Positions 1-61,548 of a stretch of DNA of 61,548 nucleotides are shown here, piece by piece. The position numbers and the translations under genes were made by a program. Each line of letters opens with the position of its first letter. Within the stretch, counting starts at the first letter, position 1. Location of the stretch: the NCBI GenBank assembly GCA_019694905.1, contig JAIBBB010000001.1:1-61548 (forward strand), in the 5' to 3' direction. Origin of the DNA: Cyclobacteriaceae bacterium. Lineage in GTDB: Bacteria > Bacteroidota > Bacteroidia > Cytophagales > Cyclobacteriaceae. Below the pieces are notes generated by a model. The model saw only the letters and a list, made by a program, of their open reading frames with translations. It ran no database searches and was not told the DNA's origin.

Positions 1-208
1 TCAGGACTGCCCTGAATTCACTTCAAAATTGGCGCACGCTTCTAATGGCTGAGGGAACAGTTGTTCCCCTGGAGTGTCTGTACGGATGATTCTCGTCAGT
101 ATACATGATGAGATTGATACGGATAGCCGGTGTGATGTGCAGGTTTATTCGTACCAGTGGGTATTGCGCCCCCGGCATAGGTTGTGGAATTTTCGACTTT
201 TAGAGTTT

Positions 209-3200
209 ATGTTGCGTATTCTTTTCTTGCTGCTCTTATCTACTGCGGCAGCAGCACAATTCCCTGTTTCTCCCAACGCCTATGATGACAAGGGCTTGAG
301 AACAGGGCACTGGACAGTGCTCTATGACAGTGCCTGGAAGGAGACTTCAATCGCCGATTCAGCAATCCATTACCGCCTCGTGCGATTTGAGTCAGGCAAG
401 CCTTCCGGAAAGGTTCGTGATTTTTACCGCAACGGCACACGCCAGTGGGAGGGAGAGTTGATTTCTGTCAACCCCGATGTGCAGCACGGTATTATCACCT
501 ATTTCTTTGAGAACGGCAAGCCTCGCTACAATTATGAGGCGCGTGACGGCAAGATGAATGGGTTCTTCAAAGAGTACTCAACCAGGGGTATTCTTCTTCA
601 GGAAGGCTATATGAAGAATGATAGCATGACCGGTACATGGATCATTTATAACTCGGACGGTATCAAGTCGATGGTACTTGAAAAGAAGAGGAATCTGAAC
701 AATGGAACAGTGGTCTCATTATTTCCGGATGGTTCCATAGAGAAGAGGGGATACAAGATTGACGACTTGACAGAGGGCTTGTGGGAGGAATATTATCCTA
801 ACGGTAAGTTGAAAAGCAGGGAACATTTTCATTTGGGTAAATACCATGGGCCTGGCAAGACTTACTATGAAAATGGCCAATTGGAAAGTGAGGGGCAATA
901 CATGAATGATCTCCCGTCAGGAGTATGGCACGTGTATCATGAAAACGGTCAACTTAATCGAACTGGCTCATATGATTCGGCAGGCCTGCGAACAGGCTTG
1001 TGGAAGCACTTTCATGCCAACGGGAAGCCTTACCTCACGGCCTGGAGAAAAGCGGGGAAGCTTCATGGCTCGTACGAGGAGTTTTATGAAGATGGATCCC
1101 CAAAGAAGAGGGGCTATTGTGAGGAAGACCAATGGTCGGGTCCCTACGAGTTCTTTCTGCCCACTGGTGTGGTTGAAAGAAGGGGCACATACGTTGCGGA
1201 CAGCCTCCATGGCCACTGGACATTTTACTTTGAGAGCGGGAAACTACAGTCGGAAGGGAACTATGACAATGGTGCAAAAGATGGAGAGTGGAAATACTAT
1301 TTTGAGAATGGCGCCTTGAGCACAGTGGAATCTTTCCGCAAGGGTGTGTTGCACGGCCAATACACCGACTACTATGAGAATGGTAAAGTGTCCGAGAGGG
1401 TCAACTACGTCAATGGCAAACAGGAAGGGGTATACGAGAAGTTTTACGAGCAGGGTGAACGGAAAACAGTAGGCCCGAAAGTGCAAGGCATGAAGCATGG
1501 CGATTGGTATTGGTATTTTCCGGATGGCCAATTGGATTCGCATGAGCATTTTGACAGCGGTCGTTGGGAAGGCCCCTGGCAGCGATATTATTCCAATGGC
1601 AAGAAGCGTTCGGAGGGCTCAGCAAAAGATGACCTCGAACATGGTTGGAAGAAGATCTATTTCAGAAATGGTCAACTCAATGGTGAGGGTCTCGTCGAGA
1701 AGGCTAAACGCGAGGGCAAATGGACATATTATGACTCGATTTCTGGCAAGATCCAGATACTCGGTGCGTACTATCATGACAAACCGGATGGATTGTGGCG
1801 CTGGCCGCTGGCAAAGTCCAGGCTGGATTCATATGGAGTTTATAACAAGGGATATCAGGAGACATTCGGCAACATTGAAGACAGCTTGAAAAGGCTGGCG
1901 GATGAACACTACACTGATCAATTGATGCCAACCTGGCTGTGGCTGAACAAGGTTCGAAAGCGCGACTTTGGCAACGAGCCTTACCACAAGGCAAAGATGA
2001 TTTTCTGGAGTGCATACATCGAATCATCCAACGGGAGGTACAAAGAGGCAGAGAAATCATACCTCGACTATATTGAGAAAATCCGTGTACTGAAAGGTGA
2101 CACATCCTACCAGTATGCAACGGCAGTCAACAACCTCGCAGTAGTGTATGCCGATCAAAAGAAGTATTCCACATCGTATGAGTTGTTGCGCGGCCTGTCA
2201 AAGGGCTACGCGAGCCAGAAGGAGGAAACCCAAAACGAAATTACGCACCACGAAAATCTGGCAATGGCACTGGGGAGAATGTCAGGTGTTCGTGCTCAGA
2301 TTTCGTACATGGAAGATCTCGTCCAACGCAGAAAAGGGAATCCGAGAGCGAAGAACGAATATACGCTTGAGATACTCAATGATCTTGGCAATTTGTACAT
2401 GAGCGATTCCCTTAACTATGAAAGGGCTGAAGGCCACTTAAGGAATGTGATGAGGCTTGCCGATTCAGCTGGACTCAAAGGTTACTATGAATATGCGCTT
2501 GCTCATTACCGAATGGCTACACTGAGACGCGCTCAGGCCAATCGCAAGGATGCGCTTGCGTGGGCGAAGAAAGCGATGGTGTTGCAGGAGCCATATTTTA
2601 AGAGTCACCCTGGCCAGGTGAGCGACACGTATGACATCATTGGCAATCTCTACATGGGCTTGCAATACCCGGACAGCTCGTTTATGACTTATTCAACGCT
2701 CAGAGACCGTTTGACTGAAATCGGCTGGCAACGAACGCCTGACTATGCCTCGGCGCTTGATGGGCTTGGTGAGGTGTACTATGTGAAGTATGAATATGAG
2801 CAAGCATTGAGATTGTGGACAGAAGCGCGTGAAATACTGGAGTCCATCAGGGCAACGCAGCGTATCGAGTACGTCGATGTGCTGCAAGCACTCGCTATGG
2901 TGGTTCAAAAAGTAGATGATAAGCGCGAACGCGAGGCTGAGGAATACCTCTTGAGAGCAGTTGCGTTGGAAATGTCCGTACGGGGAAAGAACTGGAAATA
3001 CCGTACCATGAGTCTATCACTCGCCGAATTCTATACGAGTCGGGGTAAATATGAAGATGCCCGGCGAGTGCTGGAGCAGCTTTTGCCGGAAATCTCGGAA
3101 GCAAATGGCACGGCAGGATTGGAGTATGCTGTTGCCCTGGAAGCCATGGCAGAGAACGAATATGAATCCATACACTATCAAAAGTCCATTGATATTCACT

Positions 3201-6181
3201 TGAAGGCCTTGGCCATCCTGGAGCAATTCCAGACCAGTTATCCCTTGAACTACATCAAATGCCTGAGCCAGTTGGGTTGGGCCAACATACGCCTTGTTCG
3301 ATATGTTGAGTCGGAGTCTTACATGCGCAAGGCCGTTACCGCTGCGCGTGAACTTATTGGGCCGGACTCTCAGGTGACCATCACCGCACTCGACGACCTG
3401 TCTGCCGTGCTGAGGTATGCCGAATTGTATTCAGAGGCTGAAAAGACGGCGAGGGAAATGTTAGTGGTCACGAGGAAGAACATGGGGGAGCGTAATCTTA
3501 AGTATGCTTACGGCCTTCACACCCTGGCCATGATTTTGCGCGATGCGGGCAATTTGAAGGGCGCCATCGAGCAATACCAGAGGTATCTGAAATTGGTTGA
3601 GGAAATTAAAGGACGGGTTAGCGTGGATTATGCAGATGGCCTTGGTGCAATAGCGGCAATTCAACAACGACTTGGTAATATAAAGGAAGCCGAGCGTGCC
3701 TATCTGGAATCCGTTGACATTGCAAGAGCGGTTGTTGACAACAAGACACTCCAGTTTGGATTCTATCTCAGGGACATCGGAAATTTCTACCTGAGAGAAG
3801 GCATGTACAGCAGTGCGGAGTCTTACTTGTCAACGTATGTCGAACTAGCTCGCCTTGAGTTTGGCTCAGAGAGCCCTCAGTACGCTAACGCAATAGGAAT
3901 TTTTGCTGAACTGAAAGGCAATACGGACCGATTCCAGGAAGCTGAAGAAATGTACCTTCAGTCGGTGGCCATTCACAAGAGGTACATCGGAGACAGGTTT
4001 GGTAACTACATCCGCGCAGCGGAGCGACTTCAAAAATTCTATTACCTCTTTGGCAGAAATCAGGAGGCATTGGATCAGGTCAATGCATTGCTGCCACTGG
4101 TTGCTGAAAAATGGGGCAAGGGAAGTGACTATATAGATGATGTGCTGTTCAAGTCGGGAATATTGCTCTCCATGGAGCAGTACGATTCGGCCAGAGCCAC
4201 AGCTGCCTTGGCATTGCGAATGGCTGAAGTGTTGTACGCGCGGGGAGACTACCATATTCTTGATGCGCATAACCTCATGGGTATTGCTGATATCAGACAA
4301 TTGCGACTGGATAGTGCAGAGTATCACTTTAATTATTGTATCGAGCAACGCAAACTCGCCGGTGCTGAAAAGTTCACCCCCTATGCTGCGTCACTGAACA
4401 ATTTGGGCACCGTCTTCATGGAACGGGGTGATTATGCAAAGGCTGAACAATTGTATAAGCAGTCGGGCCGGATCAATGAAGCCAATGGCTACAGGGAGGG
4501 AATGAATAACAATGACCTGAATCTCGGCAAACTCTACAATGCCATGAATCGTGTAGATCTTGCAGAGAGTTTCTTTCATCAGGCCGTCGATGCCAGGAGG
4601 AAAGTGATTTTACATAATTTCTACTTCCTGAGCGACAGGGAGAAGGCAGCATTCTGGAAGTCTAACCGACACTTTATAGAATACTATCAGTCATTCGCCG
4701 TGCAGCGTGGAAAGCAGAAACCCGCTTTGCTGGCTGACCTTTACAACTTGCAGCTTTCAACCAAGGGGTTGCTGTTGAATTCATCCAATAAAATCAAGAA
4801 GCGGATTCTTTCGAGCCGGGATTCACTGATGGTTAACGAGTATTTTGGCTGGCTGCGACAGCGGGATGCTTTGGCACAACTCTATTCACTTGGTAAGGAG
4901 GAACAGCAAAAGCGTAAAGCTGAACTGGACTCTTTGGAAAGGGCGGCACGAGCAACCGAGAAAAACCTGAATATTACAGCGGAAGATCTGGAGAAGGACC
5001 GCGGACGAGAAACCACCTGGCGCGATGTCCAACGTGCTCTCGCTCCGAACGAAGCCGCCATAGAGGTCGTCAGGGTCAGGCACCATTCAACTCACCGAAC
5101 GGATAGCGTATTGTATGTTGCACTCGTGCTGACAGCGGATAAAAGGGATGGGCCTGCTGCGGTGGTATTTGCCAACGGAGCCCGGCTGGAAGGCCGAGGA
5201 CTTCGTTACTACCGCAATGCTGTGCAGGCTCAGCTTGTTGATACCATGTCGTACTCTTTGTTCTGGAAGGATGTCGAGCCGTTATTGAAGGGCAAACGCA
5301 GGCTTTTCATTTCGCTGGACGGAGTTTACAACTCTGTTAATCTGAACACGCTTCGCCTTCCTGACGGTTCCTTCTTTGTAGATCGCTGGCAGGTTACTCT
5401 GGTTTCGAGCACCCGTGATGTTCCGTTGCTCAAGCGAGGATCCGGAGTGCATACCCGAAACAATGCGGCACTGATGGGGTTCCCTCGTTATTTCCTCGGC
5501 AAGGACAAGTTGCGCAGCCGAATTACCACAGAGCGGAGTGTTGATTTGAATCTGCTTCCCGATGAAGACCGCAGCGGTGTAGCGCCGCTGCCAGGCACCC
5601 GTGAAGAAATCACGAAAGTGGGATCCATTTTATCCAGCCATCATTGGGAGGTGGATACTTTCATCGAAGATGATGCCACTGAAGAAGCGGTCAAAGAAAT
5701 GCGGCAGCCGGGTGTACTCCACATTGCTACACATGGTTTTTTTACTGAAATACATGGTGAAGGCGTCGATCCTATGCTTCGTGCAGGCCTGCTGTTTACG
5801 GGCGCGGCTAACTTCCTGCAGGATGACCTGAAGCCGGCACGTGACAATGGAATTCTGACGGCATACGAAGCGGCCAACCTGAATCTTGACAATACCGACC
5901 TGGTTATTCTCAGTGCCTGTGAGACAGCCCGTGGAGAGATAGAGAACGGCGAAGGCGTATACGGACTGCAGCGAGCTTTTCAAACAGCCGGTGCCAAGGC
6001 CATTCTCATGAGTTTGTGGAAAGTGGACGATGAAGCCACTCAGGAATTGATGTCCAATTTCTATCAGGGCTGGATGAAGGGATATTCGAAATCGGATGCT
6101 TTCCGGTCTGCCCAAATGGTCTTGAGACAGAAATACCCTAGTCCCTATTACTGGGGCGCCTTCGTGCTTCTTGGAGAGTAA
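209..6181 (+). CDS. Exported MORN-variant repeat + TPR + CHAT domain protease
   Basis: ATG at 209 gives a signal peptide (MLRILFLLLLSTAAAAQ). Next come ~550 aa of G.W..YY.NG.L...G.Y repeats, a long TPR-like helical region, and a C-terminal CHAT domain with HIATHGFF, LSACETARG, SLWKVDD and PYYWGAFVL. Confidence 0.9.
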   Translation: MLRILFLLLLSTAAAAQFPVSPNAYDDKGLRTGHWTVLYDSAWKETSIADSAIHYRLVRFESGKPSGKVRDFYRNGTRQWEGELISVNPDVQHGIITYFFENGKPRYNYEARDGKMNGFFKEYSTRGILLQEGYMKNDSMTGTWIIYNSDGIKSMVLEKKRNLNNGTVVSLFPDGSIEKRGYKIDDLTEGLWEEYYPNGKLKSREHFHLGKYHGPGKTYYENGQLESEGQYMNDLPSGVWHVYHENGQLNRTGSYDSAGLRTGLWKHFHANGKPYLTAWRKAGKLHGSYEEFYEDGSPKKRGYCEEDQWSGPYEFFLPTGVVERRGTYVADSLHGHWTFYFESGKLQSEGNYDNGAKDGEWKYYFENGALSTVESFRKGVLHGQYTDYYENGKVSERVNYVNGKQEGVYEKFYEQGERKTVGPKVQGMKHGDWYWYFPDGQLDSHEHFDSGRWEGPWQRYYSNGKKRSEGSAKDDLEHGWKKIYFRNGQLNGEGLVEKAKREGKWTYYDSISGKIQILGAYYHDKPDGLWRWPLAKSRLDSYGVYNKGYQETFGNIEDSLKRLADEHYTDQLMPTWLWLNKVRKRDFGNEPYHKAKMIFWSAYIESSNGRYKEAEKSYLDYIEKIRVLKGDTSYQYATAVNNLAVVYADQKKYSTSYELLRGLSKGYASQKEETQNEITHHENLAMALGRMSGVRAQISYMEDLVQRRKGNPRAKNEYTLEILNDLGNLYMSDSLNYERAEGHLRNVMRLADSAGLKGYYEYALAHYRMATLRRAQANRKDALAWAKKAMVLQEPYFKSHPGQVSDTYDIIGNLYMGLQYPDSSFMTYSTLRDRLTEIGWQRTPDYASALDGLGEVYYVKYEYEQALRLWTEAREILESIRATQRIEYVDVLQALAMVVQKVDDKREREAEEYLLRAVALEMSVRGKNWKYRTMSLSLAEFYTSRGKYEDARRVLEQLLPEISEANGTAGLEYAVALEAMAENEYESIHYQKSIDIHLKALAILEQFQTSYPLNYIKCLSQLGWANIRLVRYVESESYMRKAVTAARELIGPDSQVTITALDDLSAVLRYAELYSEAEKTAREMLVVTRKNMGERNLKYAYGLHTLAMILRDAGNLKGAIEQYQRYLKLVEEIKGRVSVDYADGLGAIAAIQQRLGNIKEAERAYLESVDIARAVVDNKTLQFGFYLRDIGNFYLREGMYSSAESYLSTYVELARLEFGSESPQYANAIGIFAELKGNTDRFQEAEEMYLQSVAIHKRYIGDRFGNYIRAAERLQKFYYLFGRNQEALDQVNALLPLVAEKWGKGSDYIDDVLFKSGILLSMEQYDSARATAALALRMAEVLYARGDYHILDAHNLMGIADIRQLRLDSAEYHFNYCIEQRKLAGAEKFTPYAASLNNLGTVFMERGDYAKAEQLYKQSGRINEANGYREGMNNNDLNLGKLYNAMNRVDLAESFFHQAVDARRKVILHNFYFLSDREKAAFWKSNRHFIEYYQSFAVQRGKQKPALLADLYNLQLSTKGLLLNSSNKIKKRILSSRDSLMVNEYFGWLRQRDALAQLYSLGKEEQQKRKAELDSLERAARATEKNLNITAEDLEKDRGRETTWRDVQRALAPNEAAIEVVRVRHHSTHRTDSVLYVALVLTADKRDGPAAVVFANGARLEGRGLRYYRNAVQAQLVDTMSYSLFWKDVEPLLKGKRRLFISLDGVYNSVNLNTLRLPDGSFFVDRWQVTLVSSTRDVPLLKRGSGVHTRNNAALMGFPRYFLGKDKLRSRITTERSVDLNLLPDEDRSGVAPLPGTREEITKVGSILSSHHWEVDTFIEDDATEEAVKEMRQPGVLHIATHGFFTEIHGEGVDPMLRAGLLFTGAANFLQDDLKPARDNGILTAYEAANLNLDNTDLVILSACETARGEIENGEGVYGLQRAFQTAGAKAILMSLWKVDDEATQELMSNFYQGWMKGYSKSDAFRSAQMVLRQKYPSPYYWGAFVLLGE

Positions 6182-6394
6182 CCACCGATTAGGTGGCTAA
6201 ACACGTAAATTAGGGAAGGATGATATAGCAATTTTGCTTTACGCCTAATCTTGCTTAACTTTATTATTGGTCGAGTCGGCCCTGGCGGAGTAAGCACCCC
6301 TATGCTGCCATTGGGAAGGATGTGGAGTAGGTATCGTTGGTAACACAGGTTGAATACTTGCCGGATGAATCAGATCGCAACTATTTTTTAAGCT

Positions 6395-6859
6395 ATGAGT
6401 CGTTTCCAAAGTAACGGCATGAGTTTGCGCATCAACCGGGATGTATTGGATGCCCTTAACCTGAGGCGGCAGTTCCATGAGTTCTCATTTCCCGAGATAG
6501 TAGGCGTTGACACAGAGGTTAACACAGTCCGACTGAGCCTGATGATTGGTTCGCTTGTATTGTTGGCTGCGCTGCTTGCAGGCTACTATTTGTTTTCCGG
6601 ACTGCACATGGCAGATGCCTCATTGCCAGAGTTTACATTGGGTGACTCGTCTTTATTTACCGTAGTCATCTGGTCATTCATTTTGATTTGCATCTTCTTT
6701 TCCGGCGCGATGCAACCCGACCGCCTTCTCGTACTGGAAACCCGTGGAGGAAAAATCTGGCGTGCTCAGGTGTCTGGGGTTCTCGAACACAAGATTCAGG
6801 AAATTGAACGCGCGAAGGGCGTCATCAACAAGGTCTTCAATCATCATTTCGACAACTAG
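6395..6859 (+). CDS. Hypothetical membrane protein (2 TM)
   Basis: 154-aa ORF with two hydrophobic segments; no family recognised. Confidence 0.55.
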   Translation: MSRFQSNGMSLRINRDVLDALNLRRQFHEFSFPEIVGVDTEVNTVRLSLMIGSLVLLAALLAGYYLFSGLHMADASLPEFTLGDSSLFTVVIWSFILICIFFSGAMQPDRLLVLETRGGKIWRAQVSGVLEHKIQEIERAKGVINKVFNHHFDN

Positions 6860-7091
6860 CATTTTCGCTGTTGTAGTGATTTTTGCCAGCGGATTCAAAG
6901 TCGCCTGAGCCAAGCTCTCCGTTGGACTTCTCACAATTCAATTGGTGCATTGCACCTGGCCACGGAACACAGGCACAGAGCATTTTTGCTCAGCGCCTAT
7001 CGCATCCACGCCACTAAACAGGGCATTCATGCACTGACAATTAAAGTTCTGACAGTAATTTCTAACTCAACGCATGGTTGAGAACAGTAAG

Positions 7092-7107
7092 ATTGCAATA
7101 TTGGAAT
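7092..7107. promoter_or_regulatory. Putative operator for the XRE regulator
   Basis: Near-perfect palindrome ATTGCAATATTGGAAT about 60 bp upstream of the HTH gene. Confidence 0.35.
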
Positions 7108-7168
7108 AGTAATTCTCTGAACTGCCCCCGCGGAGATGAAAGTATAGCAATCAAATTATTATCGCGGC

Positions 7169-7411
7169 ATGGTAGACAAAGCAACGTTCACAAAACAAAT
7201 GGGTGTGTTCATCCGAACACAGCGACACCGTCGACAAATGACCATCGATCAACTCGCGGCTGCATCAGAACTTCCCTATTCACAAATCGCACGAATTGAG
7301 CGAGGAAAGATTTCTACTTCGGTGTATACACTTTACAGACTTGCACTGGCACTGGGAATCAGTTTTCGTGACATGGACTGGGAGAAAATATCATCAAAAA
7401 CCGGCGACTAG
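7169..7411 (+). CDS. XRE-family helix-turn-helix transcriptional regulator
   Basis: IRTQRHRRQMTIDQLAAASELPYSQIARIERGKISTSVYTLYRLALALG matches the HTH_3 pattern. Confidence 0.85.
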   Translation: MVDKATFTKQMGVFIRTQRHRRQMTIDQLAAASELPYSQIARIERGKISTSVYTLYRLALALGISFRDMDWEKISSKTGD

Positions 7412-7418
7412 CGTTTGA

Positions 7419-8153
7419 CTAACGCAAGGGAGAAAAGTCGAGCGCGCGCAAATACACCGACTCCACTTTCTCAACGATCCGACCCTCCTTTTCAGATTCA
7501 TCTCTCGCTTTGATCCAGGCAGGATCTTTGCCAAAGGCATCCTAGGATTGTTTTGCAGATGCTTCGCTTTGGTGCGCCAGCCAGTAGACAAGTTTGGGTT
7601 GTTCACCCTCAACTGCATCAGTCGTGTAGTAGGCGATATTCTTCATGCCATGACTTTCGAAAATGCCAAGTGTGTGCGCCCGGAATCTGTCCATCAGATT
7701 GGGAAGTCGCCCCGGGAAGCAGGTGTAGATGCGAAGCTCAAATACCTTTGAAGCAGCATCTATGCTGGTGGTTGACATGGGAAGATCAGTAGGGTGCAGG
7801 TACGTAGACTTGACAGAATCAACAAATTCTATAGGATACCGACTCTTTACAGTGATCCATTCGGGGTCTGACTGAAAAGCTTTCCATGATTGTTCCCTTG
7901 CATTGCGATCTGGATAAGAGAGGACATAATACAGCGCCTGTCGGGTGTTATCCACAGGTACCCAATAACCTTCATTTTTCATTCCGTGTTTCTCGAACAG
8001 CCCGGTGGTATGATTGCGAAATCGGCCAATCAATGCATCAAGCTGTCCAGAATGAGCGTAATAGATTCTCAACTCGTAAAAGCGACCTTGAGTGGATTGG
8101 GCAGTTACCGGGTAAGTTGCCAGTAACAGCAGCGCCAGGGTGATTCTTTTCAT
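7419..8153 (-). pseudogene. Exported double-NIPSNAP family protein interrupted by an in-frame TAG at 7542-7544
   Basis: Signal peptide MKRITLALLLL and two YELRIY/FELRIY NIPSNAP repeats. After the TAG the frame continues for 40 codons (DAFGKDPAWIKARDESEKEGRIVEKVESVYLRALDFSPLR), matching the end of repeat 1. Confidence 0.8.
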
Positions 8154-8605
8154 AGTCGTTTGGTTCGTTTTGTCTTCTTCTTTGCCGCTTTCTTTTTTTT
8201 CCGTGCGATCTTCCTTTGCAGCCCCCAATACGCTGTTCCGTAGCCAACGAAAATTTCTTCGCCGGCTTTGATGTCGCGTATTGCCTCGATGTAACATCGG
8301 CGTCCGACGCTTACATATTCCGAATTGTTGGATAAGCCGTCGATCCGGACAAATCCCCTGGCGTCATTTGCGTAACGACCCAGTGTATGAATGGCAGGCT
8401 CTGCGTTGATCACGCAATACCGGTTGATGTACATGAGGTAGCCATTTCTTCCATCATCATCTTTGACCTCACTCCAGGGTTGGATTCTTCCTTTATACTC
8501 CACAAACCTTTTGCCTTTGGGTATATCAATAGTTGTGAAAAGTCCCTTCCCTGCACCCGGCAGGGTTGAGATCTTCACTCTGAGATACTTTTCTAAGAAT
8601 GCCAT
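8150..8605 (-). CDS. SET domain protein-lysine methyltransferase-like protein
   Basis: GAGKGLF, RYANDA and RDIKAGEEIFVGYG SET motifs; Lys-rich tail; ATGA overlap with the NIPSNAP gene. Confidence 0.85.
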   Translation of the reverse strand: MAFLEKYLRVKISTLPGAGKGLFTTIDIPKGKRFVEYKGRIQPWSEVKDDDGRNGYLMYINRYCVINAEPAIHTLGRYANDARGFVRIDGLSNNSEYVSVGRRCYIEAIRDIKAGEEIFVGYGTAYWGLQRKIARKKKKAAKKKTKRTKRL

Positions 8606-8741
8606 GCGAATTTCTATATCAACACCGCTAAAGGTGATTTAGCCGAAGCCCTCAATTTGCAGATTATTTTGCGGAAATGGGCAGGGGAAGTCCATGGAAT
8701 GGGCCCGGAAGGTGATATTTCTTCACCGGGGATAGGCTTAT

Positions 8742-8755
8742 GTAACAAAAGTTAC
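8742..8755. promoter_or_regulatory. Inverted repeat operator candidate
   Basis: GTAAC-AAAA-GTTAC about 50 bp upstream of the thioredoxin operon. Confidence 0.4.
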
Positions 8756-8804
8756 CGAGCAAGCACAGCCTGTCGGCTTTCTTGCGTGATAAACTATTAT
8801 ACGT

Positions 8805-9179
8805 ATGACAATCCAGCTTACGAAAGATGCATTCAAGAAGGATGTATTCGACTATGAAAATGCTTCAGAATGGAAATACCAGGGCCAACTGCCAGCCATT
8901 ATAGACTTTTATGCCGACTGGTGCGGCCCGTGTAAAATGGTTGCACCCGTACTTGAGGAGCTATCGAAAGAGTACGAAGGCAAGCTTATTATTTACAAAG
9001 TGGACACGGAAGTAGAGCAGGAACTGGCCGCCATCTTTGACGTCAGAAGTATACCCACATTCCTCTTTATCCCGGTAACAGGCACGCCTATGCTGCAGCC
9101 AGGGGCTCTGCCCAAAAATGTATTCAAGCGTGTGATTGACGAGCAGTTGATTGTTCAGAAGACTCCCGTTGCACTATGA
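8805..9179 (+). CDS. trxA: Thioredoxin
   Basis: DFYADWCGPCKM active site and SIPT cis-Pro loop. Confidence 0.9.
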   Translation: MTIQLTKDAFKKDVFDYENASEWKYQGQLPAIIDFYADWCGPCKMVAPVLEELSKEYEGKLIIYKVDTEVEQELAAIFDVRSIPTFLFIPVTGTPMLQPGALPKNVFKRVIDEQLIVQKTPVAL

Positions 9180-9448
9180 ACCTCATACAAGATCTACTCG
9201 CGCGCACAAAAACGGGATGGACATGGACCCGTGCATTGTACATGTTCATGGGGGCCTATATTTCAGTCCGGGCAGGACTGGATGGCCAATGGCCATTGAT
9301 CTTCTTTGGATTCTACTTCTTTCTTATGGGTTTGTTCTCCTTTGGCTGTGCCTCCGGACGCTGTTATACACCACCCTCTTCGCAGTCGAATCAGCGGCGG
9401 ATTGAGACTATTACGCTGCCAGTCAATTCACCTAAGGAGGATCAATAG
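9176..9448 (+). CDS. Small 2-TM membrane protein (YgaP/DUF2892-like)
   Basis: Two hydrophobic segments followed by GCASGRC; ATGA overlap with the thioredoxin gene. Confidence 0.6.
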   Translation: MNLIQDLLARTKTGWTWTRALYMFMGAYISVRAGLDGQWPLIFFGFYFFLMGLFSFGCASGRCYTPPSSQSNQRRIETITLPVNSPKEDQ

Positions 9449-9453
9449 CCAGT

Positions 9454-9855
9454 ATGTTTCAGAAGGGCCAGAAGCTCTATAGCATTGTCCATCACCGTTG
9501 TCCGCGGTGTCATGAAGGAAAACTTTTTTTGACAGCCCCCTATCACCGGGACTTCATGAAAATGCCTGAGCGGTGTGAGGTATGTGGTCTACGCTATGAA
9601 TTGGAACCAGCCTTCTTTTATGGTGCGTTGTACGTAAGTCATGCCCTGCATGTAGCCTGGATGACCGCTGCCTATATCGCATTGAGAGTATTGTTCAACC
9701 CTCCGACAGATGTGTATATCCTCGTGATGTTTGTGGGCGCCGCCATCATGTTGCCCATGACGCTCAGGCTGGCCCGGACGATCTACATCAATTTCTTTAT
9801 TCTCTATCGCGGCGCACAGCCACCCAATCGAATCGCCGAAGGACATCAGGGCTGA
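9454..9855 (+). CDS. DUF983-family membrane protein
   Basis: RCPRCHEGKLF...CEVCG..YELEPAFFYGALYVS followed by two TM segments. Confidence 0.8.
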   Translation: MFQKGQKLYSIVHHRCPRCHEGKLFLTAPYHRDFMKMPERCEVCGLRYELEPAFFYGALYVSHALHVAWMTAAYIALRVLFNPPTDVYILVMFVGAAIMLPMTLRLARTIYINFFILYRGAQPPNRIAEGHQG

Positions 9856-9906
9856 TGCAATGGGCTTCCGGTCAGGATGCGTTATCTTAGCCAAAACGCT
9901 TCCTCC

Positions 9907-10323
9907 ATGAACGCACTTCCAATCCGCCATCTTCAGCACATCGGTATCCCGGTCACTTCTATTGACCGTTCTATCCGTTTTTATCACAATCTCGGTTTTG
10001 TCAATTCTATGATGTCAACTTTTGACAGACCGGGCGGGAAAGGACACGTGGCAATGATGAAGATGGGAGATATCACGATTGAATTGTATGAGATGCCCGC
10101 AGACGAACTGGAAGAAGTGAAACTGAGAAAGCACGGTCACGTCGACCACATTGCATTCGATGTGGCCAATATCGACGAAGTGTTTGGTGATTGTCTCAAA
10201 CGAGGATTGGCCATACAAGAACCAGCGCCTGTCTTGCTTCCGCGGTTTTGGGATAGCGGTTGCAAGTATTTTAATATAGTCGGTCCGGATGGAGAGAAGC
10301 TTGAGTTCAACCAGATACTGTAG
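9907..10323 (+). CDS. VOC/glyoxalase family protein
   Basis: LQHIGIPV, IELYE, DHIAFDV and GPDGEKLEF motifs. The start could also be 9877. Confidence 0.85.
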   Translation: MNALPIRHLQHIGIPVTSIDRSIRFYHNLGFVNSMMSTFDRPGGKGHVAMMKMGDITIELYEMPADELEEVKLRKHGHVDHIAFDVANIDEVFGDCLKRGLAIQEPAPVLLPRFWDSGCKYFNIVGPDGEKLEFNQIL

Positions 10324-10432
10324 CACCTGACTTTCCCTGTTGCAGGGGATCTACGGAAGGCTGGTCAAAAGAACGTTGGTTGGTTAACCCCTTTAACTTA
10401 AATTGTCTGCACTCAATCACTTTCAATCAACC

Positions 10433-12967
10433 ATGAGAATTCTTGCCATTCTGTTGCTGTCATCTTTTTGGGTGTCTGTTACCGCCCAACCTGCCTATTT
10501 CTATCCTGCTGCCAGAGTGCTCAACCCTGATATCCCGTCCCCGGAACAGTTCCTGGGGTACCCCATCGGATCGCATCACACACGGCATGACAAAATTGTG
10601 GAGTACTTCAAGCGACTCGATCAACTTTCTGACAGAGTTGTTGTGGAGGAGATAGGTGAAACCATTGGCCACAGGGCGCAAATCGTTGCAAAGATCACCT
10701 CTCCTGCCAACCACGGTAGACTGGAAGAAATCAGGAAGAAGAATCTGGAAGGAGCCACTGATATTCCACTGGTCATTCAACTGGGATACAACGTTCACGG
10801 AAATGAACCTTCGAGTTCAGAAGCTGCTCTGCTAACCGCGTACTATCTGGCAGCCAGCAATGATGAGGAAACACTTCGGTGGCTCAATGACCTTGTGATT
10901 CTGCTTGATCCGGTCTACAATCCGGATGGCCGCGACAGACACACACATTGGGCCAACATGCACAAGGGCTCTCCACTCGTGGCCGATCCGGCAGACCGTG
11001 AGCACAATGAGGCCTGGCCCGGGGGCCGGACCAACCATTACTGGTTTGATCTGAATCGTGATTGGTTTCTTGGCGTTCATCCGGAGAGCAGAAACCGTAT
11101 CAGATTTTTTCACCAGTGGAGACCCTATCTGATGACTGATCACCATGAAATGGGCACCAACTCTTCGTTCTATTTCGATCCCGGTAAGTACACAAGCAAC
11201 AACCCGGTTGTTCCACCTTTTATCTATGATGTCGTTCATCCGAAATTTGCCGGGTATTTTGCCAATGGGATGAATTCTATCGGGTCCCTGTATTTCACTG
11301 GCGAGGTTTTTGACAAACTGTATCCAGGGTATGGATCGAGCTATGTGAACTTCTATGGCGGCATTGGCTTCCTGTTTGAACAGGCGAGTTCCCGTGGCCA
11401 CCTTCAGGAGACTACAACCATTCCACTCAGTTTTGCTTTTACAATAAGGAACCATTTTACCGCCGGGCTTGCCACCATTCGCGGCTCTTTTGGTGAGAAG
11501 GATCTTTTGCACAAGCTTCGTCAGAACTTTTACAGCAGTGCAATGACACAGGCCAAAGCCAACCCCATCAAGGGCTATGTTTTTGGCGACAGCAAGGATA
11601 ACACCCGAAACAGGGCCTTCGTTAATTTGCTTCTCATGCACCAGTTGGAGGTGTATGAATTGGAGCAATCCATGACTGCCAGCGGCAAGACATTTGAAAA
11701 GGGCAAGGCCTGGGTTGTGCCCACAGAGCAGGCAAACTATATCATGGTGCGAACCGCGTTTGAGAAAGAGATCGTGTACCGCGACAGCACATTCTATGAT
11801 GCTTCCACCTGGTCTCTGGTGCACGCCTTCAACATGCCTCATGCTGAATTGAAGGCGACTTTTGCCAAAGGCAAAAGAATCATGGAAGTGAATCCTGTGA
11901 AGCCCACGGCGGTTGTCAAAAGCAATTACGCCTATCTGGCTGATATCGCAGATTATAATGCGCACCAGGCAATCTATCAACTGCAACAAGCCGGCGTGAT
12001 TGTTCAGACAAGCCTTCGCCCCTTTGGAATGGTAATCAATGGTGCGGAGCGGAAATTCGCACACGGTACACTGGTGGTTCCAGTTCAGCAACAGCGGCTA
12101 TCGGCTGACAAACTATTTGAGGCCATCAAGACGGTACAGACCGCCACCGCGCTTGAATTTGTTTCAGTGGAAACTGGTCTCACTGAAACGGGTATTGAGT
12201 TGGGTTCGGGACAGGTTCGCACAGTTGTCACTCCCAAGGTGATTATGCCAATTGGCCCCGGTGTCGCTTCTGCAGAGGCGGGTGAAATCTGGCATTTGCT
12301 TGACCAGCGCGTGGGTATGCCTGTGGCCAAGGTAGATGTGGCAAATTTTGGCAGAGTCAATCTCGCTGCCTACAATGTGATGATCATGCCTGGAGGCAAC
12401 TACTTTGCGGACAAAGCAACTGCAGAAAAGATCAGGGCCTGGGTGCAGGCAGGAGGTACGCTGATTACTTTGAAAGGCGCATCAGAATGGGCGATCAAAC
12501 AAGGTCTCACGAAGGAGAAAATGGTGGTTCAGGACACGGTGAAAGGTCCAAAGCGCATTAATTACGAAGATGCAGCAGACACTGAAGGTGCGCGCCAGAT
12601 TGGCGGTTCAATTTTTCAAGTCGACCTTGACATCACGAACCCGATTGGATTTGGTTACAATGACCGGAAGGTCTCTGTATATCGCAATGGACGCACATTT
12701 CTGAAGCCTTCGAAAAGCCCCTATACAACAGTGGCGCAGTATACGCCCACCCCACTCATCGGCGGATACCTGCATAAGTCGGATATGAAGAATGTCGCAA
12801 ATTCAGCAGCTGTGTTGTTGAGTCCCGATGGCCAGGGGAGGCTTATACTCTTTTCTGATAACCCGAACTTCAGGGGGACCTGGTACGGCACCAACAAGAT
12901 GTTTTTGAATGCCATATTCTTCGGAAACCTTCTTTCCTTGCCGACCAATCCATCGGAGGAGGAATAG
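10433..12967 (+). CDS. Exported M14-family zinc carboxypeptidase
   Basis: Signal peptide; VHGNEP (HxxE), NPDGR, DLNRDW and DHHEM motifs; C-terminal glutamine-amidotransferase-like domain. Confidence 0.9.
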   Translation: MRILAILLLSSFWVSVTAQPAYFYPAARVLNPDIPSPEQFLGYPIGSHHTRHDKIVEYFKRLDQLSDRVVVEEIGETIGHRAQIVAKITSPANHGRLEEIRKKNLEGATDIPLVIQLGYNVHGNEPSSSEAALLTAYYLAASNDEETLRWLNDLVILLDPVYNPDGRDRHTHWANMHKGSPLVADPADREHNEAWPGGRTNHYWFDLNRDWFLGVHPESRNRIRFFHQWRPYLMTDHHEMGTNSSFYFDPGKYTSNNPVVPPFIYDVVHPKFAGYFANGMNSIGSLYFTGEVFDKLYPGYGSSYVNFYGGIGFLFEQASSRGHLQETTTIPLSFAFTIRNHFTAGLATIRGSFGEKDLLHKLRQNFYSSAMTQAKANPIKGYVFGDSKDNTRNRAFVNLLLMHQLEVYELEQSMTASGKTFEKGKAWVVPTEQANYIMVRTAFEKEIVYRDSTFYDASTWSLVHAFNMPHAELKATFAKGKRIMEVNPVKPTAVVKSNYAYLADIADYNAHQAIYQLQQAGVIVQTSLRPFGMVINGAERKFAHGTLVVPVQQQRLSADKLFEAIKTVQTATALEFVSVETGLTETGIELGSGQVRTVVTPKVIMPIGPGVASAEAGEIWHLLDQRVGMPVAKVDVANFGRVNLAAYNVMIMPGGNYFADKATAEKIRAWVQAGGTLITLKGASEWAIKQGLTKEKMVVQDTVKGPKRINYEDAADTEGARQIGGSIFQVDLDITNPIGFGYNDRKVSVYRNGRTFLKPSKSPYTTVAQYTPTPLIGGYLHKSDMKNVANSAAVLLSPDGQGRLILFSDNPNFRGTWYGTNKMFLNAIFFGNLLSLPTNPSEEE

Positions 12968-13130
12968 CCCTCCGATTGAATCATCTATCGATAAGGAGTA
13001 ATTTCAAACAGACTCTTTTTCGGATTTGATTCCCAAATTGAATCAGCAGCATTTCAAAAAGCTGCCTTCAGGCTTTGATTTTGATGTGGCACTGTTTTTT
13101 CCTTGTCATTGGAAACAAACAGACACAAAC

Positions 13131-13271
13131 ATGAAACAGACCAGAAATTTTGATTTTAACGGGTATCAACACACGCGCGTGATGCCCTTAAGCGTAAGAC
13201 TCATCAAGTATTACCTCATGCTCGCTGCCTCAGCCAGTGTCATTGTGATCGCCCGACTCATCGAGAGCTAG
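13131..13271 (+). CDS. 46-aa single-TM microprotein A
   Basis: MKQTRNFDFNGYQHTRVMPLSVRLIKYYLMLAASASVIVIARLIES; A-rich leader before the ATG; aligns with the next ORF. Confidence 0.6.
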   Translation: MKQTRNFDFNGYQHTRVMPLSVRLIKYYLMLAASASVIVIARLIES

Positions 13272-13312
13272 GACCTTTCAACCCCCGTTTTGTTTACTCT
13301 AATCTCTGGCGT

Positions 13313-13453
13313 ATGAAAACCAACAACGGGTTTCCAATCCGGGAAAGTGGCCACAGCTACATGCTTCCTGTATCAGCCTATTTTGTGAGGCAATATGTAC
13401 TGGTTGCCTTGATGATGGCGCTTATTCTGGCAGTGAGTTGGATGGAGCGGTAG
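13313..13453 (+). CDS. 46-aa single-TM microprotein B (not in ORF track)
   Basis: MKTNNGFPIRESGHSYMLPVSAYFVRQYVLVALMMALILAVSWMER; same length as A and aligns without gaps. Confidence 0.6.
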   Translation: MKTNNGFPIRESGHSYMLPVSAYFVRQYVLVALMMALILAVSWMER

Positions 13454-13529
13454 ATCAGCCATACCGTTCGACCTGTTGGCAATTTCGACTTTAACCTGAT
13501 AGCGTTATCTTGTTCTGAAACAGGATAAG

Positions 13530-15044
13530 ATGAAAAGACTATTTGCTGCCGCGCTGATTGCTTTCGTTTGCTCAACCGGCCAGGCGCAGTTACTGGAAAC
13601 GGTAGTTGAACAAGGTAAAGTATCGGGAGTCAGGGCCGGCAAGGTGGCCGTGTACAGGGGTATTCCATTTGCAGCTCCTCCGATTGGTTCTCTTCGGTGG
13701 GCACCACCACAACCCCCTGTTCCATGGGTCGGTGTCCGATCGTGTGATCGATTCGCTGCGAGCCCGGTACAAAACAAGCCTGCACCATTTTCAATGTGGA
13801 CGGAAGAGTTTATTGCTCCTCCGGAACCACTCAGTGAGGACTGTCTTTATCTCAATATCTGGACCGCCGCAGCCAGCGCGGGCGAAAAGCGACCGGTGCT
13901 GGTGTGGATTTACGGTGGCGGATTTGTATCCGGATCGGGTGCGTGCGCAGTCTATGATGGAGAAGCCATGGCTGCCCGGGGAATCGTTCATGTGACGATT
14001 AACTATCGGGTTGGTGTCTTTGGATTTATGGCGCATCCCGAGCTTTCAAAGGAAGCTGGGACTTCTGGTAACTATGCCATTCAAGACCAGATTGCAGCCT
14101 TGCAATGGATTGGGAAGAACATTGCAGCGTTTGGTGGCGACCCAGACAACATTACAATCGCAGGTCAATCCGCAGGGTCATTCAGCGTCAATGCGCTACT
14201 CTCATCTCCGCTGGCGAAAGGACTTTTCCACCGGGCGATTGCGCAAAGTGGTGGATTGATGAAATCTACCCGCTTGCGATCCCTGACCGAGGCTGAGAAG
14301 ACAGGGACTCAGGTTGCATCGTTGTCAGGTAACAAATCAATTGGTGAACTCAGGAATCTTTCATCGGACGAAATTCAATCATTGTCTGGCAAACTGCCTT
14401 ATGGGAGTTTTGCTCCAGTGCTGGATGGAACTGTATTGCCGACAGATATAATTGCTCATTATCGATCAGGAAAGAATAATTCGGTACCTGTGATGACCGG
14501 TTGGGTGACCGGCGATGCTGCGCTTACGCAACGGGGACAAGTTACGGCTGCCGGTTTCCGTGAATCTGCCACACAGCGATTTGGTGACCGCGCACCTTTA
14601 TTCCTCCAACTTTTTCCTGCTTCGTCGGATGAAGAAGCCCGGCGATCGCAGAGTCTTCAGTCGCTCATTGATTTTGCCGTGGTCCAATCACATCTGATGT
14701 CAACACTCAATCAGGCACCGGCTTATGTGTACCAGTTCAGTTTTGTTCCGACAGACAAGCCGGGCTTTCCGAACTATGGTGCTTTTCATACTTCAGAAGT
14801 GCCCTTTGCGCTGCATACCCTTGCACGGTGGAATCGCCCCTGGCAATCACGTGACTTAACGATGGAATCCATGATGTCTTCTTATTGGATCAATTTTATC
14901 AGGACAGGCAATCCCAATGGCCCCGGTTTGCCAATCTGGTCGCCCTATGGGGCGAAAGATGCAGTGGTTCTTGAATTGGGAGAGGAGGTAAAGCCGCGAC
15001 CAGGTTTGTATAAGAAGGAGATCGAGTTCCTGCTCGATCAGTAA
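13530..15044 (+). CDS. Exported type-B carboxylesterase/lipase
   Basis: Signal peptide; SEDCLYLNIW, YGGGF, GQSAG nucleophile and GAFHTSE motifs. Confidence 0.92.
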   Translation: MKRLFAAALIAFVCSTGQAQLLETVVEQGKVSGVRAGKVAVYRGIPFAAPPIGSLRWAPPQPPVPWVGVRSCDRFAASPVQNKPAPFSMWTEEFIAPPEPLSEDCLYLNIWTAAASAGEKRPVLVWIYGGGFVSGSGACAVYDGEAMAARGIVHVTINYRVGVFGFMAHPELSKEAGTSGNYAIQDQIAALQWIGKNIAAFGGDPDNITIAGQSAGSFSVNALLSSPLAKGLFHRAIAQSGGLMKSTRLRSLTEAEKTGTQVASLSGNKSIGELRNLSSDEIQSLSGKLPYGSFAPVLDGTVLPTDIIAHYRSGKNNSVPVMTGWVTGDAALTQRGQVTAAGFRESATQRFGDRAPLFLQLFPASSDEEARRSQSLQSLIDFAVVQSHLMSTLNQAPAYVYQFSFVPTDKPGFPNYGAFHTSEVPFALHTLARWNRPWQSRDLTMESMMSSYWINFIRTGNPNGPGLPIWSPYGAKDAVVLELGEEVKPRPGLYKKEIEFLLDQ

Positions 15045-15068
15045 GTGTGCAGCCTCGCAGAGTGTGTA

Positions 15069-18000
15069 CTATTGTCCTGACAGAATGAACGCACCCCAGT
15101 AGTAGGGATGCCCGAATTGGGTTTTTAATTTCTGCTGTGCTGACCGGAACGATGGCAGCGGATTGCCTTTGGCTTTCCAAAGGCGATAGAACTCCTTCAT
15201 CAATTGCTGGGTAGCCTGGTCGTCCACTTTCCACAGTGACATCAGCACCGATTGCGCACCCGCTGCACGAAAGGCACGATTCAGGCCATAAACGCCCTCA
15301 CCATTTTGAACCTGGCCGAGTCCCGTTTCACATGCCGACAACACCACCAGTGAAGTCTTATTCAACTGGAGGTTCAGTACTTCCCACGCTGTAAGAATGC
15401 CATCCTCAGCTTCGTCAGCGCTTTTTCCGTGTGCGATGGTTTCGCCAGCACCAGTTAGGAGCAAGCCTGACCGCAGCAATGGATGTTCACTGAGTTTGCG
15501 AGCTGTGACACCAGTAATGCCGCGCCCCTCGTCTGCCGTGGGTATTTCTGACAGGAAGAAGCCGTGCGTGGCGATATGCAGCAGGCCAGGCGCCTCCATC
15601 TGTTTCATCTGTTCCTCAGAGGCGGCCGAATTCAGCCACGTTGTTACCTCAATGCCAGACTCCTTCAGTAAGGGAAGTATGCCATTGACTTCCTCCTTGG
15701 TTCCGGGCAGCTCACTTACTTCACCATTCTGCATGAAGCGTGAAGCTACTGTATCAGCCGTTACGGCCTGATAATTGACATCGCTGGTGAAGTTCCTGTT
15801 CCCTTTGCGCCCTGAACGATGCTGGTAGTCAGGAAAGCCAATCAAGGTGGCCTTTTGAATGGGGAGGGCAGGCTTTTCCTGCAACAAGTCGGCCGTGTTG
15901 TTGAGAAATACAAAGCTGACTTCATCAATCAGGTACTTGCCTGAAGTTGTATTAAAGAATGTGCCGGGATTCAAGAAGTTATAAGCACCATCAGGTGAAA
16001 AGTAGACCCGATTGATTCCAGAGAGATGATTTTCGAAGGGTTTCCAGAACTGCTGCCAGCTGTACGGGTCATCCAATCGTTGGCGAATGGCATTCTGATA
16101 GAAGGGCGCATAGCGATTGTCGAGTTGATCTCCGTTTTCAAGCACAACCAGTTTCGGAGGACCTTGAGACTTGAGAATGATAGCTGCATAGCGCACGCTG
16201 CGCACCATCCGACGGGTAAACACCGAATCGGACTTAAGTTTCACCTCCCGTATTTTGCCGGATTCACTGCGTACGCTGAGGGTAATTTGTTCCTGCTTTG
16301 TCAGTCTGTCCAATTCTGACCCATCGCGTCCTTTCAGAACCACACCGTTCATGGAAAGAATGATGTCACCCACCTGCAAGCCGGCTTTGGCTGCGGGGCA
16401 ACGTTGTGACCGGATGTCATAGACGACCCACTCGCCATTCGGAAGCGAGTCGTATTTGAAGCCTTTGCCCATGAAGCTAAATACATCATCATAGCGAGGC
16501 TCAATGAGCTTTACAATTTCGACGGCGGCATCATTGCTATTGAGTTTCTTCTGCACGTCTTGCCACCTGGGGGCGCTCACGGCGAGATTGGCAAATAACT
16601 CCGAGCGCTGGCTGAGTTCGCGTTCTATCCGCACGGCCTGTTGTTCCAGTTCTTTTTCTTTTATCCCCATGGTTTCTTTCTCCTGGGTCGACAGTTGATA
16701 GGCGTTAGCCAATTGGTCACGCGCCGATTGCCATTGTTTGAACAAGTCTCGCATGACAGGGTCGCTATTGGTGGCAACCAGGTCGCGCACGCGCTGAGTG
16801 GAGCGGAACAGAAGACCCTTGGTCATGAGTTGAACATCCAGCATCTGCCCGATCTCCTCCGGGTTAACTTTGCCATCGCGAATGGCAAAGGCGTTGTAGG
16901 CATTCAGGTCAGCATATACCCTTCTATAAAAGAGCGATTTGTCAGATTCGGAAAGTGCGGGAAAAAAGTTTTGAACCTGGTAGAGCTGATGCTGGAGTAA
17001 TTCATGGAAGAGCGGCCTCGCAGCGGTGTAATCACCCGCAAACAAATGTTCCATGGCCAGGTCTGAAGTGGCAGACAGATAACCGGAGCTTTTGTTTCCG
17101 GATGTTTGCTCGTAGTAGTTCCGGGCGTTGAGCAGCAATGGAATGGCTTCGCTGTGCTTCTTGTCTGCACTGAGAAAGTTTGCGTACTGTGAGAGCGCCT
17201 TCTGCTGGGCCGCGCCAGCAGCGCTCTTCTTCTGTATTATTGGAATAGCCTGATTGTAGAGATAAGCAGCCCTTCCGCGCTCATGCAGCGCCTGAAGTAC
17301 ATCAGCCTCGTCAATTGCCGCGAATGCATAGCCAAGGCTTGCCGAGCCATTTTTTCTGGATTGATATCGGGTGACTTGCTCAAATTGCCTCAGGGCATCT
17401 TCTGGATAGCCCCAATGCCGGTAGACACTACCCAGTTTAGAAACTACACCATAGTATTGTTCGTCGTTGCTTTCCTGGTTTTCCTTTGTTTGTGTCTTGT
17501 TCAGTAGCGACATGACATCGAGGTACTTCCCTTCTGCAGACTGATCATTGCCAATGCCCTGATAAAACTCTCCTTCATACACGAGCACCATGACTTGTGT
17601 GGTAACATCATCGCCAAGGTGCTCCTTTGTGATTTTGGATGCCTCTTGCAGCAACTGAAAACCCTTGGTCAGGTTTCCAATCTGACGGTAACAGTAAGAC
17701 ATACCACAAAGCATTGTAACGTAATTGCCAAAACGTTTCTGCTGCAGCATGTAGCGTCCAATCATGTCTGAAGACTTTTCAAAGAGCTGTACTGCTGTCT
17801 TGTATTGCTGCTTTGAGAGCGCTTCACCCAGTTTGTCCACTGAATCCTCCATTTCCTTGAGGCCCAGCGCCGCAGACATTGTCACCTGGTCCTTCTTGCT
17901 TAATCCGCTTTCCGGTGATTTCAAGTTGCGCAGGAAGGCATCGAAGAGCTTGAATTCCTGGCTTTGCTTGCCCTGATGTTGCTCCACATAACCAAGTGCT

Positions 18001-19091
18001 GACTCCACGAGAGCGATGGCATCATCTGTCCGCCCATTGGCGGAATGGTAGCGAACCGCTTCCATGAGGTTGACGAGGTACTCATCTTCGTTCTTGCTGG
18101 TTGCCGGATAAGCAGCCAGGAATTTCTGAAAGTAGGACTCAGTGCCTGAACTATACACTCGCTTATCATTGCAAAGGCTGACAATCAACTTGAGATTTCG
18201 CATGTAGCTCGTGAAGTCAGTCTCTTTGAAAGTTTCATTGATGACCAATGCATCGCCATACGCCTTCAATGCCCGCTCGGTTTGCCCCTGCACTGCACTC
18301 ATTCGGCCCAGCGTGATGAGCCCTTCGGCGTAGCCTGCGTCGCGCTGTCCCAACTGAATTTTGTCATTGATGTACTTTTGAGTAGCCCTTTCAATGGGTT
18401 CAAATCGCGCATATTCCTTCCTTCCAATCGTGAAAGAGGCCCAGTCGCGCAAACCGAAAGCGGCGTCGCTGTATTTGGCAGGAAGTACCCGTGCCATTTT
18501 TTCAAAGTAGATATGCAGGGAGTCATCTTTACCGATGGAATGGCGGTAGTCGCGGGCATAGCGAAGAGACCAATAGTAGTACTGCTCATCCATCAGACCG
18601 GCCTTTTCCCGCCAGCGAATGCAATAGTCCAGCATCCTGATGGCGACGTCCTTGTAGTTGTTGTCGCCTAGATTTATGGCGATCTTTTCGCCCCAGACCA
18701 AGAGATCATTTTGATCGCCGGATAGTTTGGCACCCAATCGCATGACTTCGTGCCATTCTTGGATTACATCATTGTATCGTTTCAGCTGCAAATTGGCGAA
18801 GGCCAGGTCCTTGAGTACATTCCTGTGTTCGACAGATATATCTCCGTAGAGTTTCACTGACAGAGCCGCAAGTTCTGCAAAGGCCCGCCTGGCCTCTTCG
18901 TATTTGCCTGAGCTGTACAATCCCACTGCTGTCGGGTATTGCGCGGCATAGTAGGCAGTTGAGTTTTTGCCGGACCGATTGGATAACCCGGCGGCATTTT
19001 CCCTATTCGCGTCCCTCGTTGAGTCAACCTGCGCGATGGCCACGACGGGAAATAGAAATAACAAGATCCGTAAGCAATTCATGATTGGCAA
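15069..19091 (-). CDS. Exported TPR + PDZ-like + CHAT domain protease
   Basis: Signal peptide (start may be 19082); helical repeats; PAAKAGLQVGDIILSMNG PDZ motif; CHAT motifs HIATHGFF, LSACETGLG and PYYWGAFIL. Confidence 0.88.
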   Translation of the reverse strand: MPIMNCLRILLFLFPVVAIAQVDSTRDANRENAAGLSNRSGKNSTAYYAAQYPTAVGLYSSGKYEEARRAFAELAALSVKLYGDISVEHRNVLKDLAFANLQLKRYNDVIQEWHEVMRLGAKLSGDQNDLLVWGEKIAINLGDNNYKDVAIRMLDYCIRWREKAGLMDEQYYYWSLRYARDYRHSIGKDDSLHIYFEKMARVLPAKYSDAAFGLRDWASFTIGRKEYARFEPIERATQKYINDKIQLGQRDAGYAEGLITLGRMSAVQGQTERALKAYGDALVINETFKETDFTSYMRNLKLIVSLCNDKRVYSSGTESYFQKFLAAYPATSKNEDEYLVNLMEAVRYHSANGRTDDAIALVESALGYVEQHQGKQSQEFKLFDAFLRNLKSPESGLSKKDQVTMSAALGLKEMEDSVDKLGEALSKQQYKTAVQLFEKSSDMIGRYMLQQKRFGNYVTMLCGMSYCYRQIGNLTKGFQLLQEASKITKEHLGDDVTTQVMVLVYEGEFYQGIGNDQSAEGKYLDVMSLLNKTQTKENQESNDEQYYGVVSKLGSVYRHWGYPEDALRQFEQVTRYQSRKNGSASLGYAFAAIDEADVLQALHERGRAAYLYNQAIPIIQKKSAAGAAQQKALSQYANFLSADKKHSEAIPLLLNARNYYEQTSGNKSSGYLSATSDLAMEHLFAGDYTAARPLFHELLQHQLYQVQNFFPALSESDKSLFYRRVYADLNAYNAFAIRDGKVNPEEIGQMLDVQLMTKGLLFRSTQRVRDLVATNSDPVMRDLFKQWQSARDQLANAYQLSTQEKETMGIKEKELEQQAVRIERELSQRSELFANLAVSAPRWQDVQKKLNSNDAAVEIVKLIEPRYDDVFSFMGKGFKYDSLPNGEWVVYDIRSQRCPAAKAGLQVGDIILSMNGVVLKGRDGSELDRLTKQEQITLSVRSESGKIREVKLKSDSVFTRRMVRSVRYAAIILKSQGPPKLVVLENGDQLDNRYAPFYQNAIRQRLDDPYSWQQFWKPFENHLSGINRVYFSPDGAYNFLNPGTFFNTTSGKYLIDEVSFVFLNNTADLLQEKPALPIQKATLIGFPDYQHRSGRKGNRNFTSDVNYQAVTADTVASRFMQNGEVSELPGTKEEVNGILPLLKESGIEVTTWLNSAASEEQMKQMEAPGLLHIATHGFFLSEIPTADEGRGITGVTARKLSEHPLLRSGLLLTGAGETIAHGKSADEAEDGILTAWEVLNLQLNKTSLVVLSACETGLGQVQNGEGVYGLNRAFRAAGAQSVLMSLWKVDDQATQQLMKEFYRLWKAKGNPLPSFRSAQQKLKTQFGHPYYWGAFILSGQ

Positions 19092-19152
19092 AATTGGTCA
19101 ATCAGGACCAGGCAGGCACTACCGAGTTCTCGGTATTTTGTCCTGTTGATGG

Positions 19153-20556
19153 CTAGGGTCTTGTGCCTTTTGGCACTGCGGGCTGGTAGTCGCCGAAGGG
19201 TTCCGTTCGCGGTAATACTTCTATGCCCGTAGTTACCTTCAACGGCAATTTCCCGGCGTAGGTGAGCTCGACAAAAAAGCCGGAATATCCACGTGTGGGA
19301 GTTGCGATTTCGACACGATAGTGTCCATCAGCGCTGACAGGAATCGGTGAGGAAGTCCATCGCGGTCCGAGTACGTCAATGCGGAAGTCACGTGCGCTGT
19401 CGTTGTGCGCTTGCCACAACTTCACTTCTACAGGAGGGATTGAGTCGGTCTGGATATCAAAGTGGCCATCCTGGATTGACCATTTGTAACCAGGTCGCGG
19501 CTGGTTGTCAAGTATGGAGGCGTAGAATGATGTCAGGTTCTGGAGGGCGTCGCTGCGGCCCACATTGTGCCCCGAATTGGGTACATACATAAGGTGCTTT
19601 TCACCAGGCAGATCGTCGTAATAAAACTTCCAGCTGTCGGGAAGAAAGAATTCATCGCCACTGGCATTGATCAGCAATTTGGGCATGGTGTACAGATGGC
19701 GGTAAGAATAGGGTTCTGTAACCTCGAGTAGTCGGTTGAATTCCTTCGAACCCATCCAGTCCATAATTCCTTCATGCACATAGTCATCAACGGCATGCGA
19801 CCACGCGCCATAGGAGCGGTAGTGGTGTGCAAACGAAGGGACCACATTGAGCAAGTCAATTACGATGGGCACAATAGCCACCACGCGCTTGTCGATTGCG
19901 CCAGTCGTCCAGGTTGTCCAACCTCTTTTTGACGCACCTGCGACAACAAATTGGTTGACCGGTTTGTGTTGCTTTTGCTGAAGGATGTCCTGCACGACAT
20001 CCATGGCGGAGACCACTGCATCGGTCATTGGCAGCCGCGAGAGCCACTTCGCATCTTCATCCTTTGCGCCGCCCTCCAGGAACTTGCGCCAACCGTAAGC
20101 GATAATGGCATCTTCATATCGTTCCACTGAGTCGCCGGGAAACATCAGCGGCTGGAAGGGAATGTTGGTGACTTGCGCGACAACAGACTGTGTGGCACGA
20201 GCCACGCGCTGGGTAACAAAGTCAGGTTTATCAGGAATAGAGTCTTTGTGTGATCCGCCGCCAATCCACATCATGCCTGTTTCATAAGTATACTGATCAG
20301 GAACCACCACCGTGACATAATGCCACCATTTGGTCATATTGACTTCTGAAGGCGTGAGCCAGTGTTGCGAAGTCATTTTGGCAACGTAGAAAGTGTAGCC
20401 GTCACCTTTGATACGCTTCAGCAGTTCGTACCGGAAAGACGTATCCTTGGCGAGGACGTAGTCAAAGAGCGGACTTGATGACTTGTTTTCTTCCGGAGCA
20501 GGTTTGCAGCCTATTGTCAGAAAGGCAAAGAGAAGAATACCCCAGATTGATTTCAT
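19153..20556 (-). CDS. PhoPQ-activated pathogenicity-related (PqaA-like) alpha/beta-hydrolase lipoprotein
   Basis: Lipobox LTIGC; MTSQHW, EDAIIAY, GASKRGWTTW and GDEFFLPD motifs. Confidence 0.85.
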   Translation of the reverse strand: MKSIWGILLFAFLTIGCKPAPEENKSSSPLFDYVLAKDTSFRYELLKRIKGDGYTFYVAKMTSQHWLTPSEVNMTKWWHYVTVVVPDQYTYETGMMWIGGGSHKDSIPDKPDFVTQRVARATQSVVAQVTNIPFQPLMFPGDSVERYEDAIIAYGWRKFLEGGAKDEDAKWLSRLPMTDAVVSAMDVVQDILQQKQHKPVNQFVVAGASKRGWTTWTTGAIDKRVVAIVPIVIDLLNVVPSFAHHYRSYGAWSHAVDDYVHEGIMDWMGSKEFNRLLEVTEPYSYRHLYTMPKLLINASGDEFFLPDSWKFYYDDLPGEKHLMYVPNSGHNVGRSDALQNLTSFYASILDNQPRPGYKWSIQDGHFDIQTDSIPPVEVKLWQAHNDSARDFRIDVLGPRWTSSPIPVSADGHYRVEIATPTRGYSGFFVELTYAGKLPLKVTTGIEVLPRTEPFGDYQPAVPKGTRP

Positions 20557-20593
20557 TGAAATTGGTTTTGGCTTCTGTAATGATAGTTGACGG

Positions 20594-21220
20594 CTAGAGC
20601 GTTTTCCGATAAGCGCACAGTGCTTCGAGCACACACTCGCTGCACTTGGGATTTTTGGGCCGGCAGATTTCCCTGCCCAGAAAAGAAATGGCCATACCGG
20701 CTTCACCCCAGTCGGCAGGACTGACTACCTCCATGAGTTGCTTTTCTATTTTCTTGGGATCGCTGCCGGTTGCTATACCAAGTCGCGGCGCTACCCTCAC
20801 TACGTGGAGATCGACGATGATTCCTTCGGCCTTCAACTTGAGCTCCCGCATGATCACGTTTGCAGACTTGCGGCCTATTCCTGGAAGACTGGTCAGTTCT
20901 TCCAATGTCACAGGGATTTGTGCGTCGCTCTTGATTTGCTTCGACAATTCCAGAAGCCATTTGGTCTTGTTGCGATGGTTTCTGATTTTCTGCACCAGCG
21001 GTATCACATCAGCAGACACCGCCCCGGCGAGCGCACGCATGTCAGGAAAGGCTTCGAAAAATGCGGGTGCGAGTTTATTGATGTTGCGATCTGAATCCTG
21101 AGCGGATAACACCACCATGACGATAAGCTCATAGGCATTCCGATAGTCCAGCGGGTGTTTCTTCCCCTTGTACTTCCTGATGAGAGGCTTGATTTCCTTT
21201 TTCCAATCGGTGGCTGCCAT
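20594..21220 (-). CDS. nth: Endonuclease III
   Basis: VLSAQ, HhH LPGIGRKSAN, VDLHV and the [4Fe-4S] motif C-X6-C-X2-C-X5-C. Confidence 0.9.
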   Translation of the reverse strand: MAATDWKKEIKPLIRKYKGKKHPLDYRNAYELIVMVVLSAQDSDRNINKLAPAFFEAFPDMRALAGAVSADVIPLVQKIRNHRNKTKWLLELSKQIKSDAQIPVTLEELTSLPGIGRKSANVIMRELKLKAEGIIVDLHVVRVAPRLGIATGSDPKKIEKQLMEVVSPADWGEAGMAISFLGREICRPKNPKCSECVLEALCAYRKTL

Positions 21221-21231
21221 GCGCGTGCGGG

Positions 21232-22383
21232 TCAGATCTTGTGTTTGGTAAACGCTGAAGTGTGGGCGCAACAAATCTGCTCCATCACCTGTTGTAGCTG
21301 AACTTTTAAAATGGAAATCGTATGGTCTCCACCCTCATTTCCGAGGGCCGCGACACCATACATGAAAGTTCGGCCCAGGAACGCAAAGTGTGCGCCGCTG
21401 GCGAGTGTGCGGGCGATATCAGGACCGGATCGGATGCCGCTGTCCATCATTACCGTCATTTTGTTACTGAATTTAGCAGCGATGGGTTCAAGTGACCGGA
21501 TGGCCGATTGCCCCGCGTCCAATTGGCGACCTCCGTGATTGGAGACAATGATCCCGTCAAACCCGAGGCGGAGTGCCATCTCAGCGTCTTCTTCGCTGGC
21601 CACACCTTTGAGCACCAGTTTTCCTTTCCATTGGTCGCGGATAGGAGCAATCCGATCGGCATTCATGCGACCAGAAAAGGTCTTGTTCATGTAGGCGCCC
21701 AGTTGCTTCATGCTCATTCCCTTGGGCATATATTGCTTCATGGTCGCGAAATGGGGTTGGCCATGAATGAGCGTGCGCAAGGCCCAGCCAGGCTTTCCCA
21801 TGATTTGCATGATGTTCTTTGCGGTCATACGAGGAGGCATCGCCAACCCATTTCGGATATCGCGTGGTCTGAAGCCAAAGGAGGGAACATCAGAAAGCAG
21901 GACCAGGACAGGACAACCCGCTGTGGCAGCGCGCTGAACGACATGGTCGCGGATGGCAGGCTCTGCAGGATGATATAGTTGAAACCACGCCTTCCCTTCG
22001 GTGATCTCACTGATTCGCTCGATGGAAGAAGTGGAAACTGTACTTAGAATAAAAGGCACATTGTGCCGATGGGCCGCTCGAGCCAGTATCTCCGGCGAAT
22101 TGGGCCAGATCAACCCTTGCAAACCAACGGGAGCGATGCCAAAGGGCGCGTCATAGACGTGGCCAAAGAGTTCGGTGCGCATGTCGGTCCCCCCAAAGTT
22201 CTGCAGATAATAGGGTTTCAGTTCTACTGAGCGCAACTCAGTGGTGTTCTTGATCAGATTGACGTCTTCATTGCAGCCGCCATCCAGGTATTCGAAGGCA
22301 AACCGGGGGATGTTGCGTTTCGCCTGCTCGCGAAGGTCGTCAATGCCGGGGTGAGAACTTTTATAGGTCGGTTGAACAGCCAT
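21232..22383 (-). CDS. FMN-dependent alpha-hydroxy acid oxidase/L-lactate dehydrogenase
   Basis: FEYLDGG, PFGIAPVG, VSNHGGRQLD and DSGIRSG motifs. Confidence 0.92.
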   Translation of the reverse strand: MAVQPTYKSSHPGIDDLREQAKRNIPRFAFEYLDGGCNEDVNLIKNTTELRSVELKPYYLQNFGGTDMRTELFGHVYDAPFGIAPVGLQGLIWPNSPEILARAAHRHNVPFILSTVSTSSIERISEITEGKAWFQLYHPAEPAIRDHVVQRAATAGCPVLVLLSDVPSFGFRPRDIRNGLAMPPRMTAKNIMQIMGKPGWALRTLIHGQPHFATMKQYMPKGMSMKQLGAYMNKTFSGRMNADRIAPIRDQWKGKLVLKGVASEEDAEMALRLGFDGIIVSNHGGRQLDAGQSAIRSLEPIAAKFSNKMTVMMDSGIRSGPDIARTLASGAHFAFLGRTFMYGVAALGNEGGDHTISILKVQLQQVMEQICCAHTSAFTKHKI

Positions 22384-22509
22384 GGTTCGGGAATCAGGTT
22401 TTCAATTTACCACCCTGAAGCATGAGCACCAATGATTTTCGGGAAAGGTTTGAAGGCAGGATGGTACAGGATAGCCGGTTGGGACATGAAAAAATTCCGG
22501 GTGCCATCT

Positions 22510-22536
22510 TGTATCTTTTCGTCATGATGGCGTTTG
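22510..22536 (+). promoter_or_regulatory. Putative ECF sigma promoter (autoregulatory)
   Basis: TGTATC-N15-CGTTTG just upstream of the sigma gene; the same motif recurs at 27767. Confidence 0.55.
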
Positions 22537-22557
22537 GTATACAAATACACTGGGTTG

Positions 22558-23124
22558 TTGGAAATCGGGAAGACCATTGAAACATCCTCACAGGCAGAGG
22601 AAACCTGGATTGCAGCGGCCCAAAGAGATCCTGCGCAATTCCGGCCTTTATATGAGCGCTACTTTAAGCCCATATTTCTTTTTGTGCTGCACCGTGTGTC
22701 GGACAAAGACACAGCAAGCGACATTACCGCGCAAACCTTCCTTAAAGCGCTGAACCGGATTCATCAATTCCAGCCTCGCGGACTGCCTTTTTCTGCCTGG
22801 CTCTATCGCATAGCATTGAATGAGTGTACGGACTATTACCGGCGTCAGAAGAAAGTGAGAACAGTCTGTATGGATGAAGAACACTTTGCGGATTTATATG
22901 CTGAGATGTTTCCCGAAACCCGTGAAGAGGAACTGAGGAACTTGCTGCCGGTTGTGCTCAATAAACTTGAACCCGGAGAAATGCAGCTCATTGAACTGCG
23001 ATTCTTTGAGGCCTTGCCATTTCGCGACATCGCCATGATTTTGGGAATTTCGGAGGTCTATGCGAAAGTAAGAACGTATCGTATTCTGGATAAAATGAAG
23101 AGAATTTTTCAGCAAAGGGTGTGA
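22558..23124 (+). CDS. ECF RNA polymerase sigma-70 factor
   Basis: Region 2 (DITAQTFLKA, FSAWLYRIALN) and region 4 (LRFFEALPFRDIAMILGISE..AKVRTYR). The start is uncertain; I chose TTG 22558 because it lies downstream of the promoter motif. Confidence 0.9.
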   Translation: MEIGKTIETSSQAEETWIAAAQRDPAQFRPLYERYFKPIFLFVLHRVSDKDTASDITAQTFLKALNRIHQFQPRGLPFSAWLYRIALNECTDYYRRQKKVRTVCMDEEHFADLYAEMFPETREEELRNLLPVVLNKLEPGEMQLIELRFFEALPFRDIAMILGISEVYAKVRTYRILDKMKRIFQQRV

Positions 23125-23822
23125 AACCGAAACACGAAGCAATCATCATGAAGAAGATACCGGACCCCTCGGATGAGGAGATTCGCAGCCACATGAACTT
23201 TGACCAGCTGCTGACGCATCATACCCTCCGGCAAAAGAAAATAACTCGATTGAAGCGAGCAGGACGGTGGGCTGGCCTTGCTATCGCCGCTGTAACTTTA
23301 ACCGTTCTTTGGTGGTCCCATAGTCGACCTGATCCCACATTGAAGGCGCAGGTTCATCCATCAGAACAGACGGGTGCTCCGGAACCGGACAACGAAGATG
23401 CTCTGCCTGCCCAAAAGTTGCCTGATCCTGCAGTGAAAGAAACGGCACAATCGCGGAAGCTCGAACCTAAGGTGGATAAACCTTCACTTCAGGAACCATC
23501 CCCAATTCACGCTCCGGTGCTTACCGAGGCTGAGCCCGTCAATGGATTTCCAGCCTTGTATGAGTATTTTGACATGAACCTGCAGTATCCCCAGGCATCA
23601 CTCAAGGATTCTGTGGAAGGTGTGGTGACGGTTTCCTTCATAATTGATGAAGCCGGCATGCCTGCCAACATCATGATCACTCAGTCGCTCGGCCCCGCAT
23701 TTGATGAAGAGAGCAGAAGAGTCATCAGGCAAATGCCAGCATGGAAACCTGCGACGATTGATGGACGCGCTGTTTCATCGCGCATGAGTATGCCACTCAC
23801 TTTCCGGCTCCAAAAGAAATAA
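23121..23822 (+). CDS. Membrane-anchored TonB C-terminal domain protein, possible anti-sigma factor
   Basis: Short cytoplasmic N-terminus, one TM segment, Pro-rich linker, then LQYP...VEGVVTVSFIID.....WKPA (TonB_C). Confidence 0.85.
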   Translation: MKPKHEAIIMKKIPDPSDEEIRSHMNFDQLLTHHTLRQKKITRLKRAGRWAGLAIAAVTLTVLWWSHSRPDPTLKAQVHPSEQTGAPEPDNEDALPAQKLPDPAVKETAQSRKLEPKVDKPSLQEPSPIHAPVLTEAEPVNGFPALYEYFDMNLQYPQASLKDSVEGVVTVSFIIDEAGMPANIMITQSLGPAFDEESRRVIRQMPAWKPATIDGRAVSSRMSMPLTFRLQKK

Positions 23823-23826
23823 GGAG

Positions 23827-26190
23827 ATGAAACACCTGATAATGTGGGGCCTCTGCCTGGCTATGGGGGCGGCGCCTCAGGTGAAAGCACAGCAGTGGAA
23901 GAGCGCAGATTCCATTCAGTTGCCATTCGCAGACAAGCATGTATTCGTACACTGGGTGAATCTGGATAACGACACACTGCCAGATGTTTTTATTGGGTAC
24001 CCTTATCAACCTTCCCAAAGCGGTCTCTTTCGCAATACCGGTACGGGTTGGAGCTGGCAGGCACTGCCAATTTCCGGATTGGACAGCGCCGTCTTTTCAT
24101 TCACAGACATCAACCGCGACAGCAGGATGGACGTGGCGGTGATGGGACAGAAGGCGGGGGTTCCTTCTTATGCATGGCTCATTAATCAGGGAAACCTGAC
24201 CTTTCAGACACAACCGCTTCAGTTGCCGGTGCCGGATATCCGCTCGGTGGGAGTGCTCGACATGGACAACTCCGGAACAGATACCTGGCTAATAGCAGGC
24301 AATACTCACTTGTACGCCGGACAGTTCCACGGAAGTGCTTTTCAAATCCTTTGGGATACATCATTTGTGGCAAGCCAGTTGGTTGTACATGATCTGGATC
24401 GCAATGGATTTCCTGACATGGTCCTGACCGGCCGAAGTGCTGCGGGCCCTGCTACATGGGTGCGATGGCTGAAGTCCAACCTCGAAGCCATTCGCACAGA
24501 AAAGCTCCTGGCAGCCGAAGCCGTCATTTCTGGCGGTGACCTCGACCACGACGGCTTGTTTGATTTGTTGATTTGCAGCGGTCAATCGGGTCATCGTCGT
24601 GTATTCATCAACGACAGCCTTGCTTTTCACACAATCCCCGGAAATTTTCAACTGGATTCAGCGCACACTGACATACTGGATGTGGATATGGATGGAAAAG
24701 CTGATCAAATACTCTCTGGCGTCCGCAACGGCGCACACCTGAGCTGGATTCAAACTGCTACCGGGGACTCTCTTTCTCTCCCGGCTGAGCACGTTCTCTT
24801 TCAGTCGCTGACAGACTATGACAATGACGGTGATCCTGATCTCTTGCAACTTGTAGATGGATCGATGTTGCGTTTCGTCACAAATGACATTGCTGCCCCC
24901 AACATGGGACCGGCATCGCCCGACTATGTGGTTGGAGTGCCGGTGCTGAACCGCACTTTTTTGTACTGGAATCAATCGGTGGACGACCATACCCCATCTG
25001 GTTCAATCACTTATGATGTCCGGGCATTGTCCGGAGATCAGGTGGTGTACAACTCGAATTTTGACCAGGAAAGCAATGCAAGATTGCTGCCTTTGCACGG
25101 AAGCCGCACGACTGACAATTTTCTGTTGATGAAGGGAGTGATCAGCCAGTTTGTCATCCAGGGGATTGACAATGCCCGAATCGCATCATCTGTCTCTGGC
25201 GGTGGTGGAGGAAATTGCGGTCAGGTGGCACAGCAACAGATTTTCACCTGCAAGGATATGCCTGTTCAACTGTCAAGCACGGATAAGGGAGTCATGTGGT
25301 TTTCTTTTTCCAGGGGCTTTCTGGGTAGCGCTGCCACCAAGATAGTTGACGCTACTGATACGGTATTTTCATTTGTTCCCGGCACCGCCGCTGCTTGCGC
25401 TCAGGTTAAGTTGTATACGGTGACAGTTACGCCTGAGGACACGGTTCATACCCAGGATCAAATGATCATTTGTAAAGGAAAATCAATTCAACTTACCGTT
25501 GCCGATGAATGGCAGCAAGTCACCTGGACAAATAATCTCACCAATCAAATCCTGCAAGGTAATTCGGTCAGCGTTCAACCCGGGAGCAATGCCATTTATA
25601 CGGCTACCGGAACAAACGTACAAGGATGTGTACTGGATGCAGACTTTCAGGTTGCGCTCAGTGAGCCAGTGCTTCAGTTGAATGGAGACCACTTTCAAAT
25701 TGCTCCAGGTGGTTCAGTGCAGTTGGTCGCTTCGGGCGCATTGTCCTATTCATGGACCCCACCTACTTCCCTCAGTCAGGCTGATATTCCCAATCCTGTG
25801 TCGACGCCAGTGAACAATATGACATACACAGTCACGGGTCTGGATTCTATCGGATGTGCTGTCTCGGCCACTGTACGGATTGATATTCTGCTGGACGCCT
25901 TCGTGACGACCTTGTTTACACCTAACGGAGATGGGAAAAATGATGAGTTGAAAATCTTTGGATTGAACAACCCGACCGGCTTTCGGTTTGAAGTATTCAA
26001 CCGGGAAGGGGTTGTTGTCTATGCGTCTACCGATGCGTCGCAGGTAATGACCACGGGTTGGGATGGAACGACGAATGGTTCGCCTCAGCCACCCGGGACA
26101 TACTATTGGAAAATTGCCGGCGAAAATACCCAGGGTGGTTCGCTCACACTCAACGGCAGGCGTAACGGCTCAGTTCTTCTGGTTCGTTGA
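23827..26190 (+). CDS. FG-GAP repeat protein with T9SS type-B (gliding-motility-associated) C-terminal domain
   Basis: Signal peptide; D.D.DG..D repeats; LFTPNGDGKND..FNREG..WDG..GTYYW..GSVLLVR C-terminal domain. Confidence 0.9.
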   Translation: MKHLIMWGLCLAMGAAPQVKAQQWKSADSIQLPFADKHVFVHWVNLDNDTLPDVFIGYPYQPSQSGLFRNTGTGWSWQALPISGLDSAVFSFTDINRDSRMDVAVMGQKAGVPSYAWLINQGNLTFQTQPLQLPVPDIRSVGVLDMDNSGTDTWLIAGNTHLYAGQFHGSAFQILWDTSFVASQLVVHDLDRNGFPDMVLTGRSAAGPATWVRWLKSNLEAIRTEKLLAAEAVISGGDLDHDGLFDLLICSGQSGHRRVFINDSLAFHTIPGNFQLDSAHTDILDVDMDGKADQILSGVRNGAHLSWIQTATGDSLSLPAEHVLFQSLTDYDNDGDPDLLQLVDGSMLRFVTNDIAAPNMGPASPDYVVGVPVLNRTFLYWNQSVDDHTPSGSITYDVRALSGDQVVYNSNFDQESNARLLPLHGSRTTDNFLLMKGVISQFVIQGIDNARIASSVSGGGGGNCGQVAQQQIFTCKDMPVQLSSTDKGVMWFSFSRGFLGSAATKIVDATDTVFSFVPGTAAACAQVKLYTVTVTPEDTVHTQDQMIICKGKSIQLTVADEWQQVTWTNNLTNQILQGNSVSVQPGSNAIYTATGTNVQGCVLDADFQVALSEPVLQLNGDHFQIAPGGSVQLVASGALSYSWTPPTSLSQADIPNPVSTPVNNMTYTVTGLDSIGCAVSATVRIDILLDAFVTTLFTPNGDGKNDELKIFGLNNPTGFRFEVFNREGVVVYASTDASQVMTTGWDGTTNGSPQPPGTYYWKIAGENTQGGSLTLNGRRNGSVLLVR

Positions 26191-27746
26191 TATTTCGAAC
26201 GACGATATTGCTCCTCCTGCTGTCATTGGCTGCCAATGTGGAGGCGCAGTATTTTCAATTCAGCCAATACAACCTTGCGCCCAATCGTGTGAATCCGGCA
26301 TGGTTAGCCAACAGCGCTTATGCCAGTGCAGGATTTCTATTCCGCAGCCAGCGCACGGGGGGTGATTTTGCCATTAATTCAAACAACCTCCAGTTGGAGT
26401 ATCCATTGCTTAATCGCAGCACCGGTCAGCCCTGGTCGGGGGTGGGTCTTTCGTTCCTGGATGACAAGGTAGGCCCGCTATTGCGTACTCAGGAAATCGG
26501 CCTTGGATACGCAGTACATCTGACAACGGGAAAGTATCAAACACTATCGCTGGGTTTCCGAGGGTTGTTTCGGTCGCAGCGAGTTGATGCAAATGGTTAT
26601 TACACAGCTTCTCAATATGTCTCTGGTCATGGATTCGACCCCGGGTTAGACAATGGAGAGAACTTCGGCACGCTCAGGGCCAGCACCCTGACGTTCAGCT
26701 CGGGAGTGTTTTGGCGCGAACAGGACCGACGTGGTGCCTCCATTGCGCAGATTGGTTTTTCGATATTTGACCTCAACAACAAAAGTCAGCTGTTGAATCC
26801 ATCCACTTCACTTGCGTCCACAGGTGTACTGCAGGGTTCATGGCGTGCGTATCACCAGGGTGCATGGTCAATTCTGCCTGACTTGCTTTGGACTTTCGGT
26901 GGTGGTTCCAATGTGATTACTCCAGGTGGGAGGTTTCAGTATGACCTCCTTCCTGCTGCCAAAAAACTGACGGATCATGTGGACTTTATCGCTCGGTATG
27001 CGGTGGGCAGATCGGGTATTCTGGGTGTGCAACTCTGGCGGGAGCAGTATACACTGGGGCTTAGTTATGATTTTCCATTCTTGCGCAAGAACGAGGGCAA
27101 CACAGGCGCACTGGAGATAGGTCTCGCTTACAGGGTGCCAGTCAAACCCAACAGGCAATCAAAATCTGCGAAAAGACCGTCACCCAATGCAGGAAAGCGC
27201 AAACCTGTTCAGGAGTCATTGAAGAAACCAGGTCCGGTTCCTGCCAGGCCTTCGAATGCGCTGCGCAGTGATTCACTGGCAGCAAACCAAATGGTAACAC
27301 CTGTGCCGGAAGATTCCACTTCAGAAATTGTTCCTGTGGAGATTGATTCGTCATCCATGGCAGGAACGGCCAGGGCCGGCCGAATCCGAAGCGAACCTAT
27401 GCTTATTGAGAAGATTGTATTGCATTTCCGTTTTGACTTCAACAGCACCGACCTGGATGATGAAACAGAGAAATTTCTCGATGAACTTGCGGCGCAGATG
27501 ACTCATAATCCTGGATGGAAACTCCGCATTACCGGTCATACCGACAATGTGGGATCGGCCTCTTTCAACGAACGACTTTCACTCAGGCGCGCCCACGCCG
27601 TGCGGGAATTTCTGACAAGGCGTGGGATTGATGGCTCCCGCATCCAGACAGAAGGCATGGGTATGACAAAACCGCTGAATGATAACCGCACTGCCAAAGA
27701 ACAAGCCTTGAATCGCAGGGTGGAGATCGAAGTGGTGCAGGAGTAG
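26187..27746 (+). CDS. PorP/SprF family T9SS beta-barrel fused to an OmpA-like peptidoglycan-binding domain
   Basis: FSQYNLAP..NPA, FRSQR, GLSYD and GALEIGLAY (PorP/SprF); Pro/Lys linker; FDFN, ITGHTDNVGS, LSLRRA and NRRVE (OmpA_C). Confidence 0.88.
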   Translation: MIFRTTILLLLLSLAANVEAQYFQFSQYNLAPNRVNPAWLANSAYASAGFLFRSQRTGGDFAINSNNLQLEYPLLNRSTGQPWSGVGLSFLDDKVGPLLRTQEIGLGYAVHLTTGKYQTLSLGFRGLFRSQRVDANGYYTASQYVSGHGFDPGLDNGENFGTLRASTLTFSSGVFWREQDRRGASIAQIGFSIFDLNNKSQLLNPSTSLASTGVLQGSWRAYHQGAWSILPDLLWTFGGGSNVITPGGRFQYDLLPAAKKLTDHVDFIARYAVGRSGILGVQLWREQYTLGLSYDFPFLRKNEGNTGALEIGLAYRVPVKPNRQSKSAKRPSPNAGKRKPVQESLKKPGPVPARPSNALRSDSLAANQMVTPVPEDSTSEIVPVEIDSSSMAGTARAGRIRSEPMLIEKIVLHFRFDFNSTDLDDETEKFLDELAAQMTHNPGWKLRITGHTDNVGSASFNERLSLRRAHAVREFLTRRGIDGSRIQTEGMGMTKPLNDNRTAKEQALNRRVEIEVVQE

Positions 27747-27766
27747 AAATTTCGTTCAAGTTCCTC

Positions 27767-27793
27767 TGTATCTTTTTGGGCTTCCCGCGTTTT
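27767..27793 (+). promoter_or_regulatory. Putative ECF sigma promoter
   Basis: TGTATC-N15-CGTTTT ending about 22 nt before the NHL ATG; matches the 22510 motif. Confidence 0.55.
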
Positions 27794-27814
27794 GAGGCAA
27801 AACCCCAAATAAAT

Positions 27815-28963
27815 ATGAATCGATTGCAAGTGCTTTGCATGGTAGGTCTGATCGTGCTGGTTCAGGCTTGTCTACAGAATGAATCAGCAAGCAACAGAAC
27901 CACAGCGGGAGGTACCATTGAAACAATAGCTGGCAAGGGACCTGACCAGTTTGGCAACGATGGAGATGGAGGTTCGGCCCTGAGTGCCAAACTTGGCTGG
28001 CTTACGGCCATTGCCGCAGGCCCTGATGGCAGTGTTTATATCGCCGACGGCGCTGCGAATGTTGTCAGGAAGATCAATTTGTCAACGGGTGGCAAGATAA
28101 CAACTGTGGCCGGTGTGTTTATCGGATTCAACCAGTTTGATCCGGATGCATATGATGTGAATGACAGCCTGGCGTCAACGGCGCACCTGAATGTTCCTCT
28201 TGGCATTGCAGTCGCAGCGTCCGGAAATATTTTTATTGCCGACGCTGCCAACAACGTAGTTCGGAAAATCAATGTAGGGACGGGCATTATCAAAACCGTC
28301 GCTGGTAGCGGTCCGATTGGTCAGGGCTATGATGGTGATGGTGGTCTTGCCATTGCAGCAAAGCTTTGGACTCCGTATGGCGTAGCTGTTGACAAGGATG
28401 AGAATCTCTTCATTGTAGATGCCGGCAATCATGTTATCCGCAGGGTGGATCACCAGACCGGAATCATCACCACTGTCGCAGGAAGTGGTCAGGGTGGCTA
28501 TGCAGGTGACAACGCTGCAGCCACGGCGGCCAAATTGCGCTCGCCCAAGTCCGTTGCATTGGATGCAAGCGGCAATCTCTACATCGCCGATTGCGGTAAT
28601 CATGTGATTCGCAAGGTGAATGCGAGTAATGGTGTAATTACAACGGTAGCCGGAAATGGTGTTTCAGGTCTTGCAGGTGATGGTGCTGCCGCAACCGCTG
28701 GCCAGTTGAATGCGCCACACGGTCTGACAGTTGACTCCGCAGGCAACCTGTATATCGCAGATGAAGGGAATCATGCCATCAGAATGGTGAGCGCCATCGA
28801 CGGAAAGATCAGCACAGTGGCAGGCAATGGTGTGGAAGGCTACTCGGGCGACGGTGGTTCTCCAACCATGGCGCGCTTGCGGTTGCCTTCCGGGGTGACT
28901 ATTGTTTCAGGGGCCTTGCTCATTTCCGATGGAAACAGTGTAGTCCGGCGCGTGAATTTCTAG
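27815..28963 (+). CDS. NHL-repeat beta-propeller lipoprotein
   Basis: Lipobox VQAC; about six repeats of P.GVAVD..GNLYIAD.GNH.IRKV....G.ITTVAG.G..GY.GDGG.A..A.L. Confidence 0.9.
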   Translation: MNRLQVLCMVGLIVLVQACLQNESASNRTTAGGTIETIAGKGPDQFGNDGDGGSALSAKLGWLTAIAAGPDGSVYIADGAANVVRKINLSTGGKITTVAGVFIGFNQFDPDAYDVNDSLASTAHLNVPLGIAVAASGNIFIADAANNVVRKINVGTGIIKTVAGSGPIGQGYDGDGGLAIAAKLWTPYGVAVDKDENLFIVDAGNHVIRRVDHQTGIITTVAGSGQGGYAGDNAAATAAKLRSPKSVALDASGNLYIADCGNHVIRKVNASNGVITTVAGNGVSGLAGDGAAATAGQLNAPHGLTVDSAGNLYIADEGNHAIRMVSAIDGKISTVAGNGVEGYSGDGGSPTMARLRLPSGVTIVSGALLISDGNSVVRRVNF

Positions 28964-28985
28964 GCTGCATACAGCGATGAATACG

Positions 28986-29015
28986 AAGCCTGGCAACTTG
29001 CCGGGCTTTGCTTTT
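28986..29015 (+). terminator. Rho-independent terminator
   Basis: AAGCCTGGCAA-C-TTGCCGGGCTT hairpin followed by a T-rich tract, after the NHL gene. Confidence 0.65.
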
Positions 29016-29140
29016 GTTTCTTGAGATGACCCTTTGCCCTTTCATTAATGGCACCGCTGCAATACGTCTATCAATCAATAATTTCAATTGTTATGCATAC
29101 ATACCACATTGGATGGTCTTCAATTTTGAAAATCATTCAA

Positions 29141-29158
29141 ACAGCAATCGTTTGCTGT
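29141..29158. promoter_or_regulatory. LacI-family-like operator
   Basis: ACAGCAATCGTTTGCTGT, an 18-bp near-perfect palindrome with a central CG. Confidence 0.5.
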
Positions 29159-29237
29159 AATAATTGAGAAATGCACTCCGTTCCAAGGCCTCCGGGGAAG
29201 TTAGTTTTAGGGTCTTTTTGGCTTAATCTACTGTTGA

Positions 29238-32200
29238 ATGACCCATTTTTGGTCCCTTCGCAGCGCGGCTGGTGCTGTAGTCCGGACATCCCTTTTGCTG
29301 GTTCTTTCTTTGACCGCAATTGCTCAGAGTACTACCGTCACATCGGTTAACCCACCAGGTACACTGTGTGCCGGAGCGAACGTCACGGTGGCATACACCG
29401 CTACCGGGTTCGCCGCGGTCAACAATTTTACCATCCAGCTGTCTGACAATGCAGGTAGTTTTGCTGCCCCTGTCTCGCTGGGCACCGTGGCTAACAGTAC
29501 AAGCGGCGGGTCCATTTCGGTTACCCTCCCCCTCACTGCCACTGCAGGCGCTGCCTATCGGATTCGTGTGATAGGGAGTAATCCCGGTGCGGGTACCGCA
29601 ACGTCAAGTGCTGCGCTCACAATAAGTGCCGTGGGGCTCTCTGCGCCAACCGGGCTCAGCACACGTTGCGCGGGCACCACGTTCAATGTCACCAACAATC
29701 TCGCAGGCACCTGTTCCTTTGGCACAGGGAATACTTTCACTGTACAACTTTCTGACGGGGCGGGCAGCTTCGTATCTCCGGTTAACATTGGAAGCAATAA
29801 CACAACTTCTGGCGGAAACATCAGCGTCACACTACCATCAACGACAGCAGGATCGGCCAGCTATCGTGTCAGAGTGGTCTCAACCAACCCGGCAATAACC
29901 AGTGCGCAGTCAGCAGCTTTCACCATTACGGCGCTAGGCATCAATGCACCAACCGTGTCGGCTTCTTTTTGTCAAGGTGCCTCCTTCAACGTCACCAATA
30001 ACCTTGCCACGGCTTGCTCTTTTGGAGTCGGTAACACCTTCACAGTGCAGTTATCAGATCAGTTTGGCAGTTTTGCAAGTGCTACCAACATAGGTTCGGT
30101 AACTTCCGGATCCGGTGGTGCCATTCCGGTGTCGATTCCAACCAACCAGACTGCTGGCACTGTGTACAGAATGCGGGTGGTATCATCCAACCCGGTTATC
30201 ACAGGCAATCAAACCGGTAACCTCACCATCAATTCACCAGGCCTCAATGCGCCGACCGGCTTGTCAACGCAATGTGCGGGCGCCACCTTCAACATTACGA
30301 ACAATCTTACCGGATGCAGCTTCTTCCCCGGCAATACATTCACTGTGCAGTTGTCCGATGCCTCCGGGAGTTTTGCTTCTCCTGTCAGCATCAGCGCCGC
30401 AGTCAGTGCCACAACCGGAGGCGCAATTTCCGTCACTTTGCCGCTTACACTCCCTACCAGCGCTGCCTATCGAATTCAGGTTGTAGGCACCAATCCTTCC
30501 ATTACCAGCACGCAGTCAGCGGCCTTCACAATCAATGGCTTTGGATTGAATGCACCTACCATTACCGGTGGCAGCACCAGTTTTTGCCAGGGACAGAATA
30601 TTTCTATCGCCTTTACACTGGCCAACAACTGCGGGTTTCCCAATACACCGTCGGCCAATATCTTCAGAGCCCAACTATCCGATGCCGCAGGTAGTTTTGC
30701 AAGCCCTACCGTGATTGGCACAGTAACAGCCAACACAGCCGGAACCATCAGTGCAAACATCGGCAACCCGCCGGCGGGCACAGGATATCGGATCCGGGTA
30801 GTCAGTTCAAACCCCGGCGCTGGTATCGCCAGCCCCGACAACGGAACTAACCTTGTGATTGGAGCCACGACCGGGAATCCCTCCGTTTTTGGTTCCGCAG
30901 GTTGGAATGCCTATGTGTACAACAGCACAACATTGGCCGGCTTCACCAACTATGCAGGGTTTTACACAGTGGCAGGGTTGAGTTTCGATACCGGAACCCA
31001 GTATGGCTCATCCTCGAGCCCTGCCGGTGCTCCCGGGTACAGCGGGTGCAGCGTTGTGGGCGCAACCCAATATGGTATTGCTTTTAAGCGAACAAATTTT
31101 ACCTGTGGCTATTATCAGATTGACGTGCCTTATCAGGATGACCAATTGGCGGTTTACGTGAATGGCGCACTTGTATTTCAGAACACTACATTCACAGGCA
31201 CCGCTCAAAACAATGTCTGGCGTGGTTTCCTCAACAGCACTTCAACGGTGGAGTACCGTTTAGTCAACTTAAACGGCCCTGGCCAATTGCAGATCAACCT
31301 TGCTCCGGCCGCCAATCCACTGACGGTCTCTCCCAATATTGTTCAATGCGCTGCGCCTGTCAATCCTGGTGTACTGACTGTTTCTTCAGTGCTCCCGCTC
31401 TCTTATGTATGGACGCCCAACGGTCCTGGGAGCGGCCTCACTCCGGCTTCCGGCGTCGGAGCCTCAGTGACTGCTGCACCCACGATTACCACGACCTACA
31501 CCGCCACTGGTACAGATGCGACGTCTGGCTGCTCTGTCAGTGCCACTGTCACAGTTACTGTGAGCAATGCCAAACCCACCATCACGGCCACCAGCACCCT
31601 TACCAACATTTGCTCTGGGATAACGACAGCAACTTTGACGGCAAGCGGAGGAACCAATTATCAGTGGACTCCAACGACAGGCCTGACGCCCGGATCCGGT
31701 ATCGGTTACACCGTTACTGCCAATCCGGCGTCTACAACAACTTATACAGTTACTGGTGACAATGGGTGTGCGGGTATCGCAAACAGCAATACAGCCACCA
31801 TCACGGTCAATGCACAGAGTGTACCACCCGCTCCGGCTACTACTACATTCGGAAACGGTACATGGAACGTGTACGCATTCTTCAATGATGTTACATACAC
31901 AAACTACTACGGTTACTACACAGAAAATAACCTGAGCTTCAATACGACCTCGAGGTGGGGTAACAATGCGGGGCCTTCGGCAGCCAACGCTGCCACAGGT
32001 CTTGGCTATCAGGGCTGTCTTTTTACCCCGCCCACTGTGTCCACAAACTACTCCATGAGTTTCAAAAGGACCAACTTCACCTGTGGCTATTATCAGGTTG
32101 ATGTGAACTACCAGGATGATCGATTTACACTTTTTGTGGACGGTGTCCAGGTTTTTCAGAACAATGCATTCACATCCACATTGCAATCCAACGTGTGGAC

Positions 32201-34787
32201 TGGATTCCTCGGCCCCGCCTCGCAGGTCGAAATGCGCCTGATCAACAACGGAGGCCCCGGACAGTTGCAGGTGACTTTTGCGCCCTCCAGCGGATCACCA
32301 CAAGTGATCAGTCCGAGTGTCACTATTTGCGCAGGAACAACAACGTCCCTGACAGCAACATCAACGTACACGGGAGCCACGTACAGCTGGTCTGTGTCGC
32401 CAAACGAACCTACTATTTCTTTTGTCCCCAATCCCGGCCTTGCCAATCCCATTCTTCAAACAACCGCAGCAACACCACTTGGCAATTACACCCTTATCAG
32501 CACAATGACAGATGCAGGCGGAACCGGGTGCTCAGCCAATGCAACCAACACGCTTACGGTTAATCCACTTCCCTCAACCAGTGTCACACCGACTGCGGTC
32601 AGAACCTACTGTCCTGCCAATGGAATTACGTTGACGGCCTCCGGGGCAAACACCTATACGTGGAATCCTGCCACCGGATTGAGCGCCACTACCGGGCATC
32701 AGGTTATAGCGACGCCCACCACCACTACGACTTATACAGTGACTGGAAGCAACAATTGCTCGGCGAATTTTACGACCACGACAATCACCGTTCTTCCGCT
32801 GCCTGCCTACACCTCTTTCCCCAGCGGCACATGGAATGTATACGGATTCAATTCCACAACAGTGGGCACAAACTATCAGGGCTTCTATACTGAAAACGGA
32901 AGTGGAACCACGGGCTATGACTTCAACACCACCACACGGTGGGCCAGTGGTGCAGCGCCCTCCACTGCCAATGCCACAAATGGAACCGTTTGGCAAGGGT
33001 GTGCGATGAACGCGACCAATATCAGTCTTAGCTTCAAAAGGACAGGATTTGCCTGCGGCACTTACCAGATCAACGTGCCATACCATGATGACTACGTATA
33101 CTTGATTGTCAATGGTGTAACCGTAGCCCAGCACGTGGGATGTTGTGACTCACACACGGCATTGTGGACAGGTGTACTCAACCCCAACTCGCAGGTAGAA
33201 GTACAGTTGGTGCAGGGCGCAGGAGGTTCCGGGCTTAATGTGACCTTTACCCCTGTGGCCCAACCTGTGGGCACCAACATCTGGACCGGCGCCACAAGCA
33301 ATGATTGGTTTACGGCTTCAAACTGGTGCGGATCCGTGCCTACCCTTACAACAGACGCACTCATCCCGGCAACAGGGGTTGTCAATATGCCTGTGATCGG
33401 AGGAGTGGGTGCGGTGGTCAGGTCTATTACTATCAACGGCGCAGTGCCCGCAGGCACATACACCAATCCGTTGCCTGCTGCAAGCCTTACCACTGCCGGA
33501 AGCAATGCGCTGGATGTGTACGGCAACTGGACGAATAGCGGCACACTGACGCCCAACACCGGGTCCGTCAATTTTGCAGGGAGCAGCCTAAGCACGATCA
33601 ATGCAACGGTGACCGAGACTTTTTACAATTTGTCCATCAACAACGGTGCAGGTGTTACACTGGCGTCGGGCACGCATCAGGTCAGCAATCAGTTGACATT
33701 GATAAATGGTATAGTGAATCAGAACGCAACATTTAACCTGCTGAATGGCTCGTCCGTGACAGGCGCCAGCAACGCCAGCTACGTCAATGGTCTTGTAACA
33801 AAGATTGGGAATGCGGCTTTCACTTTCCCGGTTGGCGCTGGTGGATTCTATCAACCTATCGGCATCTCAGCACCCACTCTGGCAACCGATGCCTTTACTG
33901 CGCGATATATTTACGGTAGTGCCAATGCCTCGTTCCCTTTGGCCCAATTAGGTGCTACGCTAGATCATGTCAGTGCGGCAGAATACTGGCTGTTAAACCG
34001 TACGACCGGATCCTCTAACGTTGGCGTGACACTCAACTGGAATACCAATAGTGGTGGTGTTGGGAATCTGCCATCACTGCGTGTGGCCCGTTGGGATGTT
34101 GCCACTGCCAAATGGGTTGATCAGGGGAATGGTGGAACGACAGGCACGACCGTGGCAGGCACCGTTGTCACCTCAAGTGCTGTGAATGTCTTCAGCACCC
34201 CTAACAGTCCTTTCACGATCGGCACCACCGACAACTTCAATACCTTGCCGGTCACATTGGTAGACTTCAGTTGCACCCTCACGGCGGGCTTTACAGTCCA
34301 ACTCGACTGGGCCACGGCCAGTGAGATTAACAACGGGCGTTTTGACATTGAGCGATCAGTGGACGGCAGAAGATTCAACTCGATAGGCTCTGTTTCCGGT
34401 GCCGGCACAACTTCAGTTTTCCGGGAGTATACCATGTTGGATCCGCTTCCTGCCCCGGGGTACAACTACTATCGTCTAACGCAGGTGGACCTCGACGGGA
34501 AAGCCACACCCTACGAGGTCTGTACAGTAGTCAATGCCAATGAGATTTCAGGCGTCCGCTTGTTCCCTAATCCGGCTTCGGATCAGGTTAAAGTTTCATT
34601 GCCTGATGTAACACCTGTCAATCTGGTGCGACTGAAAGACGAGTCGGGAAAGCCTATCACAGTTCCATACACTACATCGGGTGCGGCTGCCGAGCTCAAC
34701 ACCAGCAGCCTTTCGCCTGGACTCTATTTTGTTGAGTTGGAGTCTTCTTCAGGGCTCTACAGACAAAAACTGGTAATTGTCCGCTAA
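29238..34787 (+). CDS. Large T9SS type-A cargo surface protein/adhesin
   Basis: Signal peptide; five FTVQLSD..GSF..YRIRVV repeats; three WN.Y..NY.G.YT..FKRT.F.CG.YQ..DD modules; TTTYTVTG Ig-like units; LPVTLVDF...LFPNP...LSPGLYFV...KLVIVR type-A CTD. Confidence 0.9.
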   Translation: MTHFWSLRSAAGAVVRTSLLLVLSLTAIAQSTTVTSVNPPGTLCAGANVTVAYTATGFAAVNNFTIQLSDNAGSFAAPVSLGTVANSTSGGSISVTLPLTATAGAAYRIRVIGSNPGAGTATSSAALTISAVGLSAPTGLSTRCAGTTFNVTNNLAGTCSFGTGNTFTVQLSDGAGSFVSPVNIGSNNTTSGGNISVTLPSTTAGSASYRVRVVSTNPAITSAQSAAFTITALGINAPTVSASFCQGASFNVTNNLATACSFGVGNTFTVQLSDQFGSFASATNIGSVTSGSGGAIPVSIPTNQTAGTVYRMRVVSSNPVITGNQTGNLTINSPGLNAPTGLSTQCAGATFNITNNLTGCSFFPGNTFTVQLSDASGSFASPVSISAAVSATTGGAISVTLPLTLPTSAAYRIQVVGTNPSITSTQSAAFTINGFGLNAPTITGGSTSFCQGQNISIAFTLANNCGFPNTPSANIFRAQLSDAAGSFASPTVIGTVTANTAGTISANIGNPPAGTGYRIRVVSSNPGAGIASPDNGTNLVIGATTGNPSVFGSAGWNAYVYNSTTLAGFTNYAGFYTVAGLSFDTGTQYGSSSSPAGAPGYSGCSVVGATQYGIAFKRTNFTCGYYQIDVPYQDDQLAVYVNGALVFQNTTFTGTAQNNVWRGFLNSTSTVEYRLVNLNGPGQLQINLAPAANPLTVSPNIVQCAAPVNPGVLTVSSVLPLSYVWTPNGPGSGLTPASGVGASVTAAPTITTTYTATGTDATSGCSVSATVTVTVSNAKPTITATSTLTNICSGITTATLTASGGTNYQWTPTTGLTPGSGIGYTVTANPASTTTYTVTGDNGCAGIANSNTATITVNAQSVPPAPATTTFGNGTWNVYAFFNDVTYTNYYGYYTENNLSFNTTSRWGNNAGPSAANAATGLGYQGCLFTPPTVSTNYSMSFKRTNFTCGYYQVDVNYQDDRFTLFVDGVQVFQNNAFTSTLQSNVWTGFLGPASQVEMRLINNGGPGQLQVTFAPSSGSPQVISPSVTICAGTTTSLTATSTYTGATYSWSVSPNEPTISFVPNPGLANPILQTTAATPLGNYTLISTMTDAGGTGCSANATNTLTVNPLPSTSVTPTAVRTYCPANGITLTASGANTYTWNPATGLSATTGHQVIATPTTTTTYTVTGSNNCSANFTTTTITVLPLPAYTSFPSGTWNVYGFNSTTVGTNYQGFYTENGSGTTGYDFNTTTRWASGAAPSTANATNGTVWQGCAMNATNISLSFKRTGFACGTYQINVPYHDDYVYLIVNGVTVAQHVGCCDSHTALWTGVLNPNSQVEVQLVQGAGGSGLNVTFTPVAQPVGTNIWTGATSNDWFTASNWCGSVPTLTTDALIPATGVVNMPVIGGVGAVVRSITINGAVPAGTYTNPLPAASLTTAGSNALDVYGNWTNSGTLTPNTGSVNFAGSSLSTINATVTETFYNLSINNGAGVTLASGTHQVSNQLTLINGIVNQNATFNLLNGSSVTGASNASYVNGLVTKIGNAAFTFPVGAGGFYQPIGISAPTLATDAFTARYIYGSANASFPLAQLGATLDHVSAAEYWLLNRTTGSSNVGVTLNWNTNSGGVGNLPSLRVARWDVATAKWVDQGNGGTTGTTVAGTVVTSSAVNVFSTPNSPFTIGTTDNFNTLPVTLVDFSCTLTAGFTVQLDWATASEINNGRFDIERSVDGRRFNSIGSVSGAGTTSVFREYTMLDPLPAPGYNYYRLTQVDLDGKATPYEVCTVVNANEISGVRLFPNPASDQVKVSLPDVTPVNLVRLKDESGKPITVPYTTSGAAAELNTSSLSPGLYFVELESSSGLYRQKLVIVR

Positions 34788-34895
34788 GCCTTCGGTGGCG
34801 GAAATCAACAGTTCATCTGGTCATCCTGACGCTGCGGTAACTCAGATTGGGTAGCCATTCCCCGGCGTACCACATTTGTGTGTTACTCGCACGGC

Positions 34896-37055
34896 ATGAA
34901 ATACCTTTTCTTATCTGGATTATTAGTCATCTGCTTCACAGCATCGGCGCAGACGGTTATTCGCGGTGAAGTTCGGGATGTCAGGGGAATGGCGGTGCCC
35001 GGCGCGAATGTCTTTATCAAGGACTCCTATGATGGAGCCAGCACAGATACTGCCGGTTATTTTGCTTTCAACACACATGAAACCGGCGAGCGAATTCTCT
35101 CTGTTTCATCGATAGGATACCAGACACTTGAGCGAGCCCTCCAACTTAAGGGAGGTAATCTCACCGTCAACTTTACACTGGAGGAGGAGGTCAGTCAGCT
35201 GGACGCAGTGGTAATTTCTGCCGGTGCTTTCACAGCAGGCGAAGAGCGACGCCGTACCATTCTTAAGCCATTGGACATCGCAACCACAGCGGGTGCTACG
35301 GCGGATATTGCCGGAGCGCTCAATTCATTGCCGGGCACCCAAAAGGTTGGCGAGAGCGGCCGCTTGTTTGTCCGCGGCGGCGATAGTGATGAGGCCAGAA
35401 CATTTGTGGATGGTATGCTGGTGCTTAATCCCTATAGCCCGGCAGCACCCAACACCCCAACGCGTGGAAGATTCCTGCCATTCATGTTCAAAGGCACAAG
35501 CTTCAGCACGGGTGGATATTCAGCCGAATATGGTCAGGCGCTTTCGTCCGCGCTTGTGCTCAATTCAAAAGACAAAGCAGAATATAATCAGACAGACCTT
35601 GGGCTTCTTTCTGTTGGTGGTGATGTGGCGCACACGCAGGTGTGGAAGCAGTCCTCCTTTTCGGGGAAAATCCAGTACACGAATCTGCGACCCTATACCA
35701 AGCTGATCAACCAAAGGATAGACTGGCGTGAGCCCGTGGTTTCAACAGAAGGCACCGCTGCCTACCGTCAGCAAATCGGGAAGGGAATACTCAAGGCATT
35801 CGGCACCTGGAATGAGTCTTCTTTTTCATTATGGCAACATGATATAGCAAATCCATCTTTACGGACCTTGATGGATCTGACCAATCAGTATCGGTATGGG
35901 AATCTGGCATACAGAAGTGATCTCAATGAAAAGTGGAGCATTCGCAGCGGACTGTCCTATACCTTGCTTCGAAACAAGGTTCTGCTGGATGGCAAGCCCA
36001 TGGAGGAGGTTGAAGCCGGGACACACACCAAGATAGTGGCCGAGCACTCGCTGAGTTCTTCGATTGAATGGCATCACGGCGCGGAAATAATCCAGCGAGA
36101 CTATCACGCCGACCGGTACAATGAACTAGCGGGCCGAACAGAGCGGGCAGCTTTCAGGGAGCGTATTACAGCGCTATTCTCTGAAGCAGAACTTTTGTCA
36201 AGTTCAAGGATCGTTGCCAAGCTGGGTGGGCGGTTAGAGCACAATGCATTGCTCGGCAGAACTTCAGTAGACCCCAGGATCTCATTGGCATGGAAGCCTG
36301 GCCGGCGCGGGCAATTCGGATTGGCCTATGGCGTTTTCAGACAGTCGGCGAAAAACCAGTACCTGCGGGTGAATTCAAAACTGCTGGAAGAGCAGGCAAC
36401 TCATCTCATCATCAATTACCAGCGCGTGACTGACCGCCGGACTTTCAGAGTGGAAGCATATCACAAGCAGTATCAGAACCTGATCAAATTTGATGCGTTG
36501 ACCCCAGACATGCTTACCAATTCCGGGCAAGGGTACGCAAGAGGCGCTGAATTATTCTGGAGAGATGCGGAGACATTTCGCAACATTGACTATTGGGTTT
36601 CCTACTCATTCCTTGATACCCGGAGAGACTACCTCAGTTTCCCTTCAGCGGCTGTTCCTTCCTTTGCCTCCAGACACAACTTCTCATTTGTATACAAGCA
36701 TTTCATCACCCCCTTGCAAACACAGGTCGGGTTCACATACAGTTTTGCGAGCGGACGGCCGTACTACAATCCCAACCTTGCGACAGAGCAGTTTCAATCA
36801 CAAAGCACGCCATCCTATCATGATCTGAGTGTTAACATCAGCTACCTTCCAAACCCCAGTACGATTGTGTATTTGTCATGTACCAATTTGCTGGGACGTG
36901 ACAATGTGTTCGGATATGAATACAGTTCGACACCGGATGCATCGGGTGCATTTGCGGCAAGACCTATTCGCCAACCAGCCAAGCACTTCCTGTTTATCGG
37001 ACTGTTCTACACCATCAGTAAAAATAAAACTGTTAATCAACTACCCAACCTCTAA
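34896..37055 (+). CDS. TonB-dependent receptor with N-terminal carboxypeptidase-regulatory-like domain
   Basis: GANVFIK..GASTD, LDAVVISAG, LFVRGG plug and GGYSAEYGQALS motifs. Confidence 0.9.
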   Translation: MKYLFLSGLLVICFTASAQTVIRGEVRDVRGMAVPGANVFIKDSYDGASTDTAGYFAFNTHETGERILSVSSIGYQTLERALQLKGGNLTVNFTLEEEVSQLDAVVISAGAFTAGEERRRTILKPLDIATTAGATADIAGALNSLPGTQKVGESGRLFVRGGDSDEARTFVDGMLVLNPYSPAAPNTPTRGRFLPFMFKGTSFSTGGYSAEYGQALSSALVLNSKDKAEYNQTDLGLLSVGGDVAHTQVWKQSSFSGKIQYTNLRPYTKLINQRIDWREPVVSTEGTAAYRQQIGKGILKAFGTWNESSFSLWQHDIANPSLRTLMDLTNQYRYGNLAYRSDLNEKWSIRSGLSYTLLRNKVLLDGKPMEEVEAGTHTKIVAEHSLSSSIEWHHGAEIIQRDYHADRYNELAGRTERAAFRERITALFSEAELLSSSRIVAKLGGRLEHNALLGRTSVDPRISLAWKPGRRGQFGLAYGVFRQSAKNQYLRVNSKLLEEQATHLIINYQRVTDRRTFRVEAYHKQYQNLIKFDALTPDMLTNSGQGYARGAELFWRDAETFRNIDYWVSYSFLDTRRDYLSFPSAAVPSFASRHNFSFVYKHFITPLQTQVGFTYSFASGRPYYNPNLATEQFQSQSTPSYHDLSVNISYLPNPSTIVYLSCTNLLGRDNVFGYEYSSTPDASGAFAARPIRQPAKHFLFIGLFYTISKNKTVNQLPNL

Positions 37056-37066
37056 TTTCTTCAAGT

Positions 37067-37693
37067 ATGAAAGCTCTTCTCATTTTTGCGGTAGTCTGCG
37101 GCATGGCCAACCCTACCGATCGGTATGTGGAATCCATGACCCGGCAAATTGCGACCCTGTACCAGGCCAATTCTCCCGAATTGCTGCAAACGTCGGTGAA
37201 TGCATTCGACAGAATTGCCCAGGTGGAATCACAGCATTGGGAGCCCTTATATTATAGTGCGTTCGGCAACATCATGCTGGCCATTCGGGAGACGAGCGCA
37301 GCGCGCAAGGATCAGTATCTTGATTTGGCGCTCGCCAGTGTCCAGAAGGCGCAAGCGCTGCAACCAGCAAATGGAGAGATTACTGCCATGGAAGGATTTG
37401 TTTATATGATCAGGGTAACCGTAGATCCCGGAGCCCGCGGTCAACAGTATTCCGCCATGGCATTCGGTGCCATTAACAAGGCGTTGGCTATGTCACCGGG
37501 CAATCCACGTGCACTGGGCTTATTGGCACAAATGGAATTGGGCACAGCCCGCTTTTTCAATGCGTCAACCGCTGGTGCATGTGAAACGGCACGCAAGGCA
37601 CTGGCTCAGTACGATTCATTTCAGCCGGAAAACGAATTGACTCCAATGTGGGGCCGGGAGATGACGGAAGAAGTTCTGAAGAATTGTCATTAA
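37067..37693 (+). CDS. Exported helical (TPR-like) hypothetical protein
   Basis: Signal-like N-terminus; FDRIA..E..HWEPLYY, NPRA and PMWG; sits in the TBDR operon. Confidence 0.75.
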   Translation: MKALLIFAVVCGMANPTDRYVESMTRQIATLYQANSPELLQTSVNAFDRIAQVESQHWEPLYYSAFGNIMLAIRETSAARKDQYLDLALASVQKAQALQPANGEITAMEGFVYMIRVTVDPGARGQQYSAMAFGAINKALAMSPGNPRALGLLAQMELGTARFFNASTAGACETARKALAQYDSFQPENELTPMWGREMTEEVLKNCH

Positions 37694-37702
37694 TCAAATT
37701 CT

Positions 37703-38143
37703 ATGAAAGCCCTCATTGTACTTCTCTTGTGTTGTGTACTCCCATCCTGCTACGGCCAGACCGCCACCGGAAAATTGGTAGTGACCATGTCCAACGTTAA
37801 AAAGGCCGGGATGGTCCACGTTGGTATCTTCAAGCCGGGTAAGAAGTTCCCTGATTCGCAGTTGCAGGTGACTTCCCAGGCGGTCAGTTGCAAAGAGACC
37901 TGCACAATAGTATTTGATCAGCTCCCGTTTGGGGAATATGCTATTGCCATATTTCAGGATGAAAATGGCAACGGCGACCTGGATACTGGTATGCTGGGCA
38001 TACCCTCAGAGCCATTTGCTTTTTCAAATGATTTCAAACCCATGTTTGGGGGTCCGGATTTCACGGACTGTAGTTTCAACTTTGAGCGGGAAGGACAGTC
38101 CGTTTCAATCCGCATGATCAATTCCCTGTTTGGGGGGAATTGA
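37703..38143 (+). CDS. DUF2141-family protein
   Basis: GEYAIAIFQDENGNGDLD..LGIPSEPFAFSN motif. Confidence 0.85.
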   Translation: MKALIVLLLCCVLPSCYGQTATGKLVVTMSNVKKAGMVHVGIFKPGKKFPDSQLQVTSQAVSCKETCTIVFDQLPFGEYAIAIFQDENGNGDLDTGMLGIPSEPFAFSNDFKPMFGGPDFTDCSFNFEREGQSVSIRMINSLFGGN

Positions 38144-38162
38144 ATTTTCTGGGAACTGCAGG

Positions 38163-38198
38163 AGGGCCGGGAAACAAATCACCGGCCCTTTCATTTTT
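38163..38198 (+). terminator. Probable Rho-independent terminator
   Basis: AGGGCCGG/CCGGCCCT stem followed by a T-rich tail, after the DUF2141 gene. Confidence 0.55.
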
Positions 38199-38435
38199 GT
38201 GGCCATGAGGCTGATTTGGTTCAGGCGTCAAACGGGCAGAGCCATCAACGTCTGAATTTCGGTTGATTTCAGCCACTTTGATTGAGAACAGACCCCTGTC
38301 TGCCCGAAAACATTTAACAAACCGGGAAGCTTCCCACCTATAATAATTAGCAGGTGACATGACGAATGTCATAAGTCGTAAGCTGCTTTTACGAGCTTCT
38401 TGACCGAGGGCAGCAGATACGATGTTAACAATTAC

Positions 38436-38447
38436 GCAAACGGTTGA
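38436..38447. promoter_or_regulatory. LacI-family-like operator upstream of susC
   Basis: GCAAACGGTTGA, an imperfect palindrome with a central CG. Confidence 0.35.
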
Positions 38448-38602
38448 AAGTGACTTTTTTTACTTAATTTCACCGGATATTGACCGGGTTATTGGCATGT
38501 TTGTAAGTGATGACCGGTAGGCTGCGGGGCAACGGCAGCGTTCTTAGTGTCGCGCGTTAATCGATTTTTGATACATAATTCATCCTTAATCTAATTTCTT
38601 CT

Positions 38603-41584
38603 ATGACTAAACTCTATCTGTATCTGAGGAGGATTTTGATGCTGTTGCTTGTGTGCAGCTCCTTCACTGTCTTAGCACAAGAAAGGCTGATCTCCGGAAA
38701 GGTTACTTCCGGGGACGACGGTTCGCCACTGCCAGGTGTGAACGTAGTGGTAAAGGGGACTTCCAACGGGACAGCCACTGATGGTGATGGAAAGTATTCC
38801 ATTTCTGTGGCTGAGGGCACCACCCTATCATTCTCGTACATTGGTTACTCCACTCAGGAGATTGCGGTGGGAAGCCAGACAACCATTGATGTGGTGTTGG
38901 CGGTAGACGCAGTTTCTCTGCAGGAAGTAGTAGTGGTGGGTTACGGTGAGGTCCAGAAGAAAGATGCGACGGGGGCCGTCATCAATATGTCCACACGCGA
39001 TTTCAACAAAGGTGTTTTGACTTCACCCCAGGACCTGATTGTTGGTAAATTCGCCGGTGTATCGGTCACCACCAACAGTGGTGCTCCCGGAGCTGGTGCT
39101 ACCATCCGCGTGCGCGGTGGTGCTTCACTCAATGCCAGCAATGACCCCCTTATTGTGATTGACGGATTCCCGGTGGATAACACATCTCCGGGCGGCGTAG
39201 CCAACCCGCTCGCCACGATCAACCCGAATGACATTGAAACATTCACCGTTCTCAAGGACGCTTCCGCTACAGCCATCTATGGTTCCCGCGCATCAAACGG
39301 TGTCATTATCATCACTACAAAAAAGGGAAAGAGTGCTAAGCCGACGTTCAGCTACAACGCAAACGTGTCGGTGGCTTCTCCGATTAAATATGTTGACGTG
39401 CTCAATGCCACTGAGTACAAAGCCATGGTGAACTCTATGGCGCAGTCCGGTAAATATGGCATTGACAATGCAGCACTTGCCAAACTGGGTGCGGCCGACA
39501 CCGATTGGCAAAAAGAGATTTTCCGCACGGCTGTTTCACATGACCACAACCTCAATGTCGCGGGATCCTTCAAGAACCTGCCGTACCGTGTGTCGTATGG
39601 CTACACGGACCAGCAGGGTATTCTGAAGACCACATCCAATCAGCGCAATTCCATCAACCTGAATTTGAACCCCACCTTGCTTGATGGCAATCTTAAAATT
39701 GACTTCAGCACCAAGGCAAGCTGGACCAATACCAACTTCGGTGACGCTGGTGCGGTGGGATCAGCCGTTGTGTTTGATCCGACCCAGGACATCTACGACG
39801 CCAATGCGAGTCAATACGGTGGTTATTTTACCTGGCTCAGCAAAGGCGCTGTCAATGCGCCCGCCAACCCGGTAGCCTTGCTGAACCAGACCGACAACCG
39901 CGCCAAGTCGGATCGGTTTATCGTCAACGGAAAGGCAGAGTATAAACTTCCTTTCCTTCCTGATCTTAAGGTAGTCGTGAACGCTGGTTTCGACCGCGCC
40001 ACAAGCGATGGCTTTAACAGGGCTCCGGAAAATGCAGCGTTTGCCAATAACAACGGTGTACTGGTCGGACGAAACAATACATACTCAGGCAAGAACCAAT
40101 CTGAACTGCTTGATATCTATGGCAATTACCTGAAACAGATTGGCGACCACAAGATTGACCTCACTGCAGGCTATGGATGGCAGCATTTCTATCGCGATGG
40201 TGTGAACTCCACCCAGAACAAGCAGATTCCTGTGGCAAAAGTGGTTCCCTTCAAGAGCCAGAACTACCTCGTGTCCTTCTTTGGACGTGTTAACTACAGC
40301 TTCAAAGGCAAGTATTTGATTACAGCCACCTTGCGTGACGACGGATCTTCCCGTTTTGGTTCCAAGAACAGATGGGGTTTGTTCCCCTCAGTGGCGCTGG
40401 CATGGCAGTTGAAGGACGAGTCATTCCTCTCAGGGGTGAATTTCTTCTCAGATCTGAAATTGCGGGCCGGCTACGGTGTAACAGGTCAGCAGGATGTACA
40501 AGGCCGCTATTTCCCTTACCTGGCTACCTATCAGTACTCTGACAACCAGACTCAGTACCAGTTGGGTTACAATACAGATGGAACACCGGCTTTCTATACA
40601 ACTGCAAGACCTAATGCCTACGATGGCAACATCCGTTGGGAGTCAACAGCCACTTCCAACATCGGACTTGACTTCGGCTTTATGAATGACCGTATCACAG
40701 GTTCCGTTGAGGTATTCCAGAAGAATACCACCGACTTGCTGAACTTCATTCCGATTCCCAATGGTGTAAACTTCTCCAACTACCTGACGACCAACGTTGG
40801 TAGCATGGTGAATAAAGGCGTTGAATTGACGTTGAAGGCAGATGTCATTTCGACTCCAGACCTGGTTTGGAATGTCGGTGCAAACTTCACTTCCATTTCA
40901 AGCAAGATTACCAAGCTGAACTTGTCTAGTGATCCATCATACCCTGGCGTCTCATTAGGCGGAGTAGGCGTAGGTGCTTTCATTCAGAACCATCAGGTAG
41001 GCTATCCTGCCTCTTCGTTCTTTGTCTACCAGCAGATATATGATCAGCAGAACAAACCGATTGAGGGATTGTATGTGGATCGTTCTGGTCAGGGCGGACC
41101 TGTTGTAGGAAGCGACAACAACAAGTACCGCTACAGAAGGCCGGTTCCTGATTATCTGATTGGTTTGAACTCCCGCCTGAAGTACAAGCAACTTGACTTC
41201 TCCTTCTCTGGCCGGATCAGCATAGGCAACTATGTCTATAATAATGTGCAGTCAGGTAACGCCTTCTACAACGGCATCTACACACTGCAGCACTTTAATA
41301 ATACGCTGCACTCCATTACCGACACCAATTTCTCCAGCCAGCAGATTTATTCTGACTACTATGTCCAGAACGCATCCTTCTTCAAGATGGATAACATCAG
41401 TGTTGGCTATACACTGGATGGCGTGCTCGGTCAGCGTCTTAAGGCTCGTGTGAGCGGTACTGTCCAGAATGCCTTCATCATTACCAAGTACAAAGGTATT
41501 GACCCTGAGGTGGACGGCGGTATTGATAACAATATCTACCCGCGGCCAAGAACCTTCCTGCTGGGTCTGAATGTTACTTTTTAA
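38603..41584 (+). CDS. susC: SusC/RagA family TonB-dependent transporter
   Basis: EVVVVGYG, NDPLIVIDG, LKDASATAIYGSRASNGVIIITTK and C-terminal YPRPRTFLLGLNVTF. Confidence 0.96.
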   Translation: MTKLYLYLRRILMLLLVCSSFTVLAQERLISGKVTSGDDGSPLPGVNVVVKGTSNGTATDGDGKYSISVAEGTTLSFSYIGYSTQEIAVGSQTTIDVVLAVDAVSLQEVVVVGYGEVQKKDATGAVINMSTRDFNKGVLTSPQDLIVGKFAGVSVTTNSGAPGAGATIRVRGGASLNASNDPLIVIDGFPVDNTSPGGVANPLATINPNDIETFTVLKDASATAIYGSRASNGVIIITTKKGKSAKPTFSYNANVSVASPIKYVDVLNATEYKAMVNSMAQSGKYGIDNAALAKLGAADTDWQKEIFRTAVSHDHNLNVAGSFKNLPYRVSYGYTDQQGILKTTSNQRNSINLNLNPTLLDGNLKIDFSTKASWTNTNFGDAGAVGSAVVFDPTQDIYDANASQYGGYFTWLSKGAVNAPANPVALLNQTDNRAKSDRFIVNGKAEYKLPFLPDLKVVVNAGFDRATSDGFNRAPENAAFANNNGVLVGRNNTYSGKNQSELLDIYGNYLKQIGDHKIDLTAGYGWQHFYRDGVNSTQNKQIPVAKVVPFKSQNYLVSFFGRVNYSFKGKYLITATLRDDGSSRFGSKNRWGLFPSVALAWQLKDESFLSGVNFFSDLKLRAGYGVTGQQDVQGRYFPYLATYQYSDNQTQYQLGYNTDGTPAFYTTARPNAYDGNIRWESTATSNIGLDFGFMNDRITGSVEVFQKNTTDLLNFIPIPNGVNFSNYLTTNVGSMVNKGVELTLKADVISTPDLVWNVGANFTSISSKITKLNLSSDPSYPGVSLGGVGVGAFIQNHQVGYPASSFFVYQQIYDQQNKPIEGLYVDRSGQGGPVVGSDNNKYRYRRPVPDYLIGLNSRLKYKQLDFSFSGRISIGNYVYNNVQSGNAFYNGIYTLQHFNNTLHSITDTNFSSQQIYSDYYVQNASFFKMDNISVGYTLDGVLGQRLKARVSGTVQNAFIITKYKGIDPEVDGGIDNNIYPRPRTFLLGLNVTF

Positions 41585-41603
41585 TCAGCAAAGATTGACA
41601 ACT

Positions 41604-43172
41604 ATGAAAATTCATAACAATACAATTCGATCAGTTGGCGGGATGCTGCTGAGTGCAGTACTGCTCTTCTCCTGTGTGGGGGACTTGAACGTCAAGCCCA
41701 ATGATCCATTCACCACCACGGCCAGTGATGTCTACACAGATACACAGTCTTACAAGCAAGGCCTCGCCAAGTTGTATGCCGCGTTTGCATTGACAGGCCA
41801 GCAAGGGCCTGCCGGCAATGGCGACGTGGCTGGTGTTGACGAAGGGTTTAGCTGCTTTGTGCGCTCACTCTGGTACATGAATGAGCTTACAACAGATGAG
41901 GCGGTATGGACTTACCCCAACGATGCCAATGGCACGATTTTCAACCTGCATTACAATACGTGGGTGCCTTCAGACAACATCCCGACTGCGTTGTTTGCCC
42001 GGATCATGAACGTGGTTGCTCTCTCGAATGAGTTTATTCGTGCAACCGCCGGCAAGACAGATGCTGATTTGGTCAAGTTCAATGCAGAGGCACGCTTCCT
42101 GCGCGCGCTGGCATACTACCATGGCATTGACCTGTTTGGCAAGATGCCATTTGTCACTGAGGCAGACCTCCCCGGCGCTTACTTCCCTCCGGTGAAGACC
42201 CGCGCCGAGTTGTTCACTTATGTAGAGTCTGAATTGAAAGACATCAAGCCCAAAATGGGCGCGCCCCGTTTTGAGTACGGTCGCGCTGACCAGGCTGCCT
42301 GTGCCATGCTGCTCGCCAAACTCTATCTCAACGCTGAGGTATATATCAACACAGATAAATATGGTGATGCTATTACACAGTTGAATGAAGTGATTGGTGA
42401 CGGCTATACGCTCTCGCCTGTGTATGCAAATCTGTTCCGCGCAGACAATGACAAGAACAATACAGAAATCATCTTCTCGCAGAACTACGATGGCAACCGC
42501 TCTCAGGCCTACGACATTGTTCAGGTAATGGTAAAGGGCAATGCAGGTGGTGGTGACGGTGGCTGGTCTGGTTTGCGCGCCACTTCAGCATTTGTAAACA
42601 AATTCAGTTCGTTGACCGAAGCCCGCGCAATATTTAACAAGGAAGACAAGGGTCAGTCGAAGGAAATCGATGCCGTGAACGTGAGCACCCAGGGTTATGG
42701 TGTGTGGAAATTCCGCGACATCACATCCAATGGTTCTCCCAACCCTTCCGGTAACACCACATTCCCGGATACTGATTTTCCGATGTTCCGGCTGGCAGAC
42801 GCATACCTGATGTATGCTGAGGCTACCCTCCGCGGCGGTGCAGGTGGTGACCGCACCCAGGCTCTCAACTATGTCAACGCGATCCGCACACGCTCTGGTG
42901 ACGTCACCGCGGGGAATGCCCCTGGTGCAATTACCGATGCAGAACTGACATTAGACTTTATTCTCGATGAACGCGCCCGTGAGCTGTATTGGGAAGGACA
43001 TCGCCGTCCTGACCTGATCCGCTTTGGTAAATTCACAGGATCCTCCTATCTCTGGCCCTGGAAAGGCGGTGTGAAGAGTGGAACGAGCATCGAAGACAAA
43101 CGCGCCATTTTCCCGATCCCGGCCGCGGATATTTCCAACAACCCCAACCTTAAACAAAATGAAGGTTACTAA
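41604..43172 (+). CDS. susD: SusD/RagB family lipoprotein
   Basis: Lipobox LFSC; AEARFLRA, FRLADAYLMYAEA, ERARELYWEGHRR.DLIRFG and NPNLKQNEGY. Confidence 0.95.
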   Translation: MKIHNNTIRSVGGMLLSAVLLFSCVGDLNVKPNDPFTTTASDVYTDTQSYKQGLAKLYAAFALTGQQGPAGNGDVAGVDEGFSCFVRSLWYMNELTTDEAVWTYPNDANGTIFNLHYNTWVPSDNIPTALFARIMNVVALSNEFIRATAGKTDADLVKFNAEARFLRALAYYHGIDLFGKMPFVTEADLPGAYFPPVKTRAELFTYVESELKDIKPKMGAPRFEYGRADQAACAMLLAKLYLNAEVYINTDKYGDAITQLNEVIGDGYTLSPVYANLFRADNDKNNTEIIFSQNYDGNRSQAYDIVQVMVKGNAGGGDGGWSGLRATSAFVNKFSSLTEARAIFNKEDKGQSKEIDAVNVSTQGYGVWKFRDITSNGSPNPSGNTTFPDTDFPMFRLADAYLMYAEATLRGGAGGDRTQALNYVNAIRTRSGDVTAGNAPGAITDAELTLDFILDERARELYWEGHRRPDLIRFGKFTGSSYLWPWKGGVKSGTSIEDKRAIFPIPAADISNNPNLKQNEGY

Positions 43173-43194
43173 GCCAATAAAATTGAGAACGACT

Positions 43195-44019
43195 ATGAAA
43201 CACACAAGAATCATAATCCTCTTCGCGCTTTCGCTGGCAGGGTTCCTCATGACTTCCTGCGATAAGGTAGAGGACAAAGTTACCCTTACCGGCAGCACGC
43301 CGCCGCAATTGACCGTTTCGTCTTCGAGCGACCTTGTCCTGCAAAAGGCCAGGGAGAACTACAGCTCACTGCAGTTCAGCTGGACCAATCCGAACTACAC
43401 ATACTCGAATGGTGTCAACACACAGGATGTCAATTACCTCCTGCAAATTGACACCACAGGATCCAATTTCTCCAACCCCAAGTCGGTGAACCTTGGATTC
43501 GTAAAAGAGTTGTCCACGGCGTTTACCGTAAAAGAGCTCAATACGGCACTTTCCGGGATGGAGTTGAAAGACTTTGTTTCGCATGCGTTTGAGTTCCGGA
43601 TCAAGGCCACGCTGTTCGGCGGCAGCGCACCCGTTTACTCCAATGTGGTAAAGATCAACATTACCACGTACCTGGATGTAGTGTATCCCGTGCCTGATAA
43701 GTTATACATCACCGGTGCAGCTACTCCTGGTAACTGGATGGGCGGCGGCGATGCTGAATTGGTTGCACAGCGATTCAATAAGGTGAACGCATACACTTTT
43801 GTTATAGAGAGCCTCAACATCAACGCAAGCTCTGGCTATTTGTTTGTGCCTGTGTACGGTGACTGGTCGCACAAATATGGTTTTACGGGAAGTGCACAAG
43901 GCAATAACCCTGCCGGCGATACCTTCAAACCAGAAGGCAATGACTTCGTATCACCCGCAACAGCAAAAGCCTATAAGATCACAGTCAATTTTAAGACAGG
44001 TAAATTTTCATTTGAATAA
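43195..44019 (+). CDS. SusE-domain surface lipoprotein
   Basis: Lipobox MTSC; FSWT.P.Y and Y.LQID..G.NF SusE N-domain; LYITGAATPGNW carbohydrate-binding module. Confidence 0.85.
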   Translation: MKHTRIIILFALSLAGFLMTSCDKVEDKVTLTGSTPPQLTVSSSSDLVLQKARENYSSLQFSWTNPNYTYSNGVNTQDVNYLLQIDTTGSNFSNPKSVNLGFVKELSTAFTVKELNTALSGMELKDFVSHAFEFRIKATLFGGSAPVYSNVVKINITTYLDVVYPVPDKLYITGAATPGNWMGGGDAELVAQRFNKVNAYTFVIESLNINASSGYLFVPVYGDWSHKYGFTGSAQGNNPAGDTFKPEGNDFVSPATAKAYKITVNFKTGKFSFE

Positions 44020-44029
44020 TTAGAAGAAT

Positions 44030-45721
44030 ATGAAGAGTTCATGGAGATATTATTGGGTTGCCGCGATAGTCGCGGTTGCCATTTCCTGTACCACCACTGT
44101 TGATCCGACGCCGAAGTTTACGCAGAGCACTGAGACCTTTGCTGCTACGCCTACGACTACAACAGTTGCTATTACAGCAGCAGACTCATTGTCCGAAGCC
44201 ATCAAATTCAATTGGAACGACCCCAAGTTTACGACGGGAATTGAGCACACGAAGTTTGTTGTGATGGTGGGCGCTGTTGGAAGCAATTTTGCCACATTCT
44301 ACCACAAGGACTTCACGGGTGTGCTGACAGGTGCACTGCTGGGTAAGGAGATCAACGCCGCCGCCCTGAAACTGGGGGCTACCATCGGCCAGTCTTTCAG
44401 CGTGGAAGCCAAAGTGGTGGCTTCACAAGCCAACGGCAATGAGTCTAAGATTTCTGCTGTGGCAGCAATCACAGTAACTCCATACGGCGACCTTACGCTG
44501 ACCCCCTCAGCTACTGCTGTAACTGCAACTGTGGCCACCGCGGCTGAGAAGGGACTTGACCTTAACTGGTCTGCTGCCTTTGTTGGGTACAAGGGAGTTA
44601 AAAAGTATCAGCTCCAGTATGCCAAGGGCGGAACGGATTTTGCAACACCAACTTCTGTTGACATGTCCTCGTTTTCCACCACATTCACCAAGTTTCAGTT
44701 GAACAAACTGGCTGTGGCGGTAGGTGTTGGTGCAGGCACCACCGGCGATGTGGATTTCCGCATCAAGGCCACCAACGAGCAGGACGCAGTATTGTACTCC
44801 AATGTTTCCACTGTAGCAATTACTACGTATGTGGCTTATAACAGCATTGGTATCATTGGCGATGCAACTGCCGGTGGTTGGGGTACTGACACAGATCTGC
44901 GCCGTCCTGATCCGAATGGAGCACCCACTGATTGGACGGTAACCTTGTTCCTCACTGGCGGTAAGTCTGTGAAGTTCCGTGCGGATGACGATTGGGCTAA
45001 TAACTGGGGAGATTCTGCATTCCCCCATGGTTTCGGCACATCAAACGGCCCGAACATTCCTGTAAGTGCTGATGGATACTACAAAGTCGACTTCAATGTT
45101 GGTACGGGTGAGTATACACTCACTGCGGTTGCCTCAACAACTTACACGAATATCAGTATGATCGGCGACTTCGTGGGTTGGAGCTCAGATATCGACCTGA
45201 CCCAGGACGGAAGTGATCCTCATGTTTGGACAGGCACCTATACGTTTGGCAGTGATGCTCAAATGAAGTTTCGTGCGAATCATGATTGGGGCACCAACTG
45301 GGGTTCAAAAACATTCCCGAGTGGTTACGGTGTAGGGAATGGCGACAATATCCTGGTGACTGCCGGTACCTACTTCGTCTACTTCCATGACGTAACCGGT
45401 GAGTTCTTCCTTGCGCCGACAGCCAACAGTACCCCGTATAACAGTATTGGAGTCATCGGCGACTTCACGGGTTGGAGTTCAGATGCCAATCTGATCAAGA
45501 GCCCGACTAACCCCTACCGGTGGTCTGGCACGGTGAATCTGTCGGCAACAGGCGGTGCCAAATTCCGCGCCAACGCCGATTGGGGCACTAACTGGGGTTC
45601 CAACAGCTTCCCGAATGGCAAGGGTGTGCAGAACGGCGACAATCTGCCGATTACCACAACCGGCGTGTATGTTGTTACTTTCCACTCCGGCACCGGCGAG
45701 TACACCTTTACGAAGAACTAA
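44030..45721 (+). CDS. SusE/SusF-like surface glycan-binding lipoprotein
   Basis: Lipobox AISC; two SusE-like domains; three IG..GD..GW...KFRA..DW..NWG repeats. Confidence 0.88.
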   Translation: MKSSWRYYWVAAIVAVAISCTTTVDPTPKFTQSTETFAATPTTTTVAITAADSLSEAIKFNWNDPKFTTGIEHTKFVVMVGAVGSNFATFYHKDFTGVLTGALLGKEINAAALKLGATIGQSFSVEAKVVASQANGNESKISAVAAITVTPYGDLTLTPSATAVTATVATAAEKGLDLNWSAAFVGYKGVKKYQLQYAKGGTDFATPTSVDMSSFSTTFTKFQLNKLAVAVGVGAGTTGDVDFRIKATNEQDAVLYSNVSTVAITTYVAYNSIGIIGDATAGGWGTDTDLRRPDPNGAPTDWTVTLFLTGGKSVKFRADDDWANNWGDSAFPHGFGTSNGPNIPVSADGYYKVDFNVGTGEYTLTAVASTTYTNISMIGDFVGWSSDIDLTQDGSDPHVWTGTYTFGSDAQMKFRANHDWGTNWGSKTFPSGYGVGNGDNILVTAGTYFVYFHDVTGEFFLAPTANSTPYNSIGVIGDFTGWSSDANLIKSPTNPYRWSGTVNLSATGGAKFRANADWGTNWGSNSFPNGKGVQNGDNLPITTTGVYVVTFHSGTGEYTFTKN

Positions 45722-45745
45722 TAGAATCATATGATATAGCAATGG

Positions 45746-45781
45746 ATCAGAGGCCTCTTAACAGGGGCCTCTGATTTTTTT
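45746..45781 (+). terminator. Rho-independent terminator
   Basis: ATCAGAGGCCTCT-TAAC-AGGGGCCTCTGAT followed by a T run. Confidence 0.8.
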
Positions 45782-45784
45782 AGT

Positions 45785-48700
45785 ATGAAAAACCTAAGCG
45801 CACTCGCAGCCAGGGTTGTCTTTCTGGCAATTCCAATATCCGCGATACTATCCGGTTGTACCGAACGTAAGTCTGCCCTCTACACCAGCGTCCCTGAATC
45901 CAAATCAGGTATTGACTTCAGAAATGAGGTCACCGAAAATGAGGAGATCAATATTCTCACGTATGAGTATGCTTATAATGGCGGAGGAGTTGCGGCTGCT
46001 GATTTTAACAATGACGGACTTTCCGATCTCTACTTTACAGGCAACATGGTTGGCAATCGCCTGTATCTCAACAAAGGCAATCTTCAATTTGCAGACGCTA
46101 CGGCCGATGCCGGCGTTGCGGGCAGGTCGATGTGGAAGACGGGAGTAAGTGTAGTAGATATCAATGCTGACGGATGGCTTGATTTGTATGTTTGCTACTC
46201 AGGGTTTGACAAGCCTGGGGCTCTTTCCAACGAACTTTATGTCAATCAGGGGTGCAAGCCCGGTGGCATACCACTGTTCAAGGAATCAGCAAAAGCATAT
46301 GGCCTTGATGCACCCGGTACTTTCTCTACTCAATCCGCCTTCTTTGACTACGACCGCGACGGCGACCTGGACATGTTTCTGATCAATCATGGCAATCATT
46401 TCTACGCACCCTTCTTTAATACAACACAGCTCAGAAATACGAGGCATCCCCAGTTTGGAAACAAACTGTACAGGAATGACACTGCTGATTCAGGGATGTA
46501 TTTTCATGATGTCAGTGAGCAGGCGGGCATCAAGGGGGGTGGCCTCAATTTCAGCCTTGGCCTGTCTGTGGCAGACTTTAACAACGATGGCTGGCCGGAT
46601 GTCTTCGTGACCAGCGACTATGAAGAGCAGGATTTTCTGTATCTCAACAAGGGCGATGGCACTTTCGATGAAAGAGCCAAAAGCGCCATGGGCCACTTCT
46701 CGAGAAATGGCATGGGCTGCGACGCGGCCGATATCAACCACGACGGATGGCTGGACCTGATTGAACTTGACATGTTGCCAGAAGACAACTACCGGCAAAA
46801 GTTGCTGAAAGGCCCCGATGACCACAATCGCTACCACCTGATGATCGATAGCGGCTACCACTACCAGCAAATGCGCAATACACTTCAATTGCATGCCGGC
46901 GTCAAAGGGGGTGTGCCCATGTTCGCAGAAATCGGCCAAATGGCCAAAGTCTCAACGACTGACTGGAGTTGGGCCCCTTTGTTCCTGGATGCAGACAACG
47001 ACGGATATGAGGATCTGTTCATCACGAATGGTTATCTCCGTGATTTCACGTCGATGGATTTTCTTAAGTATCAGGTACCTCGTGCACGGCTGGAAGCGCA
47101 AAGCAAGGGGAAGGACCTGAAAATGTTTGACCTGGTGCGTCAAATGACTTCTACAAGAACGAGCGACTATATCTTCCGAAACAATGGCGATCTGACTTTT
47201 GCAGACAAAACACAGGAGTGGGGTATTTCCAAACCCAATCTCTCATTTGGCGCTGCCTACGCTGATCTGGACAACGATGGCGACCTCGAGATCATCACCA
47301 ACAACACCAATGAGCCGGCAACAGTCTGGGAGAACCATGCCAATGAGCTTGTTCAGGGCAACTTCCTTCGGGTGGTTTTGAAAGGGAACGCACCCAATTC
47401 ATTCGGCTATGGAGCACGCGTATCACTCTGGTCGGAGTCTGGAGACACACTGCTGCAGGTAAAAGAAATGATGCCCTCAAGGGGCTATCAGTCAAGTGTG
47501 GAGCCTGTTATTCATTTTGGTTTGGGAATTCGCAAGCGGATAGCCAGGGTTCAGGTGCAGTGGCCTGACGGCACGTCATCATCTGTGTCGGGTATTGATG
47601 CAAATCAGACTGTACGCATTAATCAGGCCGGTGCGGCAGGATTGGCACCAGTCGGCGAGAAGTCTCTCGACTACCTGAAGGAAATAGCTTTGACGGGTGA
47701 TTGGAAAATGCACGAGGAGAATCCCTTTGTGGATTTCGACAGCGAGCCACTGATTCCCTATGCGTATTCGCGCTCCGGCCCGGTGCTTGCAGCGGCTGAC
47801 GTGAATGGCGACAAGAATGAGGACTTTTTTGTGGGTGGTTCGGCGGCAGCGCCTTCGCATCTGCTTCTGAATTGGGGTGGTGGGAGGTTTGAAGATTCTG
47901 ATCAGCAGTCATGGTCTAAGCAAATTCCGATGGAAGTATCAGACGCCATGTTCTTTGATGTAGATTCGGATGGTGACCAGGACCTTTTTGTTGTGGGTGG
48001 CGGAAGTGAATTTCCGGAGGGATCCGATAGTTATACGGATCGCCTGTATCTGAACAATGGAAAGGGAAAATTCACGGAAGCATCTCCCGGTTCTATCATT
48101 CTTGATCACGTGAGCGGAAGCTGTGTTGCAGGAGCGGACTTTGACAAGGACGGGGACATTGATCTGTTTGTTGGTGGCGGTGTAAAGCCCGGTAGTTTTC
48201 CTCAGAGCAGCCCGAGTGCGCTGTTGCGCAATGACACTGACAACCACGGTGCCGTGCACTTCACTCTTGTCACTAAGGAGCTTGGCGGTGACCAGCTCCG
48301 GGAAGCGGGACTTACTACCGATGCGGTGTGGACAGACCTGGACGGGAATGGTTGGCAGGATCTGGTTATTGCAGGGCATTGGATGCCTGTCACGGTCTAC
48401 CTCAACAATCAAGGCAGGTTGACGAAATCAACGGAGCCTTCTCTTGCTGAATTGTCTGGCCTTTGGAATACAATCTTTGCAGGGGACCTCGACAGTGACG
48501 GAGACGATGACCTTATTGCTGGCAATGCGGGCTTGAATACTTCCTGGACTGCGTCCGCGGCTGAGCCAGTGGAAATGTACTATGCGGACTTCAATCGCGA
48601 TGGAAAGATGGATCCGGTCATCTGCAGCTATGTACAAGGCACGAGCTATCCCGTTGCTACAAGAGATGAGTTACTGGGTCAGTTGACGCACTTGCGTAAG

Positions 48701-49180
48701 AAATTCACAGACTATGCATCCTATGCCAAAGCCACTTTGAGCGATGTGCTGACCGGGGAAGAATTAGCACTGGCGCAGAAAAGGGTAGTCAATACATTGC
48801 AGTCAGTCTATCTTGAGAACAATGGCCGAGGTGGGTTCAATGTTGTCAGTTTGCCCAGTCGTGCGCAATTCTCCTGGACCAGTAGTCTGTTGAGTCTGGA
48901 TATTGATGATGACAAGGATATGGATTTGTTGGTAGGTGGCAATTTCAATCCATGGAGAACAGCGTATGGTCCCTCAGATGCAAATTTTGGAGTATTGTTG
49001 AAAGGCAACGGCAAGGGTGGTTGGGAAGCCGAGAGTCAGGCGCATACTTCTTATTTTGGTGAAGGCGATGTGCGCTCGATGATCAAAATAAGCGATGGTT
49101 CCGGAAGAAGCTATGTGGTTGTTGGCAGGAATGCGCAGGCAGTCCGGGTTTTTGAGTTGCGGCACGGAATGGGGAAGTGA
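45785..49180 (+). CDS. VCBS/FG-GAP repeat + ASPIC/UnbV (CRTAC1-like) lipoprotein
   Basis: Lipobox LSGC; YNGGGVA..DFNNDG; many D.D.DG..D repeats; RGYQSS..IHFGLG..WPDG ASPIC motif. Confidence 0.9.
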   Translation: MKNLSALAARVVFLAIPISAILSGCTERKSALYTSVPESKSGIDFRNEVTENEEINILTYEYAYNGGGVAAADFNNDGLSDLYFTGNMVGNRLYLNKGNLQFADATADAGVAGRSMWKTGVSVVDINADGWLDLYVCYSGFDKPGALSNELYVNQGCKPGGIPLFKESAKAYGLDAPGTFSTQSAFFDYDRDGDLDMFLINHGNHFYAPFFNTTQLRNTRHPQFGNKLYRNDTADSGMYFHDVSEQAGIKGGGLNFSLGLSVADFNNDGWPDVFVTSDYEEQDFLYLNKGDGTFDERAKSAMGHFSRNGMGCDAADINHDGWLDLIELDMLPEDNYRQKLLKGPDDHNRYHLMIDSGYHYQQMRNTLQLHAGVKGGVPMFAEIGQMAKVSTTDWSWAPLFLDADNDGYEDLFITNGYLRDFTSMDFLKYQVPRARLEAQSKGKDLKMFDLVRQMTSTRTSDYIFRNNGDLTFADKTQEWGISKPNLSFGAAYADLDNDGDLEIITNNTNEPATVWENHANELVQGNFLRVVLKGNAPNSFGYGARVSLWSESGDTLLQVKEMMPSRGYQSSVEPVIHFGLGIRKRIARVQVQWPDGTSSSVSGIDANQTVRINQAGAAGLAPVGEKSLDYLKEIALTGDWKMHEENPFVDFDSEPLIPYAYSRSGPVLAAADVNGDKNEDFFVGGSAAAPSHLLLNWGGGRFEDSDQQSWSKQIPMEVSDAMFFDVDSDGDQDLFVVGGGSEFPEGSDSYTDRLYLNNGKGKFTEASPGSIILDHVSGSCVAGADFDKDGDIDLFVGGGVKPGSFPQSSPSALLRNDTDNHGAVHFTLVTKELGGDQLREAGLTTDAVWTDLDGNGWQDLVIAGHWMPVTVYLNNQGRLTKSTEPSLAELSGLWNTIFAGDLDSDGDDDLIAGNAGLNTSWTASAAEPVEMYYADFNRDGKMDPVICSYVQGTSYPVATRDELLGQLTHLRKKFTDYASYAKATLSDVLTGEELALAQKRVVNTLQSVYLENNGRGGFNVVSLPSRAQFSWTSSLLSLDIDDDKDMDLLVGGNFNPWRTAYGPSDANFGVLLKGNGKGGWEAESQAHTSYFGEGDVRSMIKISDGSGRSYVVVGRNAQAVRVFELRHGMGK

Positions 49181-49221
49181 TAGCTGGTAGATGTAATGAT
49201 TTTTGAATCAATAATTTCTAT

Positions 49222-50262
49222 ATGAAATCTTGCACAGGGGTTTGGGTAGTAGTGTGTTTGGCAATGGGCCTTCTTTCGGGCTGCGGCTCCAAGGATCAAC
49301 CCGGGCCGGTGGATACAGGTTTTTTTGCCAAGGGCGCTGATGTTGGTTGGCTTACGGAGATGGAAGCCTCCGGAATCAAGTTTCGCAACAGTGCAGGGGT
49401 TGAGCAGGACTGCATGCAGATACTCAAGGACAAGGGAATCAATTCCATTCGGGTAAGGGCCTGGGTAAATCCGGCCGACGGTTGGAATAATACAGCGGAT
49501 GTGGTTGCCAAGGCGAAACGCGCCCAGGCCTTAGGACTCAAGTTGATGGTTGATTTTCACTATGCCGATAGTTGGGCGGATCCGGGTAAGCAGCCCAAGC
49601 CGGCGGCGTGGGCTTCCATGAACTTCAATGACATGAAGACGGCCCTGTATAACTATACGAAGGGGGTGATGGACACGTTGAAGTTGAACAAAATCACACC
49701 TGATTGGGTGCAGATCGGCAATGAAACCAACGATGGCATGTTGTGGGAAGATGGCCGTGCGTCGAAGTCCATGGCCAATTTTGCTCTGCTGGTTCGCGCT
49801 GGTTATGATGCAGTCAAGGCAGTGAGCCCTGCTTCAAAAGTGATTGTGCATTTGTCCAACGGGTACGACAATCAGATGTTCCGGTGGATGTTTGATGGCC
49901 TGCGTGAGCAGGGTGTTATCTGGGATATTATAGGGATGTCACTGTACCCCTCATATGCACCTGCCGGTGTCAGTGGCTGGAAGACTGTCAATGACCAGTG
50001 CCTTGCAAATATGAATGACATGTTGACCCGCTATGGTACGCCCGTCATGGTGGTAGAAGTAGGGTTTCCGGTCAATGATCCTGTTACGGCAAAGGCATTT
50101 CTGGCTGATATCATCGCCAAGACGCGGTCAGTGAGCGGCGGCAACGGGCAGGGAGTGTTTTATTGGGAGCCGGAATGTCATAACCACTGGAAGGGTTATG
50201 AACTTGGTGCCTTTGACGACACGGGCAAGCCCACAGCGGCGATGGATGCGTTTCTCGAGTAG
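49222..50262 (+). CDS. GH53 endo-beta-1,4-galactanase lipoprotein
   Basis: KGADVGWL, DFHYADSWADPGKQ.KP.AW, VQIGNE and FYWEP motifs. Confidence 0.93.
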   Translation: MKSCTGVWVVVCLAMGLLSGCGSKDQPGPVDTGFFAKGADVGWLTEMEASGIKFRNSAGVEQDCMQILKDKGINSIRVRAWVNPADGWNNTADVVAKAKRAQALGLKLMVDFHYADSWADPGKQPKPAAWASMNFNDMKTALYNYTKGVMDTLKLNKITPDWVQIGNETNDGMLWEDGRASKSMANFALLVRAGYDAVKAVSPASKVIVHLSNGYDNQMFRWMFDGLREQGVIWDIIGMSLYPSYAPAGVSGWKTVNDQCLANMNDMLTRYGTPVMVVEVGFPVNDPVTAKAFLADIIAKTRSVSGGNGQGVFYWEPECHNHWKGYELGAFDDTGKPTAAMDAFLE

Positions 50263-50389
50263 CCTTTCCGGCGGACTTCATGCTGTAGGAGCAGATTGGC
50301 ATTGAGGAAACGGGGTTTTTCCCGCTTTCCTGCCATTTGGAAATTGGTAAATTGGGTTGTTTGCTTACCTAAACCCGATTCCTGACTGT

Positions 50390-51229
50390 ATGCACGTCAG
50401 TCACTGTTTTGCGTTTTTGCAGGAGCCAGTTGCCGGAATGTCAGTATCGACGCAAAGCAATAATCAACTTTTGTATATACTCTCATTGGGCATCCTGCCT
50501 GTACTGGTTGCGTTTTCATTCTTCTTCTTTGTGTACTATCGTTCAAGACGGGAAGCGGCTGTTCGTCAACAGGAAACCGCTTTGCGGTTGAGTGTGGCGG
50601 AGGGCGAACTCACGGCGCTACGCGCCCAGATCAATCCCCATTTTATCTTCAACTGCATGAATTCAATTCATGATTTCATTCAGTCGAGCAACGCACAGGC
50701 CAGTGGAGAATACCTGATCAGATTTTCACAAGTAATACGGCATGTGCTGGAGAGCTCCGCCAAACGGATGGTTCCTCTTGAAGATGAGATTCTGGCAAAT
50801 CGCAACTATCTGGAACTGGAGTTGCTGCGCATGGACTATACATTTGCTTACGAGTTTGTTGTGGCTGACAACATTCACCCGAGCCATGTCCAGATAGCAC
50901 CCATGATCCTTCAGCCTTTTATTGAAAATGCGATTTGGCACGGGTTGAGTCATCGTAAGGAGGGTGGAAGGCTGGAAGTGCGTTTTGAAAGAAAGGATGG
51001 CAACCACCTTGCCTGTACAGTGTGGGACAATGGTCCTGACGCTGCGGTGGAACGATCGGCTCATGATCTAGTTCATCATGTCAAGAAGACGAGCATGGGA
51101 TTGCCCTTGATACAGGAGCGCCTGAAGAACATGAATACGCTATACGGCACCAAGGCCGATTTTCGGATGGAGACGGATCCCTCCAGGGCCGGAAAGAGTG
51201 TTGTCATCACCATCCCTTTTGAGGAATAG
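50390..51229 (+). CDS. LytS-type histidine kinase with a single TM segment and no sensor domain
   Basis: ALRAQINPHFIFNCMNSI H-box, QPFIENAIWHG N-box, DNG and SMGL. Confidence 0.9.
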   Translation: MHVSHCFAFLQEPVAGMSVSTQSNNQLLYILSLGILPVLVAFSFFFFVYYRSRREAAVRQQETALRLSVAEGELTALRAQINPHFIFNCMNSIHDFIQSSNAQASGEYLIRFSQVIRHVLESSAKRMVPLEDEILANRNYLELELLRMDYTFAYEFVVADNIHPSHVQIAPMILQPFIENAIWHGLSHRKEGGRLEVRFERKDGNHLACTVWDNGPDAAVERSAHDLVHHVKKTSMGLPLIQERLKNMNTLYGTKADFRMETDPSRAGKSVVITIPFEE

Positions 51230-51230
51230 T

Positions 51231-51983
51231 ATGCCCTATTCAGTGATCGTGGTGGAGGATGAATTGCCCCAGCAAAGAGCTCTTGGACGTTTGCTGAATC
51301 ATGAATCTGACCTTGCTATCATTGCCACTGCCCGCTGTTGCGCTGAAGCCGTCACATTGCTGGAAGCTCACCGCCCTGACCTGGTATTTATGGACATTAT
51401 GCTGGGCGGGGAGAATACTTTCGATATGCTCTCCAACCTGAATACAATCCCATTTCGGATCATTTTCACAACAGCACATAACGAATTCGCGGTTCGGGCA
51501 TTCCGTTTTTCAGCAATCGATTTTTTGTTAAAGCCAATTTCCACTGAGGATTTCCGTGCCGCTGTCATGAAATTCAGGCATCAGGTGGATGCCCACAATT
51601 TTGGCTCCAGGCTCCACAATCTGCTGACAAATCTCAGGAAGCCTGCGGGAAGCCACCGGATCGCATTGCCCACCCTGAAGGGCTTTCTATTTCTGGAGGT
51701 CAGTGAGTTGATCCGATGTGAAGCAGACAACACCTATACCACGTTCTTCACGACAGGAGGGCAGCGAATCATTGTTTCCAGAACCATCAAGGAGGTGGAA
51801 CAATGTCTGAATGAAACTGACTATCGCTTTTGCAGAGTCCATCATTCTGCTCTCATCAATCTGGACTACGTGGTTGAATACACGAAGGGTGATGGCGGCT
51901 GGGTAAAGATGATGGATGGCGCGGAGGTGGAGGTGTCGCGCAGACGCAAAAACTATTTCCTCAGTATGGTCATGAGTCTTTGA
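51231..51983 (+). CDS. LytTR-family response regulator
   Basis: VEDE, DLVFMDI, IFTTAH and DFLLKP receiver motifs; FCRVHHSALINL and VSRRRK LytTR motifs. Confidence 0.93.
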   Translation: MPYSVIVVEDELPQQRALGRLLNHESDLAIIATARCCAEAVTLLEAHRPDLVFMDIMLGGENTFDMLSNLNTIPFRIIFTTAHNEFAVRAFRFSAIDFLLKPISTEDFRAAVMKFRHQVDAHNFGSRLHNLLTNLRKPAGSHRIALPTLKGFLFLEVSELIRCEADNTYTTFFTTGGQRIIVSRTIKEVEQCLNETDYRFCRVHHSALINLDYVVEYTKGDGGWVKMMDGAEVEVSRRRKNYFLSMVMSL

Positions 51984-52023
51984 CCAGTTACTGTTGCCAA
52001 CTGCCACTTACTAGCTCATTCAT
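51983..52023 (+). promoter_or_regulatory. Candidate LytTR direct-repeat binding site
   Basis: ACCAGTTACT at 51983 and GCCACTTACT at 52003, plus a weaker GCTCATTCAT at 52014, upstream of 52207. Confidence 0.4.
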
Positions 52024-52206
52024 GCAAGATACTGGTTTGGGTAATAATACGAGGCTGAGTCACTTAGTTTCGTAAGCAGTTCGCCGGTCTGCAGCAAGGT
52101 GAACAGGTAACTTCACTACATACACTGTTCAATACAATCCATATTGTTCAGTGCTGTAAGGTTAAGTTACCTCTTAATGATTATCCATTTAACCAACGAT
52201 CAGATT

Positions 52207-52980
52207 ATGAAAATTGCATTCAGATCAGGCTTTGCGCTGCTGCTGCTTGCCATGGCTGCCTGGACATCGCCAGAGGCTGACGGTGCCGGCGCTGCATCCG
52301 TTAAGGCTTTTATGAAAAACAAGACCTTGTTTAACCTTGCGCGAAATGGACAGGGTGGACTTTTTCCGGCGTCATCCTTTCAGTTGAGGCCCGGCAACGA
52401 AGGTGTGCTGCTGTGGTTCTGCTATGATTCGCTCTATCAACGTCTCTTTGTTGCGCTTGAGCAAATCAGAAAGTACAACCCCCAGTCACCCCCTGCATAC
52501 CCGGTAAGTGATTCGCTGCTTTTGCCAGATATGTTTACTTATGTCCAGGAAGATGACCCGATGGCCGACTCGACTGCGCTGCGGCATTTCCGGGCAGCAG
52601 TTGTGCCTGCTCAAGGCGCACAACCATTTGTCAGAATAAGTCGGGAAACCGCCGAGGGATTTATCAGGCAATTTGAGCGTCAGCCGGGGATCAGGACTTA
52701 CTGCGAATTGCCCTTTTCCTGTTTTGGGGAGGGTACCTGGCCCAATTCTTCGGGAGTGTCCCAGCAGTACCTTACACGCTTTCTCTCAACACTCTCCGTG
52801 AGGAATGGCGTTCCGCATGGATACGTCAGATTCTATTTCACATTCAAGGATATGAAAACAAATAGAATACGCCTGACACTTTTGGCGACAAATCACGACG
52901 GGTACCGCCAAAATGTGGTGAAGGGTGTCAACAATCTGGAGCAAAGTTGGCCTCCACCGCCCCCCTTGGGCGGCAATTGA
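52207..52980 (+). CDS. Exported hypothetical protein with a C-terminal EQSWPPPPP tail
   Basis: Signal peptide MKIAFRSGFALLLLAMAAW; YVRFYF...RIRLTLLA..DG; Pro-rich C-terminus. Confidence 0.75.
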   Translation: MKIAFRSGFALLLLAMAAWTSPEADGAGAASVKAFMKNKTLFNLARNGQGGLFPASSFQLRPGNEGVLLWFCYDSLYQRLFVALEQIRKYNPQSPPAYPVSDSLLLPDMFTYVQEDDPMADSTALRHFRAAVVPAQGAQPFVRISRETAEGFIRQFERQPGIRTYCELPFSCFGEGTWPNSSGVSQQYLTRFLSTLSVRNGVPHGYVRFYFTFKDMKTNRIRLTLLATNHDGYRQNVVKGVNNLEQSWPPPPPLGGN

Positions 52981-52992
52981 GTTCGGCAAGGG

Positions 52993-53019
52993 AGGGCCGG
53001 TGAATCCGGCCCTTATTTT
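52993..53019 (+). terminator. Hairpin/terminator between the secreted protein and the 7TM gene
   Basis: AGGGCCGG-TGAAT-CCGGCCCT followed by TATTTT. Confidence 0.55.
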
Positions 53020-53043
53020 ATATTTTAGAATAACCAGACGATT

Positions 53044-53667
53044 GTGTCAGCCACCCTATTCTATTACTTCCAGATTACTTCAACCCTTTCGGCTGTATTG
53101 CCGCTGGCTTTAGGAATGTGGGTTCAGCGGCGTGAAGTGAGATTTCGGTGGATGCTTTCATTTCTTGCCCTGGGCCTTTTCACTGATCTGTTGGGCTGGG
53201 CTTTCTATCTTTCAAATTTCTCCAGGGGCAACCTTGTCATCAGAGACATTTATAGTTTACTTGAGTTCTTCTTTGTCTGCGGGATGCTGCACGCTGTTGT
53301 GCAAAGCAAAGTCGTCCGAAGGATTTTGAAATACTGGATCGTGGTGCTGATTCCCTTGTGGGTGGTTGGCGTATGGTGGATCGAGTGGAATGTAGTTGCA
53401 CGCACTACTTCACAGGTTGTGATTGCCTTTGCTTCCGGTTTCGCTATTCTTGAAATGGTTGAAAAGTCCGACAATCCATATGGCAACTGGCTCTTCTGGG
53501 TTCTTCTGGGATTCTTCTTTTACTTTTTCTGCACATTCTTTTTTATGAGCCTCATCGCCACGCAAATGGGTATTCAGATCTGGTATCTGCATAACTTTGT
53601 CAACATCACAACCAATCTGTTCTACTTCTACGGATTCTGGCGCACCAGAAACAACCAAAGCCTTTGA
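53044..53667 (+). CDS. Hypothetical 7TM membrane protein
   Basis: Seven hydrophobic segments by eye; YSLLEF and NPY..WLFW..GFFFYF motifs. Confidence 0.8.
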   Translation: MSATLFYYFQITSTLSAVLPLALGMWVQRREVRFRWMLSFLALGLFTDLLGWAFYLSNFSRGNLVIRDIYSLLEFFFVCGMLHAVVQSKVVRRILKYWIVVLIPLWVVGVWWIEWNVVARTTSQVVIAFASGFAILEMVEKSDNPYGNWLFWVLLGFFFYFFCTFFFMSLIATQMGIQIWYLHNFVNITTNLFYFYGFWRTRNNQSL

Positions 53668-53697
53668 TTAAAAGGGGCCCCTCCGGATTACATGGAA

Positions 53698-54186
53698 TTA
53701 GTCCAATAAGGATTCAGGGCTTCGCAGGAGTGAAGCATCTTTTTCTCCCAGCTTCAGATCTTCGGCAATGGATGCGTTCGTGGGACGCAAGAACAGCATC
53801 ACGAGAACAACCATGGCAGTGAAGGCAAGAAACAGCAGGTCAAAAGTGAGGAACGCGCAAACTGCGGCAAGCAGGGCAGGGACTTCCATGATGCTGCTTC
53901 TGACGAGCAAGGCAAACTGAAGCCGGATGAGTTTGCCTCGCAGGCTGAGCCCTTTGTCCAGATTGGCCAGCAATTGCCGGTAGACGAGCCAACCACCCGC
54001 TACTCCAACGGGAGTGAGTACATAGAGAACATACCTGAATACCTCCGCGTCCAGATCCTCGTTGGGGACATTGGCGCCTGAGATTTTGAGAAAAATGACT
54101 ACGCCGCTGAATGTGACAAGCACCATTACAATGGCGAAGTAGATCATGTTGAGTGCTGTGAGGGTCGCTTTTACGGTGGTTGCCAT
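53698..54186 (-). CDS. Hypothetical membrane protein (about 4 TM)
   Basis: Hydrophobic segments; EVPALL and RPT..IAEDL. Confidence 0.7.
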   Translation of the reverse strand: MATTVKATLTALNMIYFAIVMVLVTFSGVVIFLKISGANVPNEDLDAEVFRYVLYVLTPVGVAGGWLVYRQLLANLDKGLSLRGKLIRLQFALLVRSSIMEVPALLAAVCAFLTFDLLFLAFTAMVVLVMLFLRPTNASIAEDLKLGEKDASLLRSPESLLD

Positions 54187-54209
54187 AGCGGTAGAGTATG
54201 ATTGACTGA

Positions 54210-54692
54210 TCAGTGATTCTTTAGTAAAAGGGGAAGACCAGCATGACGGGCCACGGCTTCGGCCGCAAACCTTCCTTCCTCGCTGAAGGTCCAGACAAAG
54301 AGATGTTGTATAGGGTGTTCAGTGCGCATGGAATCAATAGCATCAAGGCATAGCCGCAATGCGATCCCCTGGCGTCGGTGCTCAGCAAGCACCATTGCAG
54401 AGCAGAGGTAGAGTGCTGAATAACTTGTTTGAAGGGGTGTAAGTTCCATTAGTGCGCGCTCTGAAATCTTTCCGTTCAGGAAGTCATTCATCAGTGCCTC
54501 AGTCGTTGGGAATAGGAGGACCCAGGCAACCGGCCCTTCTTCTGTTGCGTGTTCACACACTGCGGCAGGGTGAATGGCGCGCAGATGATCGAGTACGTCC
54601 TCATTTACATCAATCTGGTCCGGATCTGTTCGTGAGGCAAACACCTCATCAGCCAGCTGTATCATCCGTTCAAAGTTGGGACCGTATTCCAT
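54210..54692 (-). CDS. GNAT-family acetyltransferase-like protein
   Basis: AMVLAEHRRQGIA acetyl-CoA binding motif A. The start was chosen to avoid overlap with the upstream gene. Confidence 0.75.
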   Translation of the reverse strand: MEYGPNFERMIQLADEVFASRTDPDQIDVNEDVLDHLRAIHPAAVCEHATEEGPVAWVLLFPTTEALMNDFLNGKISERALMELTPLQTSYSALYLCSAMVLAEHRRQGIALRLCLDAIDSMRTEHPIQHLFVWTFSEEGRFAAEAVARHAGLPLLLKNH

Positions 54693-54708
54693 GACAAAGG
54701 CAGAGTTG

Positions 54709-56115
54709 CTACGGATCTGTTCGATCAAATTCTTCCCGAACTCCATAGAAGACTCTATAGTAGCGATCTTTCTCACCGACTTTTACGCGTTCGATTTGAA
54801 AGTCGATCCGGTCGATGGCAAAGAGCTTGTCTGCTGATGCAGGATAGAGTTTCCTGCTTACCCAGGGATTGATTACCTGTTGGATATGGTCCGGGCCCGT
54901 TTTCAGCTTAAATTTCGTGCTGCGTAGTTTGTAGGAACCGCTGAAGTGCTTCAATGAAGTGGAGTCATAGGGAATTACCTTCAGTTGCGCCGGCATCTGA
55001 ACCTGACGGCCGTGGAGAATGTGTGACAGGCCCAGCAGAATGCCGCTTGAAACAGATTGATTATTGGACAAAATGATGATGGTCAGATCATCGTCGGTAT
55101 AGCGAGCGAGCTGTGTCGAATAACCTGGCCAGCCGCCTGAATGCTGAATGAGTGAGCCAAAGGTATCCTTGCTTACCATGACGCCGTATCCGTAGTACAT
55201 GTTGCTTGCAGTGTCGGCCAGTGCATGTGGATATTGGAGTTGACTGTTGATCGTGCCGGTATCGAGCAGGGTGGCATTTCTCCAGGCGCGGTCCCATTTG
55301 AGAAGGTCACCCGCGGTGGAGTTCACTGTACCGTCGCCAACGATGCCGTCCATATAGTACACATAGCTGAAACTCTTAAGCGAATCAGGAAGCATGAAGC
55401 GGGAGAGACTGTCGGACCAGACAAAGCCGTAGGCGTAGTTGGGAATGACTTCACCTCTTCGACGTGAGTTGTAAACCCGTGTATGTGTCATGCGCAACGG
55501 CTGAAAGATGCGCTCAAGCAAGAAGTCGTTGTAAGACTTGCCAGACACCTTTTCGACTATGCTCGCGAGGAGTGCGAACCCTGTGTTGCTGTATTGCCAC
55601 CGGGTCCCGGGTTTGAAGTAGATGGCCGGTTTCTGACTGGCAAGCAGCGCGACCATGTCTTTGTTGAATGCAATTTTCTTGTGATCCCAATGATAGGGGA
55701 TCAGTTCTTCGTAATCGGGCAATCCGGAAGTGTGGGTGAGCAGGTGATGAATAGTAATGCCATGGTAAGGAAGTTCAGGGAAGAAATACCGCAGCGAGTC
55801 ACCAACGCTCAGCTTTCCATCTTTCTGCAGCAGCAGAATGGCTGTGGCAGTAAACTGCTTGCTGACAGAGGCAAGTTCGAATACACTGCTGTCGTTGAGA
55901 GGCGCCCGGGTATCAAAATTGGCGTAGCCAAATGAATGTTGGTAGATTATTTTCCCTTTCTCTGCTACGAGAACGTTGCCATTGAACTGGTAGAATTCTT
56001 CTTCGGCGTGCAAAAACTGATCAACGAGTTGGATGCGCGGGTCGGAATTGCTGCAAGACAGCAGAACGATGGCAAACAGTGAAAGGACGATGGGTTTCAG
56101 GATGGAGTAATTCAT
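54709..56115 (-). CDS. Serine hydrolase (AmpC/beta-lactamase-related) lipoprotein
   Basis: Lipobox LLSC; SVSK (SxxK), LLTHTSG, YSN and HSGG motifs. Confidence 0.9.
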   Translation of the reverse strand: MNYSILKPIVLSLFAIVLLSCSNSDPRIQLVDQFLHAEEEFYQFNGNVLVAEKGKIIYQHSFGYANFDTRAPLNDSSVFELASVSKQFTATAILLLQKDGKLSVGDSLRYFFPELPYHGITIHHLLTHTSGLPDYEELIPYHWDHKKIAFNKDMVALLASQKPAIYFKPGTRWQYSNTGFALLASIVEKVSGKSYNDFLLERIFQPLRMTHTRVYNSRRRGEVIPNYAYGFVWSDSLSRFMLPDSLKSFSYVYYMDGIVGDGTVNSTAGDLLKWDRAWRNATLLDTGTINSQLQYPHALADTASNMYYGYGVMVSKDTFGSLIQHSGGWPGYSTQLARYTDDDLTIIILSNNQSVSSGILLGLSHILHGRQVQMPAQLKVIPYDSTSLKHFSGSYKLRSTKFKLKTGPDHIQQVINPWVSRKLYPASADKLFAIDRIDFQIERVKVGEKDRYYRVFYGVREEFDRTDP

Positions 56116-56174
56116 ACAACAAGTTACTCCAAATCAGGACCGAAAAAAATGGGGAATGGTAATCTGCCTGTTGA

Positions 56175-57059
56175 CTACTCGTCGCCTATCCGCACGGAGG
56201 TCATTGTCAGAGCGCCACCAACGGCCTTGTCATTGAAAATGCGTGCGGATTCAGATTTGTGCTGAAGTGCAAGTATGTACAGCAAGGGAAGATAGTGTTC
56301 GGGCGTGGGGATGGACAAGTCAAATTCCCGGCCCTGGCCGCGGAAGTTTACCAGGGCCTTGTGGTCACCATCCAGGATGAACTTCTTCATTTTTTCATTC
56401 GCCGTAAGGGCCCAGTCGTAACCATAGTTATCGGCGTTGAGTTTGTCCCATGCGACCATGCGAAGGTTGTGTACGAGGTTGCCGCTTCCCACAATCAATA
56501 TGCCTTTGTTGCGCAGTGCGGAGAGTTCTTGTGCAAGCTCATAATGGTATTGTGGGGTTTGGCGGTAGTCCAGACTCAGTTGCACCACGGGGACGTTTGC
56601 GTTGGGATAGAGGTGTTTGATGACACTCCACGCGCCGTGATCAAGCCCCCACTGCTGATCCATTCCGACCTGCGTTTTATGAATCGTTTGTTTGGTTTCT
56701 TGAGCCAGGGCCGGACTTCCCGGGGCGGGGTACTGCACGTCATAGAGCGCACGGGGGAAACCGCCGAAATCATGGATGGTTTTCGGGTGGTCCATGGCCG
56801 TGACAAATGTGCCAGGAGTTTCCCAGTGTGCGGACACACACAGGATGGCTTTGGGAGTTGGAAGCGTTTTTGATATGGTGCGAAATCCCTGAACAAATGA
56901 GTTTTCCTCAATGGCGTTCATCGGACTTCCATGTCCGAGAAAAAGCGCTGGCATGGTTTCGGTGGGGCCGAAGCCATCAGTGAGTGTTGTCAGTGAAGAT
57001 ATTTCCATGGTGGTGAAGGGTAAGACTGCGAGTGATTGTAGAAAGTGACTTCGGTTCAT
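56175..57059 (-). CDS. ygiD: 4,5-DOPA extradiol dioxygenase
   Basis: FLGHGSPMN, SAHW, TIHDFGGFP, GLDHGAW, GSGNLVHNL and PTPEHYLPL motifs. Confidence 0.9.
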   Translation of the reverse strand: MNRSHFLQSLAVLPFTTMEISSLTTLTDGFGPTETMPALFLGHGSPMNAIEENSFVQGFRTISKTLPTPKAILCVSAHWETPGTFVTAMDHPKTIHDFGGFPRALYDVQYPAPGSPALAQETKQTIHKTQVGMDQQWGLDHGAWSVIKHLYPNANVPVVQLSLDYRQTPQYHYELAQELSALRNKGILIVGSGNLVHNLRMVAWDKLNADNYGYDWALTANEKMKKFILDGDHKALVNFRGQGREFDLSIPTPEHYLPLLYILALQHKSESARIFNDKAVGGALTMTSVRIGDE

Positions 57060-57075
57060 GTAAGCGTCTGAGGAA

Positions 57076-58125
57076 TCAAAGGACAGGGGTGGTTTTCTTA
57101 ATTGCCTTTCGCACAGCGAGAGCTACCTGTGTGACAAACAGCTCCATCGACTTAATGGTACGGGCGCGGGGCAAATAGCCTACACTCATTTGTGCGAGGA
57201 AGCGGGTATGGCCAAACAGTTCATGTTCAAATAGAATCTTGTCTATGACTTGTTGTACGCTGCCTACGACCAATGCTCCTTTCGGTGACCGGCCGGCCTC
57301 GAATTGTTCCCTCGACATGGGAGGCCATCCTCGCTCCCGGCCTATGCGGGTCATGGTGGCTGCGTAGGTTGGGAAGTACTCATCGCTCGCCTGTTGGGAG
57401 GTGTCGGCAACATAAACATGTGAATTGATCCCCAGCCTGATGGACTCATCCTGCAGCCCCATTTGACGACAGGATTGCTTGTACAGGTTGATGAAGGGAA
57501 CGAATTTTTCGGGCATCCCACCGATGATTGCCAGCGCCATCGGCAGGTTGAGTTGTGCGGCGCGCACCGCGGACTCCGGTGTGCCTCCTACTGCGAGCCA
57601 CACAGGCAACTGTTCCTGCAGTGGACGTGGATAGACACCTGCGTTATTCAGTGCAGGGCGAAGCTGGCCACGCCACGAGATGGTTTCGCCCTGATTGATT
57701 TTAAGCAGGAGATCCAGCTTTTCGGCAAACAGTTCGTCATAGTCTTTGAGATCATATCCAAAGAGTGGAAAGGACTCGATGAATGAACCTCTGCCGGCCA
57801 TGATTTCAGCACGGCCACCCGAAAGGTGATCGACGGTGGCAAACTGCTGAAAGACGCGAACGGGATCATCAGAACTGAGAACGGATACCGCACTTGAAAG
57901 GCGAATCTTCCGGGTGACCATTGCAGCGGCGCCAAGAACTACGGCAGGTGCTGAAACGGAGTAGTCAGGCCGGTGGTGTTCGCCAAGGCCAAAGACGTCC
58001 AGGCCGAGTTCATCGGCAAGCCGGATTTCTTCTATTAGGTCCCGGAATCGCTGTTGAGTATGTATCGCGCCGCCAGCCTTGTGGTCGGGCTGTACGTCTG
58101 CAAAGGTGTATATACCAAGTTCCAT
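57076..58125 (-). CDS. LLM-class flavin-dependent oxidoreductase
   Basis: [26 protein letters not shown] and [13 protein letters not shown] motifs. Confidence 0.92.
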
Positions 58126-58348
58126 ATTTGTTGAATGCCTGGCATTGAATTCAGGCGCAATTATGAACAATAATATTACGGCCATCGTGCCATTATTCCT
58201 TAAACAAAGTGATTGATGGCTGATTTCTTAACCCAGATTAAGACAGTTCGGACTGATTCTCTATAGTTGTATATTAACTCTGGGTAAAATTCCTGTTGTA
58301 CCTGAACCATCGCCTCAGACCGTCGTTTAGAGTCTGTAGCAAATTTCT

Positions 58349-59470
58349 ATGAAAAAGCGATCTCAGGTTTTCTTTCCAATTGTTGTTGGGTTACTCGGTG
58401 GGCTGGCCGGTTATTGGGGTGCCAGCTATCTGGGTGTACTATTCAAAGGTATGTCTGTCACCAGTGCCATCATTGTAGTGGCAGGTATTGTGCCCGCGTA
58501 TTTCCTTGCGGTTGCATTTCACGAGGCCGGGCATGCTTTGACGGGCGTATGGGTGGGATTTGATTTCAAAATGTACGTAGTAGGACCCTTTCTATGGGAA
58601 CGCAACGATCACGGCTTGCATTTCAGATGGAACAGGAATGTGAATGCATCCGGTGGAATGGTTATCAGTATTCCGGTTGCCTCCCCGAGGCTGGCCCGCA
58701 ACTTTGCCTTGTTCGCAGCTGGAGGGCCCGTGGCGAGTCTACTGGCGGCGGCCCTACTATGGGTCTTCGCGGACCTGGTTTCTTCAGGTGTTCCCGAAGC
58801 GGCGGCAGTACAAGTCGTAGCTGCATTGTTCAGGATCACCGCCTTTCTTTCCGTGTTCCTTTTCCTGATCACAGCCATTCCTTTTCACAGCAAAGGTTTT
58901 TCATCCGATGGGGCAAGAGTATTTCGGCTGCTGCGTGGGGGAGATGTTGCGCGCTTTGAACTGCTGATGCTCAAGTTGGTGGCGCAGGCATGGGGCGGAG
59001 TGCGCTATGCCGGGCTGGATGAACGCGAAGTGGAGGAAGCACACAACCTGGGTGAGCAATTGCAATCACCTATGCGTGTGCATGTGGATGGCATCTGGTA
59101 TCACCACTTGTTCGACCGGGGGGATCTTGATTTGGCTGAGGAAAAACTCTCTTTGTATTTGTCACAAGTTGACACCATACCGAAGGGACTTCAGGGAGCG
59201 GTATGGCTTGATGCGGCGTTTTTCTACGCCTATGCCCGCAAGGATCTGACCCGCGCCACCGATTGCTGGACCAGGTTTGAAATGTCGGCGTTAATCCCGA
59301 AGGCATCCGTGCTGGCTACCGAAGCGGCCGTAGCCCTTCTGAAGGGTGAGCGGGAGATTGCGAAGGAAAGACTGGAGCAGGCATGGAAGGAGGTCGACTA
59401 TATGCTGGATAAGGGTGGAGCCGTATCGCTTAGGGAGAAAATACAACGCATGCAGTCACAACTGGGTTAG
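58349..59470 (+). CDS. M50-family (site-2) membrane metallopeptidase with a helical C-terminal domain
   Basis: FHEAGH (HExxH) within a TM segment, AGGP, and SDG as third ligand. Confidence 0.82.
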   Translation: MKKRSQVFFPIVVGLLGGLAGYWGASYLGVLFKGMSVTSAIIVVAGIVPAYFLAVAFHEAGHALTGVWVGFDFKMYVVGPFLWERNDHGLHFRWNRNVNASGGMVISIPVASPRLARNFALFAAGGPVASLLAAALLWVFADLVSSGVPEAAAVQVVAALFRITAFLSVFLFLITAIPFHSKGFSSDGARVFRLLRGGDVARFELLMLKLVAQAWGGVRYAGLDEREVEEAHNLGEQLQSPMRVHVDGIWYHHLFDRGDLDLAEEKLSLYLSQVDTIPKGLQGAVWLDAAFFYAYARKDLTRATDCWTRFEMSALIPKASVLATEAAVALLKGEREIAKERLEQAWKEVDYMLDKGGAVSLREKIQRMQSQLG

Positions 59471-59522
59471 CAATTGGATTGCACCAAATAGCACCATTTG
59501 GTTACTTTAGTTTGACTAAACC

Positions 59523-60740
59523 ATGCCTATGGACTCCCCCTCCACGGACTTGCCGGATCAGCCGGTAGCTGAAGTGCCAGATAAGAAGAGCGCCCACAGA
59601 CTGAGTCTCACCCGGATTGACAAGCGATTTACCGCTCTTTTCTCCATCCTTGCCAAGTTGTTTTTCATTGTCCTCATCGTTTTGGCTATGGTGGTTGTCA
59701 CCCGGGAGCTTTTTTCACAGGAATAGGTCATTCAACAGGTAAGCGTCCCCGAACGTGTTGAGAAGGCAGGCTATACAGGGCCGGTGGTCGCCCAGCTGAT
59801 TGCCCAGCAGGTTCACGATATTATTTTTGCCAGCCGTAAGGTGGAGTTTGTGGAGGAATACAAGAGCAGTCTGGACGTCAATGAATTGTCCGTAGACATG
59901 GTTGGGCTCGGAGTTCCCATCCGATCCGTGATTGAAATGCTGGGCAAGGCAATTGGTGTCGATCGGAAGAGGAAGATCAACACCATTATTACGGAAGAGG
60001 CTGGAAAGATTGTTTTGACCGTACTGATTTCCGGTGGAGTTTCAGACAGGATGGAGTTGCCCTTGTCTGACAACAGCAATCCTCCCATGAAGAAGCTGAT
60101 CTCCGAGGTCAGTGAAGTCATTCTCAAGCACACCAATGAGAACGTACTTGTTCCTTACTATGTGCAAGTCACAGGAGAACTTGACAAAGAGATTGAATTG
60201 TACAAGTTTTTACTTGACAAGCATTTCGGCGACAGTATCAACGCCGGAATCATGTATGTGCGCTGGAGCAGAGCCTTGTTGGAGCTCGGTCAAAGAGAAG
60301 CCGCGGAGCAGAAACTTGAATTGGCGATTGCAAATAATCCAAAGGAGCCGACTATTTACCTTGCTCAGGCTGAAATGGCAAGGAAGGACGGGGATTACTT
60401 GCGGGCCATTCAACTGGTGAAGAGGCGAATGAACATGAGACAGGTACCGACATCAGGTGATTATAGCAACCTTGGTCTTATATACTCATATGCTGGTGTT
60501 TCTGATTCTGCCATCCACTATTACAATAAGGCGATCGAATCAGATCCTGACGCTGCAATATCCTATTACAACCTCTCGTATGAATTTCTGATCAAAGGAG
60601 ATACCGGCGTAGCGCTGGACTATCTTGAGCGGTCGTTTGCGAGATCTTTTTCAGTTAGTGCCTTTTTGAAGGATCCGGATATGAAGTCAGTAGTCAATCA
60701 CCCGCGTGTGAAATCCATGATGCTGAAGTATAGGCCGTAG
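59523..60740 (+). pseudogene. Membrane-anchored TPR protein split by an in-frame TAG at 59724-59726
   Basis: ORFs 59523-59726 and 59784-60740 share one frame; the join reads RELFSQE*VIQQVSVPERVEKAGYTGPVVAQLI. TPR motifs lie at the C-terminus. Confidence 0.75.
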
Positions 60741-60803
60741 TCGCAGGTCCCGATGGGCTGGCGTGGGCAGTGCGCAAGTAGTCAGGTTGATCGGGCGATG
60801 AAG

Positions 60804-61247
60804 TTATTTTAAACGAACGTACTTCTCAATATTGAGCCGGTCCACTCCGGCGCTTTCAATTCGCTCGATGCCTTGTTGGGTAAGCGTGTCCTGATGAAGC
60901 GTGATCGTGAAGCTGAAATCATGACCCTCCCAGACCCGGTCGGTGCAATACTCGAGGTGCTCGGTGTATTGATCGCCCTTCAGTTCATAGCGCCCGCCGC
61001 CTGAGAAGTAGACTGCCGTTGAGTCTTTCCCCTGCTGAAGGTCGTGATTGAAGAAGGCAAAATGAGTGGGGCTGATAATCTTGATCATTCGCACGTTTTT
61101 GGTGTAGTCGGTAAATACCGTATCACCTTTTTCAATGAGCGTACCGGACAGCAATTGCCATGTACCTTCTATTTGTGAAGCTTTCTTTCCTGAAGGCGCG
61201 CATGAGAACACGAAGAGCAGGATTGGGATGAACAGTAGTTTTTTCAT
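60804..61247 (-). CDS. Hypothetical lipoprotein (lipocalin-like beta-barrel)
   Basis: Lipobox VFSC; IEGTWQLLS, GGGRY and YTEHLEYC motifs. Confidence 0.75.
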   Translation of the reverse strand: MKKLLFIPILLFVFSCAPSGKKASQIEGTWQLLSGTLIEKGDTVFTDYTKNVRMIKIISPTHFAFFNHDLQQGKDSTAVYFSGGGRYELKGDQYTEHLEYCTDRVWEGHDFSFTITLHQDTLTQQGIERIESAGVDRLNIEKYVRLK

Positions 61248-61297
61248 GGTGTGGGTTGTATAAATGGGCTTACGATGCACTTGTGGAAATAGCAGGT

Positions 61298-61548
61298 TCA
61301 CTGCTTGTCGGTTGCCGGTGGAGCAGTTTTTAACTGCCAGAGGAGGATCAGTCCAATCAGCAGTTCTGCGGGCACGTACAACAAGGTCCATAATTCAACA
61401 GATTGGCTGAGCAGCGGGTAGGAAAGGTCATAAAATCCCAGAGCCAGTGAAAGATGATCAATGGCCACAGGTTCCGTATTTTCAGCGAAACGGTAGCGGC
61501 GTAGAGGCCGAACACAAAGGTCATGGCAAGTTGTGATATTGTTGCTGT
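61298..61548 (-). pseudogene. 3' end of a CPBP (CAAX protease-like) intramembrane metalloprotease with an apparent 1-nt frameshift
   Basis: QLAMTFVFGLYAA..RNLWPLIIFHWLWDF reads in one frame; a TM-like tail YPLLSQSVELWTLLYVPAELLIGLILLWQLK..* reads in another. The shift is near 61420-61426. Confidence 0.6.

Follow-up and report, generated by a model that had tools for sequence, protein, structure and literature searches.

A four-gene cassette widespread in Bacteroidota, with a single-helix kinase, a LytTR regulator, a proline-tailed protein and a stand-alone seven-helix protein, as a candidate split receptor

In the Agr and Com systems a LytTR regulator with direct repeats is combined with a membrane receptor, a small-protein partner and variable input genes, and in RcsF-IgaA-RcsCD a phosphorelay is under the control of a multi-pass inner-membrane protein on which a lipoprotein acts; the cassette described here is similar to both in these respects. 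Peptide or protein signalling in Bacteroidota is, to our knowledge, poorly known. The SaePQRS system of Staphylococcus aureus comprises, in the available part of the source, a lipoprotein, a multi-pass membrane protein, a kinase without a ligand-binding domain and a regulator, the accessory genes being driven by an autoinduced promoter (PMC5083920). The LytTR Regulatory Systems HdrRM and BrsRM include a LytTR regulator, a membrane protein, direct repeats and autoregulation, and LytTR boxes are given in the same partial text as direct repeats 11–13 bp apart, just upstream of the promoter (PMC6193735). Fused seven-helix inputs are represented by HisKA_7TM (PF16927), counted as a sensor domain in the part of the source available (PMC5847659).

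The window analysed was a stretch of 61,548 nucleotides from a Cyclobacteriaceae bacterium (GenBank assembly GCA_019694905.1, contig JAIBBB010000001.1). Positions 50390..53667 hold, in order, a single-helix LytS-type kinase, a LytTR regulator, direct repeats, a gene for a protein with a WPPPPP tail and a stand-alone seven-transmembrane (7TM) gene; these elements and a hairpin, listed in a preliminary description of this DNA, were all recovered at their places. No description of the cassette was found in the catalogues and open-access literature searched.

With SaePQRS the cassette shares the kinds of component, but SaeQ has four helices and SaeS two in the available text, against a seven-helix GPCR-like fold and a single-helix kinase here; in addition, the kinases of the cassette belong to three classes, the partner protein, which often has no leader, ends in a conserved proline tail, and no Sae family model of Pfam or NCBIfam matched. 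It differs from Agr and Com in that every locus encodes receptor and kinase in two genes instead of a fused one, in the lack of an AgrB-like or ABC processing gene, and in having a folded one- or two-domain protein as partner, whose tail is conserved instead of strain-specific; a short propeptide with leader or cleavage site was not found. Whereas a LytTR Regulatory System such as HdrRM or BrsRM pairs a LytTR regulator with a membrane inhibitor and has no cognate kinase, here a cognate kinase is present and the regulator carries a receiver domain whose Asp is invariant; members of the same 7TM family are mostly accompanied by LuxR-type regulators. A similar predicted seven-helix fold is seen in HisKA_7TM and other fused inputs, whose outputs are kinases, GGDEF, HD or LuxR-type domains, whereas the 7TM protein of the cassette stands alone and has a partner gene of its own, the kinase helix being encoded separately. 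Neither a sequence nor a fold link to RcsF-IgaA-RcsCD was found. Adhesion GPCRs and microbial rhodopsins show the same seven-helix, N-out/C-in topology, the tethered agonist being an analogy only; they differ in identity (5–14%), in the retinal lysine and the G protein, both absent here, and in the histidine-kinase output.

The LytS-type histidine kinase (PF06580 + HATPase_c; 50390..51229, + strand; alternative starts TTG 50357 and ATG 50438) has a sole hydrophobic segment at about residues 28–50. No sensor or input domain is present inside the protein, which has before this helix an unconserved outer tail of about 25 residues (13% conserved among orthologues); identity reaches 57% in the transmembrane segment, 60% in the DHp domain and 40% in the ATPase domain. 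The H and N boxes were intact in 30/30 orthologues. The second Gly of the G1 box was retained in just six of them and the box was degenerate in 24, including the kinase of the present locus, and thus strong autokinase activity is not assured. In each of the remaining 12 LytS-type kinases of the genome there are several helices or a large periplasmic region.

The adjoining response regulator (51231..51983, + strand; REC + LytTR by domain matches) forms with the kinase a LytS/LytTR two-component pair with intact phospho-residues, and D55, K101 and the LytTR Arg residues were invariant in 30 orthologues. Right after its stop codon start the predicted LytTR boxes (51984..52033, + strand), 9-bp direct repeats that the repeat finder did not detect. 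The copies CCAGTTACT at 51984 and CCACTTACT at 52004 are 8/9 identical with period 20, and a third, weaker copy lies at 52025 (overall period 20/21); judged by their letters, they agree with the LytTR-box format of 9-bp direct repeats 11–13 bp apart. With a matrix trained without the present locus, its three-box score ranked 25 among 7,977,296 genome positions. Several better-scoring positions were simple repeats, the genome scan gave no convincing further regulon, and no such boxes follow the 6 other LytTR genes of the genome. Among close loci the repeats occurred with period 21 in 13/30 and period 20 in 8/30, versus 1.2 expected for each, directly 3' of the LytTR stop and in front of the tail gene; the direct repeats of the preliminary description are confirmed and conserved across the subfamily. 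A sigma-70 scan, which does not cover promoters of Bacteroidota, was at chance level at the locus.

The PP-tail protein P0001 (257 aa; 52207..52980, + strand) has a probable Sec-type leader, two CPPxC-family domains and a conserved C-terminal tail, and ends in NNLEQSWPPPPPLGGN; it had no match in Pfam or NCBIfam. Its N-terminal hydrophobic stretch reaches a 9-residue hydropathy of 2.81, by which the protein of the present genome is probably exported. On alignment it is assigned as a tandem duplicate of a Bacteroidota CPPxC-family alpha/beta domain; the two halves gave no significant mutual alignment (probability 4%), each aligning only with the single-domain family. The tail codons LEQSWPPPPP (residues 244–253; 52936..52965, + strand), which line up with the PCPPxC tail found in the wider family, lie at the end of a variable linker and encode the most conserved part of the protein (59% identity vs 26% for the body), with the motif matched in 31/32 orthologues. 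In the P0001 model the tail end has low confidence and part of the tail makes strand contacts; a folded body of one or two domains is retained in the family, and the paired cysteines of the wider CPPxC family suggest a folded loop. No clear PDB match was obtained (Foldseek E ≥ 0.04; best Z 4.7), which does not prove a new fold, and an Atlas search returned only leads below 0.9.

An export leader was lacking in 18/32 close orthologues and in 18/45 and 31/44 members of the wide sets. Sec-type or lipoprotein-type leaders occur in the other 14 close orthologues, a lipoprotein-type cysteine is present in nine orthologues, and the leader state changes at least three times on the regulator tree. Many tail proteins could therefore not reach a periplasmic pocket by Sec; the export claimed earlier is probable for the present copy, but the leader is not conserved in the family. 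Likewise, the terminator-like hairpin between the tail and 7TM genes (52992..53014, + strand; z -2.43; 5/200 shuffles equally stable) is present as noted but was strong in only 2/30 close loci, and was rejected as a conserved control element.

The stand-alone 7TM protein (207 aa; 53044..53667, + strand) has a predicted N-out/C-in, GPCR/rhodopsin-like topology and matched no Pfam or NCBIfam model. Its AlphaFold model shows seven helices (pLDDT 95) and resembles GPCRs and rhodopsins of the PDB, with Z up to 13.5 and rmsd about 4 Å, although a widespread arrangement of helices could account for values of 10–13.5; with Foldseek no match reached E ≤ 0.001. Among the closest predicted structures (TM-score 0.66–0.75) are 7TM domains that form one protein with a kinase, GGDEF, HD or LuxR-type domain; against predicted HisKA_7TM members the TM-score was about 0.66, below the bar of the structure-search service, and PF16927 was scored by 1/148 7TM members (E 5e-4). 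The best 150 profile matches measured 130–274 aa, and no longer, fused form appeared among 7,993 candidates, which is weak evidence. The family is large: at 50% identity, 5,211 clusters reach E ≤ 0.001, and it is present in 44/401 genomes of the phylum searched. Its best-conserved motif (F151, W152, G156 and Y160) begins at the cytoplasmic end of helix 6, while the positive-inside count places the conserved polar residues D48, N63, Y70, E74, N184 and N187 in the middle and the outer half. Neither a family-wide catalytic set nor a retinal-binding lysine in helix 7 (residues 175–204, or the family consensus) was present.

The order kinase, LytTR, tail gene, 7TM was retained in 30 of 35 distinct loci of the close subfamily, 25 of these 30 with a small gene between LytTR and the tail gene; four of the other five were cut by contig ends, and L155 lacks the tail/7TM pair. 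In a phylum-wide set collected with the 7TM profile, the tail gene was found in 59/60 regions and a single-helix kinase in 53/60 (42 HisKA_3, 10 HisKA with PAS and 1 LytS), the kinase start usually overlapping the 7TM stop. In two of the 60 regions a single helix carries a short cytoplasmic portion, PAS being shown for one. Reciprocally, with the tail-domain profile alone, a 7TM gene adjoins in 39/40 regions and a kinase in 36/40, three of the four without kinase being contig ends. The present locus fits this Bacteroidota CPPxC-7TM-kinase cassette, with a CPPxC homologue whose gene immediately precedes that of a 7TM of this family, and a single-helix kinase. The tail-domain profile missed the tail gene of the present genome itself, so genome tallies of this kind are lower bounds. 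As judged from gene content, the four-gene cassette is widespread in Bacteroidota. Since the two genes without family matches co-occur with sensorless kinases across the phylum and the tail is conserved, neither of the two findings by which the preliminary description could be tested and overturned was made. Word-index searches with single proteins returned only themselves, and no relative was seen in viral contigs.

The cassette is best read, with slightly better than even probability, as a split receptor with feedback, in which the 7TM protein is the input subunit of the single-helix kinase and is controlled by the tail protein through its tail. The 7TM protein would probably pack against the conserved kinase helix and set kinase activity. 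The whole folded tail protein, rather than a freed peptide, would somewhat more probably present the tail to the 7TM protein, its fast-changing body deciding the trigger; in the present genome it likely works from the periplasm. The phosphorylated regulator would probably bind the repeats, and may, with a slight balance in favour of a positive sign, raise the tail protein and the 7TM protein, closing a feedback loop. This reading is favoured by the joint occurrence of three genes with kinases of three classes, the predicted fold shared with fused input domains, the conserved kinase helix and the LytTR-format repeats between the regulator and tail genes. Further points in its favour are L226, in which each of two 7TM genes is paired with a kinase of its own, the architecture of the 12 other LytS-type kinases, and two sister loci with 94–95% DNA identity except over the tail-gene body, identity resuming at the tail codons. 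Against it stand the frequent and repeated absence of leaders, the possibly unspecific Z values, the Foldseek result and the degenerate G1 box. Neither tail nor kinase helix co-varies with the 7TM protein (partial rho after regulator correction 0.02 and 0.00 in a small sample of 27 related loci), the weak body-7TM value of 0.20 coming from kin that are not independent. Loci without a kinase (4/60 of the wide set, L031 and L214) and L118, whose kinase has a periplasmic part of its own, also argue against it.

A doubtful alternative is that the kinase senses alone and that an induced complex of tail protein and 7TM protein turns on its phosphatase in a negative loop. In the present subfamily the kinase and regulator genes lie upstream of the boxes, and therefore induction would cover the tail gene and 7TM only; a lipoprotein and a membrane protein from an autoinduced promoter act in this way in S. 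aureus, in the available part of PMC5083920. The nine orthologues with a lipoprotein-type cysteine and the degenerate G1 box also suit such damping. However, SaeS, in the same partial source, is built of two helices plus a linker and needs no SaePQ for sensing, whereas the kinase here offers one helix and a poorly conserved outer tail. The predicted 7TM fold serves elsewhere as a fused input domain, in the common form the kinase gene begins within the end of the 7TM gene, and where the 7TM is duplicated each copy comes with a kinase of its own.

Rather unlikely is a stronger form of the split receptor, a phylum-wide GPCR-like three-gene receptor with exchangeable kinase, in which the tail would fill the 7TM pocket as a tethered agonist in trans. 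The partner, held in the cytoplasm or lipid-anchored, would reach the receptor only on damage to the cell or its kin, giving an envelope-breach or kin-lysis alarm whose specificity would change by body swap.

It is also unlikely that the tail protein docks on the 7TM protein from within the cytoplasm, in the manner of G-protein tails, or that the 7TM protein exports or processes it. Such a reading would suit the leaderless proteins (18/32; 31/44) and the motif at the cytoplasmic end of helix 6, but the leaders of 14/32 orthologues imply export, and the polar residues of the 7TM protein point to its middle and outer half, with no catalytic set.

An Agr-like quorum system, in which the tail would be cleaved from the protein and, once secreted, be detected by the 7TM protein as an autoinducer, was proposed in the preliminary description and is quite unlikely. 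A conserved tail on a variable linker, its low model confidence, the repeats, the receptor-like fold and the probable leader of the present copy would accord with it. Nevertheless, a leader is missing in most members of the family, the almost invariant tail does not follow the 7TM protein, and the body is the variable part. No conserved cleavage site precedes the tail among orthologues, no conserved processing, peptidase or export gene was found in the close, wide or reciprocal loci, a body folded as one or two domains is retained in the family, and part of the tail makes strand contacts in the model.

A proline tail acting as a ribosome-arrest motif that tunes 7TM translation in cis is very improbable: arrest peptides that combine a di-proline motif at the C-terminus with a localisation signal at the N-terminus are described in the available part of PMC10987492, and the tail gene nearly always directly precedes the 7TM gene, but the tail is kept in copies where its gene follows the 7TM or the kinase (L063, L093, L198 and L227) and in tandem tail genes, no conserved hairpin joins the genes, and the paired cysteines suggest a folded loop.

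If the split receptor is correct, many Bacteroidota kinases that seem to have no sensor would receive their missing input from a large 7TM family, and a GPCR-shaped protein would signal by way of a kinase helix encoded separately, another protein serving as its ligand or co-receptor. A functional tie to the neighbouring galactan locus was dropped, because relatives carry different flanking genes. Contigs from four other public runs carry the DNA of the locus with hardly a change, and the cassette is therefore not an assembly artefact; strain variation was almost nil (four DNA runs), and no RNA run was listed as containing the locus. Cultured carriers are Mariniradius saccharolyticus, Aquiflexum lacus and Cognataquiflexum spp., which, with a defined promoter, make the cassette directly testable.

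All four reading frames of the preliminary description were present in the window: the kinase at 50390-51229, the LytTR regulator at 51231-51983, the tail protein P0001 (257 aa) at 52207-52980 and the membrane protein P0005 (207 aa), a seven-transmembrane (7TM) protein, at 53044-53667. Contigs from four other public runs carried the same stretch nearly unchanged. By Pfam, the kinase was PF06580 plus HATPase_c and the regulator REC plus LytTR; neither P0001 nor P0005 had a match in Pfam or NCBIfam, where no family for either protein was found. The kinase had a single hydrophobic segment, and the 12 further LytS-type kinases found in the genome were all multi-helix or had a large periplasmic part. 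No description of the cassette was found in the open-access literature.

Single-sequence word searches with the proteins gave self-matches only, and relatives were recovered by whole-genome searches. The close subfamily, with LytS/LytTR-type cassettes, comprised 35 distinct loci (9 + 26, three duplicates dropped). The order kinase, LytTR, tail gene, 7TM was found in 30 of them; four of the others were cut by contig ends and one (L155) was without the kinase pair. Among 60 regions around 7TM profile matches across the phylum (one place in genome G308 left out), a tail gene was present in 59, 53 by a profile built from those same loci and 6 more by the tail motif. A kinase was called by script in 54/60; on inspection locus L089 was added (frame called too long) and L085 removed (distant multi-helix kinase). 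Single-helix kinases were present in 53 loci (42 HisKA_3, 10 HisKA with PAS and 1 LytS; eight confirmed by Pfam, the remainder assigned by similarity), and the LytS kinase of L118 carried a periplasmic part of its own. One N-terminal helix was the feature constant across kinase classes. To avoid circularity, a reciprocal search was carried out with the tail-domain profile, which matched in 53/301 genomes. Among the 40 best regions outside the earlier set, about a dozen weaker places being left out, the 7TM gene lay directly downstream of the tail gene in 39 and a kinase was present in 36, three of the four misses being contig ends; locus L226 carried two 7TM genes, each with its own kinase.

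In two wide-set loci the 7TM gene was followed by one for a single-helix protein whose cytoplasmic part was short and had no kinase domain (L076:4011-4505, with PAS by Pfam, and L085:4175-4804); four had neither a kinase nor such a protein.

At E≤0.001 the 7TM profile matched 5,211 cluster representatives, of which the best 150 were 130-274 aa long and hence stand-alone. Matches were found in at least 44/401 phylum genomes, a lower bound with seven candidates scored per genome. Named relatives belonged to Bacteroidota, chiefly Cyclobacteriaceae and Fulvivirgaceae. Searches of congeners (genomes G027, G146, G570, G867 and G893) did not recover the cassette, which thus looks patchy even inside the genus. 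The AlphaFold model of P0005 had seven helices (pLDDT 95). Positively charged residues of membrane proteins prevail inside; by this rule an N-out/C-in topology is predicted, because Lys+Arg counts were 1.6-3.0 in loops 1, 3, 5 and the C-terminus versus 0.4-0.8. The best PDB matches of the model were GPCRs and rhodopsins (Z 10.6-13.5, rmsd ~4 Å), a likeness that may be caused by a common helical arrangement; Foldseek gave no match at E≤0.001 and helix 7 had no lysine. The nearest predicted structures included 7TM domains fused to kinase, GGDEF, HD and LuxR-type domains (TM-score 0.66-0.75). The cassette would work like an accessory-controlled two-component system and belongs to none of Agr, Sae, LRS and the rhodopsins; there is a smaller chance that it represents a type of receptor new in category.

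At L024:5922-8859, L025:6539-8697, L065 and L196, one tail gene was followed by a tandem array of two or three 7TM genes that differ from one another, which suggests several receptors or hetero-oligomers per kinase. A possible tail-gene remnant was seen within one 7TM gene of L024.

The direct repeats described in the window recurred in the close loci. Over 72 bases downstream of the LytTR stop in 30 loci, which are kin, 9-mers at least 7/9 identical were repeated with period 21 in 13 loci and period 20 in eight (1.2 expected each), and with other lags in 0-4. The window boxes (51984, 52004 and a weak third at 52025) occupy the position seen in relatives and jointly rank 25th of 7,977,296 genome positions with a matrix trained without the window. 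No such repeats were found behind the six other LytTR genes of the genome. The regulator likely controls the tail gene and the 7TM gene through these predicted boxes, because they precede the tail gene at a conserved place and follow the LytTR format, in which, according to PMC6193735, spacers measure 11-13 bp and a promoter lies closely downstream; the kinase pair, lying upstream of the boxes, would not be controlled. The hairpin was also present here but was strong in only 2/30 close loci, and is not conserved.

An extra beta-rich gene of 83-107 residues, without leader or Pfam match, preceded the tail gene in 25/30 close loci (for example L028:5527-5778, between the boxes and the tail gene). 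Its conservation (43% mean identity) equalled that of the kinase, and it was absent from window 51984-52206 and not found in the window's genome.

Our preferred reading is a split receptor with feedback, in which the 7TM protein would be the input subunit of the kinase, the whole tail protein would act on it via the conserved tail, and the regulator would raise the tail gene and the 7TM gene through the boxes. What was observed is the co-occurrence of the genes, the fold, the boxes and the conserved tail; all contacts and the sign of the loop are inferred. Identity among LytS subfamily orthologues was 57% in the kinase helix, 60% in the DHp domain, 40% in the ATPase domain and 13% in the outer tail. 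The G1 box of the kinase (residues 213-217, window 51026-51040) was DNGPD; both its glycines were lost in the L026-L028 kinases, and the second was present in the genome's three closest paralogues. The main rival, SaePQ-like damping by the accessory pair, would fit both an induced pair and this degenerate box, whose second Gly was kept in 6/30 orthologues, but SaeS, according to PMC5083920, senses alone, with two helices.

The tail motif was present in 31/32 orthologues, with 59% identity in the tail versus 26% in the body. That the tail acts as an arrest peptide, a kind of peptide described in PMC10987492, is unlikely, since copies not preceding a 7TM gene still have it. The C-terminal half of P0001 aligned with the wider single-domain CPPxC family (probability 97-98%, SWPPP on PCPP) and the N-terminal half likewise (95%), so that P0001 is, judged by alignment, a tandem duplicate of this domain with the cysteines lost; Cys occurred within the last 25 residues of 1/32 orthologues. 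In its alpha/beta model (pLDDT 83), residues 243-244 and 248 made strand contacts and the end was free; the PDB gave no clear match. Sister loci L026 and L027 were 91% identical in the kinase, 98% in the regulator, 98% in the small gene, 89% in the 7TM protein and 27% in the tail protein; their DNA alignment breaks across the tail-gene body and picks up again at the tail codons. Bodies thus seem exchangeable at nearly the same receptor, conserved DNA being also where such a crossover would have to fall.

The secreted, processed tail peptide of the preliminary description was not borne out. By hydropathy rather than SignalP, 18/32 orthologues had no hydrophobic stretch even when the open frame was followed back as far as the preceding stop; 14 had one, which was doubtful in one case and came with a lipoprotein-type cysteine in nine. 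The leader changed at least three times both on the regulator tree (five by parsimony; 29 rows, L158 left out) and on the 7TM tree (28 rows). It was absent in 18/45 and 31/44 wide-set proteins, 15 of those 18 keeping the cysteine pair. No conserved cleavage site preceded the tail among orthologues, and the cassette had no conserved processing gene. Regulator-corrected co-variation with the 7TM protein (27 loci) was 0.02 for the tail, against its role as a ligand varying with the receptor, 0.00 for the kinase helix and a weak 0.20 for the body. The di-proline tail was lost from some tail-domain proteins (L199, L201, L212, L113 and L086) still placed before a 7TM gene and kinase.

Upstream of the cassette, the window carries a polysaccharide locus (43078-50262) with SusE/SusF proteins, an FG-GAP/ASPIC protein and a GH53 galactanase, not kept beside the cassette in relatives. 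The convergent genes at 53698-58185 (- strand) look ordinary: an unknown membrane protein, a weak GNAT-like protein, a beta-lactamase-family serine hydrolase, a LigB-type dioxygenase and a luciferase-like monooxygenase.
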